Assembly (NCBI GenBank): GCA_965217775.1
Contig: CBDCJH010000002.1
Location: 2,208,001 to 2,272,000, forward strand
DNA length: 64,000 nucleotides
From: Acidobacteriota bacterium
Lineage (GTDB): Bacteria; Acidobacteriota; UBA6911; RPQK01; JAJDTT01
Direction: 5' to 3'
The notes below the pieces were generated by a model. It was not told the origin of the DNA. It was given only the letters and a program-made list of their open reading frames with translations, and searched no databases. This document shows positions 1-64,000 of the stretch, one piece after another. The first letter of the stretch is position 1. Every line of letters starts with the position of its first letter. The position numbers and the translations under genes were made by a program.

Positions 1-785
1 TGAACCTGGACGAAGGTTTCGTAGCGAATGAAGGGACGGTCAGCGTAGCGGGTGCTCTGGAGAGGGTAGTCCGTGTTGCCGGGAGAGAAAAAAGGACGAT
101 CGGCCTTGGAGGCAAGGCCCATCTCTTCCACCAGAGTCAGGCCCGCACCCGGAACGTGGAGCAGAGCGTCCTTTTCTTCCGGCTGAAGCGCCAAGCGGTA
201 TTCACTGGTCATCGTCGGATCCACGAACTCCAGCACGACGTCGGTTCCGACGCCTTCGATGTATCGATATCGCCAGACCTCGAAGGGGAAGGTGACGGTC
301 GAGCCCCCGCCTTCATGGAGAGGCCGTTCGTACAAGCCCCCGGAGGGATGGGGTTCGATCCCCGTCGGCGGGCCGTGAATGATGTAGATCCGGCCCCGAT
401 CCGACTGCCATCCGGGCAGCCCGCTGGTAAATCTCTCGTTGGCAAAAGCAATCCGGCGGTAGTGCTCTTGCTTGAACTCGTTGTAGGCTGTTCGAGGGTC
501 GGGGTCGCGCCGAAACCAGAACTGTTGGATGAATTGCTCTTTCTCTTCGGGCGTCGAAAGCTTTTCGAAGACCCTCCTCTCTTCCTCGCTGATGACGTAC
601 ACGACGTCCTCGTTCAGCCACTTCGCAAAGTAGTCTTCTTGATCTTCGCGGATTAGGGCCTCACGCTGCCCCGAGCTCTTTTCCTGGGGAGTTGCTTCGG
701 CTGGACTCGGGAACGAACCGGCCAGCGCCAGACTCAGGAGGAACCAATAGAGAATCTGCTGACGCCGGGAAATGGGAACATACAC
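1..785 (-). CDS. GWxTD domain-containing secreted protein (3' end runs off window)
   Basis: Not in the ORF track; translated by hand from GTG 785. Signal peptide (ILYWFLLSLALAG), then KWLNEDVVYVISEEE...FWFRRDPDP...EHYRRIAFANERF..GLPGWQSDRGRIYIIHGPP, typical of GWxTD proteins. Confidence 0.85.
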   Translation of the reverse strand, partial: MYVPISRRQQILYWFLLSLALAGSFPSPAEATPQEKSSGQREALIREDQEDYFAKWLNEDVVYVISEEERRVFEKLSTPEEKEQFIQQFWFRRDPDPRTAYNEFKQEHYRRIAFANERFTSGLPGWQSDRGRIYIIHGPPTGIEPHPSGGLYERPLHEGGGSTVTFPFEVWRYRYIEGVGTDVVLEFVDPTMTSEYRLALQPEEKDALLHVPGAGLTLVEEMGLASKADRPFFSPGNTDYPLQSTRYADRPFIRYETFVQV

Positions 786-892
786 TCTTGGATTATAACC
801 CACGGTTTGAAAATGAGGGTAGGACGGGAGGCTTCCTCGTCGCCGGCGTCGACAACGACTCGGGGTCCAGGATTCTGCTGTTCCAGATTGTC

Positions 893-1376
893 TCACCGGC
901 GGTAGGTCATCGCCTTGCGCTTGCTCGCGTTCGCCCGCACCTTCGTGCCGTCGATAGACAGGGTCCCGAACTTCGGCAACCCCAGCTCCCGCGCCAGCCC
1001 CACCACCTCCACGAACAGCTGCCGAAAGTCCTCCAGGTTCCGGCGATGAAACTCGCTCATCGTCCGATGCGCCGGAAAGTTCCCCGCCGCCAGCATCCGA
1101 AACGCCACGTCCTCTTCCAGCTTCTTTGCGATCCCCCGAGAAGAAAACACACCGGTCGCGTACCCGCAGACCAGCAGCTTCACCATCATCCGAGGCTCAT
1201 ACGGGGCGTTGCGCCGGCCGTCCCCTTCGTAGGGAGCGTAAAACGCCGTCAGGTCCAGTCCGTCCACCAGTTCGCTCACGTGGTAGGCCAGATGTCCCTC
1301 CGGCAGCCAGTCCCGAAGGTCCGGGTGGCAGCAGCAGTTTCTGCTTCGGGTGATAGGGACGAAACGTCGTTGGCAT
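893..1376 (-). pseudogene. IS1182-family transposase, N-terminal (DUF772) fragment, frameshifted and truncated
   Basis: ATG 1376 gives MPTTFRPYHPKQKLLLP, then a shift to DLRDWLPEGHLAY..YEPRMMVKLL..GVFSSRGIA..IDGTKVRANAS; stops after KAMTYRR. Confidence 0.85.
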
Positions 1377-1419
1377 CCAGCACCTCCGTCGCCTATTTTC
1401 CCATCATCGTGAGACGCTG

Positions 1420-1441
1420 TATCTACGGCGCAGACTCCTAG
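1420..1441 (-). mobile_element. Left terminal repeat of the IS1182 remnant, with CTAG target
   Basis: Minus strand reads CTAG|GAGTCTGCGCCGTAGA, matching the MITE-B ends. Confidence 0.65.
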
Positions 1442-1562
1442 TCCGAATATCTCACCAAGTCGCTGAGCATTTGGCGAAAAGGATATTCCGATAAGGCGTG
1501 TACTCGTCCATTTGTCGAAGTCTCCCAAATAACAGGCTGCGCTGGGCGCGCCCTCGCTGGTC

Positions 1563-1644
1563 TTTTCGCCCGTAGCGTGCACGTGCTCCCTCAAACGTAG
1601 TCCCGGCTACGCTTTCGGTCGCGAGCACCCGCTACGGGCGAAAA
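1563..1644. repeat. Long palindromic MITE/REP-like hairpin
   Basis: TTTTCGCCCGTAGCG ... CGCTACGGGCGAAAA perfect 15-bp IR with inner stem CGTAG-tcccgg-CTACG. Confidence 0.7.
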
Positions 1645-1684
1645 TCCTGCGCGATCATCATGCCCCCTTCTGAGAAACAACCCT

Positions 1685-3028
1685 TTATGTCGCCTGCGAA
1701 ACTAGCTTGTAGCCGAGGAGACGGGCCTGGTTTCGCACCCGGCGTTCGAAACGTTGCCGGTCCTGGTGCTCGGTCTCGGTGATCTTGTCCTCCTTATAGT
1801 CCACGCGATCGGTGATGAGGCGATAGATGATCCGGGCGAGTTTATGCGCGGTGGCGACGATCGCCGCCGGCGTGCCCACTCGGGCGCGCAGCCGGCGGAA
1901 GTATTGCCCGAGAGGCGATTGGCTGCGAAACAGGGACTGGGTGGCCCAGCGCAGAGCCTGGGCGGCCCGGTTCGCGCCCGGTCCGGTGCTGGAACTGATC
2001 ACCTTGCCGCCGCTGATCTTGTTCTTGGGACACAGGCCCAGCCAGGAGGCGAAGTGCGCCGAATTGGGAAAGCGGGACAGATCCGGTCCCACTTCCGTGA
2101 ACAGGACCAGGGCGGTCTGCTCCCCGATGCCGGGGATGCACATCAGGTCCGTGCCCATCAGTTGCTTCAGTTGCACCCGCAACGGCACCGCCGCAGCCGA
2201 GGCGTCCGCACCCTCTGAGGCCCTCGCTTCAAGCGGTAGCGTCGAGCGTTCGAACCCCCGGATCAGGACGGCGATTTCCTGATCACATTCCCCCAAGAGC
2301 TGCTGGAAGTGGGCATAGGTCTCCCGAGCTTGGCGTAGCGTGAACAGCAGTTCGTCGCGCCAGTTCCCTTCCAACGCTGCGATCAACAGTTCCCGTTTTC
2401 GGGTCCGAATCCGCGGGTGGGCCAAGTCGGCCAACCGGGCCGGATCCCGCTCGCCAGCCAGGATGGCGTCGATGATCCGCAGCCCCGAGAGTCCCGTGAT
2501 GTCGGTGATCGCATGGTGCAGATGGACATTCATCTGGTCCATCGCCTTTTGCATGTGCAGCGTCGCCTTCGCGGCGGCCTTGACCAAGGTGTCGCGGTGC
2601 CGTAGCAGGGTGCGCACCCGACAGCTCTCGTCGGCCGGTCGGAACGAGCCCCGCAACAAGCCCACCGAGTGCAGGTACCGCAGCCACTCGCAGTCGGCCA
2701 CGTCGGACTTGCGTCCGGGGACCACACTCACATGACGGGCGTTGACCAGCACCACATCGAACCCGTAGTGCTCCAGGATCTGGTACACCGGGATCCAGTA
2801 GACTCCCGTCGACTCCATGGCCACGCTTTTTACGTGGCACCCCTGCAGCCACCGCGCCAGGGCGTGCAGTTGGGAAGTAAAGCTGCGAAACGATCGGATC
2901 GGCTGCGGATCGCGGTCGGGGCGGATCGCGACGTACAGTTCCCGAGCGCCGATGTCGATGCCGGCGGCCTCCGGATGCACGACGTTGGGTTGGGCGCTCC
3001 GAGTGCCGGTGCGTTTGCGTCTTGCCAT
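1685..3028 (-). CDS. IS110-family recombinase/transposase
   Basis: GIDIG, AMESTG and KSDVAD DEDD motifs; IPGIG; LGLCPKNKISGG Ser loop; ATAHKLARIIY. ATG 3028 preceded by GGAGG. Confidence 0.95.
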   Translation of the reverse strand: MARRKRTGTRSAQPNVVHPEAAGIDIGARELYVAIRPDRDPQPIRSFRSFTSQLHALARWLQGCHVKSVAMESTGVYWIPVYQILEHYGFDVVLVNARHVSVVPGRKSDVADCEWLRYLHSVGLLRGSFRPADESCRVRTLLRHRDTLVKAAAKATLHMQKAMDQMNVHLHHAITDITGLSGLRIIDAILAGERDPARLADLAHPRIRTRKRELLIAALEGNWRDELLFTLRQARETYAHFQQLLGECDQEIAVLIRGFERSTLPLEARASEGADASAAAVPLRVQLKQLMGTDLMCIPGIGEQTALVLFTEVGPDLSRFPNSAHFASWLGLCPKNKISGGKVISSSTGPGANRAAQALRWATQSLFRSQSPLGQYFRRLRARVGTPAAIVATAHKLARIIYRLITDRVDYKEDKITETEHQDRQRFERRVRNQARLLGYKLVSQAT

Positions 3029-3295
3029 GATGATTGCCTCCACGTTGATTTGGAAAATGTGCCAATATGGAGCGGGGCGGCCAGGGCGTGAGTTCCGGTA
3101 ATCTTCTGTTTGGGATGATCCTCTCTGGCTTGCTGCCAGGGAGGATCTCACCAAGGATTCCGCCACCCGCCCCGGGACCAAGCTGATGACCGGGTTCGCC
3201 TCGAAAGGCTCAACGCCAGTGGGGGACCGGACTACTTCACGCCCCACTCCGAAACTGGCCCCATTCTAGCGAAAGCGAACCCCCCTGTTTCTCTT
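3029..3295. ncRNA. Candidate IS110 bridge/seek RNA region
   Basis: Structured non-coding end of the IS110 element, e.g. stem GATCCTCTCTGGC-ttgct-GCCAGGGAGGATC at ~3117-3147. The RNA role is inferred from the family. Confidence 0.5.
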
Positions 3296-3420
3296 AGGAT
3301 TTCGCCGGCCCCAGGCCGGTGGGGGAGCTGGTGAGAAATGCGGACTGAACGCCCCCACTCTGTAGCCTGGCGAAGAGCCCTTCTTCCTCATCCGCCCGGA
3401 GACCCGGCAGAGCCACGGCC

Positions 3421-3465
3421 CAAAACAAAAAAATGCCTGCACCACCCGGAGGCGGTGCAGGCATT
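3421..3465 (-). terminator. Rho-independent terminator of the OmpA-family gene
   Basis: TGCCTGCACC..GGTGCAGGCA stem followed by a T-run on the minus strand. Confidence 0.8.
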
Positions 3466-3523
3466 CGGATCACTCGATGATCACCGGCTGGATGGGACTC
3501 CATTCAGCCGTGGAGTCTGGGCC

Positions 3524-4777
3524 CTACGGAACGTAGAGTTCCACTTCGACCCGGCGATTCTCCTTGCGGCCCTCGCGCGTCTTGTTGTCGGCGACAGGCA
3601 TGGATTCGCCGGCGCTCTTGGTGGCGATCCTGGAATCGCCGACGCTGTGCTGCGTGGTCAAGTAGGCCTTCGCTCGGTCGGCCCGCTTGGCTCCGGCCTT
3701 CATGTTGCCCTTCTCGCTGCCCACGGAGTCGGTGTGGCCGGTGATAGTGGCCATCAGACTCGGGTTCTGCTGCAACTTGAGGGCGATCTCGTCCAGCTTG
3801 GCCTTGGCCACGTTGTTGAGCCGGCCGTTGACCTGGATGACGATATTCTCGCGGACCTTGAAGGAGGCCGTGGCCATACCCTTTCCGCCGCGATCGTCAC
3901 TGGCCGTGACCGAAACCGCGTGAGAGCCGCCGCCCATTCCGCTGGTGTTGACCGTGTAGGTGCTGCCGGAACCGGACATGCTACGGCCGTTCACCGCCCA
4001 GGCGTAGGTGATGGGATCGCCTTCGGCGTCGCTGGCCTTGGCCGTGGCCATGACCGCTTCACCCATCATGACCTCCGACTTGCTGAGGCTCAGGGTCACC
4101 TTGGGATCGGTGTTGGGCCTGCGGTTGAGGTTCACGTTGAAGGTGCAACTGGCGGTCATGTTGTCCGAGTCTTTGACCGTGACCGTGGCCCGGTGGGCCC
4201 CGACCGAACGGCCGGCGGTCCCGAACTGGAGGCTCGCCATGTTGCCGCTCACCGAACTCCCGTCGACTGCCCAGGAGTAGGTCAGAGGATCGTTGTTGGC
4301 ATCCGATGCGCTGGCCTTCAACGTCACGCTCTTGCCCTCGGTCACGTTCACCGTGCTTGGGTTGCAGGCGATCGTGGGCTTCTGCTTGTTCTTCTCGACC
4401 ATGACGTCGATGGAGCAGGTTTCCTGCAGCTTGCGGTCGTCGAGCTCAGCCGTCACCTGGACCGTTCCCGGCTTCAAGCCGGTCGCGTCGAAGGTGGCGG
4501 ACACCGAAACCGGTGTGTTGGCATCCTGGTCCAACCCGCCTCCCGACACCCTGCCCTGGCTGGCCGACCAGGTGAGCGTCAATTTGTCGCTGTCTCCACC
4601 GAAAGTGAATCGGTCGGGATCGGAGGCCTGAACCGTCAACTGTACGGAACTGCCCTCGACCACGGACGCTCGGCCGGCACCGCAGTCGAGCTGGGGCGGA
4701 CGATTCACACAACCCGTCGCTACCAGAACCGCAAGACCCAGCACTGATACCGCCAGGAACCGTTTTCTCCAAGCCAT
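3524..4777 (-). CDS. OmpA-family lipoprotein with tandem PKD/Ig-like domains
   Basis: Lipobox LVATGC; three repeats of ASD.d.D.lTy.W; C-terminal GHTDSVG..N...RA..ENRRVEV OmpA_C domain. Confidence 0.9.
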   Translation of the reverse strand: MAWRKRFLAVSVLGLAVLVATGCVNRPPQLDCGAGRASVVEGSSVQLTVQASDPDRFTFGGDSDKLTLTWSASQGRVSGGGLDQDANTPVSVSATFDATGLKPGTVQVTAELDDRKLQETCSIDVMVEKNKQKPTIACNPSTVNVTEGKSVTLKASASDANNDPLTYSWAVDGSSVSGNMASLQFGTAGRSVGAHRATVTVKDSDNMTASCTFNVNLNRRPNTDPKVTLSLSKSEVMMGEAVMATAKASDAEGDPITYAWAVNGRSMSGSGSTYTVNTSGMGGGSHAVSVTASDDRGGKGMATASFKVRENIVIQVNGRLNNVAKAKLDEIALKLQQNPSLMATITGHTDSVGSEKGNMKAGAKRADRAKAYLTTQHSVGDSRIATKSAGESMPVADNKTREGRKENRRVEVELYVP

Positions 4778-4824
4778 GACATTCCCCCCCTGTGGATGAA
4801 TTCGAAGAACTATGCTCAGTCGGC

Positions 4825-4852
4825 ATTATACAGGCGCGGTTTCGAATGTAAA
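4825..4852 (-). promoter_or_regulatory. Putative sigma70 promoter of the OmpA-family gene
   Basis: TTTACA-16 nt-TATAAT on the minus strand. Confidence 0.45.
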
Positions 4853-4911
4853 TACCCCATGAGAACCAAAAAGGCCGAGGTTTCCGCGCCTTTCGGGGGA
4901 CAGCCGCGAAA

Positions 4912-5910
4912 TCAGTTCCAGTTGATGCAGACTCCGATCATTTCCGCCTCTCCCGAATCCATTCTGGCATAGACGTCTGGCAACTCCTCCCATTCGAACT
5001 GGTGGGTGAGCATGGGAGCGACTTGCAAGCGTCCTCGGGCAAGGTAATCCAGAGTCAGATCCAGGGAGCGCCGGCGGTCCCAGCGTTGTCCTGCCGGCGG
5101 GTAACCGTAGGAGGTCTTCAAGGAAAGGTTCTTGCGCAAGTAGGGATAGTTCACCGGACTGAAGTGGGGCTGGTCGGTGTGGCGCGCCACCACCACGACC
5201 CTGCCCCCGGACCGGGCGATGTCCAAGCCCGTCTCCACCGCCTTCCAGGTGGAGGCCGCCTCGACCACCAGGTCGGCTCCCTCACCTCCGAAAAATTCCC
5301 TGATCCGTTCCGTGAAGCCGTCCTCGGCCGGGCTTCCGGTCCAGTCGGCTCCCATCGATCGGGCCACCTTCAGACGATTCCGGTCCAGGTCCACGACCGC
5401 CGTCCGGCATCCGAAGACGCGGCAAAAGGCCAATGCCGAGAGACCGATGAGGCCCGATCCGACGATGGCCACGTTCTCCCCGGGCATGACGTCACCCCGG
5501 CGCAGGGCGATATGAGCCACTTCCATGATGCTCAGGAAAACACCCACGTGATCCGGTATGGCGTCCGGAAGCCGTGTGGCCACCTCCACCGGCGACACCG
5601 CCATCTGCTTGTGCGGCTGCGGAACGAAGACCCGGTCGCCGGTCCGGAAACCGGAGACGCCGGACCCTGCCTCCACGACTTCTCCCACCATGGAATACCC
5701 GTTCTCCACCGGGAACTGCAGCGGGAATCCGGGATACAGGTACTTCTGCTCCCGATCCACGGGAATCCCGCGGTAAACGCGAAGCTCGGTCCCCGTGCTG
5801 ATGGCGGTCATTCGCGCCCGGACGACCAAGCCGCCGGCCGGACAATCAGGATCGGGAACCTCTTGGAACCGGGCGTTTCGGGGGCCGGTAACGATGAGTC
5901 GTATGGACAT
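4912..5910 (-). CDS. MDR-family (zinc-binding type) alcohol dehydrogenase
   Basis: ISTGTE, GYSMVGEV and GSGLIG Rossmann motif. Confidence 0.85.
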   Translation of the reverse strand: MSIRLIVTGPRNARFQEVPDPDCPAGGLVVRARMTAISTGTELRVYRGIPVDREQKYLYPGFPLQFPVENGYSMVGEVVEAGSGVSGFRTGDRVFVPQPHKQMAVSPVEVATRLPDAIPDHVGVFLSIMEVAHIALRRGDVMPGENVAIVGSGLIGLSALAFCRVFGCRTAVVDLDRNRLKVARSMGADWTGSPAEDGFTERIREFFGGEGADLVVEAASTWKAVETGLDIARSGGRVVVVARHTDQPHFSPVNYPYLRKNLSLKTSYGYPPAGQRWDRRRSLDLTLDYLARGRLQVAPMLTHQFEWEELPDVYARMDSGEAEMIGVCINWN

Positions 5911-5993
5911 TCGAGCTTGCGCCTTTCCCAACGCCGCACACTATAATGAATCGCCTTTTTGTCATACGAACCTGGCGGTTTCAAGGAGGGTCC

Positions 5994-6740
5994 ATGAGTT
6001 ATCAGGAATACAAGGCGGCCTACAAGCGGGATGGACATCTGGTTGTCCGGCAGTTCCTGACCCAGGACGAATTCCAGGAGCTCTCCGACAACGTCGACCG
6101 GTATATCCGGGACGTGGTGCCGGGCCTGCCCCCCAGCAAGGCCTTTTATCAGGACCCTGAGAAGCCCGAGACGCTGAAACAGCTCCAAGACATGGAGGAA
6201 GACCCCTTCTTCCGGGATTTCCTCGAACACCCGAAACTGGTCTCACTCGCCGAAACCCTGGTGGGGGAGCCGGTCAAGGGGAATACGGAATGGTTCAATA
6301 AGCCGCCCAACACCCAGCACGCCACGCCGCCTCACCAGGACAATTACTACTTCTGTCTGATTCCCTGCAACGTCGTGACCCTCTGGCTCCCGCTGGAGCC
6401 GGTCGACGAGGAAAACGGCTGCTTGCGCTACGTCACCGGCTCCCACATGGAGGGTTACCGTCCTCACAACCCGACGGAAGTCATCGGCTTTTCCCAGGGG
6501 ATCACCGACTACGGACCTCGGGACCGGCTCCAGGAACACCGGGTGGTGCTGCAGCCGGGCGATCTGGCGGCCCACCACGGAATGATGATCCACAGCGCGG
6601 AACCCAACCGCTCCACCCACCGTCACCGGCCGGCGTTCGCCGTCGTCTACAAAGGGGTCAGTTGCCGCATGGACGAGGACGCGGCCCGCCGCTACCGGGA
6701 GAACCTCCGAAGGCAACACCAAGAGGCCGGAATGGCCTGA
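5994..6740 (+). CDS. Phytanoyl-CoA dioxygenase (PhyH) family Fe/2OG enzyme
   Basis: TPPHQD, ENGCLRYVTGSH and IHSA motifs; AGGAGG RBS. Confidence 0.9.
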   Translation: MSYQEYKAAYKRDGHLVVRQFLTQDEFQELSDNVDRYIRDVVPGLPPSKAFYQDPEKPETLKQLQDMEEDPFFRDFLEHPKLVSLAETLVGEPVKGNTEWFNKPPNTQHATPPHQDNYYFCLIPCNVVTLWLPLEPVDEENGCLRYVTGSHMEGYRPHNPTEVIGFSQGITDYGPRDRLQEHRVVLQPGDLAAHHGMMIHSAEPNRSTHRHRPAFAVVYKGVSCRMDEDAARRYRENLRRQHQEAGMA

Positions 6741-6763
6741 ACCGGCGGCCGGGTTTCTGGCGG

Positions 6764-8335
6764 ATGATACTCGTATCTGTTCTGATCGGTTTCCTGCTCA
6801 CCCTGCCGCTCGCGGCTCAGTCCGCGCCCATCTCCATCGGTTCCGAGAAACAACTGTTCCTGGACCAGCGGCTGATCCAGTCGAGCCGAAATGTGGAACT
6901 GGTGCTGAACCTTCCCGAACAGCCTCGGGAAAATCTCATCCTCAAAGACCGTCCCTGGGAACAGGGGCGGGCGGGTGGGTACGCCCATGTCCTTCGCGAC
7001 GGCGCCCTCTACCGCATGTTCTACAACAGCTTCGACCGCTCCTACCGGGTCCGGTATTTCTGTCTGGCCCTCTCTCACGACGGCGTCCACTGGACCAAGC
7101 CGAACCTGGGCCTGATCCCTTACGCCGGGAACTACGACACCAACATCATCGCCTTGGACGTTTTCGGGAGCCCGTTCATCGACCTCTTCGACTCACCCGA
7201 GCGTCGCTACAAGCTCTATTCCCGTGTGGGACGGGCCCGGGGAGAGCGCGATCAGATCATGCAGGGGGACTCGTCCGACTCGGGTTCGTTCTCCTGGCCG
7301 CCGGCGCAGGACGCCGATCCCCAAAGCGTCTACCTCCTGTACTCCGGGGACGGCGTCTTCTGGCAGCGGGAACCGGAACCGGTGATGCCTTTCTACGTGG
7401 GAGCGCCCACCTCGGTCTTGTGGGACGAAGACGCCGGCGTCTGGGCCATCTATCCCCGGGCCTATCTTCCCGGCAGTCGCGTTCGGGTCTTCAGCCGAAC
7501 CACCGCCGGCAAGCATGAGCTGGGAGAAGCCTTCGACCTGAATCTCATGTCGCCGGCCCGCCGCCGGCTTGAGCAACAGACCGGATCTCGGGTCACAGGT
7601 CTCCTGGACGAACTTCCGGTGGTGCTCAAGCCGGATCTCGAAGACCCCGATGGAATGCAGGTCTACACCATCTACGCCTACAACTACCCGGCTCAGGACG
7701 CGTACGTCGCGTTTCCCAGCATCTGGTATTCGCGGCGCCCCGACGATTTCGAAAGAGTGGACCCCGGGGCCAGCGACACGCTGGAGATTCAATTCACCTT
7801 CTCCCGGGACGGAATCCGATGGCAACGGCCCTTCCGTCAACCGCTGGTCTCACTCGGTTCCCCAGGCTCGGCTTGGGAGCACCAGATCTACGGAGCCGGA
7901 CTGGTCGAGAGCGGCGATCGGCTCTACTTCTATTACAACGGCCTGCCCAGCGAGCACCTGACCATGGACAAGGCCGCGGACTGGACGTGTGTGACCGCCC
8001 GGGCCATCTTCCGCCTCGACGGCTTCGTCTCGGCTGACGCCGCCTACCAGGGAGGAGAGCTCACCACGCCACTCCTCACCTTCACCGGTTCCAGGCTCCA
8101 ATACAACGCCAAGACCGGCGGCGGCGGCTTCATCCGGACCGAGATCCTGGATTCCACCGGCGCTCCCGTGCCCGGATTTACTCTGGCGGACTCGCACCGC
8201 GTGAACGGCAACAGCGTCCGTCACCTGGCTGCCTGGAGAGGCTCCGCCGATGTCTCCTCGCTGGCCGGGCAGCCGGTGCGGCTGCGGCTGGTGATGAGGG
8301 ACACGAAACTCTTCGCTCTCCAGTTCGTCCGCTGA
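6764..8335 (+). CDS. Secreted beta-propeller glycoside-hydrolase-like protein
   Basis: Signal peptide; QLFLD, S.DG.hW repeats and RLDGFVS..A...GGELTT motifs. Confidence 0.65.
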   Translation: MILVSVLIGFLLTLPLAAQSAPISIGSEKQLFLDQRLIQSSRNVELVLNLPEQPRENLILKDRPWEQGRAGGYAHVLRDGALYRMFYNSFDRSYRVRYFCLALSHDGVHWTKPNLGLIPYAGNYDTNIIALDVFGSPFIDLFDSPERRYKLYSRVGRARGERDQIMQGDSSDSGSFSWPPAQDADPQSVYLLYSGDGVFWQREPEPVMPFYVGAPTSVLWDEDAGVWAIYPRAYLPGSRVRVFSRTTAGKHELGEAFDLNLMSPARRRLEQQTGSRVTGLLDELPVVLKPDLEDPDGMQVYTIYAYNYPAQDAYVAFPSIWYSRRPDDFERVDPGASDTLEIQFTFSRDGIRWQRPFRQPLVSLGSPGSAWEHQIYGAGLVESGDRLYFYYNGLPSEHLTMDKAADWTCVTARAIFRLDGFVSADAAYQGGELTTPLLTFTGSRLQYNAKTGGGGFIRTEILDSTGAPVPGFTLADSHRVNGNSVRHLAAWRGSADVSSLAGQPVRLRLVMRDTKLFALQFVR

Positions 8336-8362
8336 TCCAGTGTTTGTCCGCTTGAACCGGAA

Positions 8363-9637
8363 TCAGCCAGCCGGGCTCAGGTAGGGAATGGTCTGCGGTC
8401 CCTGGGGCAGGACGCCGAGGCGAGCGTCCGGACCGTATTCGTCCAGCAATTCCAGGACGGTGGCTTCCAGATTCCCGACCGGTTCCAGGTGTGCGCTCCG
8501 GATCTGGTGTGGGGCCAACCCGTCCGATTTCAGCAGGACGCGGGCCTTGAGTTGGATCTGGCTCTGGATCTGGACCTGCCACTGGTCATGCGTGGTGACG
8601 TCTTCCCGTTGGATCCGGTCCAGAAAACTGGCGGCATCAGCGGTCGAGGCCAGAAGTTTGCGGTACTCACCATGTTCCGGGATCCCGTCGGAGCACTCCG
8701 CGGCACAGACGATGGCGCCTCCCCGGCGGACGATGCGCGCCGCCGCCGACATCCCCTTCACCGACTGATAGAGGTTCAGGTCCAGGGGATAGCCGCTGTT
8801 GGTGGTCACGACCACGTCGAAGGGCCGGGCCACCGCCTGCATGGCCGTTTTCTGGGCGAAGCGGCAGGCGGACCCGTGGGACTCGAAGATCTCACCCGCG
8901 TGCACGCTCGTGATCTCATGGTCCCGATTCAAGGTGACGTCCAGACTGAAGTCCACGCCCGAAAGCTCTGCGATTTCACGAATAGCATCGTGAATGGGAT
9001 TGCCGTGTGTGATCCCCCAAGTGGCCTTAGGATGGGCGATCAGAGGGGCGCTGTGAAGCTTCATGATGGTGTCGAACCCGGCCAGACCCGGAGCCACAAG
9101 CTTGGGGCCGCCACTGAACCCGGCAAAGAAATGGGGTTCCACGAACCCGGTGGTGATCCGCACGTCGGACTCGAGCCAGATCGAGTTGAGCCAAACCGGA
9201 ATCCCGGAGGAAAGGGTGCCGCGGCAGCCCAGCGTTTCAGGCCGGAAGGACTGGTGATTGATGACCGGGTAGTTGCGGACCACTTCCGCTCCCAACATGC
9301 CCTCCAGTTCTTCCACGGTGTTGGAGCGGTGGGTGCCGGTGGCCACCAGGATGGAGATCCGGTCCCTGGGCACGTGCTCCAACTCGGCCAGCAGCACGGG
9401 TAGAACTCGGGAACTGGGCATGGGGCGTGTGATGTCGCAGACCGAGATGGCGACAGTCTGGTCGCGCCGCGCCAAATCTCTCAGGGGGAGAGTGCCCATG
9501 GGGCTTCGGAAGGCTTTCCGGAGCGCCTCCTCTTCGCATGGGACCCCCGGGAGATACGAGGGCTCCAGAACCGTCGTCCCCTCCCCGGGAAGCTCCACCT
9601 CGAGACCGTTCTTGCCGTATGCCAACTCAACCCGCAC
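8363..9637 (-). CDS. larA: Nickel-pincer lactate racemase family protein
   Basis: DITRP, ATGTHR, EPHFFAGFSGGPK, GYPLDLNLYQSVKG and AECSDG motifs. Confidence 0.88.
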   Translation of the reverse strand: MRVELAYGKNGLEVELPGEGTTVLEPSYLPGVPCEEEALRKAFRSPMGTLPLRDLARRDQTVAISVCDITRPMPSSRVLPVLLAELEHVPRDRISILVATGTHRSNTVEELEGMLGAEVVRNYPVINHQSFRPETLGCRGTLSSGIPVWLNSIWLESDVRITTGFVEPHFFAGFSGGPKLVAPGLAGFDTIMKLHSAPLIAHPKATWGITHGNPIHDAIREIAELSGVDFSLDVTLNRDHEITSVHAGEIFESHGSACRFAQKTAMQAVARPFDVVVTTNSGYPLDLNLYQSVKGMSAAARIVRRGGAIVCAAECSDGIPEHGEYRKLLASTADAASFLDRIQREDVTTHDQWQVQIQSQIQLKARVLLKSDGLAPHQIRSAHLEPVGNLEATVLELLDEYGPDARLGVLPQGPQTIPYLSPAG

Positions 9638-10169
9638 GGATATCCTCCGATGTCTCTCCCGGGATTGGCTGCCCCGTCCTCCGGGAGGGCCCGCTCTCAC
9701 CGACGCCTCGATTCATCCTCAGGCGGGAGAAAAAGCCCTGCAGCAGTTGGCGCGCCTCAGCTTCCCGGACGCCCGGCACCACCTCGGGAGCGTGATTGAA
9801 TTGACCCGGCTTCAACAGGTCGACCCGGGAGGAAACGGCTCCCGACTTCAAATCCGGGGCGGCATAGACCAGACGCCCCACCCGAGCCCAAATCAGGGCG
9901 CCGGCACACATGGCGCAGGGTTCCAGCGTCACAAAGAGCTCTGAACCGGTCAATCGGTAGTTGGACAGGAGCTCGCCCGCTCTTCGCAAGACCAGGATCT
10001 CGGCGTGGGCCGTCGGGTCGGATCTCTGGATGCTCCGGTTGTGGTCCCGGGCCAGAAGCTCTCCCTCGTGCGCCAACACGGCTCCGACCGGAACTTCTCC
10101 CTCATGGGCTGCCTGCCGGGCCTCCTTTAGGGCGATCTCCATCCAGCGATCCAGCGCTTCCGTTCCCAT
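9627..10169 (-). CDS. tadA: tRNA adenosine(34) deaminase
   Basis: EVPVGAV, PTAHAE and TLEPCAMC motifs. Confidence 0.92.
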   Translation of the reverse strand: MGTEALDRWMEIALKEARQAAHEGEVPVGAVLAHEGELLARDHNRSIQRSDPTAHAEILVLRRAGELLSNYRLTGSELFVTLEPCAMCAGALIWARVGRLVYAAPDLKSGAVSSRVDLLKPGQFNHAPEVVPGVREAEARQLLQGFFSRLRMNRGVGESGPSRRTGQPIPGETSEDIRAG

Positions 10170-10318
10170 CGGAACCCCTATCCTTCGAGTTGAGCCGATG
10201 CTGGAAAGCATACCAGCCCTCTGTGAAGCTCCGGTGTTGGCGAAGCGAGCCACTTCCGGAGATTTGCAATGATCCCGCAACACTGGCATAAAATCGATGT
10301 CCGAAGCCCGCACAGTCC

Positions 10319-11227
10319 ATGAGATTCCCCGGCATTCCGACGCTCATCCTGACCGCACTCCTGGCCTCGTGCCAACGTTCGACCGAGACCATCACCTTTT
10401 TCCACTCCGCGAGTCTCTCTCCCCTGGTCGAGACCGTCTCCAAGCGGTTCGAGAGCATGCATCCCGACGTCGTTGTGGTAGGCGAGTCCGGGGCCGGGCT
10501 GGACATCATCCGCAAGTTGCCGGGCGAGGCACCGGGCCCGGACCTGCTGGCGATTTCAGACCGGCGGCTGCTGGAGCGGCTCCTGGATTCCGGCAGCGTG
10601 AGCCGCGCCTTCGAGTTCCTGGGGAATGACGTGGTGCTTGCCACCCGGAATCCCGAATTCCTGAGTGCGACCCGGCTCTCGGGACGTTCCCACCGGCGCT
10701 GGCATGAAATCCTTCTGGAGCGGGACTATTCCTACGGTATCGCCGATCCCGACCGGGACCCACCCGGTTACTGCGCCCACCTGGTGTGGAAACTGGCCGA
10801 GATCCACTATGAACGTCCCGGTCTCTACCGGCGGCTCCTGAATGGGCTGGATTCGCGCTGGATCTGTCCTGAGTCCGGCGAGCTGGCGGCGCTGCTTCGG
10901 GCCGATGTCCTGGACCTGGCTTTTCTCTACCGGTCCACGGCGCTCCAGAACAATCTGCCCTTTCTGGACCTGCCGCCCCAGATCTCTCTCGGGGAAACGC
11001 CCTATCGGGAAGTCTACTCGCAGGCCACCCTCCGGGTCACCGCTGTGGCTCCCGATTCCATGGCCGAGATCAGCGGCGTGCCGATCCGGTACGGTGTGGT
11101 CCTGACGCGGGAGAGCAGCCCCTGGGCCGAACGCTATCTGAACTACCTTCTGAGTCCCGAGGTCCAGGCCCTCTACCGGGAGTTGGGCTACCGCAACGTG
11201 CCGGTGACCGAGATTCCTCCCTGGTAG
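10319..11227 (+). CDS. Tungstate/molybdate ABC substrate-binding lipoprotein (WtpA/ModA-like)
   Basis: Lipobox LLASC; HSASL, DPDRDPPGY, DLAFLYRS and PIRYG motifs. Confidence 0.75.
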   Translation: MRFPGIPTLILTALLASCQRSTETITFFHSASLSPLVETVSKRFESMHPDVVVVGESGAGLDIIRKLPGEAPGPDLLAISDRRLLERLLDSGSVSRAFEFLGNDVVLATRNPEFLSATRLSGRSHRRWHEILLERDYSYGIADPDRDPPGYCAHLVWKLAEIHYERPGLYRRLLNGLDSRWICPESGELAALLRADVLDLAFLYRSTALQNNLPFLDLPPQISLGETPYREVYSQATLRVTAVAPDSMAEISGVPIRYGVVLTRESSPWAERYLNYLLSPEVQALYRELGYRNVPVTEIPPW

Positions 11228-11229
11228 CT

Positions 11230-13270
11230 CTAGCCGGAACTTCACTTCCGAAATCCGTCTAATCGTTTGTATGTCAGGAAGATAGACGAAATCAACCTGC
11301 CCAATTACTGGCAACAAATCGGGTCGGGTTGACGTCGAGCAGCTCGAAAACCTTCGCCTGCAGCGGCGTCGGCTTGGCGAACATCGGAAACGGATGCTCC
11401 GGAGCGTCCGGCAGGGTCACCTGGTTCAGGGTGAGCGTGCCGAGATCCGCCAGCAGCGTCCGGAGGCTATGCACGGGGAGCCCGTCAGCCGTTTGCTTGC
11501 GCGCGGCCTTAGCTTTCGTGCGCGCGGACACCTTTGCCTTTTCCACCGGTGAGGTCCGCAACGCTCGCGCCCCGGGACGATCCTCCTCCTCGAACAGCAG
11601 CGGCGCCAGACGCCGCCTCAGGTGCCATTGCAGGTAGTACGCCAGCAGACACAGAAAGACGTGCCCGCGCACATGGTCCTCGCTGTAGACGAAGACCGGG
11701 CGCAGGGCCAGCTGCGCCGTCTTGAGCGAGCGAAACGCCCGCTCGACCTGGGAGAGACTCTTGTACACCTCGACCGCCTCCGCAGCCCCGATGTCGGAGA
11801 CCTCCAGGCTGGTGCGAATGATGTAGATGCCATCCAGTTGGGCCTCCGCATCGATCTTCTCTTGGCGCCTGGACCAGCGGATGTCCTCGTCGGTCACCTC
11901 GATCAAGAAGTGTTTGTCCACCTTCTTGCGGCTGACGTCCCGGCCCACCCGGCGGTTGATCGCCTCCCGGCCGCGCAGCCGTGCATGGGGAGACCGCACG
12001 GCGCTGGCAATGGTCTCCAGGATCTTCTCGGTCGCGCACAGCAGGTCCTCGCGCTTGCGGGCCCGTTCCTGACGCAGGCGGGGATTGAGGCAGACCAGCA
12101 GCCGTTCGCCGGGAAAATCCGGGCTCAGAATCTCCGCGACCCCGTCCGGAACCAACTCGCCCGGCCGCAACGGGGCCGGTTCCTCGCCCTTCCCGCCCGA
12201 TTTTGGGGGCCGCATCAGCTTGCGGATGGCGCCCGTTCTCAAGGCCGAGATCCAGGCCAGACCGGCCGGTGAAAGGTCCTCGCGCAGCCGCGCCGTGGTG
12301 AGCATGCCGCGGTCCCCGACCAAGGCGATGGATTCGATGCCGAAGCGCCCCTGGATCTTCTTGACCTGCGCCGCCACCGTGCTCGGATCCCCGGTGTTGC
12401 CCGGGAACACCTCCACGGACAGCGGGCAACCGTCCCCGGCGCAGAGCAGGCCGAAGACGATCTGCTTCTTACCTTTCTTTCCGTCGCGGTTGTGGCCGAA
12501 TGCGGCCAGGGAACAGCAGCGCCCCTCGAGATAGCTGGAGGAGACGTCATAAAGCAAAAGTGTCCGGCCCTCCAGGTGGCGCCGCGCCAAGCTCTTCTCG
12601 ATCCAGACCTGGCGGCGCAGCAACCAGTCGAGCATGTTAAGCATCTCGTTGCCGCGGACCGGACCGAGGCCGAGGACGGGGCCGAGGCTGCTGGTGGCGG
12701 TCTCCGGAGACAGGCCCCGGGCGGTGGCGAGCTTGGAGGCGGGTTGGAGCACCCGGGCGACGAGGGCGGCGAGGGCAAGGTCGCGGTTGCGGCTGCGTTT
12801 GCGGTGCAGGAGGCGTTCGAGACCGAGTTGGCGGCCAAGACCGAGGAGGGCGGCGACATGACCATGGGGAAGGGCGCGGCGGATGGCGAGGTCATCGTCG
12901 AGGGGGCGATAGACTTGGCCCCCCTTGAGCAGGGCGCGGATGCCGTCGACGATCTCCGGGGGGAGCTTGGAGAGGTTGGCGAGGGTGGTGCGGCGGATGC
13001 GCTTGCCCTCGCGTTTGGCGTGGCGGAAGAGGATGGCGGGTGGGCTGTTGCGGTTGGGGATGACATCGACGTGGTAGGACATGGTGGAGAGGCCTCTTAC
13101 ATGGAAACAATATCAATCACTGATACTCCTACTATATAAGGGAAGACTGACATAATACGCGAGTCTGTACATGGAAACAAATATCCAGTTGGAGGATCGG
13201 GCTAAGGAACCGTAAACCGCGCTATTTCAATGATTTACTATGGCTTGAGGGGCAGTGAAGTTCCGTCTAG
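11230..13270 (-). mobile_element. IS1634-family insertion sequence
   Basis: TIRs CTAGCCGGAACTTCAC (11230) and GTGAAGTTCCGTCTAG (13255-13270); subterminal direct repeat TACATGGAAACAA at ~13098 and ~13168. Confidence 0.88.
11292..13082 (-). CDS. IS1634-family DDE transposase
   Basis: LYDVSSSY, GHNRDGK, VGDRGM, YKSLSQVERAFRSLK and LRPVF motifs. Confidence 0.95.
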   Translation of the reverse strand: MSYHVDVIPNRNSPPAILFRHAKREGKRIRRTTLANLSKLPPEIVDGIRALLKGGQVYRPLDDDLAIRRALPHGHVAALLGLGRQLGLERLLHRKRSRNRDLALAALVARVLQPASKLATARGLSPETATSSLGPVLGLGPVRGNEMLNMLDWLLRRQVWIEKSLARRHLEGRTLLLYDVSSSYLEGRCCSLAAFGHNRDGKKGKKQIVFGLLCAGDGCPLSVEVFPGNTGDPSTVAAQVKKIQGRFGIESIALVGDRGMLTTARLREDLSPAGLAWISALRTGAIRKLMRPPKSGGKGEEPAPLRPGELVPDGVAEILSPDFPGERLLVCLNPRLRQERARKREDLLCATEKILETIASAVRSPHARLRGREAINRRVGRDVSRKKVDKHFLIEVTDEDIRWSRRQEKIDAEAQLDGIYIIRTSLEVSDIGAAEAVEVYKSLSQVERAFRSLKTAQLALRPVFVYSEDHVRGHVFLCLLAYYLQWHLRRRLAPLLFEEEDRPGARALRTSPVEKAKVSARTKAKAARKQTADGLPVHSLRTLLADLGTLTLNQVTLPDAPEHPFPMFAKPTPLQAKVFELLDVNPTRFVASNWAG

Positions 13271-13433
13271 CAGTCCGTGGTGAAAGTCCCGCGAGCACCG
13301 AAACCGGTCCTGCGCCCGCCGGACCAGGCGCTTCGGAGGGAGCATACCGGGAGTATGTGACCGAGTCGCAACGCCGTCCGCCGGGATGCAGGGACGGTCG
13401 AATGCCGTGACGACTTTTGCCACGGGCTGCTAG
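13267..13433. mobile_element. MITE family A, copy 1
   Basis: CTAG-flanked; imperfect TIR CAGTCCGTGGTGAAAGTC / GACTTTTGCCACGGGCTG; highly similar to 24336-24501. Confidence 0.85.
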
Positions 13434-13476
13434 TCGAAATTCGCGACGACGTCGGGTCGGCAGCCTCACTCGTTGT

Positions 13477-13636
13477 GAGGAAAGAGAAAAGATCCCCCAC
13501 CGCCCCGGTCCGGCGGACGCGAAAGAGAAACAGGCATCGAGTCCATCCGGCCCCGGCGTCCTCGACGAGACCATCCCCCTCCCGAGCCCGCTGGGCGGAA
13601 ACGACCCGCCTGTCTTCCACTCTTTTCTCTTTCCTC
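13477..13636. repeat. 160-bp segment bounded by a perfect 16-bp inverted repeat
   Basis: GAGGAAAGAGAAAAGA (13477) / TCTTTTCTCTTTCCTC (13621). Confidence 0.6.
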
Positions 13637-13746
13637 TTTCCTGCTTTCCTCTGTGTTCTCAGTAGAGGGTGGGTTCGTCCAGTCGGCGAGCTCTCCCTCC
13701 AGAAACCTTCTTACCGGCACCCCTTTGGGGTAAAGTGACGCCACCA

Positions 13747-16446
13747 ATGGGAAGAATACGCACGATGATCCCCCTGCTGCTGATTCTGACGGTCTGGGGT
13801 GCACTGGCGGGAGGGGTCAGCCTCTACATCGACTATCTCTGGTTCGATGCCGTGGGCTACCTGGAAGTCTTCCAGACCACGCTCGCTTCCAAGTTCCTTT
13901 TCTGGCTGGCCGGATTCGCCGTCAGCTTTTTGATTCTGGGTTCTAACCTTTACCTGGCCGCCCGTCGCCACCATGGCATCTACTGGATGAGTCCCGAACT
14001 CCAGGCGACCGCCCGGAAGGGCACGCAATTCGTCTTCTGGGTCGCCATTCTGATCCTGTCCGTTCTGATTGGGATGGTGGTTCAGAGCCAGTGGCTGACC
14101 TTCCTTCAGTACTGGAACCGGGTTCCGACGGGATTGCAGGATCCGATCTTCTCCGAGGACATCTCGTTCTATATTTTCTCCCTTCCTGTCCTGAGCTTCC
14201 TGGTCCATCTCGGACTGGTTCTGGTCGTCCTCTCCGTCCTGGCGGCTGCCATCACCTACGTGACCCATGGTCATCTGGCCTACCTGCAGCGCCTGAAACT
14301 GAGCCAGGAGGCCCGAGTGCACCTGACCCTGCTGGGCGTGGCGGGATTCCTGCTGCTGGCCGGCCGTTTCTGGCTCAATTGTTACGAAATTCTATACAGC
14401 CGGGAGGGGGTCATCTTCGGTGCCGGGTACACGGACGTTTACGCCCGTCTTCCCTGCACCATGATCCTGGCCGGCGTCTCCGTTCTGACCGCGGTCGCCT
14501 TCGCCGTCTCCATCTTCGGAAAGAACCTTCGAACAGCCGTCTATTCGGGAGTTTTCTTCGGGGCTGCGTATCTGGCCCTGAACTTCTACCCCATGGTGAT
14601 TCAGACCTTCATCGTGGAACCCAACGAGCTGCAGATGGAGACTCCCTATCTGGCCCACAACATTGGAATGACCCGCAAGGCCTACAACCTGGACAAGATC
14701 GAGGTGCACGACTTCTCCGGGACCGGCGACCTCTCCCGGGAGGAGATGGCCGCCAACGAGACCACGATCCGGAACATCCGCCTCTGGGGATGGCGGCCCC
14801 TGATGGACTCCTACAACCAGCTTCAATCGATCCGCTCCTACTACGAGTTCCAAGGGGTCGACCTGGACCGCTACGTCATCGACGGGAAATACCGGCAGGT
14901 GATGCTGTCGGCCCGGGAACTGGACTTCAGCAAGATCTCGGAGCAGGCCCAGACCTGGATCAACGAGTACTTCGTCTACACCCACGGCTACGGCCTCTGC
15001 CTGAGCCCGGTCAACGAGGTCACGCCGGAGGGACTTCCCGAGTTCTTCATCAAGGATATCCCGCCCCAGAGCAACGGGAGCTTCGAGATCACCCGTCCCG
15101 AGATCTACTTCGGCGAGAAGACCGACAATCCGGTCTTCGTCAAGACCACCCAGGAGGAGTTCGACTATCCCCTCGGCGACCAGAACGCCTTCACGACCTA
15201 CCAGGCCGAGCGCGGACTCGGCATCGGCTCGTTGGTTCGAAAGCTTCTCTTCGCCTGGGAACTGAAAAACTACAAGATTCTTTTCGCCGACGACTTCAGG
15301 TCCGAAAGCCGCGTGCTGCTGCACCGGCGCATCCGGGACCGGGTGCCCAAGATCGCACCGCCGGGCCTGGATTTCGATCCGGATCCCTATCTGGTGATCC
15401 ACGAGGGCCGCCTCTTCTGGATTCAGGACGGCTACACCTCCACCAGCCGCTATCCCTATTCGGAGCCGACCCGCCGCGGGTTCAACTACATGCGAAATTC
15501 CCTGAAGGTGGTGGTCGACGCCTATCTGGGAGACGTGACCTTCTACGTCTCAGACCCGGAGGACCCCCTGATTCAGGTCTACTCCGCCATCTTCCCGTCC
15601 ACTTTTCGCCCCCTGGAGGCGATGCCCGAGGGTCTGCGCCTGCACCTGAGGTATCCCGAGGTCCTCTTCAACGTTCAGCGGGAGATGTTCCGCACGTATC
15701 ACATGCGGGACACCGGCGTCTTCTACAACAAGGAAGACATGTGGGACATCCCCACCGAGATCTACCGGGACCAGGAGCAGGTCATGGAGAGCTACTACGT
15801 GATCATGAGACTGCCCGGGTCTCAGGAGGAGGAGTTCATCCTGCTGGTGCCCTACACCCCCCGCAACAAGAACAACATGATCTCCTGGTTGGCGGCCCGG
15901 TCGGACGGGGAACACTACGGGACCCTGGTTCTCTACCAGTTTCCCAAGCAGGAGCTGCGCTACGGACCTCTGCAAATCGAAGCCCGCATCGACCAGGACC
16001 CGACCATTTCCCCCCTCCTGACCCTGTGGAGTCAGCAGGGTTCGGAGGTGATTCGCGGCAACCTCCTGGTGATCCCCATCGAGGGGACCCTCCTCTACGT
16101 CGAGCCGCTCTACCTGCAGGCGGAAAAGAGCATGATCCCCGAGCTGACCCGGATCATCGTGGTGTTCGAGAACCGCGTGGCTCTCGGGGAGACACTGGAC
16201 GAAGCCCTCGCGGCCGCCATCTGGCCCGACGAGAGACCCGGAGATTACCGGGCGACAGCCGCGCAGGAGTTTTCCCTGGCTACAAACGTCGATCCGGGAA
16301 AGGACAGCCCTCTGATGGTCCGGGCTCTGCAGCACTTCAATCAGAGTCAGATATACTTGCGCGAGGGAAATTGGGCCGGTTACGGAGAGGAACAGGAGCG
16401 CCTGAAAAAGGTCCTGGAACAGTTGGTTCTGGAGTCCAGGAATTAG
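13747..16446 (+). CDS. UPF0182 family membrane protein
   Basis: DYLWF, DPIFSEDISFY, GAGYTDV, YTHGYG, NYMRNS and IRGNLLVIPI motifs. Confidence 0.93.
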   Translation: MGRIRTMIPLLLILTVWGALAGGVSLYIDYLWFDAVGYLEVFQTTLASKFLFWLAGFAVSFLILGSNLYLAARRHHGIYWMSPELQATARKGTQFVFWVAILILSVLIGMVVQSQWLTFLQYWNRVPTGLQDPIFSEDISFYIFSLPVLSFLVHLGLVLVVLSVLAAAITYVTHGHLAYLQRLKLSQEARVHLTLLGVAGFLLLAGRFWLNCYEILYSREGVIFGAGYTDVYARLPCTMILAGVSVLTAVAFAVSIFGKNLRTAVYSGVFFGAAYLALNFYPMVIQTFIVEPNELQMETPYLAHNIGMTRKAYNLDKIEVHDFSGTGDLSREEMAANETTIRNIRLWGWRPLMDSYNQLQSIRSYYEFQGVDLDRYVIDGKYRQVMLSARELDFSKISEQAQTWINEYFVYTHGYGLCLSPVNEVTPEGLPEFFIKDIPPQSNGSFEITRPEIYFGEKTDNPVFVKTTQEEFDYPLGDQNAFTTYQAERGLGIGSLVRKLLFAWELKNYKILFADDFRSESRVLLHRRIRDRVPKIAPPGLDFDPDPYLVIHEGRLFWIQDGYTSTSRYPYSEPTRRGFNYMRNSLKVVVDAYLGDVTFYVSDPEDPLIQVYSAIFPSTFRPLEAMPEGLRLHLRYPEVLFNVQREMFRTYHMRDTGVFYNKEDMWDIPTEIYRDQEQVMESYYVIMRLPGSQEEEFILLVPYTPRNKNNMISWLAARSDGEHYGTLVLYQFPKQELRYGPLQIEARIDQDPTISPLLTLWSQQGSEVIRGNLLVIPIEGTLLYVEPLYLQAEKSMIPELTRIIVVFENRVALGETLDEALAAAIWPDERPGDYRATAAQEFSLATNVDPGKDSPLMVRALQHFNQSQIYLREGNWAGYGEEQERLKKVLEQLVLESRN

Positions 16447-16580
16447 GCCCGGCCCGTGGGGCCGCCGGTGGCGACGACCCGCTGAGAATCTCGGCCCAGT
16501 GTCGTTCCAGCTCTGAGCCTCAAGCGGTTTGAAGTCGGCGGCTCCCCCGCGTAGAATCACAAAGCAGGAGATCAATTCTC

Positions 16581-16904
16581 ATGATTAATCTGACGAACAA
16601 GGCAGTGAACCAGGTCCGGAAGGTCATCTCGGAACAGGCTCAGGCGTTTGCCGGTGTCCGGGTGGCGGTGGTGGGCGGGGGCTGCTCCGGCTTCCAATAC
16701 GCCATGAACCTGGAGCGGCAGGGCCGCGAGGGCGATGACGTCGTGGAGATCGACGGCTGCAAGGTCTTCGTGGATCCGCAGAGCATGCTCTACCTGGACG
16801 GGACCGAGATCGACTACATTGAGACGACTCAAGCCGCCGGGTTTCAATTCAAGAATCCCAACGTCTCCGGCTCCTGCGGCTGCGGCGAGTCTTTTCACGT
16901 CTGA
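16581..16904 (+). CDS. A-type Fe-S cluster carrier (ErpA/IscA/HesB family)
   Basis: GGGCSGFQY and CGCGESF motifs. Confidence 0.93.
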   Translation: MINLTNKAVNQVRKVISEQAQAFAGVRVAVVGGGCSGFQYAMNLERQGREGDDVVEIDGCKVFVDPQSMLYLDGTEIDYIETTQAAGFQFKNPNVSGSCGCGESFHV

Positions 16905-16997
16905 ACCCGTTTCTGCTCCAAGCTTTTCGATCTGCCGTCCGTATTCTGCGACGCCGGTTCGGGCCTTCCTTGAAGCGCCTCCGTCCTGGGTTTGATA

Positions 16998-18020
16998 ATG
17001 AGCGGCATGGAGACGACCGACGTATTTCGCAGACCCATGAAGGATCTGCGAATTTCGGTGACGGATCGTTGCAACTACCGCTGCCGGTACTGCATGCCTC
17101 TGGACCGGTACGTCTGGATCGAGAAGCGGGAGTTGCTGACGTTCGAAGAGATCGTCCGCCTGGCCCGCCTCTACGTCGACCTGGGCGTCAGGAGAATCCG
17201 GATCACGGGAGGCGAGCCCCTGGTCCGCCGCGATCTGGATCGTCTGCTTCAGGAGCTGTCGGAAATCGGGGGCTTGGAGGACCTGAGCCTCACCACCAAC
17301 GGCTCGTTTTTGGCGCAGTCCGCTCGAGCGTTGAAGCGGGCGGGGCTGCGCCGGATCAACGTCAGCCTGGACACGTTGGATCCGGAGAAGTTCCGGACCA
17401 TCACCAAACGGGGACGACTGGATGACGTTCTGGATGGGATCCTGGCGGCCCGGGACACGGGAATGGCGCCGATCAAGATCAACACCGTCGTGATCCGGGG
17501 CATCAACGAGGACGAGATCCTGGACCTGGTGGAGTATTCGCGCGAGCACGGTCTCCAAGCCAGGTTCATCGAATACATGGACGTGGGAAACGCCAACGAC
17601 TGGAGTCTCGAAAGGACCGTCACCAAACAGGAGATCCTGGATCGGATCCAATCCCGGTACCCCCTGGAGGCCGTGGGACGGGAGGAGAGCCGCGCACCCG
17701 CCGTCAACTACCGCTTCCTGGACGGCGCCGGACAGATCGGAATCATCGGGTCGGTGACCGAGCCGTTCTGTTCCACCTGCAGCCGGGTCCGGCTGACGGC
17801 CAACGGGCAGATGGTCACCTGCCTGTTCGCCTCCCAGGGCCACGACCTGAAGCGCCTCCTCCGAGGCGGTTGCTCCGACCTCGAGATCCGTTCCTTCCTG
17901 GAGCAGATCTGGTCCGTGCGGGACGACCGGTTCTCCGATCGCCGCTGGCAGCAGATTCGCACCGACGGCTACCATCGAGAAGATCATCGAAAGATCGAGA
18001 TGATCACCCTCGGTGGCTAG
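16998..18020 (+). CDS. moaA: GTP 3',8-cyclase
   Basis: CNYRCRYC, TGGEPL, FCSTCSRVR..CL and C-terminal LGG. Confidence 0.95.
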   Translation: MSGMETTDVFRRPMKDLRISVTDRCNYRCRYCMPLDRYVWIEKRELLTFEEIVRLARLYVDLGVRRIRITGGEPLVRRDLDRLLQELSEIGGLEDLSLTTNGSFLAQSARALKRAGLRRINVSLDTLDPEKFRTITKRGRLDDVLDGILAARDTGMAPIKINTVVIRGINEDEILDLVEYSREHGLQARFIEYMDVGNANDWSLERTVTKQEILDRIQSRYPLEAVGREESRAPAVNYRFLDGAGQIGIIGSVTEPFCSTCSRVRLTANGQMVTCLFASQGHDLKRLLRGGCSDLEIRSFLEQIWSVRDDRFSDRRWQQIRTDGYHREDHRKIEMITLGG

Positions 18021-18182
18021 CAATCGATTTCGAGTCATGAAGACTCGGTCAATTTGCCCTCGTCTCCTTGTCCCGACCGTGTGCCGGGGTTAAATTGGCG
18101 TCACCCCCCGGAGAGATACTGTTGCCGTCCGGGGCGGACTGCGAATCCATAGTTTCGAAAACTCAGACATCACAGGGCAGCC

Positions 18183-20063
18183 ATGACATCAAATCCAGAT
18201 TCTCCTGTAGTCACTCCTGACCGAATCCGATCCCTCCAGGTGATGGCCAACCGTTTGCGGCGCCACTCCCTGGTCTCCACCACGGAGGCCGGTTCGGGAC
18301 ACCCCACTTCCTGCTTTTCCTGTGCCGATCTGGTCTCCACCATCTTCTTCCAGTTCCTGCGCTTCGATCTCACCCGGCCGGATCATCCGGCGAATGACCG
18401 CTTCGTGCTTTCCAAGGGGCATGCCGCACCGGTCCTTTACGCGGCCTTGGCCGAAGGCGGAGCCTTCCCGGTCGAGAGACTGCTCACTCTGAGGCGGATC
18501 GACAGCGAGTTGGAGGGACATCCCACTCCCCGAAGTCGCTGGATCGACGTCGGCACCGGGTCTCTGGGCCAGGGACTGGCCATCGGCGTGGGCATGGCGC
18601 TGGCCCTCCGGAACAGCCCGGCGGGAAACCGGGTCTATGTCCTCATGGGAGACGGAGAGACGGCCGAGGGCGCGGTGTGGGAAGCGGCCGCCCTGGCTGG
18701 ATTCTACGGACTGGACAATCTCATCGGCGTGGTGGACGTGAACGGGTACGGCCAGAGCCAGAACACCATGTACGGCCACGACGTGAACGGCTACTGCGAC
18801 CGTTTTCGAGCCTTCGGCTGGCACGCGGCGGCCGTGGACGGCCACGACGTGGAGGAGATTGCCGGCGCTCTCCAGGACGCGTGCAACCAGACCGGAAAGC
18901 CCTCGGTCATCGTCGCCCGCACCCTCAAGGGCAAGGGAGTCTCCTTCATGGAGAACCGGGACGGGTGGCACGGTAAACCGATTTCCCGCGGGGCGGATCT
19001 GGACGGGGCCCTTGAGGAGCTGGGTCCGGACCTGCCGGTTGACCCGTCTCTCCGTGTGGCCCTGCCGGCCTCAAACGGGGATTCCGGGGGCTCGGATGCC
19101 GACGGGACTTCGAAGATGGAGCCTCCCGGCTACACCGATCAGGATCAGGTGGCCACCCGCGTCGCATACGGGACCGGCCTGCAGAAGCTGGGAAACGCCA
19201 ATCCCCGGGTGGTGGCTCTGGACGGCGACACCAAGAACTCCACCTACTCGCTGCGGTTCATGGAACGTCACCCCGACCGGTTCTTCGAGTGCTTCATCGC
19301 GGAGCAGGCCATGGTCGGGGCGGCAGTGGGGATGGGCGCCGTGGGCAAGATTCCATTCGCCTCAACCTTCGCCGCCTTCATGACCCGCGCCTACGACCTG
19401 ATTCGGATGGCGGCCATCTCCCAGAGCAACCTCAAGCTCTGCGGCTCCCATGCCGGCGTCTCCATCGGTGAGGACGGCCCCTCTCAAATGGGTCTGGAGG
19501 ATCTGGCCATGATGCGGGCCGTTCAAGGATCCACGGTCCTCTATCCCAGCGACGCCGTCGCCACCGAGCGCCTGGTCGAGGTGGCCTCCCAGACTCCGGG
19601 CATCGTCTACATCCGAACCACCCGTCCCAAGACCGCCTGCCTCTACGACTCATCGGAGGCCTTCATCCGGGGCGGGTCCAAGACGGTTCGCACCGGCCCT
19701 TCGAACCGGGCCACGGTGGTGGCTGCCGGAATCACCCTTCACGAAGCACTCAAGGCGCACCGGCAGTTGCAGGATGAGGGCATCGACATCCGGGTCATCG
19801 ACCTGTACTCCGTCAAGCCGGTCGATGCCGAGACTCTGACGCGGGCGGCAGGGGAGACCGGAGCTATCGTCACCGTCGAGGACCACTACGCCGACGGAGG
19901 CCTGGGAGATGCCGTCGTGGACGCCCTGGCGGGACAGCAGTACCGCTACCGGAAGCTGGCCGTGACCGACCTGCCCAGATCCGGCCCCTCAGCCGAGCTG
20001 ATGGACAACCACGGCATCGGCGCCCGCGCCATCGTTGAGGCCGTGCGGGACCTGGTCTCGTAG
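18183..20063 (+). CDS. tkt: Transketolase (626-aa short type)
   Basis: SGHPTS, LSKGHAAP, GSLGQG, GDGETAEG, IAEQ and GEDGPSQM motifs. Confidence 0.93.
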   Translation: MTSNPDSPVVTPDRIRSLQVMANRLRRHSLVSTTEAGSGHPTSCFSCADLVSTIFFQFLRFDLTRPDHPANDRFVLSKGHAAPVLYAALAEGGAFPVERLLTLRRIDSELEGHPTPRSRWIDVGTGSLGQGLAIGVGMALALRNSPAGNRVYVLMGDGETAEGAVWEAAALAGFYGLDNLIGVVDVNGYGQSQNTMYGHDVNGYCDRFRAFGWHAAAVDGHDVEEIAGALQDACNQTGKPSVIVARTLKGKGVSFMENRDGWHGKPISRGADLDGALEELGPDLPVDPSLRVALPASNGDSGGSDADGTSKMEPPGYTDQDQVATRVAYGTGLQKLGNANPRVVALDGDTKNSTYSLRFMERHPDRFFECFIAEQAMVGAAVGMGAVGKIPFASTFAAFMTRAYDLIRMAAISQSNLKLCGSHAGVSIGEDGPSQMGLEDLAMMRAVQGSTVLYPSDAVATERLVEVASQTPGIVYIRTTRPKTACLYDSSEAFIRGGSKTVRTGPSNRATVVAAGITLHEALKAHRQLQDEGIDIRVIDLYSVKPVDAETLTRAAGETGAIVTVEDHYADGGLGDAVVDALAGQQYRYRKLAVTDLPRSGPSAELMDNHGIGARAIVEAVRDLVS

Positions 20064-20090
20064 CCGAACCCGGATTCGGATCAACTTGAC

Positions 20091-20942
20091 TTAGTCCAGA
20101 TTGGCTTCACCGACTTCTTTGGTGGGGTCTTTCTTGATGGCGATGATGGTCCGATCGTCGTACTGTCGATCGGCGCCGTCGAAGGCCGCGACATCCGCCA
20201 TGATGGTGTCGCAGATCTCTTTGGCGGAGCGGTCCCGGTTGGCCCAGGCCAGCTTTCGCAGGGCCTCGACCCCGTATTCCCTGCCCTCCCGGTTTCGAGT
20301 CTCGATGATGCCGTCGGTGTAACCAAGGAGCACGTCGCCCAGTTCCATCCGCGTCTCACCGACCCGATACTCGATGGGTGGAGTCCACAAGGCCCCCAGG
20401 ACCAGGCCGCCTACGTCCAGGGTTTCGATTCGATCCCCTTTCAGGATCAGGGGACTGAAATGGCCGGCGTTGATGTAGCGGACGACGCCGTCTACGTGAA
20501 CTTCCCCGTAGAACGCGGAGATGAATTGATCGGTCCGGGACGACCGGAACATGCGGCGATTGATCTTGGAAAAGAGGAGATTGGTCGTGTCCTGGGCGTA
20601 GACCGCCTCGAAGGCGATGGCGGTATAGAGAGCCGTGTTGAAGTCCCGGATCAGCATCGCCGCCACCAGACCGTGACCGGCGGCATCGGCAATGACGACG
20701 CCGAAACGGCCTTTGAGTCCGAATCGCCCCTCCAGGTTGATGAAATCGTAGAAATCACCGCCGATGACGGCACTGGGAAGGGTTATGCCGAAGATGTCGT
20801 AGTCGGCATAGGCGGTCACCCGCCCCGGATCGGGCATGATGCGGCGCTGCATGTCGGCCAGGGAGACGAACTCCTCTTCGATCTCCCTCAGGTCCATGCG
20901 GGCGATTCGGGTGAGCTTGTCCGAATCGCGCGCCTCAGTCAC
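20091..20942 (-). CDS. PP2C/SpoIIE-family serine phosphatase (RsbU-like, no sensor domain)
   Basis: GGDFYD, IADAAGHG, NAGH, YTDGIIE and DDRT motifs. Confidence 0.88.
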   Translation of the reverse strand: MTEARDSDKLTRIARMDLREIEEEFVSLADMQRRIMPDPGRVTAYADYDIFGITLPSAVIGGDFYDFINLEGRFGLKGRFGVVIADAAGHGLVAAMLIRDFNTALYTAIAFEAVYAQDTTNLLFSKINRRMFRSSRTDQFISAFYGEVHVDGVVRYINAGHFSPLILKGDRIETLDVGGLVLGALWTPPIEYRVGETRMELGDVLLGYTDGIIETRNREGREYGVEALRKLAWANRDRSAKEICDTIMADVAAFDGADRQYDDRTIIAIKKDPTKEVGEANLD

Positions 20943-21943
20943 GCTTCCTCACTCGTAAAGCGATCCACGACCCGGGCCTGGATCTGACTCTCCGGACCCA
21001 ACTGCACGCCAAGAATCTGTCCCGGTCGGGCAAAGGCCCGCCTCACGTACCCCAGGGCGATGGGTCCATTCAGACGCGGAGAGAGAACGGCACTGGTGAC
21101 CGAACCGATGGCCTTGCCTTCGGGACTCAGGACACGAGCTCCCGGCTCCGGAGGCACTTCTCCATCCAGGACCAAGCCCATGAGAAACCTTCCGACGCCT
21201 CCGATGTGGGTGGCCTTGGCTACGACCTCCTGCCCCAGATAGCATCCCTTGGTCAGGCTGATGGCCGAGTCCAGACGGGCCTCCATGGGGTAGTTGCCCT
21301 CGTCCATGTCCACACCGAATTGGGGTATGGCGGCCTCGATCCGAAGCAGGTTCCAGACTTCCGGATCCAGCCTCCGTACGGGAAACGATCCGTTCCACTC
21401 CGACAAGGCTCGGCTCAAAGAGGGAGCGGTCTTCCGCGGCACCAGGATTTCGCAGCCTGCCGCCCCAACATCCGATTTTTGGATCAACAAGGCGGAGTCT
21501 CCGTCCCAATCCGTCTCCACGACTTGAAGAGTATGGGCCGGAATCTCGGCTTGAAGCAGCGCCCGAACCAGATCTCCCGTGCGCGGACCCTGGAGCGAGA
21601 AGTGGAGGAACTGTTCGCTGAGCGAAAGCTCCACCTCGTCCATGATGACGTAGGCCTCCAGCGCTTCGCGGAGCCGCTCGGCCAGCGACAGGTCCACGTC
21701 CATGAGGACCCGTCGGGGCAACCGGTAGTAGTAGAAATCCGCAACCATCTTGCCGCGGGCAGTCAGGAAGGTTCCATACCGGCCCTGGTAGTCCTCCAGG
21801 CCCTCGACGTCGTTGCTAATCATGGAATGGAGAAAACGGATCCGGTCCGCTCCGGTCACCCGGAGCTTGGTCCGCCGGGACAGTTCCCGCCATCCGACGC
21901 CGCTGCTGACTGATTCGTACTGTTTCCGACGTTCAGGGTCCAT
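20939..21943 (-). CDS. YgfZ/GcvT-family folate-binding Fe-S maturation protein
   Basis: KGCYLGQE signature. Confidence 0.88.
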   Translation of the reverse strand: MDPERRKQYESVSSGVGWRELSRRTKLRVTGADRIRFLHSMISNDVEGLEDYQGRYGTFLTARGKMVADFYYYRLPRRVLMDVDLSLAERLREALEAYVIMDEVELSLSEQFLHFSLQGPRTGDLVRALLQAEIPAHTLQVVETDWDGDSALLIQKSDVGAAGCEILVPRKTAPSLSRALSEWNGSFPVRRLDPEVWNLLRIEAAIPQFGVDMDEGNYPMEARLDSAISLTKGCYLGQEVVAKATHIGGVGRFLMGLVLDGEVPPEPGARVLSPEGKAIGSVTSAVLSPRLNGPIALGYVRRAFARPGQILGVQLGPESQIQARVVDRFTSEEA

Positions 21944-22031
21944 CTTTCGGCCGGGGTTGGGAGCGGTCCGTTCGGTCCAGTCGCTTTCGGATCCATCCAG
22001 GAATCGGCTGTCCCGGCGTACTGGTTGACTA

Positions 22032-22742
22032 CTAGAGCGTCTCGCCAGGGTTCATGGCAAAGACCTCGGTCCCCAGATCGCGGGTCAGGCGCGCCAATTC
22101 TTCTGGAGTGCCGGTGAGGATGGGAAAGGTCCCGTAGTGCATGGGAATCACCTTCCGGGCGTTCATCAGCCGGCAAGCATACGCCGCCTCCACGGGACCC
22201 ATGGTGAAATGGTCTCCGATGGGCAGGAAGATCAACTCGGGCTGGTAGATCTCGGCGATGATCTTCATGTCGCCGAAGACACAGGTGTCGCCGGCGAAAT
22301 AGATGCGCAGGCCGTTCTCGAACTCCACGACGTACCCGGCGGGCTCTCCGCCCTCGATCATGTTGCCGTCGGCACCCATGATCCCGGAACTGTGCCGTGC
22401 GTCCACCATGGTGACCCGAAGATCCCCCACGGTCACGGTTCCGCCCTTGTTCATGGCCACAATGTTGGAGACCCCCTGCTTTTCCAGCCAGTTCCCGATT
22501 TCAAGGATGCAGACGACCTGGGGTTCCAGCCGGGTGGCCAAGCTCACGGCATCCTGGATATGATCGAAATGCCCGTGAGTCACCAGGATGACGTCCAGCG
22601 AGTCGATCTGTGCCGCCTCCTTGGGACAGGCCGGGTTGTGATCGGTCCAGGGATCGATCAACACCTTCCGTCCGGACGGTGAAGTGAACAGGAACGTACT
22701 GTGACCCAGATACTGGATCTGGACTCCGCGACCGATACCCAT
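22032..22742 (-). CDS. UPF0173 metal-dependent hydrolase (MBL fold)
   Basis: LGHS, THGHFDH, AGDT and PMHYGTF motifs; AGGAGG RBS. Confidence 0.9.
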   Translation of the reverse strand: MGIGRGVQIQYLGHSTFLFTSPSGRKVLIDPWTDHNPACPKEAAQIDSLDVILVTHGHFDHIQDAVSLATRLEPQVVCILEIGNWLEKQGVSNIVAMNKGGTVTVGDLRVTMVDARHSSGIMGADGNMIEGGEPAGYVVEFENGLRIYFAGDTCVFGDMKIIAEIYQPELIFLPIGDHFTMGPVEAAYACRLMNARKVIPMHYGTFPILTGTPEELARLTRDLGTEVFAMNPGETL

Positions 22743-22796
22743 GGCGCCCTCCTTTGGGGGCACAATATACTCGCCCCGGCGAATCGAGTAAACTCG

Positions 22797-22926
22797 CCCC
22801 GCTGGTGAAAGTCCCGTGTGACGCCGAAACCGGGAACGCGTACCGGACAAGGCGCGCCGACTCGATCGCAACCCGTACGGTTGCCATTCTCATCCGATCG
22901 CCTGAGGCTGCCCGGTTGCCACGGCG
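22797..22926. repeat. Degenerate MITE-A-related sequence
   Basis: TGGTGAAAGTCCCG, CCGAAACCGG, CCGGACAAGGCGCG and TTGCCACGG blocks shared with MITE-A, in the same order. Confidence 0.55.
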
Positions 22927-22946
22927 GTTCGCGCGCGACGCCCGAA

Positions 22947-23303
22947 ATGGATAGCCTCCGCCTGCTGGACATCGAGTGCCGGTCTCGCATCGGCGTGACC
23001 CCCGAAGAACGAATTCGGCCCCAATCGATACGGGTCGACCTGGACCTGAGCTTGGATCTGGAGGCCGCCGGCAACAGCGATGCCATCGATCTGACGGTGA
23101 ACTACGTGAAGGTGGTGGACCGGGTGCAGGCCATCGCCGCGGAGACGGAGTACCGTCTGGTGGAGGCGCTGGCCCGGACGCTCTGCCGCCGTCTGCTGGA
23201 GGAGAACCCTATTGATCGGGTTCAGGTGACGGTCAGGAAACGGCCCGAAGAACTGAAGGGAAAACTGAGGGAGGTGGCCGTGACCATGACCCGGCCCGCC
23301 TGA
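22947..23303 (+). CDS. folB: Dihydroneopterin aldolase
   Basis: IGVTPEER..Q, TVNY, LVEALA and VRK motifs. Confidence 0.85.
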   Translation: MDSLRLLDIECRSRIGVTPEERIRPQSIRVDLDLSLDLEAAGNSDAIDLTVNYVKVVDRVQAIAAETEYRLVEALARTLCRRLLEENPIDRVQVTVRKRPEELKGKLREVAVTMTRPA

Positions 23304-23361
23304 TCTTCCGGCTGGAGACCGCAGTCAGTGATGACGCTGAGGTCCGTAGGCGCCCCGGCAG

Positions 23362-23688
23362 TCAGATTCCGAAGGACTGGCCGCAGCTGCAGGTCCGGCT
23401 GGCATTGGGATTCACGAAGGTGAACCCCTGCTGCATCATTGATCCGCGCCAGTCCAGTCCCATGCCCTTCAGGAAAAGATAGCTCTTCAGGTCCACGAAG
23501 ACCTGCACGCCGTACTCCTCGAAGATCCGGTCTCCCGGCTTTTTCTTCTCCTCGAATCGCATGACGTAGCTCAGTCCGGAACATCCCCCTCCGCGGACTC
23601 CCAGGCGAAGCCCACCTCGGGTGAGCCCCTCTTGTTGAAGGCCCTGCTTGATCTTCTCTGCTGCTGACTCTGTGATGGTAATGGACAT
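23362..23688 (-). CDS. A-type Fe-S cluster carrier (IscA-like), second copy
   Basis: GGGCSGLSY and CSCGQSF motifs. Confidence 0.93.
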   Translation of the reverse strand: MSITITESAAEKIKQGLQQEGLTRGGLRLGVRGGGCSGLSYVMRFEEKKKPGDRIFEEYGVQVFVDLKSYLFLKGMGLDWRGSMMQQGFTFVNPNASRTCSCGQSFGI

Positions 23689-23727
23689 GTCCTATCGGTG
23701 CTCCCGCTTCGTCTATACTACCATCCG

Positions 23728-24339
23728 ATGCTGAACCGGGTCGCCTCCGTGATTCTGGCCGCAGGCGACTCCCGCCGCATGGGGCGCCCCAAGGCCTTGC
23801 TGCCACTGGGACGCAAAGCCTTTCTGCAACATATTCTCGACCGCCACCTGACCCTCGGCACGGACTCCTGGGTGGTGCTGGGACGGCAGCATCGCCAAAT
23901 CCGGAGCCGGTTGGACCTGACGGGAGCACAGGTCCTGGTCAACCCGGACCCGGACCGGGGACCCCTTTCCAGCCTCAATCTGGTTCTGGAGAAACTCCGC
24001 GGCTACGATGGCGCCCTGGTGCATCCGGTGGACCACCCTCTCGTGGCCACGTCCACCCTTCGTGCCCTTCTCCAAGAACATTTTCGGTGTCCCGCCTGCA
24101 TTCTGATTCCCAGGCACCGCGGGAAAAAGGGACATCCGGTGCTCTTTCCGCAGCGGTTCTTTGCCGAGTTGAAGCAAGCCCCGCTGGAGGAGGGAGCGCG
24201 CTGGGTGGTGAGGCGCCGCTTGAGCTCCCAGTTGCTGGTGCCCGTGGTAGACGCGGGCGTGGTGACCAACGTCAACCTGCCGGAGCAGTTGGATCGCCTC
24301 CGGCGAACCGGACACGGCGTGGGTTATCCGACGAACTAG
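23728..24339 (+). CDS. MocA/MobA-like nucleotidyltransferase
   Basis: ILAAGDSRRMGRPK, DHP and GHPVLF motifs. Confidence 0.85.
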   Translation: MLNRVASVILAAGDSRRMGRPKALLPLGRKAFLQHILDRHLTLGTDSWVVLGRQHRQIRSRLDLTGAQVLVNPDPDRGPLSSLNLVLEKLRGYDGALVHPVDHPLVATSTLRALLQEHFRCPACILIPRHRGKKGHPVLFPQRFFAELKQAPLEEGARWVVRRRLSSQLLVPVVDAGVVTNVNLPEQLDRLRRTGHGVGYPTN

Positions 24340-24501
24340 CAGTCCGTGGTGAAAGTCCCGCGAGCACCGAGACCGTTCCTGCGCCCGCCGGACAAGGCGC
24401 GATTCGGGTGCATACCGGGAGTATGTGCCCGAATCGCAACGCCGTCCGCCGGGATGCAGGGACGGTCGAATGCCGTGATGACTTTTGCCACGGGCTGCTA
24501 G
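24336..24501. mobile_element. MITE family A, copy 2
   Basis: CTAG-flanked; highly similar to 13267-13433. Confidence 0.85.
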
Positions 24502-24664
24502 GAGTCTGCGCGGTAGAAATGATCGTAGCGAGAAAGTGGGGAATCGAGGCCGGATTTTCTCGATTTGGAGGTGCATAGTTGTTCTATTCGCCGAGAAATC
24601 GGGGAAATCTGGACCGATTCTACCGCTTTCGCAGTAGATCAATTTCTGCGGCGCAGGCTCCTAG
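24498..24664. mobile_element. MITE family B, copy 1
   Basis: CTAG|GAGTCTGCGCGGTAGAAAT ... ATTTCTGCGGCGCAGGCTC|CTAG; inverted homolog at 41136-41302. Confidence 0.85.
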
Positions 24665-26088
24665 TACGCCGGGACCGAAGGATCCACGTCCCGGGCCCAG
24701 GCCAGGATTCCGCCCTCCAGGTTCCGGACCTTCCTGAAACCGGCCTGACGCAGCAACTGAACGGCCTGCGCGCTCCGGGCGCCTGATCGGCACTGGGCCA
24801 CGATCTCGCGGGAGGTGTCCAGCTCGTTGAGACGGTTGAGCAGATCGCCCAAGGGGATCAGGTGGGCCCCGTCGATTCGGCAGATCTCGTATTCGGGCGG
24901 GTTGCGCACGTCCAGAATGAAGACATCTTCGCCCCGGTCCAATTCCTGCTTCAACTCCACCGCCGTCACTTCCTCCACCGATGTGGCCGACTCGGGCTCG
25001 ATGCCGCAGAACTGTTCGTAGTCGATGAGCTCGTGCAAGGTGGGTTCGTCCCCGCAGACGGGGCATTCCGGATCTCTTCGCAGCTTCAACTCCCTGAACT
25101 TCATGCCCAAGGCATCGAACAGGAGCAGGCGGCCCACCAGGGGATCGCCCTGCTCCAGGATCAGCTTCACCACTTCGGTCGCCTGAATGATCCCCACCAG
25201 TCCCGGAAGAATCCCCAGGACTCCCCCCTCGGCGCAGGAGGGCACCAAGCCCGGAGGTGGCGGCTCCGGGTAGAGGCAGCGATAGCAGGGTCCGTCCGGG
25301 AGCGCGAAGACCGAGGCCTGACCCTCGAACCGGAAGATGCTGGCGTAGACGTTCGGTTTGCCGCTCAGCACACAGGCGTCGTTGACCAGATATCGGGTAG
25401 GAAAGTTGTCGGTTCCGTCGGCCACGATGTCGTAGTACCGGAACAGGTCGAGCGCGTTCCCGGAGCTGAGGCGTAGCTGGTGGGTCTCCACCTGGACGTT
25501 GGGGTTGATCTGAGACAAGGTCTCCCGCGCCGACTCCAGCTTGGGCCGTCCCACATCGCCGGTCCCATGGAGAATCTGCCGCTGCAGATTGCTCTCGTCC
25601 ACCACGTCGAAATCGACGAGACCGAGGCGACCCACACCCGCCGCCGCGAGGTACATGGCCAAGGGTGACCCCAGACCTCCTGCGCCGATGCACAGGACGC
25701 TGGCCTGCTTCAGCTTCCGCTGTCCCTCCAGGCCCACCTCGGGCATGATCAAGTGGCGACTGTACCGCCGGATCTCCTCGTGGGTGAGAAGGCCGGGCGG
25801 GGCAGCCGCCACGCTGCCACCGGCGATGGAGGGAACGATGCTGACCGTATCGCCGTCGCTGACGGCCGTGTCTTCCCTCTGCAGGTATCGAATGTCCTCG
25901 TCGTTCAGGTATACGTTGACGAAGTTCCTCAGACGGCCCTGAGGGGTGTAGAGGTGCTTGCGGAGCGTCCCGTGTTGCTCGGTCAGGCTCTGCAGAACCT
26001 CCCGTATGGTGGCTCCCTCCAACTCCAATGACTCCCGGTTGCCCACATGGGGCCTCAGGGGAGTGGGAATGAACACCTTGACAGCCAT
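24661..26088 (-). CDS. moeB: MoaD/CysO-like ubiquitin-like domain fused to MoeB/ThiF adenylyltransferase and rhodanese (MoeZ-like)
   Basis: N-terminal Ubl ending SIAGG; RYSRH, GAGGLG, SNLQRQ, CYRC and CPVC; rhodanese CRSGARS. Confidence 0.9.
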   Translation of the reverse strand: MAVKVFIPTPLRPHVGNRESLELEGATIREVLQSLTEQHGTLRKHLYTPQGRLRNFVNVYLNDEDIRYLQREDTAVSDGDTVSIVPSIAGGSVAAAPPGLLTHEEIRRYSRHLIMPEVGLEGQRKLKQASVLCIGAGGLGSPLAMYLAAAGVGRLGLVDFDVVDESNLQRQILHGTGDVGRPKLESARETLSQINPNVQVETHQLRLSSGNALDLFRYYDIVADGTDNFPTRYLVNDACVLSGKPNVYASIFRFEGQASVFALPDGPCYRCLYPEPPPPGLVPSCAEGGVLGILPGLVGIIQATEVVKLILEQGDPLVGRLLLFDALGMKFRELKLRRDPECPVCGDEPTLHELIDYEQFCGIEPESATSVEEVTAVELKQELDRGEDVFILDVRNPPEYEICRIDGAHLIPLGDLLNRLNELDTSREIVAQCRSGARSAQAVQLLRQAGFRKVRNLEGGILAWARDVDPSVPAY

Positions 26089-26119
26089 GGCTTTCCTCCT
26101 AGTCGAAAACGAACAGATC

Positions 26120-26551
26120 TCAATCTCCCCGGGGTTCCAATTTCCATGCTTCCGGCTCGAAGCCGGAACGGTCTTCCATCAAGAGCCAGGACAATATTTC
26201 CGCCGTCCTACCCTGGCGCACCGACGCGATCAGGTACGAATACCAGGGCCACGCATGGTCCCGATCATATTCGGACGGGCGGGCCGGGACGTCGGGGTGA
26301 CTGTGAAAATAACCCAGTATCTGCGACTTGCCTCCCCGGAGCCGTTTCTCCCACTCCAGCAGAAACTCGGGCGCGATCAGGTAGCGATTGGCGGCACTGT
26401 CGCTCCTCTGGTTCCGCGCCTCCACCACCTGGGAAACCCGCTTGAACCCGTTGCCCGCCGAGCCGACCAGGAGTCCGCAGCACTCGTGCGGATAGGTCTT
26501 CTCGGCAATAGCCTTGATGCGCTCCAGATCCTCCGGTTTCAAAAAGAGCAT
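26120..26551 (-). CDS. JAB/MPN (M67, Mec-like) metallopeptidase
   Basis: YPHECCG and HSHP....PS..D motifs. Confidence 0.9.
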   Translation of the reverse strand: MLFLKPEDLERIKAIAEKTYPHECCGLLVGSAGNGFKRVSQVVEARNQRSDSAANRYLIAPEFLLEWEKRLRGGKSQILGYFHSHPDVPARPSEYDRDHAWPWYSYLIASVRQGRTAEILSWLLMEDRSGFEPEAWKLEPRGD

Positions 26552-27474
26552 CAATCACTCTCCCAGAACGCCTCTGAGAGGTATTTGTCTCCCGAATCCG
26601 GGAATATGGCTACGATGACGCCGTGATCCAGGTTCCGGGCGACCTCGAGCGCCGCCGCCATGGCCGCGCCCGCGGAGATCCCCGCGAAGATACCCTCCTC
26701 CCGGGCCAACCTCAGGACCATCTGCTGCCCCGCTTCGGTGGATATCTCCATATTCAAGTCGGCCAGATTCGGATCGTAGATGGAGGGAACCAGCGCCGTC
26801 GGCATGTGCTTGAGACCCTCCAGGCCATGGAAGGGAGAATCGGGCATGAAGGAGATGGCCTGAATCCGCGGATTCAGCTCCTGGAGACGGCGGGTCGATC
26901 CAACGAAGGTTCCACTCGTTCCCAGACCCGCCACGAAGTGGGTGATCCCGCCGTTCGACTGCCGGTAGATCTCTATTGCCGTCGTCTCGTAGTGGGCCCT
27001 CCAGTTGGCGTCATTGCTGTACTGGTCCGGGTAGAAATACTTTTCCGGCGACTCCTGGTAGAGGCGGCGGATCTCCCGGATCGCTCCGTCGGAACCCTCC
27101 AGCGGATCGGTCAGGCGAATCTTGGCCCCATAGGCCCGCAAAATCTTCTTCCGTTCGATGCTGGCGTTGGCGGGCATGGCCAACAGGACGTCGTAACTCC
27201 GGGTGGCTGCGATCATGGCGTAGGCGATCCCGGTGTTGCCGCTGGTGGAATCGATGAGCGTGCGCCCCGGCCGCAGCAACCCCTGCTCCTCCGCCGTCCG
27301 GATCATGTTGTAGGCGGCCCGGTCCTTGACCGATCCGCCCGGGTTGAATCCCTCCAGCTTCGCCAGGATGCGGACCCGGCCGGGCGGCAGAATCCGCCGG
27401 ATCTCCACCAGCGGCGTGTTGCCGATCCGACTCAGCAGACTCTCTTTCGGCTCGACTGCCAGCTCGACCGCCAT
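26551..27474 (-). CDS. cysM: PLP-dependent cysteine synthase (CysM type)
   Basis: IGNTPL, NPGGSVKDR, TSGNTG, GTSGT and DSGDKYLS motifs. Confidence 0.88.
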   Translation of the reverse strand: MAVELAVEPKESLLSRIGNTPLVEIRRILPPGRVRILAKLEGFNPGGSVKDRAAYNMIRTAEEQGLLRPGRTLIDSTSGNTGIAYAMIAATRSYDVLLAMPANASIERKKILRAYGAKIRLTDPLEGSDGAIREIRRLYQESPEKYFYPDQYSNDANWRAHYETTAIEIYRQSNGGITHFVAGLGTSGTFVGSTRRLQELNPRIQAISFMPDSPFHGLEGLKHMPTALVPSIYDPNLADLNMEISTEAGQQMVLRLAREEGIFAGISAGAAMAAALEVARNLDHGVIVAIFPDSGDKYLSEAFWESD

Positions 27475-27492
27475 GAGTCTCGTACGCGCTCC

Positions 27493-27909
27493 TCAGATAT
27501 GGTAAACCAGGATCCGGTCATCCTGGATCTTTCGGCGAACCAGATCCTCGACGGTGATGGATTTGAGCTTGTCCACGAACTCCCGCTCGATCTCCTGCCA
27601 AACCTTGTACAAGACGCAGCTTGGCTTCACTCTGGAATCGAGCAGGGTCACGTCTCCCTCCACGGCTTCCAGAATCCGGGCCAGGCTGATCTCTCTGGCC
27701 GGACAGGCCAATTTGTATCCTCCCGCGGCTCCGCGGACACTCTCGACCATGCCCGCTTTCTTGAGCTGAATCAGAATCTGCTCCAGGAACCTCAACGGAA
27801 TTTCCTGCCTCCCGGCCAGCTCGCGGGCCTGCACGCGAGTCGTTGCCGGGTGCAGCGCCAGCTCGAAGATGGCCAGGATAGCGTAGTCGGCCCGCGCCGT
27901 GATCCTCAT
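27493..27909 (-). CDS. Rrf2-family regulator (CymR-like, lacks the IscR Cys triad)
   Basis: FLEQIL..LK.AG.VESVRGAAGGY motif. Confidence 0.9.
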   Translation of the reverse strand: MRITARADYAILAIFELALHPATTRVQARELAGRQEIPLRFLEQILIQLKKAGMVESVRGAAGGYKLACPAREISLARILEAVEGDVTLLDSRVKPSCVLYKVWQEIEREFVDKLKSITVEDLVRRKIQDDRILVYHI

Positions 27910-27920
27910 TGAATCTCCAC

Positions 27921-27945
27921 AATTCCTACCGATTTAGTCAACTTT
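27921..27945 (-). promoter_or_regulatory. Putative Rrf2 autoregulatory operator
   Basis: AAAGTTGACTAAATCGGTAGGAATT resembles IscR/CymR-type boxes and lies between the -10 and the RBS. Confidence 0.65.
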
Positions 27946-27952
27946 CGCCGGC

Positions 27953-27982
27953 ATTATGAGATTGCCTGAGAGCTGGTGTCAA
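27953..27982 (-). promoter_or_regulatory. Sigma70 promoter of the Rrf2-cys operon
   Basis: TTGACA-18 nt-CATAAT. Confidence 0.65.
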
Positions 27983-28010
27983 GATTTTGCCGGGTGGTGA
28001 GGACCTCCCG

Positions 28011-28850
28011 TCAACAGGTCACGAACTCGACGTCCGGCCGGTGGAGAATCAGGCTGGCGGAGTAACCGCGGTCCAGGAAGAGGCGGACCGCCCGGCGCCC
28101 TTCCTCGCCGTAGCTGAGGGTGCGCTGGTTGACGTACATCCCGACGAACTCGTCGCCCTGGCGCCGGCCCAGCCCCCTGCCAAAACTCAGAGCATAGTCC
28201 AGGGCCTCGTCCCGATGTTCCAGGGCATAGCGGATGCTTTCCTTCAAGAGCCGGCAGACCTGGTGGATCCGTTCCTTTCCCAGATCCCTTCGGATCACGT
28301 TTCCCCCCAGAGGAAGGGGAAGACCGGTACTCTGGTTCCACCATCGGCCCAGGTCCACGACACAGTGCAGGCCCAGACTCTGGTACAGCAGTTGGCCCTC
28401 GTGGATGATCAGACCCGCATCCACCTCTCCGGCCTGTACGGCGGGGATGATCCGGTCGAAGTCCATCACCCGGTATCGCAGCTTGGGCTCCAACAGCTTC
28501 AGAGCCAGGAGGGCGGAGGTTTTTTCGCCCGGCGCCGCCACCAGCAGCGTTGAGATCCGTTCCACGTCGAACGGTTCCCGAGCGACGAGAACCGGTCCGT
28601 AGCCTTCCCCCATGCTGGCGCCGCTGTCCAGCAGGGCATAGCGGTCGGCGAGATAAGCATAGGCATGGATGCTCACAGCCGTCACCTCGTATCGGCCATC
28701 CTTGGCATCTTGATTCAGGCTCTCGATGTCCTTGAGTTCGTGCACGAATTGGAGTCCACCCGTGTCCATGGCGCCGGTGGCCAACGCGTAGAACATGAAG
28801 GCGTCGTCGCTGTCGGGACTGTGAGCTACGTGAATCACCTGATCTGTCAC
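28011..28850 (-). CDS. MqnA/MqnD-family menaquinone (futalosine pathway) protein, MqnD-like
   Basis: HSPDSDDAFMF, YGP, IHEGQ and GLPLPLG motifs; GTG start with AGGAG RBS. Confidence 0.85.
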   Translation of the reverse strand: MTDQVIHVAHSPDSDDAFMFYALATGAMDTGGLQFVHELKDIESLNQDAKDGRYEVTAVSIHAYAYLADRYALLDSGASMGEGYGPVLVAREPFDVERISTLLVAAPGEKTSALLALKLLEPKLRYRVMDFDRIIPAVQAGEVDAGLIIHEGQLLYQSLGLHCVVDLGRWWNQSTGLPLPLGGNVIRRDLGKERIHQVCRLLKESIRYALEHRDEALDYALSFGRGLGRRQGDEFVGMYVNQRTLSYGEEGRRAVRLFLDRGYSASLILHRPDVEFVTC

Positions 28851-28908
28851 TGAGGATCTCCTGTTTCGCCGGCCGTTCGGCCCCGGCTGATACCGTCGAG
28901 AGGCCGCA

Positions 28909-29631
28909 CTATAGCAAAAATGAAACGATGTCCTGCAAGTCCTCGACGCGATGCTCGGCGCGGCCCACCCAACGTCGTCCGGGATCGTAAAGAAGAGCGT
29001 GCAGACCCGCCGCCCGGCCGGCATCGTAGTCCTCCTCCGGATGATCTCCTACATGGAGGCACCGGCCCGGGACGGACCCGGCCTGCCGGATCACCATCCG
29101 GAACATCGCTTCCTCAGGTTTGGCATGAGAGGACTCGGAGGAAACTGAAACCAGATCGAAGAATTGACGGATCCCCAACGCCTTCAAAACCGAGTCGATC
29201 CGGCTGTCGAAGTTGGAGATGATACCCAGGTTTCGCCCCTGGAGCTGGAGGCGACCCAGGACCCGCCGGCATCCGGGCTCCAGCTCCCAGGCAGCGTCCG
29301 TGGCGAAGAGATCGAAGACCGATTCGAAAAAACTGTCGAACCGGGGGAATGGCCCCAGGTCCCGGAAGGTTTCGCGAACCACCTCCCTCCACCATTCTTT
29401 CTGGGCGGTTTCTCCGGATCGTTCGGCCAGGGGAGACGCCGTCTGAACCTTCCGAAAAGCCCGCTTGAAGGCACGGTCGATGCGAACGGTCCCGGCCTGA
29501 CCCCCGGCGTCCCGGAAGCCGTGGCGGGAGGCTTCCCGACCGTAGATTTCTCCAACCGAACCGCGGACCCGGAACAGAGTTCCCACGGCGTCGAAGAACA
29601 CCCACTGTATCTTCCAGGGCGGACCCATCAT
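28909..29631 (-). CDS. HAD-IA family hydrolase
   Basis: FDAVGTL, ISNFD, KP and HVGD...D motifs. Confidence 0.88.
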   Translation of the reverse strand: MMGPPWKIQWVFFDAVGTLFRVRGSVGEIYGREASRHGFRDAGGQAGTVRIDRAFKRAFRKVQTASPLAERSGETAQKEWWREVVRETFRDLGPFPRFDSFFESVFDLFATDAAWELEPGCRRVLGRLQLQGRNLGIISNFDSRIDSVLKALGIRQFFDLVSVSSESSHAKPEEAMFRMVIRQAGSVPGRCLHVGDHPEEDYDAGRAAGLHALLYDPGRRWVGRAEHRVEDLQDIVSFLL

Positions 29632-29677
29632 TTCCAGCCGGAAGCGGTAGTTGCTTCGGAATTGTAGCCTGTTCTGA

Positions 29678-30340
29678 CTAAAAGCCGACGGGACGGGCCG
29701 CACCCGTCAGGAACGGGTTGTAGAGTCGCTCCTCACCCACCGTGGTCACGGGTCCGTGGCCCGGATACAGGATAGTGTCGTCTCCCAGGGGAAGGATCCG
29801 GTTTCGAATGGTCTCGATCAGGACGTCGTAGGACGACGAGGGCAGATCGGTCCGGCCGATGGATCCCTGAAACACCGTGTCCCCGCAGAACAGGTGATTC
29901 TCCACTTCCAGCGAGACGCTGCCGGGGGAGTGACCGGGCGTGTGATGCACGCGGATTTGCAGGCAGTCCAAGCTCAAGGTTTGTCCGTCCTCCAGCACAT
30001 CGGTCGGCGGCGGCGCAGGGTCGCAAGTGAGCCCGAACCAATAGCCCCATTCGGGCAGAGCGTCGTAGATGGGTCGATCCTCAGGGTGCAGGTAGATGGG
30101 GGTTCCCCACTCTTCCACCACTTGTCCGACTCCCGTGATGTGATCCACGTGGGCATGGGTCAGCACCACGGCGATCAAGTTGAGGCGGCGCTCCCGAATC
30201 CGGGCCAGAAGGCGCGAAGCCTCGTCCCCGGGGTCGATGTAGACGGCGTTTCCGGTGGCCGGGCAGGACAGGATATAGCCGTTCTTGAAGAACGGACCCA
30301 CTGCGTCCGACTCGATCTCGAAGGAACTCACAACGCGCAT
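29678..30340 (-). CDS. MBL-fold metallo-hydrolase (glyoxalase II/YcbL-like)
   Basis: THAHVDH, TPGHSPG, GDT..SIGRTD and PGHG motifs. Confidence 0.9.
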   Translation of the reverse strand: MRVVSSFEIESDAVGPFFKNGYILSCPATGNAVYIDPGDEASRLLARIRERRLNLIAVVLTHAHVDHITGVGQVVEEWGTPIYLHPEDRPIYDALPEWGYWFGLTCDPAPPPTDVLEDGQTLSLDCLQIRVHHTPGHSPGSVSLEVENHLFCGDTVFQGSIGRTDLPSSSYDVLIETIRNRILPLGDDTILYPGHGPVTTVGEERLYNPFLTGAARPVGF

Positions 30341-30528
30341 ATTCTCAGGCTCGAGGACCCGCAGGTCAACCGTCTTCGGATTGCCGACCTTGATTCCAGC
30401 AACGTGATATCCAATATGACCAGATGGTCGCCGGCGAGGCCCCCCGCGATGTCGAGAACCGCAGCCGTTCCCTCCTCCTCGATGTAGAGCTTGATCAGCG
30501 CGCTGGTGTCGAAACAGTAGCTTGCCAT
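30328..30528 (-). pseudogene. Truncated VapC/PIN toxin
   Basis: MASYCFDTSALIKLY..E.G start; only 66 aa, about half a PIN domain. Confidence 0.7.
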
Positions 30529-30537
30529 CGGCGCGCC

Positions 30538-30945
30538 TCAGTTCCGATCGTCCAGGACCGTATTCGAAATCGAGCCGCCACGAATTCGCACCGGGTTGAA
30601 GCGGGACGTCCGAGCAGTCGCATCCGTCCGAAGCCGCGGGTGACTTCGATTCAGTCGGATCGCCGTCGTCGGGTGCAACGGCGAGTTCGGATCGGAACCC
30701 CCGCCAGTTTCGCCGGAGGCGGTTCCAGCGGGTTCGGGCCGAATTCCATGATCCTGAGGCTCTTCCACGGGATCGAAATTTATCATGACTTCGCAGTTGC
30801 CTCCATCGAAGTAGCTTGCCGAAGCCGTTTCTCGAACCTTCCGCCTCTTCCTTCCGCTCTCGGACGTGTAGTAGACGGTCACCTTCGGCTTGTAGCCGAA
30901 CATAGGCAGATGACGAAGCCCTTCCAGCTTGGAGGGCAGCACCAA
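30538..30945 (-). CDS. Hypothetical or chimeric ORF with an antitoxin-like C-terminus
   Basis: Ends PVRIRGGSISNTVLDDRN directly upstream of the vapC fragment; N-terminus unassigned. Confidence 0.35.
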   Translation of the reverse strand: MVLPSKLEGLRHLPMFGYKPKVTVYYTSESGRKRRKVRETASASYFDGGNCEVMINFDPVEEPQDHGIRPEPAGTASGETGGGSDPNSPLHPTTAIRLNRSHPRLRTDATARTSRFNPVRIRGGSISNTVLDDRN

Positions 30946-31056
30946 GTCAGGTAGATTTGAATAAGGACTGTCCCCATTTTTCTGCCATAAGGACTTTCCC
31001 CATTGTTCTGGGAGTTCGGGAGAACAGGGGAAGCAGGTTTGAACCAGGATCGCGAC

Positions 31057-31188
31057 GTAGGGGCACCCCTTGTGGGTGCCCGCTGTCGCCGCTTACTGTC
31101 CGGCGCAGGGAGGGCAACCACAAGGGTTGCCCCTACGTGCCCGGGGAGGGCGACCACACGGGAGGGCGACCACAAGGGTCGACCCTAC
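31057..31188. repeat. GTAG-type REP cluster (REPIN-like)
   Basis: GTAGGGGCACCCCTTGTGGGTGCCC with inverted GGGCAACCACAAGGGTTGCCCCTAC and GGGCGACCACAAGGGTCGACCCTAC. Confidence 0.8.
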
Positions 31189-31225
31189 GTACGATGCGAA
31201 AATTGTCAGGCCCGCAGGGCCGCAG

Positions 31226-31543
31226 TTAACTTGCCCGCCGCCGGATCGCATCCAGCTTGTAGCCTCTCCCACGCAGGGTCCGGATCCGTTTTCCCGCCTT
31301 CCCCAGCTTCTTCCGGAGCCGTCCCACGTGAGTATCCACTGTCCGCTCGCCGCCCTGGTAGTGCTCTCCCCAGGCCGCGTCCAGTAGTTGACGGCGGCTC
31401 AGAGTCCGTCCCGCGTTGCGCAACAGGCAAACCAGAAGATTGTATTCGGTGAGAGTCAGGCGGAGCACGCGTCGTCCGGCCCGCGCCGTAAACTGCTCCA
31501 GATCCACGGAAATGCCCCCAGCACGGATGATGTCAGGAGACAT
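31226..31543 (-). CDS. Stand-alone OmpR/PhoB winged-helix DNA-binding protein
   Basis: LTLTEYNLL, SRRQLL..AWG, RTVDTHVGRLRKKL and IRTLRGRGY; no receiver domain. Confidence 0.8.
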   Translation of the reverse strand: MSPDIIRAGGISVDLEQFTARAGRRVLRLTLTEYNLLVCLLRNAGRTLSRRQLLDAAWGEHYQGGERTVDTHVGRLRKKLGKAGKRIRTLRGRGYKLDAIRRRAS

Positions 31544-31739
31544 GGTAGTCCGTGCCGAAGGTCCGGCATGCCAGCCGGACGAACGATGCGCTGGCCCTTG
31601 CGAAGGAGGAGCACTCTCGTGCCCTCCCGTCGCCATCCGACAGAATGTGAACGAAGAATAAAGCCCCGGGGCGCGATTCAGCGCCCTTCGAACCTCGCGA
31701 AATCTCTTGTCCCGGGACCATGTTTCCCGTCGTGCGGTT

Positions 31740-34265
31740 TCAGGACCGGACCAGGACGAGGTCTTGGCCCCGGCTGGAGGCGTACTCGGAATTCGGGCGG
31801 GTGATGCGAGCCAGAGTCTTGGCCAGGGGATACGAACTCTCCACCTTGGAAGCCCCGACCCCCACCGGGATGAAGTTGCCGCCGTGAGCATCCCAGATGG
31901 CCTTGTTCACCCGATAGGCGCGCTCTTGAGCCGCTGCGAAAGAGGCGTCCGCAAACACGTCGCGGAACTCGGTCATGCGACCCGATTCATCCAATTGGAT
32001 CCAGGCGGATACGGCGACTCCCCGGCTGGAGATGGTGGCGATGGCGTCCCGGAAAGAGAGCGGCGTCGGAAACATGTAGTGGGACCCCCGCCCGTCCCCC
32101 TGAGTCATGTAGAAATGGTCCCGCATGAAGAGATTGAGCCCCTCGGCCAGCGGCTCCACCGACAGCAGCACGGGATCATCCTTGCCCAGATACTCCCCCC
32201 CCGAAATGACAGCCAGCTTTTCGGTGGAAGCCGACAGCAGGACCTCGTCCAGACATTGGCGAGGCCGCGACGGATCGAATTCCCCGTTCCGACTCCACAC
32301 CCGTTTGACGTTGAACTTCTCGACGGCCCCCAGCAGCGTCTGGCAATGCCCCGACTCGGTTTCCAGGTCCAGGAAGATCCGGCGATGGTGCTCCACGTCC
32401 CAGACCTCCAGAACGGCCCCCACGCCACCGATGGAGTCGAGGTGCCGTTGCAGTGAACCGCTGGTCCGGGCGTGATTCAGGCTCCACCAGACGGGCAGGT
32501 TGAAGGCCGAGGGTCCGGCCTTGTCGATGGACAGAAGACCGACCCGCTGCGTGCGGTTGAGGGGGAGCTCGGCGAAGCCGGGTCCCTGCCCCGATACGTT
32601 GCCGGAAAAGACGGGTTCGGGCTCGCCGGCCTCGACCAACCCGGCCTTCCAGTCCCGGTAGGATTTCTCGAGGACCCCAATCCGGGACCGCTCGACCTCG
32701 GGCAGGTGATCGGCCAACAATTCCAGAAACCGATCGGTGAGGTGAGCCAGCTCCTCCGTGGCACGGCCGGCAGAGGCGTCGCCCACCAGATCCTGGCCCA
32801 GACCGTACCACTTGTAGCCCAGCGTGCTGGCGACCCAGACCTGGCGAAAGAAGGTTCGATAGGCAAAGAGGTGGACCGCATTGTCGTCGGCGCCGCGGAA
32901 ATGGGTCATGAGGAGGTGCTCGTCATCTCCCACTTCGATGATCTCGGAGGTCGAGGAGATGAGACCCAGCTCCGTCGCTTCCTGGAGACTCGCCTTGGCG
33001 ACGAACCGGAAATGGTTCGGCGGCGTCGTGTGTCCCACCTTGCCTCCACCGTCGGCCTTGATGTCCGAGATGGTGAAACGCGCCCGCTGGTTGGCGCCCG
33101 CAATCAGGGAATCCTGGTCGGGTATATCTTCTAGTCGACCTGCGAGTCGACCGGCCAGTACCGCGGCCCTGGATTCCGACGCTTGGGGATTCAGATAGGG
33201 CTCGAACTCGCCGTGTCCGGCCATCTGCCGGATCAGTTCGGCGGCGTCCCGTTGCAGACAGCGGGTCTCGGGACGATTCTGGTCGAAAATATCCACGACG
33301 TCGGTGTCCGAGGGGATGCGGCCTCGATCGAAAGACTGGTAGGCGTAGGCCACGATCCGGGCGGCTCCCTCGCCGGAACGGAGGGGACGGCTTCCGGGAA
33401 AGTCCACCGGTACCAGCCCGACCCGGTACTCTCCGGCACGCCCTCCCGGTCCGAAATGAAACTCTCCGGCGGCCTGGGTGAATTCGCCGATGGCGGGAAG
33501 CCCCGACTGGGAGCGTCCGATCAGGATGGGATTGAAGTTTCCTCCCACCAGAGCGGCCGGCTCATCCCGCAGATCGCCCTCGGCGAACCTGCCCCGAACC
33601 GCGTAGACCTGACTCAGACGCCACTGCTCAGCATCGGCGATGAGAGCCACCAGCTCGTTCAGTTGGCCCGGTCCGAACTCGTAGGTCCGGACCCGATCCC
33701 GGCCTGCGGCCAGATCTTCGATCGATTCGACCACGCCGAGGTAGTCGTTGGCCTCGATCCTCCGTCCGGAGCCCTTATCCGGGTTGAAGAAAAGATTGAA
33801 GAGAGACCGGTTGAAGAAACCCCACGCGCCGTCCAGGGCTTTGGCCACGAAGATGGGTTCGGCCCCTCGCTCGGTATAGGGAAAGTTCAGGAGGCGGACA
33901 CCCAGAGCCTCCCGCTGCGCGTCCCCGGAAAGTGAGAAGACTTCCTCGGCCTCGGGTCCGGTCAGACCGGCCGCCAGCGCCTGTTCCAGGGCTTTGAGTC
34001 CACCCTGCAGTCCAATCCCGGCCGAAACCTCTACCGCAGCCTCATTGGAAAAGTCTCCATTGAGGCTGGAGAAATGGATGTGAACGTCCCCGCCGAAGCC
34101 TCGGACCCAGGACCCGCGAAGACCGGATCGGAGGACCGAGGCGGCCACTTCATCTCTGACGGCCTGCACGATGGCGGCCGGAGTCTCCGCCGCGGTCCAG
34201 CGGCCCAGATCTACGGAAACGATGGTGACATTGGATTGTTCGGAGACGGAATTCCCCGTTTTCAT
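31740..34265 (-). CDS. Tandem two-domain fructose-1,6-bisphosphate aldolase/phosphatase (FBPase class V) homolog
   Basis: C-half: IKADGGG..GH, VGDD.HL.MTH, YGLGQDL, FSGNV.GQGPG.AE, DK, YLGKDDP, RGSH. N-half: ERGAEP, RSQSGLPAIGE, HGEFEP. Confidence 0.82.
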   Translation of the reverse strand: MKTGNSVSEQSNVTIVSVDLGRWTAAETPAAIVQAVRDEVAASVLRSGLRGSWVRGFGGDVHIHFSSLNGDFSNEAAVEVSAGIGLQGGLKALEQALAAGLTGPEAEEVFSLSGDAQREALGVRLLNFPYTERGAEPIFVAKALDGAWGFFNRSLFNLFFNPDKGSGRRIEANDYLGVVESIEDLAAGRDRVRTYEFGPGQLNELVALIADAEQWRLSQVYAVRGRFAEGDLRDEPAALVGGNFNPILIGRSQSGLPAIGEFTQAAGEFHFGPGGRAGEYRVGLVPVDFPGSRPLRSGEGAARIVAYAYQSFDRGRIPSDTDVVDIFDQNRPETRCLQRDAAELIRQMAGHGEFEPYLNPQASESRAAVLAGRLAGRLEDIPDQDSLIAGANQRARFTISDIKADGGGKVGHTTPPNHFRFVAKASLQEATELGLISSTSEIIEVGDDEHLLMTHFRGADDNAVHLFAYRTFFRQVWVASTLGYKWYGLGQDLVGDASAGRATEELAHLTDRFLELLADHLPEVERSRIGVLEKSYRDWKAGLVEAGEPEPVFSGNVSGQGPGFAELPLNRTQRVGLLSIDKAGPSAFNLPVWWSLNHARTSGSLQRHLDSIGGVGAVLEVWDVEHHRRIFLDLETESGHCQTLLGAVEKFNVKRVWSRNGEFDPSRPRQCLDEVLLSASTEKLAVISGGEYLGKDDPVLLSVEPLAEGLNLFMRDHFYMTQGDGRGSHYMFPTPLSFRDAIATISSRGVAVSAWIQLDESGRMTEFRDVFADASFAAAQERAYRVNKAIWDAHGGNFIPVGVGASKVESSYPLAKTLARITRPNSEYASSRGQDLVLVRS

Positions 34266-34286
34266 TTTGCTTATGACTCCCAGGCA

Positions 34287-34358
34287 CCAGGAGCCTGCGC
34301 GGCAGAAATTGATCTACTGCTTTCTCGCTACGATCATTTCTACAGCGCAGACTCCTGG
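34287..34358. mobile_element. MITE family B, internally deleted copy
   Basis: Both MITE-B ends joined: GAGCCTGCGCGGCAGAAATTGATCTACTGC|TTTCTCGCTACGATCATTTCTACAGCGCAGACTC. Confidence 0.8.
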
Positions 34359-34684
34359 AAAAAACGATTCAACCGTACCGGCGACGGAATCTTCAGGACC
34401 GGTATCACAGCCGTCGATCAACCAACTCTCACTCGGACGGCGTTATTGTACCTTTCTCCCCCGAAAAAAACGTCGTCCGCCGATGCTCACAGCCCCACAT
34501 CGCCGACTCCCGAAGACGGGACCGGAACAGAGTCTCGGTGAGTCTGCGGATCATCAGGTCCGATGATGCGGTCTGGTACCGGAGATTGGCGATAGTTGAA
34601 CTCTCGCAGACGCTCGCCAACAAGGAGCGATAGGGGACAGTGGAACGTCGCCACCCGTCAGGAGGCGGGGACATTGCAAGGCGG

Positions 34685-36208
34685 TTATGCTCTCGACCGG
34701 CGAAGTTCCCGGATGCCCTCGGAAAGAATGCGCAGGAAGCTGGATCGGTTCTGCCAGAGCAACAGGATCCAATGCCGCTTCTTCATCTGGGGAAAGTAGA
34801 TGCCCCGGAACGCCAGCCGCGTGAAGAACATCAAGGTTCGTTCGTGGAAGGGACGCCCCTCGATTTTCTTCAATGCCTGGGCCGTGGTCTGGGGTGAATA
34901 AGACCGTCTCCAGGCTTCGTGCACTTCGGCTTCGGCCGCCTTGACGCTGATGTTGTTGGGAGTGAAGGCCATGCGGAAAGGCCTGAAATCGAGCCAGTGT
35001 TTGGGACGGGTCAGCCGCTTCTGCGCCAACAGACGATCATACAACGGGGTTGCGGGATACGGCGTCAGCAAGCCGAACACGGGCAGCCCCGGAGGCCAGC
35101 TGTCGATGATGTCCAGGGTCTTCCGGGCCACTCCCGGACGATCACCGTCCATCCCGAAGATGAAGGAGGTGATGGAGTAAATTCCGCGTCTGGCGAGGCG
35201 ATCCAGGACCTCCGCGTATTGCGCCGGTTTGTTGAAGCCCTTGTTCACTCCCTTGAGGTTCTCGTCGTCAATCGACTCGAGACCCATGAAAATCCAGCGA
35301 CCGCCACTCTCCTTGATCAGGTCCACCAGTTCTTCGTCCTTCAGCAGGTTCACGCTGATCTGAGCTACCCAGGGAATTATGGCATCCTGCGCAATGATTT
35401 CCCGAAGCAGCGATTTGGTCCGCCGCTTGTTGAGGGCGAAGTTGTCGTCGATGAAGAAAACGCCGACTCTACTGTCCTCCTTTCGGGCCCGGGCCTTGAG
35501 CCGCAGCATCTCGTCAACGACGCTCTGATCGCTTCGGAAGCGAATGGAGTCGCCGAAGAACCCGGTGACGGTGCAGAAATCGCATCCGTACGGACAGCCC
35601 CGGCCGGACTCGATGGGTACGACGTAAAGGCCCTTCCAAGTGTTTCCCGCTTTCCTCAGCAGGTAGCGGCCCCAGTTGGGGATCTTGGACATGAGGTCGA
35701 ACTGGCTCAAGTCCAGATCTTCCCATGGAATGTGGGGGTAGTCGTCCAGAGAGGGCTTGACCTCATGACCCGTTTCATCGACTGGCTTGTAGACTTCTTG
35801 GAGCTGACCCGCCTCCGCGTCGGCCACGATCTTGGGCCAGACGTCATCCGCTTCCCCCAGCGCCACGGCGTCGGCGTGGCGAGGTTCGCCGCTCCTTCCG
35901 ATCGGCTCGTCGGGAACCTCGGTCACGTGGGGTCCCCCCATCACGACCTTGGCGCCCGCCGACCGAATGGCGTCGGCCATCTGGTACGCGCGCGCCGCCA
36001 TCCGGGTCATGGCCCCGATGCCGGCCAACTGGATATCGTTCTCCTTGACGAATTCCATGATGTCCGCCCGCGTCATGGGCTGGGCGTTCCCGTCGATCAG
36101 GAACACCTTGTGCCCCGGAGGCGTCACCGCCTGCAGCACAAACATCCACAGATGCGGCATGTAGTTTTTCGTCACCTGGTTGTCGGGGTTGTACAGCAAA
36201 ATGTTCAT
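34685..36208 (-). CDS. B12-binding-domain radical SAM protein
   Basis: VMGGPH, RGCPYGCDFC, FIDDN, GLES and TPYPATPL motifs. Confidence 0.9.
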   Translation of the reverse strand: MNILLYNPDNQVTKNYMPHLWMFVLQAVTPPGHKVFLIDGNAQPMTRADIMEFVKENDIQLAGIGAMTRMAARAYQMADAIRSAGAKVVMGGPHVTEVPDEPIGRSGEPRHADAVALGEADDVWPKIVADAEAGQLQEVYKPVDETGHEVKPSLDDYPHIPWEDLDLSQFDLMSKIPNWGRYLLRKAGNTWKGLYVVPIESGRGCPYGCDFCTVTGFFGDSIRFRSDQSVVDEMLRLKARARKEDSRVGVFFIDDNFALNKRRTKSLLREIIAQDAIIPWVAQISVNLLKDEELVDLIKESGGRWIFMGLESIDDENLKGVNKGFNKPAQYAEVLDRLARRGIYSITSFIFGMDGDRPGVARKTLDIIDSWPPGLPVFGLLTPYPATPLYDRLLAQKRLTRPKHWLDFRPFRMAFTPNNISVKAAEAEVHEAWRRSYSPQTTAQALKKIEGRPFHERTLMFFTRLAFRGIYFPQMKKRHWILLLWQNRSSFLRILSEGIRELRRSRA

Positions 36209-36396
36209 GAAGGCTTCCTCGATCCAGGGTCCGGCAACCGGCCCCTTCCCACCATTAGCAGACTAGAAAACAGCGACACACAGAGGTTCTCAAGGGAGTT
36301 CAAGCACAGAGTTTACTTGAGCCGGTTTTCGATGTACAGGGCTCGACCCAAGGTTGCCTCGAATCCAGCCAGAATGGCAGCAGGCCAAAACCGGGA

Positions 36397-37776
36397 TCAA
36401 GACCCCACCAACGTCGAAGCCAGCCTGCTGACCTTGCGGACTGCCGCTCCGATTTCTTCCATGTCGGAACGCGAACCCAGAAAGACGGATTGCCCCAACC
36501 AGACGGCCTCTTCGCAGAGGCGGTCGTTCTCGGGGCAGCGATTCCGCTCGGGCCACTCCTTGAGGACCCTTTCCGGATAGATTCTCCGAAAGGCACGGGA
36601 CTGGAGGGTCTGCTCCAGGAACGGCTCCCGGTTCAGTGGACGATAGCCGGGCGAGCAGCGAACCCCCTCCGCCCGAAGCGCTTCCAGGAATCGGTTCCTC
36701 GGAAGACCCGCAAAAGCTTCGGGCCGGTAGCGGAACATGTAGAGGTGGTAGGCATTGCCGGTGCAGCCCTCGTATTGCCGCGAGGGCTCGATGCCGGGAA
36801 TCTCGTCGAACAGCCGAGTCAGGTAGGCAGCGTTCTCCCTTCGAAGCCGAGTCTGGGCGTCGAGGCGCTGCAATTGGGCCAGCAGCAGCGCCCCCTGAAA
36901 TTCGGTCATGCGCCGGTTGTCGCCGCTTCGCACGTGCGCCAACGGTGCGGCCGCTCGCTCCAGGTGTCCCTCGGACGTCGCCTGGTAGGCCCGCCCGGCG
37001 TCCTGGAAGCTGGTGCAGATCGCGGCCAGTTCGGGGTCGTCCCCGGAAATCGCTCCCCCTTCTCCGCAATTGAGATTCTTGGAAGCCTGAAAGCTGAAGC
37101 AACCCAGATCTCCCAAGGTTCCTACCGGGCGTCCTCTCCATTCCGCCAGATGAGACTGGCAGGCGTCTTCCACCACCTTCAGCCCCCGGCTCCGGGAGAT
37201 CTTCAGGATCCGGTCCAGGTCACACACGTTGCCCCCCAAATGAACCGGGATGACGGCTCGCGTCCGTTCGGTTGCCGCTTGCTCGATTCGAGACGGATCC
37301 AGTTGGGAGGTTTCACGATCGGAATCCGCAAAAATGGGCAGGGCGTGGCAGAGCAGAACCACGTTGATGGTGGCAACGAAAGTGTATGGGGGGACGATGA
37401 CCTCGTCTCCGGGTCCCACCCCCAAGGCATTCAACGAAGTGTAGAGGGCGCTGGTCCCGCTGGAGGTGGCGACGACGTACCTGGCGCCCAGCCGATCCCT
37501 CCACTCCGCCTCGAAACGCTCGACGTAGCTGCCGCCCCTGCGGTTCCAGCGCCGCGTTTCCAGCACTTCTTTCCAGATCTTCCGGTCGCCGTCTTCGAGG
37601 ATCGGCCACGAGCTGAAGGGCCGCGACCGGACCGGAGTTCCCCCCAGCAGAGCCAGCCGATCGTCTCGAGTCGTTTTCGTCAGCGGCGCCGAGGCCGCCC
37701 GGCCCGTAAGCCGGGCGCCTGCAAACGCGGCCGAGGCGCCAAGAAAGAATCGGCGCGACCAACTTCTGCCTTTCAT
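36397..37776 (-). CDS. DegT/DnrJ-family aminotransferase with Tat signal
   Basis: SRRFFLG Tat motif; SSGTSAL, EDACQ and [13 protein letters not shown]. Confidence 0.9.
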
Positions 37777-37812
37777 TTGCACCTCCCGTCGATGCCCCCG
37801 CGTTTATCCTCC

Positions 37813-38808
37813 TCAGGAAAAGGCGACGTGGACGCCCAGATCCTGGTCGCGGGCCTGCTGGTAAATGGTGCGAGCGATCGTAGTGTCCTGGATGCCGATC
37901 CCCACTCCGTCATAGAGGGTGATCTGATCCTCGTCCGTCCGGCCCGCGACGTCCCCGTTGATGACCTGGCCCAGCGAGCCGGCATAGCAGTCCTGACCCA
38001 GGATTCCAGCCTCCACCGCCTGACTCACCTCGCCCCGAACCAGAGCATGCTCGACAAAATCGGCGAAAAGCCGGCAGCGGGGCATCAACTCCATTTCACA
38101 TTCGATCTTCTCCCCCAGATCCGAACCCATGCAGCAGAGATGAGTTCCGGGCCGCACCCAATCGGACTGGACGATGGGCCGGCGGCTGGTGGTCGCGGTT
38201 ACGATGACGTCCGCCCCGCGGCACGCCTCCTCGGCCTCCGCCACCTGGATCGGCGCCGGCGCCTCGCCGGCGAGTTCGCGGCTCACCTGCTCGGCCGCTT
38301 CCCGGCGCAGATCGTGGAGGTAGATCCGGCTGAAGGGCCGGACCGAGCTGACCGCCCGCAGGCACTGGCGTCCCAACTGTCCGGCACCGATCACGGTCAG
38401 CGTCGCCGAATCGGAACGGCTCAAGCGTTTCGCGCTCACCGCCGCAGCCGCGCCGGTACGGTACATGGTGGGCAGGGTGCCGTCGCAGATCATCAGGAGC
38501 TCTCCGGTCCGGGGCTCGAATGCCGCGATCCAACTGTTGGTGGTGGGCAGCCCCCACTCCAGGTTGTCGGCCCGTTCCTGGCCGACCTTCATGGAAAGCA
38601 GGTCGGCGGCCTCGGTATAGCCGGTGATGCAGGCCGCCATGCCCCCGCTCGTCCCGGGAATCGACAACGGATAGATGGCTTTGGGAGGGAGGAAATCATT
38701 GCCCCGCTCGAATTCTCCCATGGCGTGCTCGATGGCGGGGATGGCGGCCTTGATGTCGATTCGGGAACCGATGTCCTTGCGGGTCAGAATGATTGTTTCT
38801 CGAGCCAT
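37813..38808 (-). CDS. Ornithine cyclodeaminase/mu-crystallin family protein
   Basis: TMYRTGAA, IGAGQLG, ADVIVTAT and GIGIQD motifs. Confidence 0.88.
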   Translation of the reverse strand: MARETIILTRKDIGSRIDIKAAIPAIEHAMGEFERGNDFLPPKAIYPLSIPGTSGGMAACITGYTEAADLLSMKVGQERADNLEWGLPTTNSWIAAFEPRTGELLMICDGTLPTMYRTGAAAAVSAKRLSRSDSATLTVIGAGQLGRQCLRAVSSVRPFSRIYLHDLRREAAEQVSRELAGEAPAPIQVAEAEEACRGADVIVTATTSRRPIVQSDWVRPGTHLCCMGSDLGEKIECEMELMPRCRLFADFVEHALVRGEVSQAVEAGILGQDCYAGSLGQVINGDVAGRTDEDQITLYDGVGIGIQDTTIARTIYQQARDQDLGVHVAFS

Positions 38809-39950
38809 GGAATCATCCTTTCGAATGCCTTCTCGATCTGGTCCATGGAGGTCGCGAAGCTGATCCTCAAGGCGTTGTTGCAGGATCGGCCGAAAGCGCC
38901 TCCCGGGATGGTGCAGACACGAGCCTCCTTGAGCATCTGCATGGCCACCTCGAATCCATCGGCTCCCTCGGGAAGGAAGGGCATGATGAAGAATGCACCC
39001 CCCGGCTTGTAGCCGGTCAGAGAGGGCGCCTGATCCACCAGTTCCACGATCCGGTCCCGACGCCTGCGGTATTGCCGGACCATTTCGTCGACGCAACTCT
39101 GGTCCCCTTCCAGGGCCGCCACGACGGCCCACTGTGAAGCGGTGTTCTCGGTGGTGCTGATGAACATGTGGTAGCGCTGAAGGTCCACGATGTTCCGGGC
39201 GCTGGAGATGGCCCATCCCAGACGCAGACCGGCCATGGAGTAGGTCTTGGACACGCTGCTGGCCACGATCACATGATCCAGCGACGGGGAGCAGGTCAGA
39301 GCGCTGGCGTATTCCACCTCGTCGAGGATGAGGCACTCGTAGACCTCGTCGCTGATCAGGGCCAGTCCCCGCTCGACCGCCGCCTCGCTGATGGCGCGGA
39401 TCGTCTCCTCGGGATAGATGGCGCCCGTCGGGTTCCCCGGGGAATTGAGCATGATGGCGCAGGTACGATCATTGATGGCGTCGATCACCGCCTGCGGGTC
39501 CAACTGGTACCCTTCCCCGGCCGTCGTGACCAGGGGCCGGGGGATGGCTCCGGCCATGCGAATGATGTGGACCAGGATGAAGACCGGCTCGACGACGATC
39601 ACCTCCATGCCCGGTTTGACAGCGGCAGTGAGAGCCATGAACATGGCCTGGCAACAGCCGGTGGTGATGAGGACGTTGTCGGGACCGAGATCGATCCCGT
39701 AGCGGAGATTGTACCAGTCGGCGACGGCCTCCCGGAGCCGGGGCAGGCCGGCGTCCAGCTCATACCGCGTCTTGCCCTCTCGGAGCGCCCGGACGTGTGC
39801 CTCGACGATGTGGGAGGGAGTGGGAAAATCGGGCTGGCCGATGGAGAGATGCACCACATCCTCCATGGCGGCGGCGGTGTTGAAGTACTTGCGAATGGGA
39901 GAGAACGGAAGCTCGGCCAGATTCGGATTCCAGTCGATGCCTGTGGTCAT
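38784..39950 (-). CDS. Class I/II PLP aminotransferase
   Basis: GQPDF, NSPGNPTG, DEVY and SKTYSMAGLRLG motifs. Confidence 0.92.
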   Translation of the reverse strand: MTTGIDWNPNLAELPFSPIRKYFNTAAAMEDVVHLSIGQPDFPTPSHIVEAHVRALREGKTRYELDAGLPRLREAVADWYNLRYGIDLGPDNVLITTGCCQAMFMALTAAVKPGMEVIVVEPVFILVHIIRMAGAIPRPLVTTAGEGYQLDPQAVIDAINDRTCAIMLNSPGNPTGAIYPEETIRAISEAAVERGLALISDEVYECLILDEVEYASALTCSPSLDHVIVASSVSKTYSMAGLRLGWAISSARNIVDLQRYHMFISTTENTASQWAVVAALEGDQSCVDEMVRQYRRRRDRIVELVDQAPSLTGYKPGGAFFIMPFLPEGADGFEVAMQMLKEARVCTIPGGAFGRSCNNALRISFATSMDQIEKAFERMIPWLEKQSF

Positions 39951-40100
39951 GAGTCCTCGGCGCTTGCTCCTCGTCCCTGGACTTCGCGTTCCTTTACAGG
40001 AGCGTGAACTGCGGAAATGCTCTATCAACCCGGAAGCGGTGTCAAGAAGCCTCGGGTAGCGTGCTGAAGCCGCTCATCAGACGAGACGCACGGAGAAATC

Positions 40101-41180
40101 ATGGTCGTAAGGAATAGCCGGATTCGCGGGTTTGCGAGCGATACGAATGCGGGCATCTGCCCCGAAGCCTGGGAGGCGTTGGATCGCGCCAATCGGGGAC
40201 ACGCTCCCGCCTATGGCTTCGACTCCCATACCCAGGAGGCGCGCGCCGCCATTCAGGACCTTTTCGCCACCGATTGCCAAGTCTACTTCGTCTTCACCGG
40301 TTCGGCTGCCAACTCGCTGGCGGTGGCTCATCTCTGCCGCAGCTATGAGCTGGCCATCTGTCACGAGACTGCTCATCTGGACCTGGGGGAATGCGGCGGT
40401 CCGGAGTTCTTCAGCGGCGGCTCCAAGGTGCTGCCCCTGCCGGGAGAGCACGGAAAACTGGACGCCGCCGGCATCCGGTACGCGGTCGAGACTCGAACCC
40501 GCGACTTCCAATACCCAGCCCCCCGGCTCGTCAGCCTGACCCAGGCCACGGAGACGGGAACCGTCTACAGCCTGGAACGGCTCCGGGAAATCTCCAACCT
40601 GAGCCGCGAATTGGGACTCCGGGTCCACATGGACGGGGCCCGTCTGGCAAATGCCCTGATCCACCTGGACTGCGAGCCGGCCGACACGACCTGGAGAGCG
40701 GGTGTCGACGTCCTCTCCTTCGGCTGCACCAAGAATGGACTCCACCAGGGGGAGGCTGTCGTGTTCTTCGATCGGGAGTTGGCCTCGGGCTTCGAGTACC
40801 GTTGGAAGCAATCGGGCCAGGTCGCTTCCAAGATGCGTTTCCTGTCGGCGCCCTGGACGGCCCTTCTCAAGAGCGGCGCCTGGCTCCGCAATGCCCGGCA
40901 CGCCAATGCCTGCGCCGCCCGTCTGGAGCGGGGTTTGAGACGGTTGGAGGGCATCTGCATCCCCTACCCGCGGGAGGCCAACGGCGTGTTCGTCCGGCTC
41001 AAGCCCGCCCTGGCAGCAGCCCTGAGGCAACGGGGCTGGACCGTGGGAATCATGCCCGGCGGCGCCGCCCGCTTCATGTGCAGTTGGGACACCCGGGACG
41101 AGGACGTCGACGCATTGGTCCACGATTTCCGGGAACTGGGAGCCTGCGCGGCAGAAATTGATCTACTGCGAAAGCGGTAG
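40101..41180 (+). CDS. Low-specificity threonine aldolase family protein
   Basis: FASDT, TGSAAN, HMDGAR, SFGCTKNG and SKMRF motifs; C-terminus supplied by MITE-B. Confidence 0.88.
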   Translation: MVVRNSRIRGFASDTNAGICPEAWEALDRANRGHAPAYGFDSHTQEARAAIQDLFATDCQVYFVFTGSAANSLAVAHLCRSYELAICHETAHLDLGECGGPEFFSGGSKVLPLPGEHGKLDAAGIRYAVETRTRDFQYPAPRLVSLTQATETGTVYSLERLREISNLSRELGLRVHMDGARLANALIHLDCEPADTTWRAGVDVLSFGCTKNGLHQGEAVVFFDRELASGFEYRWKQSGQVASKMRFLSAPWTALLKSGAWLRNARHANACAARLERGLRRLEGICIPYPREANGVFVRLKPALAAALRQRGWTVGIMPGGAARFMCSWDTRDEDVDALVHDFRELGACAAEIDLLRKR

Positions 41181-41302
41181 AATCGGTCCATATTTCCCCG
41201 ATTTTTCGGCGAATAGAATGACTATGCACCTCAAAATCGAGAAAATCTGGTCTCGATTCCCCGCTTTCTCGCTACGATCATTCCTACCGCGCAGACTCCT
41301 GG
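41136..41302. mobile_element. MITE family B, copy 2
   Basis: CTGG direct repeats at 41136 and 41299 flanking the TIRs; reverse orientation relative to the 24498 copy. Confidence 0.85.
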
Positions 41303-41329
41303 TTGCCGACCCGGCGCTCACTTGAACCG

Positions 41330-42568
41330 ATGATCCTCGATACCGTGGTCACGCACCCCGATTGGGCCGCCGCCTGGGGCAATTGGGGGAGGGTGGGGGT
41401 CCGCAGGATCGCGGACGCCTGCGCCGCCGGGGGCATCCGCAGGATCTACTGGAGAGCCAACTGCGGCTCCCGGGTCTTCTACCCCAGCCGTCTCGAGGAC
41501 ACCTTTCGGGGCGAGGACCGGGAAGCGTGCGAGGTCCCCGATTACTGGAAGGTCACGCTGGCCGAAACCGATTACTCAACCTGGAACCTGCTGGAGGAGG
41601 CCGTGGAGTGCACTCTCGGAGCCGGCCTGGAGCCCTGGGTCTGGTACGGTCTCTACGAAGAATCCCACGGCCAGGTCTCGCTGACCCGTTTCGCCCGCGA
41701 GCATCCCCAGTACCATGCGGTGGCCCGGGACGGACACCGGAGGTCCTCCCGGCTCGGCTTCGCCTATCCCGAAGTACGGCGCCACAAGCTGGCGGTCGTC
41801 GAGGAACTCATATCCTATGGCTTCCAGGGCGTCCTGTTGGACTTCGTCCGCCAGTTGCCCCGGATCGACGAGAACCTGCCTCCGCAACTGGACCGGCGGG
41901 GCGTCTGCCGGTATGGCTATGAGGCGCCGGCCCTGGAGAGTTACCGGCGGACCCATGGGATCGATCCCAGGGAACAACCCAACCACACCGATTCCTGGAT
42001 TCGCCATCGGGCCGCGTACGTCACCCGTTTCATGGCGGAGCTGGACCGGCAGCGGCGGACCAAGAGTGACGAATATCCCGTGAGCGTGCTGGTGTCGCCG
42101 GAGAGTCCCCTGAGTCAGGTCCTTCCCGACTGGCCCCGCTACGTCCGTGACGGACTCCTGGAGGAGACGAGCCTCTGGCGGATGCGAACCGACGCCCTGA
42201 GGGGCGCGCTGGTGGACTGGACGTCGTGGCTCGCCGGGGGACTCTGCCAGGAGGTCCACATCATGCTGCCCGAATGGAACTTGGCGCGGCTGGACCCGCA
42301 GGCCGTGGCACGGCAGATTCACCAGGCCAGGCAGGCGGCCGGCGACGGAGGCGGCATCCTGGCCGGAATCTACTGCTACAACATGGACCAACTGGGACTG
42401 CGGAAGGGCTCGGCACGGCTGGAATCGGGCGTCCGGGCGGCTCGGGAGGCGGGAGCCGAGGGCGTCGTCCTCTGGGAGTCCACGTCCATCGAGAGCTGGT
42501 CGGGATGGGACAAGTACCTCCCCTCGGGACTGTGGGCCACCGTCGCGCGGCTGGCCGGGGATGCTTGA
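41330..42568 (+). CDS. GHL10/DUF187-like TIM-barrel glycoside-hydrolase-like protein
   Basis: IRRIYWR, F..EHPQY, AYPEVR..KL..EELISYGFQGVLLDF motifs. Confidence 0.6.
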   Translation: MILDTVVTHPDWAAAWGNWGRVGVRRIADACAAGGIRRIYWRANCGSRVFYPSRLEDTFRGEDREACEVPDYWKVTLAETDYSTWNLLEEAVECTLGAGLEPWVWYGLYEESHGQVSLTRFAREHPQYHAVARDGHRRSSRLGFAYPEVRRHKLAVVEELISYGFQGVLLDFVRQLPRIDENLPPQLDRRGVCRYGYEAPALESYRRTHGIDPREQPNHTDSWIRHRAAYVTRFMAELDRQRRTKSDEYPVSVLVSPESPLSQVLPDWPRYVRDGLLEETSLWRMRTDALRGALVDWTSWLAGGLCQEVHIMLPEWNLARLDPQAVARQIHQARQAAGDGGGILAGIYCYNMDQLGLRKGSARLESGVRAAREAGAEGVVLWESTSIESWSGWDKYLPSGLWATVARLAGDA

Positions 42569-42693
42569 ACCGCCGGAGGAGATTCGGCTAATATGGCCGC
42601 AGTCGACCGCAGGGGCCGGCGTCCATAATCGTCCTATTCCCGTTTCCGAGCGCCCTCGGACCGGGAGCCATGCACCGGAAAAAAGGAGTCGCC

Positions 42694-44013
42694 ATGAGCA
42701 AGTCATCCATCAGCCGCCGTCGATTTCTGTCTCGCTCCGCTGGAGTGGGGGCAGGATTGGCCGTCTCCGGGTTCCCCGGAATCGCCAGCGCCCGCAACGT
42801 GAACAATCGGATCAACGTGGGAATCGTGGGTCCGGGCGGCCGCGGCACGAGTCTCCTCAAGAACTTTTTTGCGCAGAACCATCGCTTCAACGCTCACCTG
42901 ACGGCAGTCGCCGATCTCTGGAGCTACCGGCGCGAAGAATCCTCCAAGTTCGTCACCGAAAGGCAGGGGCAGGCTCCCAAGGTGTACCGCCACCACGAAG
43001 AGATCCTGGCCGACGCCGATCTGGATGCCGTCATCATCGCGACTCCCGATCACGCCCACGCCCAGGTCCTGACGGCGGCCGCGGAAGCCGGCAAGGACGC
43101 GTACTGCGAGAAGCCCATGTCCAACGTCCTGGAGGAGGCCAACGACGCCCTGGACGCGGTCAGAAAGGCCGGAACCATCGTTCAGATCGGGACCCAGAGG
43201 CGCTCCTGGCCCAAGTACCGGCAGGCCGCCAAGATGATCGCCGACGGCATCATCGGCGACGTGGTCAAGGTGGATATCCTCTGGAACGCCTACAGTCCCT
43301 ACCGTTGGGCCGGGCGAGCCGACCAGCGCGCCATGGTCAAGGAAAGCGATGTGGATTGGACCAGTTGGCTCATGGGGAAACCCCACCGCCCCTTCGATGC
43401 CAGGATCTTCCGCTGCTTCCGCCTCTGGAAGGACTTCTCCAGCGGCATCATCGACCAGTGGATGACCCACGGAATCGACCTGGCCCACATGTTGGCCGGC
43501 GTGACGACTCCGTTGAGCGCCGTGGCCCACGGCGGCATCTACAAGTATAAGGACTGGAGAGAGAATCCGGACACCTTGGAAGTCGCCCTCGAGTACGAGA
43601 AGGGCGGCAATAAACTCATGGCCGTCTACTCCACCAATCTCATCAACGGCTACGGCAAGGCGACGCAGGTCCACGGCACTCTGGGCAGCTTCTCTCCCGG
43701 CGGCGGGATGGACTGGAAACAGGGCAAGGAGGAGCCCAACGCCGATCCGTCCCAGGGCTGGCGATTCACGGGCAAGGGCGTCAAGGCCGACGGGAAGGTC
43801 GGCGACGTGGTCGAGGTTCCCGATGCCCCGGGCGAAGTCAGCCACATGGCCAACTGGCTCGATGCGGTTCGGCAGCAGGATCCCAAGAGGCTCTACTGCA
43901 CGGTCGACGCGGGCTACGCCCACTCCATCGCCTGCATCATGTCCAACGACGCCTACTGGGCCGGCCGGCGCATGACCTTCGATCCGGTGAAGCGGACCAT
44001 CCAGGCGGGCTGA
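42694..44013 (+). CDS. Gfo/Idh/MocA oxidoreductase with Tat signal
   Basis: SRRRFL; GIVGPGGRG, ATPDHAH, YCEKP and QIGTQRRS motifs. Confidence 0.92.
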   Translation: MSKSSISRRRFLSRSAGVGAGLAVSGFPGIASARNVNNRINVGIVGPGGRGTSLLKNFFAQNHRFNAHLTAVADLWSYRREESSKFVTERQGQAPKVYRHHEEILADADLDAVIIATPDHAHAQVLTAAAEAGKDAYCEKPMSNVLEEANDALDAVRKAGTIVQIGTQRRSWPKYRQAAKMIADGIIGDVVKVDILWNAYSPYRWAGRADQRAMVKESDVDWTSWLMGKPHRPFDARIFRCFRLWKDFSSGIIDQWMTHGIDLAHMLAGVTTPLSAVAHGGIYKYKDWRENPDTLEVALEYEKGGNKLMAVYSTNLINGYGKATQVHGTLGSFSPGGGMDWKQGKEEPNADPSQGWRFTGKGVKADGKVGDVVEVPDAPGEVSHMANWLDAVRQQDPKRLYCTVDAGYAHSIACIMSNDAYWAGRRMTFDPVKRTIQAG

Positions 44014-44501
44014 ACGCCAAGCGACGCTTCCGGCCGAATTCGGTTGGCTAAAGCATCCATTCGGCGGCACGGATCGGCGAAGGGTGGACTTCGCTCGAGG
44101 AGAAGTTTGATGATTCCCCAGACCTTGGGAATCTCATCCCGGCTCCAAGCAAACTAGGGGTTTCGGCCGGGCGATCGGTCAGGCCGACTCCGATTCTATC
44201 GATCAGGACCGATCTGGTTGAGCTTCGGACCGGGACGAGAATGCATCTGGCCGGACTCCGGCGAGATTGCCAAGGTCAGGGCCATGGTGTCCAGTGTCGA
44301 CGCGGACTTCCAGGTGTTCGCCGCTCCGATCGCGATCATCCTCAAGAGCTCCGGGGAACGAAACATCATTGGTTCGGCGCCCGACGGCAAGATGCGTTCT
44401 CATAATCTCAAACGGCTACCCACCGTTGACCGAATCGTATCTCCCCCAACACGACTATTTCCCACAATGCCGCGCCTTTGACAAGAATTGAGGGAGTACC
44501 A

Positions 44502-45674
44502 GTGTTCATACACCGGATTACGCTGCGGAACGCTCTCTCGTTCGGTCCGACCCGGCAAGCTTTGACACTGAATCCACTCAATGTGTTGATCGGGCCGAAC
44601 GGTTCCGGCAAGTCGAACCTGATTGAGGTCGTGGGCTTGCTTCAGGCTGCGCCGACCGACTTGACCGCCCCGATTCGTGAGGGTGGAGGCACAGGAGAAT
44701 GGATCTGGAAGGGAGAGCCGAAGGCATCGTACGCAGAGGTAAGGGTCATTGTCGACAACCCGCATGGACCACAGCGCCTTCGTTTCGGCTTCAAATTCGC
44801 CGAACGCGGGCAGCGATTCGAATTGATCCAGGAAACAATAGAGAACGAAGAGCCTTTTGGACAACAGGTCGATCCATACATCTACTTCGAAGCTTCAGGG
44901 GGGAGAGCGACGCTGAACTATCTGGACGCTGAAGCCCAACGGCGGCAGTTGCGGACGGAAGACATCGACATGGAACAATCGATTCTGGCGCAGCGCAAAG
45001 ATCCCGATCACTACCCCGAACTCACCTACCTTGGGAAGGAATTCAGCACCATGCGCTTGTATCGGGAGTGGTCTTTTGGGCGCTATACGCCACCCCGCCG
45101 GCCTCAGAAATCCAACCTTCCCAATGATTTTCTCGCAGAAGACGGTAGGAACTTGGGATTGGTGCTCAATCGGTTGGCACGGAAATATGAGGTCAAGCAG
45201 CGCATCCTCAAAGCTCTGCATGACCTCTACGATGGTGTGTCGGATTTCCATGTGAATGTTGAGTATGGGACGGTCCAGGTGTTCATGCAGGAAGGCAACG
45301 TGACTGTGCCGGCGACACGATTATCGGACGGCACGCTACGATATCTCTGCCTGTTGGCGGTTCTCTGCGATCCAGACCCTCCGCCGCTGGTCTGTATCGA
45401 GGAACCCGAACTGGGCCTGCACCCCGATGTACTCCCGGTCTTGGCGGATCTCCTGCGTGAGGCGTCCAAACGGTGTCAGTTGATTGTCACGACGCACTCG
45501 GACACGCTCATCGATGCGCTGACGGAGACACCGGAAAGCGTTGTGGTCTGCGAGAAAATCAACCGGCAGACGACCTTGAAACGTCTCGATAAAAGCAAAC
45601 TGGCTCACTGGCTCGACAAGTACCGGCTCGGGGAACTCTGGAGTGCTGGAGAACTCGGAGGAAATCGCTGGTGA
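44502..45674 (+). CDS. ABC-type (AAA_21) ATPase
   Basis: GPNGSGKSN, LSDGT, IEEPELGLHP and TTHS motifs. Confidence 0.9.
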   Translation: MFIHRITLRNALSFGPTRQALTLNPLNVLIGPNGSGKSNLIEVVGLLQAAPTDLTAPIREGGGTGEWIWKGEPKASYAEVRVIVDNPHGPQRLRFGFKFAERGQRFELIQETIENEEPFGQQVDPYIYFEASGGRATLNYLDAEAQRRQLRTEDIDMEQSILAQRKDPDHYPELTYLGKEFSTMRLYREWSFGRYTPPRRPQKSNLPNDFLAEDGRNLGLVLNRLARKYEVKQRILKALHDLYDGVSDFHVNVEYGTVQVFMQEGNVTVPATRLSDGTLRYLCLLAVLCDPDPPPLVCIEEPELGLHPDVLPVLADLLREASKRCQLIVTTHSDTLIDALTETPESVVVCEKINRQTTLKRLDKSKLAHWLDKYRLGELWSAGELGGNRW

Positions 45675-46276
45675 ACGCCAAGGTCTACGTGGAGGGAGGC
45701 GGAGACAGGAGAGAGCTGAGGGCCAGATGCCGCAAAGGTTTCAGTTGCTTCTTCCGCAAGACGGCTCTGGCCGGAAAGATGCCACGAGTCATCGCCTGTG
45801 GTGGTCGGCACAAGGCTTATGACAGATTCTGTACCGCTATCGCCCACGCGAAGGCGGACGTTTTCATCGTTCTGCTGGTCGACAGCGAGGAGCCGGTGAC
45901 GGCTTGTCCGTGGCGGCACGTGAGGGGTCGCGACAACTGGCGCAAGCCCCCCAACGCCACCGACAACAACGTTCATCTCATGGTCCAGTGTATGGAATCC
46001 TGGTTCTTGGCCGACACGGAAGCCTTGGCATCATACTTCGGGAACGGGTTCGCCCGGAATGCGCTTCCAGGTCACGCCAAGGTTGAAGATGTTTCGAAGA
46101 CCGCCCTCATGGAGTCCCTGAAGAGGGCAACGCGGGCGTCTGTCCCCAAGGGGACGTATCACAAGGGGAAACACTCGTTTGATATTCTCTCTTCACTGGA
46201 TCCTCAGAAAGTAGCCGAGGCGTCCCCTTATGTTAAAAGGCTCCTCGGCACGCTGTTGAACAAGTCATCTGAATAA
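45671..46276 (+). CDS. DUF4276-family (Toprim-like) protein
   Basis: VYVEGGG, LVDSE, MESWFLAD and YHKGKHS motifs; GTGA overlap with the ATPase. Confidence 0.8.
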   Translation: MNAKVYVEGGGDRRELRARCRKGFSCFFRKTALAGKMPRVIACGGRHKAYDRFCTAIAHAKADVFIVLLVDSEEPVTACPWRHVRGRDNWRKPPNATDNNVHLMVQCMESWFLADTEALASYFGNGFARNALPGHAKVEDVSKTALMESLKRATRASVPKGTYHKGKHSFDILSSLDPQKVAEASPYVKRLLGTLLNKSSE

Positions 46277-46384
46277 TGATTCCGTTCTCAAACGTCCCCC
46301 GTCGGTCTGGCTGACCCGGCAGACCGCCTGGTGGCGGCAACGTTCAGAATCCGTCACCCGCTGCCAGCCCGCCACGAAGCGAGT

Positions 46385-47746
46385 TCAGACGAGCCGTCGA
46401 AACCCGGTGTGTTTCACCGGGCCGCCGATCCGCGGCTCGATATCTCCCTTCTGAATCGCCTCAGCCAGTTCTTGGAACACCGGCTCGCAGGCCTCCAGGA
46501 ACTGCTCCACGTGCGTCTCCTGGTGGGCAAAAGTGGGATAGAAGCCGCCGGCCACCAGGAATCCCCGGTCCAGCATGCGCACGGTCCAAAGAGTCTGAAG
46601 AGCCGCCGCTTCGGGATGGTCGAAATGGTAGAAGGTGAGGGCCGGATGACCGGTGGCTCCGAAGGGGACTCCGCAACGGTCTCCCAGTTCCTTCAGGCCC
46701 TGCCTGGCCGCTTCCCCGATCCGCGCCACGTGTGAGCGAACGTCCTCCCTCTGAAACTTGCGGATGGTGGCCAGGGCGGCCGTGGGACCCACCGCCTCCG
46801 TCCAGAGCGCGCTGGAGATGAAGCTGTTCTGGGCCGCCTGCATGATCTCGCGCCGGCCCACTACAGCCGAGATGGGGTGCCCGTTTCCGGTGGTCTTGGC
46901 GAATACCGCCATGTCCGGCTCCAGCCCGTACTTCAGGTGGGCGCCTCCCAGCCAGAGCCTCCAGCCGATGGTGATCTCATCCATGATCAGGCAGGCTCCG
47001 CAACGGGTGGCCAGTTCCCGGATCTCCTCCAGGAACCCGGGATTGGGATCGTAGTTGCGGGTCGGCTCCATGACGATGGCGGCCAGTCTCGAGCCGTGCC
47101 GGTCCACGATGGCTCTGAGTTCCTCGATCTTGTTATAGGTGAACGGCATGGCCGTGCCGGCCAGCCCGCTGGGCACGCCTGCCGGTTCCAGCCCCGGCAT
47201 CAGGTGTCCCCCTCCCAACCGGTCCACCGTCTCTTCGCTGCGGTCGACGGGAAGATTGGCGGCCAGGTACCAGTCGTGCCAACCGTGGTAGCCGCAGAAC
47301 GCCACCTTGTCCCTCCCGGTATAGGCTCGAGCGATCCGCACCGCGATGGTCATGCTCTCTCCGCCAAGCCGCCCGAACCGCACCATCTGAGCCCAGGGAT
47401 GGAGTTCCAGAATCAGTTCGGCCAACTCCACCTCATCGGGGGGATTCAAGGAAGACATGCAACCGTTGCGCACCCGCCGGATGACCGCCTCGGTCACGTC
47501 AGGATCGGCATACCCCAGGAGCGTGGCGCCAATGCCGGCCATGGACATGTCGACGTAGTGGTTTCCGTCCACGTCCACGGTCTCGCAGCCCTGGGCCTGG
47601 GCGAAGTAGGCCGGCCACTGCCCCGGAGCGGTCATTTCCTGGCGCTTGCCGTAGAGCTGCGTCGCGCCGGGGATGAGCTCCCGGGCCCGGTCATACATCT
47701 TCTGACCCAAGATTCTCTTATTTCCTTTTTTATTGACTATTTGCAA
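46385..47746 (-). CDS. Class III aminotransferase (GSA aminomutase-like)
   Basis: DVDGNHYVD, GYHGWHDW, MDEITIGWR and FAKTTGNG motifs. Confidence 0.88.
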   Translation of the reverse strand: MQIVNKKGNKRILGQKMYDRARELIPGATQLYGKRQEMTAPGQWPAYFAQAQGCETVDVDGNHYVDMSMAGIGATLLGYADPDVTEAVIRRVRNGCMSSLNPPDEVELAELILELHPWAQMVRFGRLGGESMTIAVRIARAYTGRDKVAFCGYHGWHDWYLAANLPVDRSEETVDRLGGGHLMPGLEPAGVPSGLAGTAMPFTYNKIEELRAIVDRHGSRLAAIVMEPTRNYDPNPGFLEEIRELATRCGACLIMDEITIGWRLWLGGAHLKYGLEPDMAVFAKTTGNGHPISAVVGRREIMQAAQNSFISSALWTEAVGPTAALATIRKFQREDVRSHVARIGEAARQGLKELGDRCGVPFGATGHPALTFYHFDHPEAAALQTLWTVRMLDRGFLVAGGFYPTFAHQETHVEQFLEACEPVFQELAEAIQKGDIEPRIGGPVKHTGFRRLV

Positions 47747-47974
47747 TTTACTGTCTCCTAAGTTACCTGACCTTCATCCAAGCACTTCAAGTGAAACTTC
47801 ACCCCGAATTTGATGCGAAACATATCCAACCGCAGGTGCCCGGTCAACATTCTCGGGCGGCTGTGCCCATCAGTTCCGGGGTCTCCCGACGGGCTCGCGA
47901 AGCGGACCTCGATCCAATATGATGGGGCGCCCTGAGGAGGACTCTCCTCCTCCGACCAAGGGAGAGCAACGAAC

Positions 47975-49117
47975 ATGGTGTACGACCCCGGAAAGATCTA
48001 TCGCGCCGCCCTCATCGGTTGCGGCTCCATGGGCAGCTACTGCATGGACGAGCTCCAGAACGCGACGGGCCGGATCCTGCTCCCCTTCGGACACGCGGAG
48101 ATCCTGAAGACCCATCCCAGGACCCGGTTGGTTGCGGGGGCGGACCCGGACCGGGGACGCCTGGAGGACTTCGGAAAACGATGGGAGGTCGACGCCCTCT
48201 ATTCGGACCACCGCGAGATGCTGGAAGCCGAGCGCCCAGAAATCGTAGCCATCGCCAGCCCCCCCGATTTCCATGCCCCCCAGGTCGTCGACTGCGCCCA
48301 GAGTGGAGTCAAGGGCATCTTCTGCGAAAAACCGTTCACCACCAAATTGGCGCTGGCCGACCGGATGATCGAGTCCTGCCGCAAGACCGGCACCCGCTTG
48401 GCCGTCAACCACACTCGCAGGGGCGATCCCCTGATCCTCCGTTCACGCCGCCTCCTGGACGAGGGGCGCATCGGAGAGGTCCTCAGCATCGTCGCCACCT
48501 GGCCCGGACGCCTCTTCCTGTCGGGAACCCACTGGTTCGATCTGGTGAACTACCTGGCCGGAGACTCGCCGCCGGCCTGGGTCGTGGGGCACTCGGAAGA
48601 TCCCGAAATATCGATGGTGGCCATTCCCACCCAGCGGGGACGGGATCTGGGCGGCACCCTCTACGCCGTGTATCCGAACGGGATCCGGGCCTTCTTCAAC
48701 GGCAGGGACAGTCACGCGGGCTATCGCGTGGAGGTGAACGGCACCCAGGGCGTGCTCAACATCGAACCTAACGGAGTCCGCCTCTGGAAGATCAATGCGG
48801 GGAGCGTGTTCCGGGAGCTCCTGGAACACCCGTTTCCCCAGATGATGCACCATACCGCGCCCATGGTTTACCTCCTGGAAGACCTGCTGGAGGCGGTGGA
48901 AACGGGCCGCGAGCCCCTCTCCAACGGAATCACGGCCCGGAACGCCCTGGAACTGATCCTGGCGACCCATGATTCCTCCCGGAGAGGCAACGTCAAGATC
49001 CAACTGCCCTTGCAAGATCGAGAGCTGAGGCCTCCATTCCGGTGGCAGAATCCTGACGGCTCCACGTTCTACAGCGCGACCGCAGGAGACGGCTCTCCTC
49101 CCTCCGATGATTCGTAA
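47975..49117 (+). CDS. Gfo/Idh/MocA oxidoreductase
   Basis: IGCGSMG, FCEKP, VNHTRR and GTHWFD motifs. Confidence 0.9.
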   Translation: MVYDPGKIYRAALIGCGSMGSYCMDELQNATGRILLPFGHAEILKTHPRTRLVAGADPDRGRLEDFGKRWEVDALYSDHREMLEAERPEIVAIASPPDFHAPQVVDCAQSGVKGIFCEKPFTTKLALADRMIESCRKTGTRLAVNHTRRGDPLILRSRRLLDEGRIGEVLSIVATWPGRLFLSGTHWFDLVNYLAGDSPPAWVVGHSEDPEISMVAIPTQRGRDLGGTLYAVYPNGIRAFFNGRDSHAGYRVEVNGTQGVLNIEPNGVRLWKINAGSVFRELLEHPFPQMMHHTAPMVYLLEDLLEAVETGREPLSNGITARNALELILATHDSSRRGNVKIQLPLQDRELRPPFRWQNPDGSTFYSATAGDGSPPSDDS

Positions 49118-50726
49118 CCACCGCCTCCTGCTCGCCAAGCTGGTCTTTCTGCTGGGATGGACCTCGTCGTGCGCCCCCGCCACCGACACCGGATTTGATC
49201 CCGCCGGCGACACCGACCGGTCCGAGAGCCTCCGTTTCGCGTGGCAGGGAGATCTGACGCCCATGTGGCACCCTTCCGGATACGAAACCTTCAGTCAGGC
49301 GGTGATTTTCTTCCTCCTCTTCAACAAGCTGGTCCGCCTGGGTCCGGACCTGACGACCATACTTCCCGACTTGGCCGAGAGTTGGGAGGTCTCCCCCGAC
49401 GCCCGCGTCTTCACGTTCCGGTTGCGGCGGGACGTCCGCTGGCACGACGGCGAACCCTTCACCGCCCGGGACGTGGAGTTCAGCTTCAGCCGCCAGCTCC
49501 TGGAGCCCTACCGGTACGTCAAATTCGCCGGCGGGATCGCCGGAGCGGAAGCCTATGAGGAGGGAAGGTCCGACCGTCTGGAGGGCCTGGAGGCGCTCGA
49601 CGACTTCACGGTTCGAATTACGCTTCGGGGACCCGACGTCACGTTCCTGCAGAAACTCGCCGAGCCGTCCATGGTGATCATTCCGTCTCACCTCCTGGCG
49701 GGAGTCGAGCCCGACGCCGTGCAGTCGGCGTCCTTCACCACCACTCGTCCCGTGGGAACCGGTCCCTTTCGCTTCGTGAAATACTTGACCGACCTCTACC
49801 TGGAGTTGGAGTCGAATCCGGACTACTTCCGGGGCGCCCCCTCGATTCGCAGGGTCTACATGAAACGTCTCCGGCCGGAGGTGACGGTGGCGCAACTGGA
49901 GAGCGGGGAGCTGGACCTGGGAATGCGGCTTCAACTTCTGGACTACGACCGGTTGGCGGCCCTGCCCCACCTGGAGACGACGACCCGTTCCGGCATCGGC
50001 ATGATCTCGGTGGGGTTCCCCCTGGACCGCCCCGTGGTTCAGGACCGCCGCCTGCGCCAGGCCATCTACTGCGCCATCGATCGGAAGACCGTGGCCCGAA
50101 CCCTGTTCCGGGGCCGTGCCAAGGCCATGGAGGGGATCCCGCTCGGCATGGAGCCGGACGCGAGACTCGACCCCTACGAGCACGACCTGGAAAGAGCCAG
50201 GAGGTTGTTGAAGGAGTCGGGCTTCGACACGGCGACTCCGCTGCGCCTCATCTACGACCAGACTTATCCCCGCGCGGCCCAGATCTATCCCATCATCGGC
50301 CAACAGTTGAGAGCCTTGGGACTGAGGGTGCAGTTGGAGGCCATGGAATCGACGGCGTACATCGCCCGCCGCTACGAGCAGCGGGACACCTACGAAATGT
50401 CGGGGAGCCATGGCGGAGCCTACGGTCTCGGGCCTCACGTGACCTCCACCTACTTCAACTGCCGGCGGGCCGACTGGCAGTATGGCTATACCAATTGCGA
50501 TCTGGAGCGCTACTTTGAGGAAGCGACGGCCACCGTGGACCCGGACCGGCGGCGGGACCTCTACTTCCAAGCCGCCCGCCTGCTGAACCGGGACCTGCCC
50601 CTCCTGCCCCTCTGGGCGCCCGACGAGGTCCACGCGCGCCATGGTCGGCTGGGGGGTGGCTTTGCTCTCCACCGGGACGCACGCCGGACGTTCGGCAACA
50701 TCGAGACCTGGACCTTGAAGCCCTAG
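49107..50726 (+). CDS. Peptide/nickel-type ABC substrate-binding lipoprotein
   Basis: PDLAESWEVS, WHDGEPFTARDV and VGTGPF motifs. Confidence 0.92.
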   Translation: MIRNHRLLLAKLVFLLGWTSSCAPATDTGFDPAGDTDRSESLRFAWQGDLTPMWHPSGYETFSQAVIFFLLFNKLVRLGPDLTTILPDLAESWEVSPDARVFTFRLRRDVRWHDGEPFTARDVEFSFSRQLLEPYRYVKFAGGIAGAEAYEEGRSDRLEGLEALDDFTVRITLRGPDVTFLQKLAEPSMVIIPSHLLAGVEPDAVQSASFTTTRPVGTGPFRFVKYLTDLYLELESNPDYFRGAPSIRRVYMKRLRPEVTVAQLESGELDLGMRLQLLDYDRLAALPHLETTTRSGIGMISVGFPLDRPVVQDRRLRQAIYCAIDRKTVARTLFRGRAKAMEGIPLGMEPDARLDPYEHDLERARRLLKESGFDTATPLRLIYDQTYPRAAQIYPIIGQQLRALGLRVQLEAMESTAYIARRYEQRDTYEMSGSHGGAYGLGPHVTSTYFNCRRADWQYGYTNCDLERYFEEATATVDPDRRRDLYFQAARLLNRDLPLLPLWAPDEVHARHGRLGGGFALHRDARRTFGNIETWTLKP

Positions 50727-50741
50727 CCGAGAAGGCCAGCC

Positions 50742-51725
50742 ATGGGCCGTTACCTGCTCCGCCGCCTGCTGATCGCGATCCCGGTGCTCTTGGGCATCAC
50801 CTTCGTCGCCTTCGCGGCATTGGCGCTGGCTCCGGGAGACCCGATTCTGGCCCGGATCGATCCCAGCATCCTGGCCCAGCAGTCGCCGGAGTGGATCGAG
50901 GAGCGCCGCCGCGAGCTGGGACTGGACCGACCCATTCCCGTCCAATACGCGAAATGGCTAACCGGTCTTGTCCAGGGGGATCTGGGTTACTCGGTGGCGA
51001 CCCGCCGGTCGGTGGGTGCCGAGCTGCGGACGCGTCTTCCGGTCAGCCTGAAGCTCATGGGTGCGGCCCTGTTGTTCGGGATTGTCATCGGAATCCCATT
51101 CGGCGCGCTGGCCGCGCTCAAGCAACACTCGCGGCTGGACTATGCCCTCAGCTCCCTCACCATGCTCCTGATCTCCACCCCGACCTTTTTCCTCGGACTG
51201 CTGGCCATCTATCTGTTCGGTGTCCATCTGAGGCTGCTGCCGACGGGTGGCATGGCGACCCTGGGTACCGTCCCCAACCTGGCCGATCAGATCCGGCACC
51301 TGGTGCTGCCGGCCACGGTCCTGGGACTGCGGAACGCCGCCCTGCTGATGCGGCACACGCGGAGCAGCCTGTTGGAGGTCCTCCGTGAAGATCACGTGAC
51401 CACGGCCCGCGGCAAGGGATTGTCCCAGCGGGTCGTGTTCCTGCGTCATGTCCTGAGGAACGCCCTCATCCCCATCATCAGCGTCCTGGGATTCCTGCTG
51501 CCCGAGTTGGTGGTGGGAGCGGTGATCACGGAACAGGTCTTCGCCTGGCCGGGGATGGGATTCATGGCCGTTCGAGCGGCGGCGGACCGCGACCCCTCCA
51601 TGCTCATGGGAGTGGTCCTGGTGGTGGGAATCGGAGTCCTCCTGAGCTCCCTGCTGGCGGACATCGGCTACGCCATCGCCGACCCCAGGGTCCGCTTCGC
51701 CCGAAAGCAGAGAACATGGATCTGA
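50742..51725 (+). CDS. ABC permease (DppB/OppB-like)
   Basis: GDLGYS, TARGKGL and EQVFAWPGMG motifs. Confidence 0.92.
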   Translation: MGRYLLRRLLIAIPVLLGITFVAFAALALAPGDPILARIDPSILAQQSPEWIEERRRELGLDRPIPVQYAKWLTGLVQGDLGYSVATRRSVGAELRTRLPVSLKLMGAALLFGIVIGIPFGALAALKQHSRLDYALSSLTMLLISTPTFFLGLLAIYLFGVHLRLLPTGGMATLGTVPNLADQIRHLVLPATVLGLRNAALLMRHTRSSLLEVLREDHVTTARGKGLSQRVVFLRHVLRNALIPIISVLGFLLPELVVGAVITEQVFAWPGMGFMAVRAAADRDPSMLMGVVLVVGIGVLLSSLLADIGYAIADPRVRFARKQRTWI

Positions 51726-52594
51726 CACGAGACGAAGGGAGACCGGCGAGACTCCGCCGGGGTCCGGGACCCTGGGCTCGATTCTTGCGCCACCGGCTCG
51801 CCTGCGGTGGCTCGGTCTTCCTGGGAATCATCATCCTGGCCGCCCTCCTGGCTCCCTGGGTGGGCCGGCACGACCCCTTCCATACGGAACTGGAACATCT
51901 CAACCAGGCACCCGACGCCGTCCATTGGCTGGGGACGGATCTGATCGGAAGAGATGTCTGGAGCCGGGTGATCCATGGCAGCCGCACCTCTCTGACCGTG
52001 GGAATCCTGGCAGTCGTCCTCTCCACGCTGATCGGCTCGCTGCTGGGTGCGCTGGCGGGATATTCAGGTGGTGTCGTCGATCAGGCCGTCATGAGGGCCA
52101 CGGAAGTCATGATGAGCATCCCGGTCCTGCTCATGGTCATGCTCTTCGTCTCGCTGCTGGGGCCCAGTCTCACCTCGGTCACCCTGGTCATCGGGCTGCT
52201 GGGCTGGTCCAGCACCTGCCGCGTCGTGAGGGGAGAGGTCCTGGTGCTGCGAGAGAAGGATTTCATCATGGCGGCCCGGTCCCTGGGCAACGGCCACGCC
52301 CGCGTCATCCTGCGGCACATCCTGCCCAACACCGTGGGCCCACTGAGCGTGATCGCCACCTTCGGTTTCGCCAACGCCATCCTGCTGGAGGCGGCGCTCA
52401 GCTTTCTGGGCCTGGGAGTCCCCCCTCCCACGCCGAGTTGGGGAGGGATGCTCAACGAGGCGCAGTCGCCCACGGTGCTGGCCGACATGCCCTGGCTCTG
52501 GATGGCGCCCGGGGCCGCCATCGCCGTGACGGTGCTGGCCGTCAATTTCATCGGGGACGGACTGAGAGACTCGGCGGACGTTCGATCCCTTTGA
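51716..52594 (+). CDS. ABC permease (DppC/OppC-like)
   Basis: HWLGTD..GRD, AARSLG, LSFLGLG and PSWG motifs. Confidence 0.92.
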   Translation: MDLTRDEGRPARLRRGPGPWARFLRHRLACGGSVFLGIIILAALLAPWVGRHDPFHTELEHLNQAPDAVHWLGTDLIGRDVWSRVIHGSRTSLTVGILAVVLSTLIGSLLGALAGYSGGVVDQAVMRATEVMMSIPVLLMVMLFVSLLGPSLTSVTLVIGLLGWSSTCRVVRGEVLVLREKDFIMAARSLGNGHARVILRHILPNTVGPLSVIATFGFANAILLEAALSFLGLGVPPPTPSWGGMLNEAQSPTVLADMPWLWMAPGAAIAVTVLAVNFIGDGLRDSADVRSL

Positions 52595-52619
52595 GACGGA
52601 TCGCTTCGGCCCAGTGAAC

Positions 52620-54489
52620 TCAATTTGCCACCAGACCCAGTTCCCCGGCCTTCCGCCGAATCTGGTCCATTCGATCCTGGACCGGAACCAGTCGGTTCCC
52701 GTCCGGCGTGGCGCGAGCCAAGTGGAAGAATTCGTACAGATCGAAACCGGCGAAGCGACGGTCGCGCCAGATTTGTTCCATGTCCTCTACATATTCTTCG
52801 ATGGGAATGGCCCGGGCCACGTACCGGTTCAGGTAGACCGGAAGGCCCAGGTGTTCCGTCACCTCCAGGACCTCTCCCACCACCGGGTCGGCCAGGACGT
52901 CGTTCAGCCTGCTTCTCCGAGCTGGAGATCCGTCCAACGGATCCTCGGCGGCCTCGTACCAACTGGATCTCAGGGTCACGGCGTCGGCCAGTCCCTCGTC
53001 CAGCCATTGCCGCCAGGCGAAGTGGATGTTGGCCGGGAAACCCATAAGCTGACCGAAGACGGGATCGGGACGGAACGCCTCGGTGTGGACCTGCACCTGG
53101 AAGAGCTTCCCGGCTCTCCGGGTCATGGCGCTGGCTTCGCGGACGAATCGGGTGTAGGCCTCGCCCCGCAGAGCGCCCAGGAGGTCCGGATCGAAGTCTT
53201 CCCGCCGGATGTCGACTCCGTGCCGTTCCCGGTAGGCCTCCACCACGGGAGGGTTGAAACCGTACTCGCAGGGCTCGTCGGTGAGGGTCCCGTGAGCCGA
53301 GGCGCGGAGCACGACGCCGTCAACGCCCTTTTCCAACATGCGGTTGACACGCCACCTCCAGAGCCGCCGGACCTCGGGATAGAACTCGCACGGCGCGACC
53401 GGCAGATAGTCGTTCTTGCCCCGGGCAAATGCAATGAAACCACCTCCGGGCCCCCGACCCAGCTCGGCCCGATGTTCATGCCAGGTGCGGGTCTGCGATG
53501 CTTTCGGCGTCGACCCTTCGGCCGCTGGTTCCCGGACCCCGTCCAGATGGAGCAGACGGGTCCCATATCCCGAGTCGAACTCCAGGCCGTAAGTGCGGAA
53601 GTCGCGCGGCCGAACCCAGGTGGCGTCCCCAGTGGCCACCACAATGGGCAGGGTTTCGGGACCCGGACCGAAGACTTGGATCATGCCCAGAGCCGTATTC
53701 TCGAAGTCGGCCGTTCCGTCTCGGAACTTGGTGGCCACCACCAGATAGGGGTCTCGGAGATCGAAACCCGTGAGGGTGAGAACCCGGACGGAATCTCCTT
53801 TTCTGGTAACCACTTGTCCGTAATAGTCTCGAATTTCCTGGAGGGACGGATCCACCGTCTCTTCGAGCCGGAAGTCCACCTGCCGGCACCGGTACCGGTA
53901 GTTGTCCGGACTGCTCCAGATCTCCAGATGCCGGGCCCGGATTCGAGTGGGAGAATCGTCCCGTTTGATCAGCCGAATCCGGCGAATGGGAATGGCTTGT
54001 AGGTTCAGCGTACCCTTCAGAGGACGGCGCTGGATCCGGGTGTGTGGAAACCTTTCCATGAACGGGTTGAAGCACTGGAGACTTCCCCCGATCCGGCGCA
54101 CCGGCGTTGCGGGGTCCGAATCCGGCGAGCCTTCGGGATAGGTGGCCGACATCCCGGTGTGATAGGGCTTCAGGACCCCGAAGATTTCCAGGCCCCGGCG
54201 GTGGGCCGCCCGCACGGCGGCCTCCAACGGCTCCCCGATCGCCGCCAGCGTGAGGGGCCCGTACTTCGCCCAAGGGGTCGCGAAGCATGTTGGTTCCGGC
54301 GCCGTAACGGTCCTGCTCCAAGTCTCCCAGGTACTGCCAGTACACCCGGGTGACTCCCAGACGGCGGGCCGCCCGCATCATCAGGTCCAGGGTGTGAGGC
54401 GTATAGAGCCCCCTGCCCCCGTCACCGAAGAAATCCACCGTCATGGAGAGCTTGAATGGCGGCTCTCGGTCGACCCGGACCGGCGGCAT
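52620..54489 (-). pseudogene. GHL10-like TIM-barrel protein split by a single frameshift (~54275-54290)
   Basis: 5' frame gives ..GVTRVYWQY..; 3' frame gives ..PLEAAVRAAHRRGLEI..YPEVR..KGVDGV..YGFNPP. Joined product is about 620 aa. Confidence 0.65.
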
Positions 54490-54502
54490 GGAGTCCCCGC
54501 GG

Positions 54503-55612
54503 TCAGGAGATGTGGGCGCCCTGGGTCTCGACGTAAACGGCGTAGAGTGACTGGCTGGCGGTCATGAAGAGGCGGTTGCGCTTCCGGCCTCCGAAGCAGA
54601 CGTTGCCGCAGATCTCGGGGAGGCGGATCTGCCCGATGCGTTCCCCGTCCGGAGCGAAGATGTGGACTCCATCGTATCCATTTCCGACCCAGCCGGCGCT
54701 GGCCCAGACGTTGCCGTCCACGTCGGCCCGGATCCCGTCGGCGAAGCCCGCCTTTCCGTTCAACTCCATGGAGGTGAACTCGCGGCCGCCGGAGAGGCGT
54801 TTCCCGTCGACCACGTCCCAGACCTTGATGTGCTTGGGAGCCTCCGGGTAGTGGGAGGCGCCGGTGTCGGCCACGTAGAGCTTCTTGTAGTCCGGAGAGA
54901 AGCAGAGCCCGTTGGGCTTGAAGATCTCGTCCGTCACCTTGTCCATCCGGCCGCTCGCGGCGTCGATCCGGTAGACGGCTTCCTTGATGTGGAGCGTTCC
55001 CTTGTGTCCCTCGTAGTTCATGAGACTGCCGTATCCGGGATCGGTGAACCAGATAGCGCCGTCGTCCGGATGCACCACCACATCGTTGGGAGCGTTGAGC
55101 GGCTTCCCATCCCACTCGCTGGCCAGCACCGTGGGCGTGCCGTCCGGCTCGTAACGCACGACCCGCCGGGTGCCGTGCTCGCAGGAGATCTGGCGTCCCT
55201 GGTAATCGAACGTATTCCCGTTGCTGTTTCCCGAGGGGGACCGGAAAACGCTCACGTGTCCGTCCTCGTCCAGCCAGCGCAACTGCCGGTCGTTGGGAAT
55301 GTCGCTCCAGACCAGGTAACGTCCCACCCCACTCCAGGCGGGTCCCTCCGCCCAGAGGGTTCCGGTGTAAAGGCGCTGGATGGGCGTATTGCCCAACTTG
55401 TAGCGGGCGAAGCGTTGGTCCAGCACGACGATGTCGGGGTCCGGATAGCGCACCGGTTGCGCCGAGGGTCCATATTCCCTGCCCAGGACGGGAACCGACG
55501 CGGCCGCAGCCGCCAGGAAGGAGCGCCGCCCCCATCGGTCCCATCGATAGGAAGAAGTTTTTGATGTATGGCTTCTTATCGTTTTCATCTGTGCACTGGC
55601 ACCTGTCTTCAT
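54503..55612 (-). CDS. SMP-30/gluconolactonase family protein with Tat-like signal
   Basis: GRRSFL; WAEGPAW, SNGN, NAPND, PNGLCFSPD and ADGIRAD motifs. Confidence 0.9.
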   Translation of the reverse strand: MKTGASAQMKTIRSHTSKTSSYRWDRWGRRSFLAAAAASVPVLGREYGPSAQPVRYPDPDIVVLDQRFARYKLGNTPIQRLYTGTLWAEGPAWSGVGRYLVWSDIPNDRQLRWLDEDGHVSVFRSPSGNSNGNTFDYQGRQISCEHGTRRVVRYEPDGTPTVLASEWDGKPLNAPNDVVVHPDDGAIWFTDPGYGSLMNYEGHKGTLHIKEAVYRIDAASGRMDKVTDEIFKPNGLCFSPDYKKLYVADTGASHYPEAPKHIKVWDVVDGKRLSGGREFTSMELNGKAGFADGIRADVDGNVWASAGWVGNGYDGVHIFAPDGERIGQIRLPEICGNVCFGGRKRNRLFMTASQSLYAVYVETQGAHIS

Positions 55613-55743
55613 ATGGAACCTCCGTCCCCAGGATTGCACATCTCGCTGCCGGGATGAAGTAGACGGGCTCGCACAAACGATCCCAGCTGAATGGAAACGC
55701 ACCGACGAACACCCGACCTCAGGAGGTGCTACTATTCGTTACC

Positions 55744-56229
55744 ATGCCAAATCAAGAAACCGTCCGATTGGTTTGGCACGAGTTGGTGGACTCCGATCGG
55801 CTGCGCCGCTACTACGGCTACTTGGCGGACAAATTCTCAAGACAAGAAACACGACTTTCATGGATCTGTGTCGGCTTGTCCTCCGGTACCGTGGTTACCG
55901 TATTGTCGGATCGTCCGCTTTGGGCTGCCACCCTGGCTGCCCTGATCGCTCTACTCAATGGCTGGTTGGTCATAGCGAAGCTTTCAAAGAGGGCTTTGTC
56001 GAGCGCCTCCCGCCAGTAGCGTTTCGGTGAGTTGCAACTTGAATGGGAAAAGTTGTGTTCCGACTTGAGCGCAATGGAGGACGATGCCGTTTGCCGACGC
56101 TGGAGACAACTGTCCGATCGACCCAGCATTCCGCCAAGTCGGCCGCCTGACCGACCGGGCGGCACAGTGACCAAGGCCGGTTGGCTACCACCGGCGACGC
56201 CACTTCCGCCCCTCCACCTCTGCCCCTGA
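55744..56229 (+). pseudogene. Two-TM SLATT-like protein interrupted by an in-frame TAG (56017)
   Basis: ORFs 55726-56019 and 56032-56229 share a frame; two hydrophobic helices followed by a LQLEWEKL helix. Confidence 0.45.
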
Positions 56230-56384
56230 AAAAGTGAGGAGTCGAAGAACCGTTCCCTGACCAGAAACCCCGAGTTGGCCTGCTGTGGCATGGTGTTTCG
56301 TCGAGTGAGCCGGTACCGCGCGGAGACGACAAATCCCTGTAGCGGAAAATGACTCGATAGATGGCACCGGACAGGAGAAGACGG

Positions 56385-58514
56385 ATGAAGGAGATTTTTG
56401 ACTGGGTTCCGTGGTTTCAGGGGCTCGCGAGCAGGATTCGAAAGGAAGAACGGAAGTATCTGGCTGCAAAGGCCAAGCAGGTGGACTGGCATGGCGCCGA
56501 CCCGCTGTTGCTCAATATCGGGGATGAGAACATCGACCCGTTTTCGTTTTTCTCCTACTTGGCTACGAGAAACTCTCGACAAGGGTGGAAGACAGTCTAT
56601 CCAAGTGTTGCCGACGTGTTCGAAAATCCAGTCTCCCTTGATCCACCGCCTAAGGAGGGATTTTATTTCCCTTCTCCGGATCCTCGAAATGTCCTGTTCT
56701 ATGACAAGACCGGTCGTAACCCCGAACTGCTGTGGAAGTTGTTTGAGCAGGCATTGTCGGACTCGGTGACTGAAGAGAATTTCACGGGAGCACTGGACAT
56801 TAAAGGGGTCGGGGTCGCCAAGCTCACACAAACTCTCTTTCTGATCAATCCGACACGTTTTCTCCCCTTCGATAGCCATAGCACACTCTCACTGGGAATT
56901 GGGAAGTACAGCAAGCGACCGTCCAAGCTCACATGGAGCGAATATTGTCAAGAGCTGGAGAAGATCAGGAACGTGTTCTCCGAATGTAAATGTTACGAAA
57001 TCAACATGTTCTCGTATTTGCGGAACAAAGGCCGGATACCCGTAAATATCAGTCGTCGCTACCAAGTCAGCACGAATGTTTATGACGACGGTCGGGATTT
57101 TCGCAAAGAGTTCCATGAAAACAACTACGTTTACACTGGGGGCCCGGGAAAAGGTAGACCGTGGCCAGTTCCGGGGGAGTCGGTTCAGAGAGGTGGCTAC
57201 CCGCTTGAAAGGCCGGACCCCGGGGACATCGTGCTCGTTCGACACGGACTATCGCAGGGTCTTGGGATTGGCATCGTGTACAAGAACGACTACAAGGAAA
57301 ATAGTCTTTCCTCCGACAGCAAACTGCACGTGCTGTGGGTGAACAAGGCGTCCAGCCAGTTGGCACCACATCAGATTAGAAGGCTGTGGGGTTTTAGGGG
57401 AGCCAATAAGTTCGCGGATGTATATCGGTCGACTGCCGTATACGCTCCTACGTTTGATCTGCTTGATCGGCTTGACCGAAACGCTCCCCCAAAGACAGTA
57501 CAAGTTCCGCCGGGTCCAGGGCCCGCAGAACGAGTAAGACACCCGCTCAACCAGATTCTCTACGGGCCACCGGGCACGGGAAAAACCTATGACACGGCAC
57601 GACGATGCGTCGAGATCTGTGACGGCTCCGCGGTGCAATCACATGAGGATGTTCGGCGGCGTTATACCAAGCTTGTCGAACAGAAACGGGTTGAATTCGT
57701 CACCTTTCACCAGTCCTACGGCTACGAAGAGTTCGTCGAGGGTCTCCGACCCGAGACAGGTGGAAGTCAGGACGCCGAATCCGATCTCGGATTTCGGCTC
57801 GTCCCGCGTGCCGGTGTACTCAAGCGCATTGCGGAACAAGCTCGCAAAAAGCAGTCGCCCCATGTCCTCGTCATCGACGAGATCAACCGCGCCAACATCT
57901 CCAAGGTGATGGGGGAACTCGTTACGCTTCTGGAGAAGGACAAGCGGGAAGGCGCCGACAATGAGCTCGTCGTGACGCTACCCTACTCCGGCAAGCGCTT
58001 TGCTCTGCCTGCGAACCTCCACATTCTCGGCACGATGAACACCGCAGACCGCTCCATCGCGATCCTCGACACCGCACTCCGCCGCCGATTCGAGTTTGAG
58101 GAGCTGCCACCCGATCCCGGAACACTGAAAGAGGCTGCCAAATCAACCGACATTGACCTGCCGGAAGTGCTCCGCGCCATGAACGAGCGTCTGGAATGGC
58201 TCGTGGACCGCGACCACCTTATCGGGCACGCCTGGCTGATGGGTGCACGCACCAAGGAGGATGTCGACCGCATCATGCGCCGCAAGGTCATTCCACTTGT
58301 CGCCGAGTACTTCTACGACGACTGGGAGAAAGTCCGTGCCGTCCTCGGTGGGACCGACGATTTTGTGCGACGCAAACGACTGAAGCCACCGCCGGGACTC
58401 GACGACCCGGGAGAAGTGCGCTACCGCTGGATCGTGCGGCAAAAAAGCTTTCCTTCGGAAGCCTACCAACGCCTGATCTCCGGCGGCGCGGACGCGGAAA
58501 CCGGGGTGGAATGA
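56385..58514 (+). CDS. mcrB: McrB-family AAA+ GTPase with long N-terminal specificity region
   Basis: GPPGTGKT, FHQSYGYEEFVEG, IDEINR, MNTADRS and ALRRRF motifs. Confidence 0.9.
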   Translation: MKEIFDWVPWFQGLASRIRKEERKYLAAKAKQVDWHGADPLLLNIGDENIDPFSFFSYLATRNSRQGWKTVYPSVADVFENPVSLDPPPKEGFYFPSPDPRNVLFYDKTGRNPELLWKLFEQALSDSVTEENFTGALDIKGVGVAKLTQTLFLINPTRFLPFDSHSTLSLGIGKYSKRPSKLTWSEYCQELEKIRNVFSECKCYEINMFSYLRNKGRIPVNISRRYQVSTNVYDDGRDFRKEFHENNYVYTGGPGKGRPWPVPGESVQRGGYPLERPDPGDIVLVRHGLSQGLGIGIVYKNDYKENSLSSDSKLHVLWVNKASSQLAPHQIRRLWGFRGANKFADVYRSTAVYAPTFDLLDRLDRNAPPKTVQVPPGPGPAERVRHPLNQILYGPPGTGKTYDTARRCVEICDGSAVQSHEDVRRRYTKLVEQKRVEFVTFHQSYGYEEFVEGLRPETGGSQDAESDLGFRLVPRAGVLKRIAEQARKKQSPHVLVIDEINRANISKVMGELVTLLEKDKREGADNELVVTLPYSGKRFALPANLHILGTMNTADRSIAILDTALRRRFEFEELPPDPGTLKEAAKSTDIDLPEVLRAMNERLEWLVDRDHLIGHAWLMGARTKEDVDRIMRRKVIPLVAEYFYDDWEKVRAVLGGTDDFVRRKRLKPPPGLDDPGEVRYRWIVRQKSFPSEAYQRLISGGADAETGVE

Positions 58515-59761
58515 CTCCATCATCGTGCCTGACGTGCCGGGAGTGGGGCGAATTGTCAGTCACAGAGAGCGGTCTGAGGGAGTCGGAAGCCAGTCGGCTA
58601 CTCGCCGTGGCCAAAAGCGCCTCTCGCCGGCTGAAATTGCCCAAAACAGCCGTTCTGACCCGCACCTACCGAGGCTTGAAGGCCGGTCAGGTGGTGGGCA
58701 TTCTCGTCATTCCCGGGCGGACACTCGAAATCCTGCCGAAGATCGACGGCGAAATCGGTGTCGTTCGCGCGGCGCTGGTGGGTATGCTAGCGGTGGCGTG
58801 GCGACTGCGCATCCATGACGGCGAACTCGCCGCCCTGTCGACACAACGGCACGATCTGCTGGAGCTCCTGATTCGACTGTTTGCCGAGCGACTGCTGGTG
58901 GCAGTCCGGCGGGGGCTCCCGAGGCGCTACGTCGCGCACCGGGAAGATCTCATGCTGTCGCGCGGCAGCCTCGACGTGGTGCGCCAGTTTACCCATCTGG
59001 CCGTGAGTCCGAACCTGCTGGCCTGCCGTTTTGACGAACTGTCCGAGGACACTCCCCTGAACCGCGTGTTCAAGGCTGCGGTGCTACGCCTCACGAGCCT
59101 CACCCATAGCGCCGAGAACATGCGGCGCCTGGCTGAGCTCACTGCGCGACTGGAATTCGTGGGTGACTCGTCCGACCCATTACGAGAACCGGTTCAACTC
59201 GACCGCACCAACCTCACATTCCACGATCTCCACCGGCTCGCCCGACTTTTACTCTCAGGGGATTGGCAAACCACGACCAGCGGCCGAACTGGAGGTTTCT
59301 CCCTCCTGTTCCCTATGAACAGGCTCTTCGAAACGTTCATCGGGGAGTGCCTCCGGCGGGCTCTCGCACCGCGATCGGTCCGACTGCAAGATACGAGCCA
59401 TCACACCCTGACTACGGAAGACTATCGTTCGCTTTTCCTCCTTCGCCCCGATGTCGTGATCGGAATGCCGGTTCAGCCCGTGATTCTCGACGCCAAGTGG
59501 AAGCGCCTCAACCCACTCGAACGGACCCTCGATGTCGAGCAATCCGACATCTACCAGATGCTCGCCTATGCCCAGGCATACAGCGCCAGACATCTCGTCC
59601 TCCTATATCCTTGGCATCGGAAGTTGGAAAAGGAGGGAATCCTCAGACGTTGGCGGGTGACCGGGTCCCCCCGTCAACTGGATATCGCGGCCATCGACTT
59701 GGGCCGACCAGATTCAGTCGTCCGGACTCTACGCCAAATGGCTAGGCGTGAAGCGTGGTGA
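58511..59761 (+). CDS. mcrC: McrC-family PD-(D/E)xK nuclease
   Basis: EILPKI, DTPLNR, MNRLFE, RPD, LDAKWK and DIYQMLAYA motifs; ATGA overlap with mcrB. Confidence 0.9.
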   Translation: MTPSSCLTCREWGELSVTESGLRESEASRLLAVAKSASRRLKLPKTAVLTRTYRGLKAGQVVGILVIPGRTLEILPKIDGEIGVVRAALVGMLAVAWRLRIHDGELAALSTQRHDLLELLIRLFAERLLVAVRRGLPRRYVAHREDLMLSRGSLDVVRQFTHLAVSPNLLACRFDELSEDTPLNRVFKAAVLRLTSLTHSAENMRRLAELTARLEFVGDSSDPLREPVQLDRTNLTFHDLHRLARLLLSGDWQTTTSGRTGGFSLLFPMNRLFETFIGECLRRALAPRSVRLQDTSHHTLTTEDYRSLFLLRPDVVIGMPVQPVILDAKWKRLNPLERTLDVEQSDIYQMLAYAQAYSARHLVLLYPWHRKLEKEGILRRWRVTGSPRQLDIAAIDLGRPDSVVRTLRQMARREAW

Positions 59762-60075
59762 TCCTGGGAGAACGTGACATGTTGCCACACAGGAGCGGAG
59801 GCCCGCTCATCCGGAATCGCTCGCGGACAACGGGGTCCTTCCGACAAATTCATCTTCCCACGCCATACCCGTTTGATGGAGATGCGCCAAGATCCCAACC
59901 AATGACGTGCATGACCAAGTCCGGATTTTCCGGCGAAACGAATGCACGACATCCACCGACCCAGATCACGCTTGGTTCTGTCGCGTTGCGCCACGCCATC
60001 TGGTTGAGGTCAGACTGAGATCTCGAAAGTGGGCGAGTACCGAGTCTTCGTGCGCGGCAAGTTGTAGTCGAAACG

Positions 60076-60531
60076 TCACACGGTATTCCAGTTGCGAAGA
60101 AGCACGACCTTGCCGCCCTTGTAGGCACGACGTACATAACGTTCATCCGCGGTAACGAAAATGCCATCCTGAATCAGTGCCACGGCGTGGTAGGCCGCAT
60201 CGTAAAACGTGACGCCGAAGGTAACGGCGAGCTCCACAGTTTGTTTCCGCCATTGTGCGTCGGGCCGCACTTCCGCCAACTGATAATCAATCAGAGAATT
60301 CAGAAGATCGTTCGCCTGATCGGGGAGCCGCCGGACCAGCGTATTCCCCACTTCATAGAGCCAGAGTTGCGGGACGACCAACTTTATGGCACCGGCACGG
60401 GCTTCGCTAAGCAACGCCAATGCAAACCCGGCATCCGGCTCGTCGTCTCCGGGAAGGACCCACTTGAGCAGCACCGAGGCGTCAGGGACGACTATGCTGA
60501 TGGCCGTCGCTCCCGGTCTTGGCGAAGCCAA
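60076..60531 (-). CDS. VapC/PIN-domain toxin (start uncertain)
   Basis: VPDASVLLKW, YEVGN, YDAAY and TAD motifs. Confidence 0.88.
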   Translation of the reverse strand: MASPRPGATAISIVVPDASVLLKWVLPGDDEPDAGFALALLSEARAGAIKLVVPQLWLYEVGNTLVRRLPDQANDLLNSLIDYQLAEVRPDAQWRKQTVELAVTFGVTFYDAAYHAVALIQDGIFVTADERYVRRAYKGGKVVLLRNWNTV

Positions 60532-60728
60532 CGGACCACCTCGTCGGTGCTGACCGGTGGTAGCGTGGCGCGTATCTCACCCATCCTGGCGACCGCGTCG
60601 CGACGTTTGCGAAGGCGCGCCCATTCCAGAATCGCGACACTGACGGCTCGACTGCGCTCTCCGCGAGGTAGCTTCGCCAGCACGTCCCACGCTTCATCTT
60701 GAATCACGACGTTGACTCGATGGGACAT
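60492..60728 (-). CDS. Putative RHH-type antitoxin
   Basis: 78 aa; RVNVVI beta strand plus helices; overlaps vapC. Confidence 0.75.
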   Translation of the reverse strand: MSHRVNVVIQDEAWDVLAKLPRGERSRAVSVAILEWARLRKRRDAVARMGEIRATLPPVSTDEVVRWLRQDRERRPSA

Positions 60729-60954
60729 CGTAACTATTCCTCCGTTTCGCTCATGAAACTTATACTATTGCACATTATCCGGCAGATTCCTGGCAACGCT
60801 CGAACTTGGCGAAATCCTGGCGGAGCCCTGTCAGGCCGTGGGCTGCACGCTGCTCGTTTCGCCTCGTTCTACCGGCGTGATGAGGTGAGGAATCTCCGGC
60901 GAGCATCCGCACACATGGACGAAAGACATACCGGGACGGGACTCACCTCCACCT

Positions 60955-61371
60955 CTACTCCGTCGTTTTCGTCGATTCCCGTCGCCGTGTCGCCTCCATG
61001 ATCGGAAGATTCGCCTCGGTGGGAATGTAGATGGTCTCGCTGGAGCCGTCCTGCAACCCCTGAATCCAGAGATACCTCAGATAGGCCTCGTTCCCTTTGA
61101 GGCTGTCCCCGATGATCTTGTTGGCCTCCGCCACTCCCTTGGCCCGTTCTACCTCGGCCTGACTTTCGAATTTTGCCGACTCAAGTCTGGCCTTGGCCTC
61201 TTCCACCCTCACCTTGCGGCTCGATTGCGACTCTCGCAGCTTCGCCTCGCCGGCCAGTCCCTGCTGCCAGACCATGTACTTCGGGCACCCGTACATACCG
61301 CCCACGACGACGAAGATCACGGCCCATGACAGCACCGTTCCATACATCCAACCTTCCGTCTTGTAGTCCAT
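60955..61371 (-). CDS. Small membrane protein with an SPFH/band-7-like coiled-coil tail
   Basis: One TM helix; AEVERAKGVAEANKII..YLRYLWI..IYIPTEANLP; AGGAGG RBS. Confidence 0.65.
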   Translation of the reverse strand: MDYKTEGWMYGTVLSWAVIFVVVGGMYGCPKYMVWQQGLAGEAKLRESQSSRKVRVEEAKARLESAKFESQAEVERAKGVAEANKIIGDSLKGNEAYLRYLWIQGLQDGSSETIYIPTEANLPIMEATRRRESTKTTE

Positions 61372-61555
61372 CTCACGCCTCCTTTCGTCAAGTCCGTGTG
61401 GCCACCGCTCATCGACGGCCTCCACACTTGCTACAACGGGTGAAAGGCTGTTTCCGCGAAGTAAATTGAACCGAATCAGGCCAGCCGAGCCCTCGCCGAA
61501 CGTTCCGGTACTGGCAGTTTGCCCATGGCCGGCCAAATCGGGTTAGAATCGGCGG

Positions 61556-63277
61556 ATGGCGAAAAAATCGGGCCCAAATGCGGCGCGCGAATCTCGGCCG
61601 CCCCGGTCATTGGACTTCCTCCGGGCGATCCTCGAGGACGACCGGAAGACCGGTCGCTTTCAGGGCCGGGTCCGAACCCGATTCCCTCCCGAGCCCAACG
61701 GATACCTCCACATCGGGCACGCCAAGGCCATCTGTCTGGACTTCGGATTGGCCGAAGAGTACGGCGGTCTCTGCAACATGCGCTTCGACGACACCAATCC
61801 CACCAAGGAGGAGCGGGAGTACATGGTGAGCATCCTCGAAGACGTGCGCTGGCTCGGCTTCGATTGGGACGACCGCCTCTACCACGCCTCGGACTATTTC
61901 GAGCAGCTATACGAATACGCCCTTCAGCTCATTCGAGCCGGAAAGGCGTATGTGGACAGCCTCAGCGCCACTCAGATCCGGGAATACCGGGGCACCCTCA
62001 CCGAACCGGGCCGCAACAGCCCTTATCGGGAACGGTCGGTGGAGGAGAACCTGGATCTGTTCGAACGAATGAGAATGGGAGAGTACCCCAACGGCACCCA
62101 CGTCCTCCGGGCCCGCATCGACATGGCCTCAGGCAACCTGAACCTTCGAGATCCGGTCATGTACCGGATCCTCCATGCCTCCCACCCGCGTACGGAAGAC
62201 AAGTGGTGCATCTACCCCACCTACGACTTCGCCCACGGCCAGTCCGACTCCATCGAGAGGGTCACCCATTCCATCTGCACCCTGGAGTTCGAAGATCATC
62301 GGCCACTGTACGACTGGTTCCTGGAGCATCTGGGCATCTATCGCTCCCAGCAGATCGAGTTCGCTCGTCTCAACATCACCAAGACCATCTTGAGCAAGCG
62401 AAGACTATCCCGCTTGGTAAAGGAGGGTCACGTCAACGGCTGGAACGATCCCCGTATGCCGACGCTTTCGGGGATGCGCCGGCGGGGTTACACGGCGGAG
62501 GCGATCCGGGACTTTTGCGCCCGGGTCGGCGTCTCCAAGAAAGACAGCGTGGTGGAGGCGCAGATGTTGGAGCACAGCCTCCGCCAACACCTGAACCAGA
62601 CTTCTCCCCGGGTCATGGGGGTGCTTCGTCCACTCCGGGTGGTCATCGAAAACTATCCCCGGGACCAGGTGGAGGAACTGACGGCCATCAACAATCCCGA
62701 GTGTCCCGAGGCGGGCGTCCGAAAGGTCCCCTTTTCCCGAGTTCTCTACCTGGAGCGGGAGGACTTCATGGAGAACCCGCCCCGCAGGTTCTTTCGGCTG
62801 GCGCCCGGACGCGAGGTCCGCCTGCGCTACGCCTACTTCATCACCTGCGTCGGAGTCGTCAAGGACGAAGCGGGACGAGTCGTGGAGTTGCGCTGCACCT
62901 ACGATCCGGCCACGCGGGGAGGAGACGCGCCGGACGGGCGCCGGGTCAAGGCCACCCTGCACTGGGTCTCCGCCGCCCACGCCCTGAGCGCCCAGGTCCG
63001 TCTCTACGACAGCCTGTTCACCAAGGACAATCCCAACGACACCGGTGACGGATCGGACTTCATCTCGAATCTCAATCCCGACTCTCTAAAGGTGCTCGAA
63101 GACTGCAAACTGGAGCCCAGTCTCGCGAGCGCCCAAGGCGGCCAACGGGTCCAGTTCGAACGCCTGGGCTATTTCTGCGTGGATTCGGAGGACTCGTTGC
63201 CGGACCGGCTCGTCTTCAACCGCACCGTGACCCTGCGGGACGCCTGGGCCAAGATCCGGAAATCCCGGAAAAAATAG
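61556..63277 (+). CDS. glnS: Glutamine--tRNA ligase
   Basis: [26 protein letters not shown] and QFERLGYF motifs. Confidence 0.96.
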
Positions 63278-63326
63278 TTTGGGAACTGCGCAGCGACCGG
63301 CTATTGCCCGGCCAGGCAAGTCAAGC

Positions 63327-63512
63327 CTAGCAATAGAGGCAGCGGATGTCTTCGAAGACCGTCGATTCGTCGGCCTCGGTCAGCACGTAGTCGATGACGA
63401 CCCGCAGAGCCTTGTCCTGATCTCCCAGATCGTACTTGTCGGCCATCTGCTTGAGCCAATCCACGTGATTCGGATTCAACTGATAAATCGCTTCGACCTT
63501 GGGTCCAGCCAT
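63327..63512 (-). CDS. Small hypothetical protein with C-terminal CxxC
   Basis: 61 aa; AGGAGG RBS; KALRVVIDY and RCLYC. Confidence 0.65.
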   Translation of the reverse strand: MAGPKVEAIYQLNPNHVDWLKQMADKYDLGDQDKALRVVIDYVLTEADESTVFEDIRCLYC

Positions 63513-63583
63513 CAGGGCGTCCTCCTGAAATATTCCAACAACCAGCTACATAAACCGCCGCGAACGATGGCGACAGGAGGCCG

Positions 63584-64000
63584 CTACCATTCGCCGTGCT
63601 TGTATCGTTTGGCCCAATCGACCCCTTGCCAGCTCATGAGCTTGCGGGGCCGGACGAAAAACAGCCATCTGGGCTCGTTCAGAGTCGGAACCAGGTAGTC
63701 CGGGCCCCGGTGTCCCAGATAGCGTAACGACATTCTGCGGGCGATCCCGACCCATCTTCCACCCACGTTGGGCTCCTCCAGGACCTCGGCCTCGCCCCGG
63801 ACCAGGACCCTTCGATTGTACCGGGTGGAATCGTCGATGCACAGAAACACCCGGGGCTCGCGCTGAATGTGCCTGGCCCAGGCGGAACGGGCTCGCGGAA
63901 TGATGTAGAAGCCTCCATCCTGGTACTCGAACCAACAGGGCACCACGTAGGGCCATCCCTCCCGGTCCAGACAGCCGAGCCGGCAAATGGGGTCTCCGGA
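63584..64000 (-). CDS. Pyridoxamine 5'-phosphate oxidase-like (PPOX) protein (5' end off window)
   Basis: CRLGCLDREGWPYVVPCWF, HIQREPRV.LCID and V.VRGEA motifs. Confidence 0.85.
   Translation of the reverse strand, partial: SGDPICRLGCLDREGWPYVVPCWFEYQDGGFYIIPRARSAWARHIQREPRVFLCIDDSTRYNRRVLVRGEAEVLEEPNVGGRWVGIARRMSLRYLGHRGPDYLVPTLNEPRWLFFVRPRKLMSWQGVDWAKRYKHGEW

What the first reader, a model, noticed from the sequence alone, without database searches (positions are those of the whole stretch)
31740..34265. Tandem-duplicated FBP aldolase/phosphatase with complementary (split) active-site motifs
Seen: the 841-aa ORF holds two copies of the normally ~370-aa FBPA/P (FBPase class V) fold. The C-half (aa ~396-830) keeps the metal and catalytic motifs: KADG..GH, GDD, YG.GQD, SGNV, DK, the Schiff-base loop YLGKDDP, and RGSH. 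It has lost the RAQSG.PA.GE segment. The N-half has lost the metal ligands and the whole GKDDP loop but keeps ERGAEP, RSQSGLPAIGE and HGEFEP. Known: in the canonical homo-octamer the Gln of that QSG segment (~Q242) is donated to the neighbouring subunit's active site. Inference: this is a subfunctionalised single-chain pseudo-dimer, where the dead half supplies the trans residues and may act as a regulatory or altered-specificity site. I do not know of a description of this architecture.
Basis: partly seen in the sequence, partly recalled or inferred. Interest (0 to 1): 0.85.

Follow-up and report, generated by a model that had tools for sequence, protein, structure and literature searches.

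The report
Tandem FBP aldolase/phosphatase, one live half
This gene encodes a doubled version of an ancient sugar-building enzyme in which only the second copy keeps the catalytic residues while the first keeps only a small set of residues that the second has lost; the design is widespread in bacteria but I found no published description of it.

Summary
Window 31740-34265 (-) is an intact 841-aa gene with two full FBPase_3 (class V FBP aldolase/phosphatase) folds. The C-domain (aa 396-841) keeps the Schiff-base Lys, Tyr, metal ligands and RGSH, and carries a ~55-aa insert. The N-domain (aa 9-384) has lost all of these. It keeps R133/E136, R251 and Q253, which are near-invariant in single-domain enzymes; the C-domain has lost E125, R240 and Q242. 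This split holds in 170 of 170 two-copy proteins examined. N- and C-domains each form one clade, so there was one old duplication and fusion. Both halves are under purifying selection (dN/dS 0.12-0.16 and 0.06-0.09). A complex model places the N-domain conserved segments against the C-domain active-site loops. The three runs did not share one interface, and similar solved complexes exist. The gene occurs in Acidobacteriota, Poribacteria, Planctomycetota, Latescibacterota, Chloroflexota and Nitrospinota. It was the only FBPase found in 6 of 6 genomes checked. Best reading: a single-chain pseudo-heterodimer with one composite active site, acting as the gluconeogenic FBP aldolase/phosphatase. Trans-donation and any regulatory role remain inferred. 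Nine literature searches found no description. This is a new variant of a known kind.

The parts
31740..34265 (-). Whole CDS, 841 aa plus stop: tandem FBPase_3 protein
   Evidence: 7 orthologues at 92-95% identity have the same start and length
33114..34241 (-). N-domain (aa 9-384): FBPA/P fold without catalytic residues
   Evidence: VIA Z 30.2-31.5 to 3r1m/1umg/3t2b-g; hhalign E 2.6e-41; catalytic columns lost
33855..33872 (-). ERGAEP (aa 132-137), aligned to R122/E125 of single-domain enzymes; kept in the N-domain
   Evidence: R 169/170 and E/D 170/170 in N-domains; residues 134-135 and 137-138 lie in the predicted interface
33747..33815 (-). N-domain loop FNRSLFNLFFNPDKGSGRRIEAN (aa 151-173), mostly invariant in the family and different from single-domain enzymes
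   Evidence: 16 of its 23 positions are invariant columns in A1; aa 165-169 have pLDDT <50; 162-164 and 169-172 lie in the predicted interface
33483..33515 (-). RSQSGLPAIGE (aa 251-261), aligned to R240/Q242/P246/E250; kept only in the N-domain
   Evidence: residues 252-253 and 258-260 lie in the predicted interface
33081..33113 (-). Linker (aa 385-395) between the two folds
   Evidence: lies between the aligned ranges; RNA-library contigs bridge it
31743..33080 (-). C-domain (aa 396-841): catalytic FBPA/P copy
   Evidence: Pfam E 4.3e-53; hhalign E 3.1e-67; 37 of 47 near-invariant columns of single-domain enzymes kept
33030..33059 (-). KADGGGKVGH (aa 403-412), aligned to K11/D13/H20
   Evidence: K/D/H kept in 168/170 C-domains
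32610..32768 (-). Helical insert of about 53 aa (aa 500-552), just before the SGNV lid-loop segment of the C-domain
   Evidence: gap in the hhalign alignment; helices 503-540; median 55 extra residues in 151 C-domains; dN/dS 0.09-0.19
32172..32192 (-). YLGKDDP (aa 692-698): Schiff-base loop with Y692, K695, D696, D697
   Evidence: aligned to Y229/K232/D233/D234 of 3t2b; invariant in A1; aa 683-694 have pLDDT <50
32133..32162 (-). SVEPLAEGLN (aa 702-711): degenerate counterpart of the R.Q..P..GE segment
   Evidence: Q242 in 5/170 and R240 in 3/170 C-domains
32079..32090 (-). RGSH (aa 726-729)
31824..31868 (-). C-terminal loop (aa 800-814) with invariant Y812, the probable counterpart of catalytic Tyr347/348
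   Evidence: Y812 invariant; aa 800-802 have pLDDT <50; 812-814 lie in the predicted interface; role of Tyr347 from passages of PMC8740755. hhalign placed the Tyr two columns off, so the equivalence is inferred

Best explanation
The gene encodes a single-chain pseudo-heterodimer of two FBP aldolase/phosphatase (class V FBPase) folds, the product of one old duplication and fusion. The C-domain carries the whole catalytic apparatus: Schiff-base Lys695, Tyr692, Asp696/697, the Asp/His/Gln metal ligands, Asp581/Lys582, RGSH and the C-terminal-loop Tyr812. The N-domain is catalytically dead. It keeps the residues that single-domain enzymes conserve and the C-domain has lost (R251 and Q253 of RSQSGLPAIGE, and E136). 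It also has an invariant loop of its own (aa 151-173). These pack against the C-domain active-site loops, so each chain has one composite active site (inferred from conservation and a model). The protein most likely assembles further, for example four chains forming a pseudo-octamer (inferred, not tested). In this organism it converts DHAP plus GAP to F6P plus phosphate as the only gluconeogenic FBP aldolase/phosphatase. That role is inferred from the retained catalytic residues and from the absence of the other enzyme families searched for.
For: - Two folds.
- Residue split in this protein: of 47 columns at least 95% conserved in 21 single-domain enzymes, 25 are kept only in the C-half, 12 in both, 6 only in the N-half (R122, E125, P151, R240, P246, E250) and 4 in neither.
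- Residue split across the family: in 170 two-copy proteins, N-domains have Q242 in 170/170, R240 in 167/170, R122 in 169/170, D233+D234 in 0/170 and D133+K134 in 0/170. C-domains have Y229 in 170/170, D133+K134 in 169/170, K11/D13/H20 in 168/170, Q242 in 5/170 and R240 in 3/170. The C copy was defined by having K232 and D233.
- Domain order is dead then catalytic in 169 of 170; one protein reads C-n-C.
- Single origin: the 18 N-domains and the 18 C-domains each form a clade with support 1.0, and I judged their branching orders similar by eye.
- Purifying selection: dN/dS is 0.117-0.158 for the N-half and 0.057-0.085 for the C-half against 7 orthologues.
- Structure: the AF2 model has pTM 0.87. 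Its low-pLDDT segments in the C-half fall on the SGNV (554-561), Schiff-base (683-694) and C-terminal (800-802) loops.
- Complex model of C-half plus N-half: score 0.67, best of 3 controls 0.00. That mark was reached by 58 of 80 solved complexes and 2 of 110 mismatched pairs. The runs agree in at least 0% of contacts, and the partner pLDDT is at least 87. A like complex (the FBPA/P homo-octamer) is solved, so the pass may reflect likeness. In the best run, N 134-138, 162-164, 169-172 and 252-253 touch C 408-417, 483-487 and 812-817.
- Physiological role: the own genome (97.9% complete) has one FBPase_3 locus and no class I, II or III FBPase, class II FBA or PFK. Its single DeoC-family hit is an LsrF-type thiolase. 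Five further genomes with the fused gene (labelled Poribacteria, Gemmataceae, Latescibacterota and two Acidobacteriota) also have it as their only FBPase_3 locus, with no class I or II FBPase.
- Longer relatives are fused to TIM (P0233) or to transaldolase, phosphoglucomutase and an NDP-sugar transferase (P0232).
- RNA-library contigs from 4 runs of one study cover both halves and bridge the junction.
Against: - No activity, oligomer or structure was measured.
- I had no model coordinates, so no distance from Q253 to the C-domain active site was measured.
- The three complex runs did not share one interface (agreement at least 0%). Only the best run's contacts were shown, and the pass may come from likeness to solved homo-octamers.
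- That Q242 acts in trans in the single-domain enzyme is recalled; the papers were not held.
- R122 is not cleanly complementary, since 60/170 C-domains have Arg there.
- The protein scores 228.7 bits against the NCBIfam FBP_aldo_phos equivalog, far below its 520-bit cut-off.
- IMPase-type (class IV) FBPases were not searched for. The class I FBA search (PF00274) was uninformative because its control rang nowhere.
- RNA libraries can contain DNA, so transcription is not shown.
Confidence: 0.65

Rival explanations
1. The N-domain is mainly a scaffold or an allosteric module. It keeps the oligomer interface, so the R.QSG.P..GE segment is conserved for packing, or it binds an effector in its remodelled pocket or through the invariant NPDKGSG.RIEGN loop. 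It would then contribute nothing to catalysis in the C-domain site.
For: - 19 of 46 columns in aa 130-175 are invariant, and this motif differs from the one in single-domain enzymes.
- The loop at 165-169 is predicted to be flexible.
- Interface residues can be conserved for packing alone.
- Tandem duplicates with one regulatory half are known in hexokinase I and eukaryotic PFK (recalled).
Against: - The residues kept in the N-domain are among those near-invariant in single-domain enzymes, and they are lost from the C-domain. Packing alone does not predict this, because the reciprocal contact has been allowed to decay.
- The best-run interface places them next to C-domain active-site loops.
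- No effector-binding family was detected in the N-half; only PF01950 matched.
Confidence: 0.2
2. The fused enzyme has a different job from FBP aldolase/phosphatase. It might act on another sugar bisphosphate such as SBP, carry out only one of the two reactions, or act as a protein phosphatase as the homologue CinF does.
For: - The score is far below the NCBIfam equivalog cut-off.
- There is a 55-aa insert just before the SGNV lid-loop segment, and the trans face is altered.
- CinF shows that this fold can change substrate (passages of PMC8740755).
Against: - Every catalytic column tested is kept in the C-domain.
- No other FBPase was found in 6 of 6 genomes, and no class II FBA or PFK in the own genome.
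- Longer relatives are fused to TIM, transaldolase and PGM.
Confidence: 0.1
3. The long ORF is an artefact: two adjacent genes joined by an assembly or frameshift error, or a decaying pseudogene.
For: None found. Some shorter database entries exist.
Against: - There are 197 clusters, the 120 listed being 805-875 aa.
- The frame is intact in named chromosomes of several phyla.
- dN/dS is well below 1 in both halves.
- The three short N-half entries I read (P0132, P0133, P0137) end in out-of-frame tails, which suggests broken copies of the fused gene. Most other short entries are singletons on short contigs.
Confidence: 0.01

Closest known systems
Single-domain class V FBPase / bifunctional FBP aldolase/phosphatase (Sulfurisphaera tokodaii ST0318: PDB 1UMG, 3R1M; Thermoproteus neutrophilus: PDB 3T2B-3T2G)
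   Same: Both halves share its fold. The C-domain keeps its Schiff-base Lys and Tyr, its metal ligands, RGSH and the C-terminal Tyr. The low-pLDDT segments of the C-domain fall on the SGNV, Schiff-base and C-terminal loops, which I recall as the three mobile loops of this enzyme.
   Different: The known enzyme is one domain of about 360-400 aa, with every subunit identical and active; that it forms a homo-octamer is recalled. This protein is 841 aa with two unlike domains and one catalytic set per chain. It has a 55-aa insert before the SGNV loop and scores below the NCBIfam equivalog cut-off (228.7 against 520 bits). It occurs in genomes labelled Acidobacteriota, Poribacteria, Gemmataceae, Latescibacterota, Anaerolineae, Dehalococcoidia and Nitrospinota.
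CinF (Cbu0513) of Coxiella burnetii, an FBPA/P homologue that acts as a protein phosphatase
   Same: It is a divergent member of the same fold family with a changed role (passages of PMC8740755).
   Different: CinF is a single domain of 382 aa that has lost FBP phosphatase activity. Here the C-domain keeps all catalytic columns tested, and the change is in architecture. No CinF sequence was fetched or compared.
Tandem-duplicated enzymes with one non-catalytic half: mammalian hexokinase I, eukaryotic phosphofructokinase, monomeric herpesvirus dUTPase (all recalled, not tested here)
   Same: Each arose by duplication and fusion of an oligomeric enzyme, after which one copy lost catalysis. In the herpesvirus dUTPase the active-site motifs are divided between the two copies, much as here.
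   Different: These are unrelated folds and reactions. For FBPA/P I found no description of such a form in nine literature searches.

Membership tests
Pfam PF01950 FBPase_3 (class V FBPase fold) | Match above the gathering score (25 bits) | tested here: met
   233.4 bits for the whole protein; 57.5 bits for the N-half alone and 181.2 bits for the C-half alone
NCBIfam NF041126 FBP_aldo_phos (equivalog) | Whole-protein score at or above the curated cut-off of 520 bits | tested here: not met
   228.7 bits. By NCBI's threshold the protein is a relative, not an equivalog.
Bifunctional FBP aldolase/phosphatase | Schiff-base Lys232 with Tyr229 and Asp233/Asp234 in a Y.GKDDP loop | tested here: met
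   The C-domain has Y692, K695, D696 and D697, aligned to 3t2b residues 229-234 and invariant in A1. The N-domain has V240, N243, F244 and N245 instead.
Bifunctional FBP aldolase/phosphatase | Conserved acidic, His and Gln columns (K11/D13/H20, D54/D55, Q96/D97, D133/K134, RGSH). Their naming as metal or phosphate ligands is recalled. | tested here: met
   All are present in the C-domain and almost all are absent from the N-domain.
Bifunctional FBP aldolase/phosphatase | Each subunit carries both the catalytic set and the R240/Q242/P246/E250 segment | tested here: not met
   The two sets lie in different domains. The C-domain has V703 at R240, a gap or Pro at Q242 and no P246; the N-domain keeps all four.
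Bifunctional FBP aldolase/phosphatase | Single-domain subunit of about 360-400 aa forming a homo-octamer (oligomer state recalled) | tested here: not met
   The chain is 841 aa with two domains. Its oligomer state cannot be tested with these tools.
Bifunctional FBP aldolase/phosphatase | Catalyses DHAP + GAP to FBP to F6P + phosphate | not testable with these tools
   Only indirect evidence: it is the sole FBPase found in 6 of 6 genomes, and longer relatives are fused to TIM, TAL and PGM.

The most novel reading that the evidence does not exclude
This is a distinct class of FBP aldolase/phosphatase that spans several phyla. An obligate asymmetric single-chain pseudo-heterodimer has replaced the symmetric sharing of active-site residues between identical subunits. 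Beyond supplying the old trans residues, the N-domain has evolved its own invariant flexible loop (FNPDKGSG.RIEGN, with K164 and R169). That loop reaches the composite site or an effector site and gives the enzyme new regulation or a wider substrate range. The same module is built into proteins of more than 1000 aa together with TIM, transaldolase and phosphoglucomutase.
Probability: 0.3. Interest if true: 0.75.

Novelty: new variant of a known kind. Interest (0 to 1): 0.6.

Why it matters
- FBPA/P is discussed as an ancestral, heat-adapted gluconeogenic enzyme of archaea and deeply branching bacteria (the Say and Fuchs view, as summarised in passages of PMC12965863). Here a doubled, asymmetric form is apparently the only route from triose phosphates to hexose phosphate in bacteria of at least six phylum-level groups, including lineages whose sequence turned up in runs labelled sponge metagenome.
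- The protein is a natural experiment on which residues act across subunits. Evolution has sorted the conserved residues into a catalytic set (C-domain) and a second set (N-domain), so single mutations and domain deletions would test the shared-site model directly.
- It is a clean example of duplication, fusion and reciprocal loss within one active site.
- Current annotation calls these proteins simply "fructose 1,6-bisphosphatase". That hides both the architecture and the halved number of active sites per unit mass.

Tried and rejected
- Direct BLASTP of the N-half against the C-half gave nothing significant (E 0.58). The duplication shows only through profiles and structure.
- I looked for free-standing halves. 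The N-half search gave 29 hits and the C-half search gave 82. These were fragments on short contigs, pieces with out-of-frame tails (P0132, P0133, P0137, read), truncated calls of a second fused clade (P0174, P0180, P0144), or ordinary single-domain enzymes at about 30% identity. I found no evidence of a naturally split form.
- I looked for a conserved gene neighbourhood and found none. Window neighbours are a ThiS-ThiF-rhodanese fusion, a PALP enzyme, a futalosine-pathway enzyme, HAD and MBL hydrolases, a Trans_reg_C protein, a B12 radical-SAM enzyme and aminotransferases. The flanks in five other loci are unrelated to these and to each other.
- Rfam (E<=0.1) and tRNA scans of 30000-35000 found nothing. 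The promoter scan found 0 sites and the terminator scan 2, against 3.2 expected.
- The PF00274 (class I FBA) search is uninformative because its control rang in none of 14 genomes.
- The literature searches gave no paper describing a two-domain FBPA/P. The phrase "aldolase/phosphatase" cannot be searched because of the slash, most subscription papers are not held, and supplements are closed. A description could therefore exist that I could not see.
- The 2011 Nature structure paper (by DOI) and a review (by a recalled PMC id) are not held. The roles of Q242, R240 and R122 in the single-domain octamer, its oligomer state and the names of its three mobile loops are recalled.
- The ESM Atlas call gave only FBPase_3 clusters, the best a 900-aa cluster of 502 members.
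- The three complex-prediction runs agree in at least 0% of contacts, so at least two interfaces were modelled. I could not tell which is within a chain and which between chains.
- In read laying some bins had no cover (33950-34043 in all four runs, 33856-33949 in three). I draw nothing from that.
Full report
**What is there.** Window 31740-34265 on the minus strand is one uninterrupted 841-aa reading frame. Seven orthologues at 92-95% identity, in genome records labelled Acidobacteriota or Aminicenantes, have the same start and the same length. Pfam finds only FBPase_3 (PF01950), in three stretches. Scanned alone, the N-half (aa 1-395) matches profile positions 23-338 at E 1.7e-15. The C-half (aa 396-841) matches at E 4.3e-53, in two pieces separated by an insert. 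Direct BLASTP between the halves is not significant. Profile-profile comparison with 21 single-domain enzymes aligns each half end to end: N-half E 2.6e-41 over 351 columns at 22% identity, and C-half E 3.1e-67 over 357 columns at 32% identity. An AlphaFold2 model built on 102 family members has mean pLDDT 85.6 and pTM 0.87. Foldseek finds the seven FBPA/P entries at E 7.7e-18 to 7.2e-16 and nothing else below 6e-4. VIA-align superposes residues 9-384 on them with Z 30.2-31.5, rmsd 2.3-3.2 A over 324-339 residues.

**How the conserved residues are divided.** I took 21 single-domain FBPA/Ps (median pairwise identity 41%) and listed the 47 columns where at least 95% share one residue. I then asked which half keeps each column in at least 90% of 102 fused homologues.
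- 25 columns are kept only by the C-half. They include K11, D54, H62, G95/Q96/D97, D133/K134, Y229, K232, D233, D234 and S268.
- 12 columns are kept by both halves.
- 6 columns are kept only by the N-half: R122, E125, P151, R240, P246 and E250.
- 4 columns are kept by neither.

Q242 is Gln in 17 of the 21 single-domain sequences. I then aligned every domain copy in all fetched proteins to this profile. There were 170 proteins with two good copies, ranging from 737 to 4971 aa and down to about 30% identity with the query. I defined the catalytic copy as the one having K232 and D233. The order is dead copy then catalytic copy in 169 of 170; one 3495-aa protein reads C-n-C.

| Column(s) | N-domains | C-domains |
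|---|---|---|
| Q242 | 170/170 | 5/170 |
| R240 | 167/170 | 3/170 |
| R122 | 169/170 | 60/170 |
| E/D125 | 170/170 | not counted |
| D233+D234 | 0/170 | D234 170/170 |
| D133+K134 | 0/170 | 169/170 |
| K232 | 8/170 | by definition |
| Y229 | 3/170 | 170/170 |
| K11/D13/H20 | H20 3/170 | 168/170 |
| D54+D55 | not counted | 167/170 |
| Q96+D97 | Q96 16/170 | 163/170 |
| S268+H269 | not counted | 165/170 |

One point goes against a perfectly clean split: 60 of 170 C-domains have Arg at the column aligned to R122.

**History.** In a maximum-likelihood tree of 18 N-domains, 18 C-domains and 24 single-domain enzymes, the N-domains form one clade and the C-domains another, each with support 1.0. By eye, their internal branching orders mirror each other. 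This fits a single duplication and fusion, followed by loss of different residues in each copy, before the family spread. The rooting is uncertain: the C clade sits inside the single-domain diversity and the N clade sits on a long branch. I found no free-standing N-like or C-like gene family. The shorter database entries are fragments, frameshifted pieces or truncated calls.

**Is the dead half functional?** Against seven orthologues, dN/dS is 0.117-0.158 for the N-half and 0.057-0.085 for the C-half. In the 102-sequence alignment, 70 of 395 N-half columns are invariant, against 136 of 446 in the C-half. The invariant N-half columns are concentrated in aa 130-175 (19 of 46) and aa 240-290 (19 of 51). 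The first block holds ERGAEP and an invariant loop, FNR.LFNL.FNPDKGSG.RIE.N, which differs from the consensus of single-domain enzymes. The second block holds R.QSGLPA.GE. The N-half is under selection, but not for catalysis of the usual kind.

**Where the N-half residues sit.** I had no coordinates. The only spatial evidence is a complex prediction with the C-half and the N-half as separate chains. Its score is 0.67 and the best of 3 controls is 0.00. That mark was reached by 58 of 80 solved complexes and 2 of 110 mismatched pairs. The runs agree in at least 0% of their contacts, and the partner's pLDDT is at least 87. A like complex, the FBPA/P homo-octamer, has been solved, so the pass may show likeness and not binding. 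In the best run the N-half interface includes 134-135 and 137-138 (ERGAEP), 162-164 and 169-172 (the invariant loop), 252-253 (S252, Q253) and 258-268. The C-half interface includes 408-417 (the KADGGGKVGH loop), 483-487 (just before GQD), 795-797 and 812-817 (the loop carrying Y812). The lowest-error pairs join helix 777-785 of the C-half to 329-337 of the N-half. These are equivalent helices in the two folds, so the arrangement looks like a pseudo-twofold dimer. The zero agreement between runs suggests that more than one N-C interface was modelled, as would be expected if chains assemble further. All of this fits trans-completion but does not prove it.

**The C-half as the working enzyme.** The low-confidence segments of the model in the C-half are 554-561 (SGNVSGQG), 683-694 (leading into YLGKDDP) and 800-802 (before Y812). 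These correspond to the lid, Schiff-base and C-terminal loops that, as I recall, move between the aldolase and phosphatase states in the solved enzymes. Tyr347 of ST0318 is needed for FBP phosphatase activity (passages of PMC8740755). Y812 is invariant here, but the profile alignment placed it two columns off, so the equivalence is inferred. An insert of about 55 aa lies just before the SGNV loop. It is helical (aa 503-540), is present in 151 C-domains with a median of 55 extra residues, and has dN/dS of 0.09-0.19.

**Physiological role.** The window's genome (6.43 Mb, 2 contigs, 97.9% complete, 7.5% contamination) has one FBPase_3 locus, which is this gene. It has no class I FBPase, no GlpX, no class III FBPase, no class II FBA and no PFK. 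Its one DeoC-family hit scores as an LsrF-type thiolase (478.6 bits, cut-off 297) and not as an archaeal class I FBA (114 bits, cut-off 430). Five other genomes with the fused gene, labelled Poribacteria, Gemmataceae, Latescibacterota and two Acidobacteriota, likewise have it as their only FBPase_3 locus and have no class I or II FBPase. IMPase-type FBPases were not searched for, and the class I FBA search had a silent control. Longer relatives join the same two-domain module to triosephosphate isomerase (P0233, 1797 aa) or to an NDP-sugar transferase, a transaldolase and a phosphoglucomutase (P0232, 3555 aa). Whether those are true fusions or merged gene calls, they tie the module to triose-to-hexose metabolism. 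Contigs from four RNA libraries of one study, labelled sponge metagenome, lie on both halves. Two of them bridge the domain junction at 33080 with more than 31 bases on each side. RNA libraries can contain DNA, so this is only a hint of expression.

**Spread.**
- The near-length search found 197 clusters at 90% identity with E<=1e-3. The 120 listed are 805-875 aa at 58-93% identity, and those with names are called fructose 1,6-bisphosphatase or FBP aldolase/phosphatase.
- The exhaustive search of 50%-identity representatives found 254 proteins at E<=1e-3 and 66 at E<=1e-30.
- In species-representative genomes, two family-specific peptide patterns found 39 loci. By record label, 25 are Acidobacteriota or Acidobacteria, 1 Aminicenantes, 4 Poribacteria, 3 Gemmataceae, 2 Latescibacterota, 1 Nitrospinota, 1 Anaerolineae, 1 Dehalococcoidia and 1 unclassified.
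- A second clade at about 50% identity carries labels such as Binatia, Methylomirabilales and bacterium HR30.
- The gene has no conserved neighbours.

**Verdict.** The protein belongs to the FBPase_3 fold family, but it fails two features of the described enzyme: one domain per subunit carrying both residue sets, and the NCBIfam equivalog score. I file it as a new variant of a known kind. The steps shown are the two folds, the complementary residue split, a single origin, purifying selection on both halves, the wide spread, and its being the only FBPase found. The steps inferred are trans-completion of the C-domain site, the oligomer state, the enzymatic activity, and any regulatory role. Nine literature searches found no description, within the limits stated under Tried and rejected.

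Noticed in passing
window 34287-34358 (upstream of the FBPA/P start codon); other copies at about 24500-24665 and 41139-41302: A segment of about 70 nt, 22-93 nt upstream of the start codon, belongs to a dispersed repeat. A 91-nt query over it gave 74 matches in the own genome. Most are two ~35-nt ends lying about 95-130 nt apart; here the two ends abut. The segment is missing at this place in 6 close relatives. It explains the 10-30 times higher depth of RNA-library contigs at 34232-34400. It looks like a MITE-type element, and it could affect expression of the gene.
   Followed up: partly
proteins P0233, P0232, P0222, P0226: 33 of the 170 two-copy proteins are longer than 1000 aa. P0233 adds a TIM domain. 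P0232 adds NTP_transferase, transaldolase and phosphoglucomutase domains. P0222 (3495 aa) holds two tandem units. P0226 begins with what looks to me like a signal peptide. It is not known whether these are true giant fusions, merged gene calls or eukaryotic genes.
   Followed up: partly
protein P0211 (638 aa): A single-domain FBPA/P (595 bits to PF01950) is fused to a SorC-type putative sugar-binding domain (PF04198). This is a different fusion from the one studied here and may be regulatory.
   Followed up: no
window 31226-31891 (-): An ORF just downstream of the FBPA/P gene carries only an OmpR-type Trans_reg_C DNA-binding domain (aa 142-213), and no receiver domain was detected. The listed ORF overlaps the 3' end of the FBPA/P gene, so its true start is probably further in.
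   Followed up: no
window 24661-26088 (-) and 26551-27474 (-): One 475-aa ORF combines ThiS, ThiF and rhodanese domains, and a PALP enzyme lies beside it. This looks like a fused sulfur-carrier and activating-enzyme system.
   Followed up: no
own genome G000 (whole); L043 = G000:C2:1775700-1777500: No PFK, class II FBA, or class I, II or III FBPase was found in a genome that is 97.9% complete, so classical EMP glycolysis seems to be absent. The only DeoC-family gene is an LsrF-type thiolase.
   Followed up: partly
window 31600-34400; runs X1-X21: Near-identical sequence occurs in 20 public runs from 9 studies. They include four RNA libraries labelled sponge metagenome, and four of the related loci are labelled Poribacteria, a lineage I recall as sponge-associated. 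Only the four RNA runs were laid on the window.
   Followed up: partly
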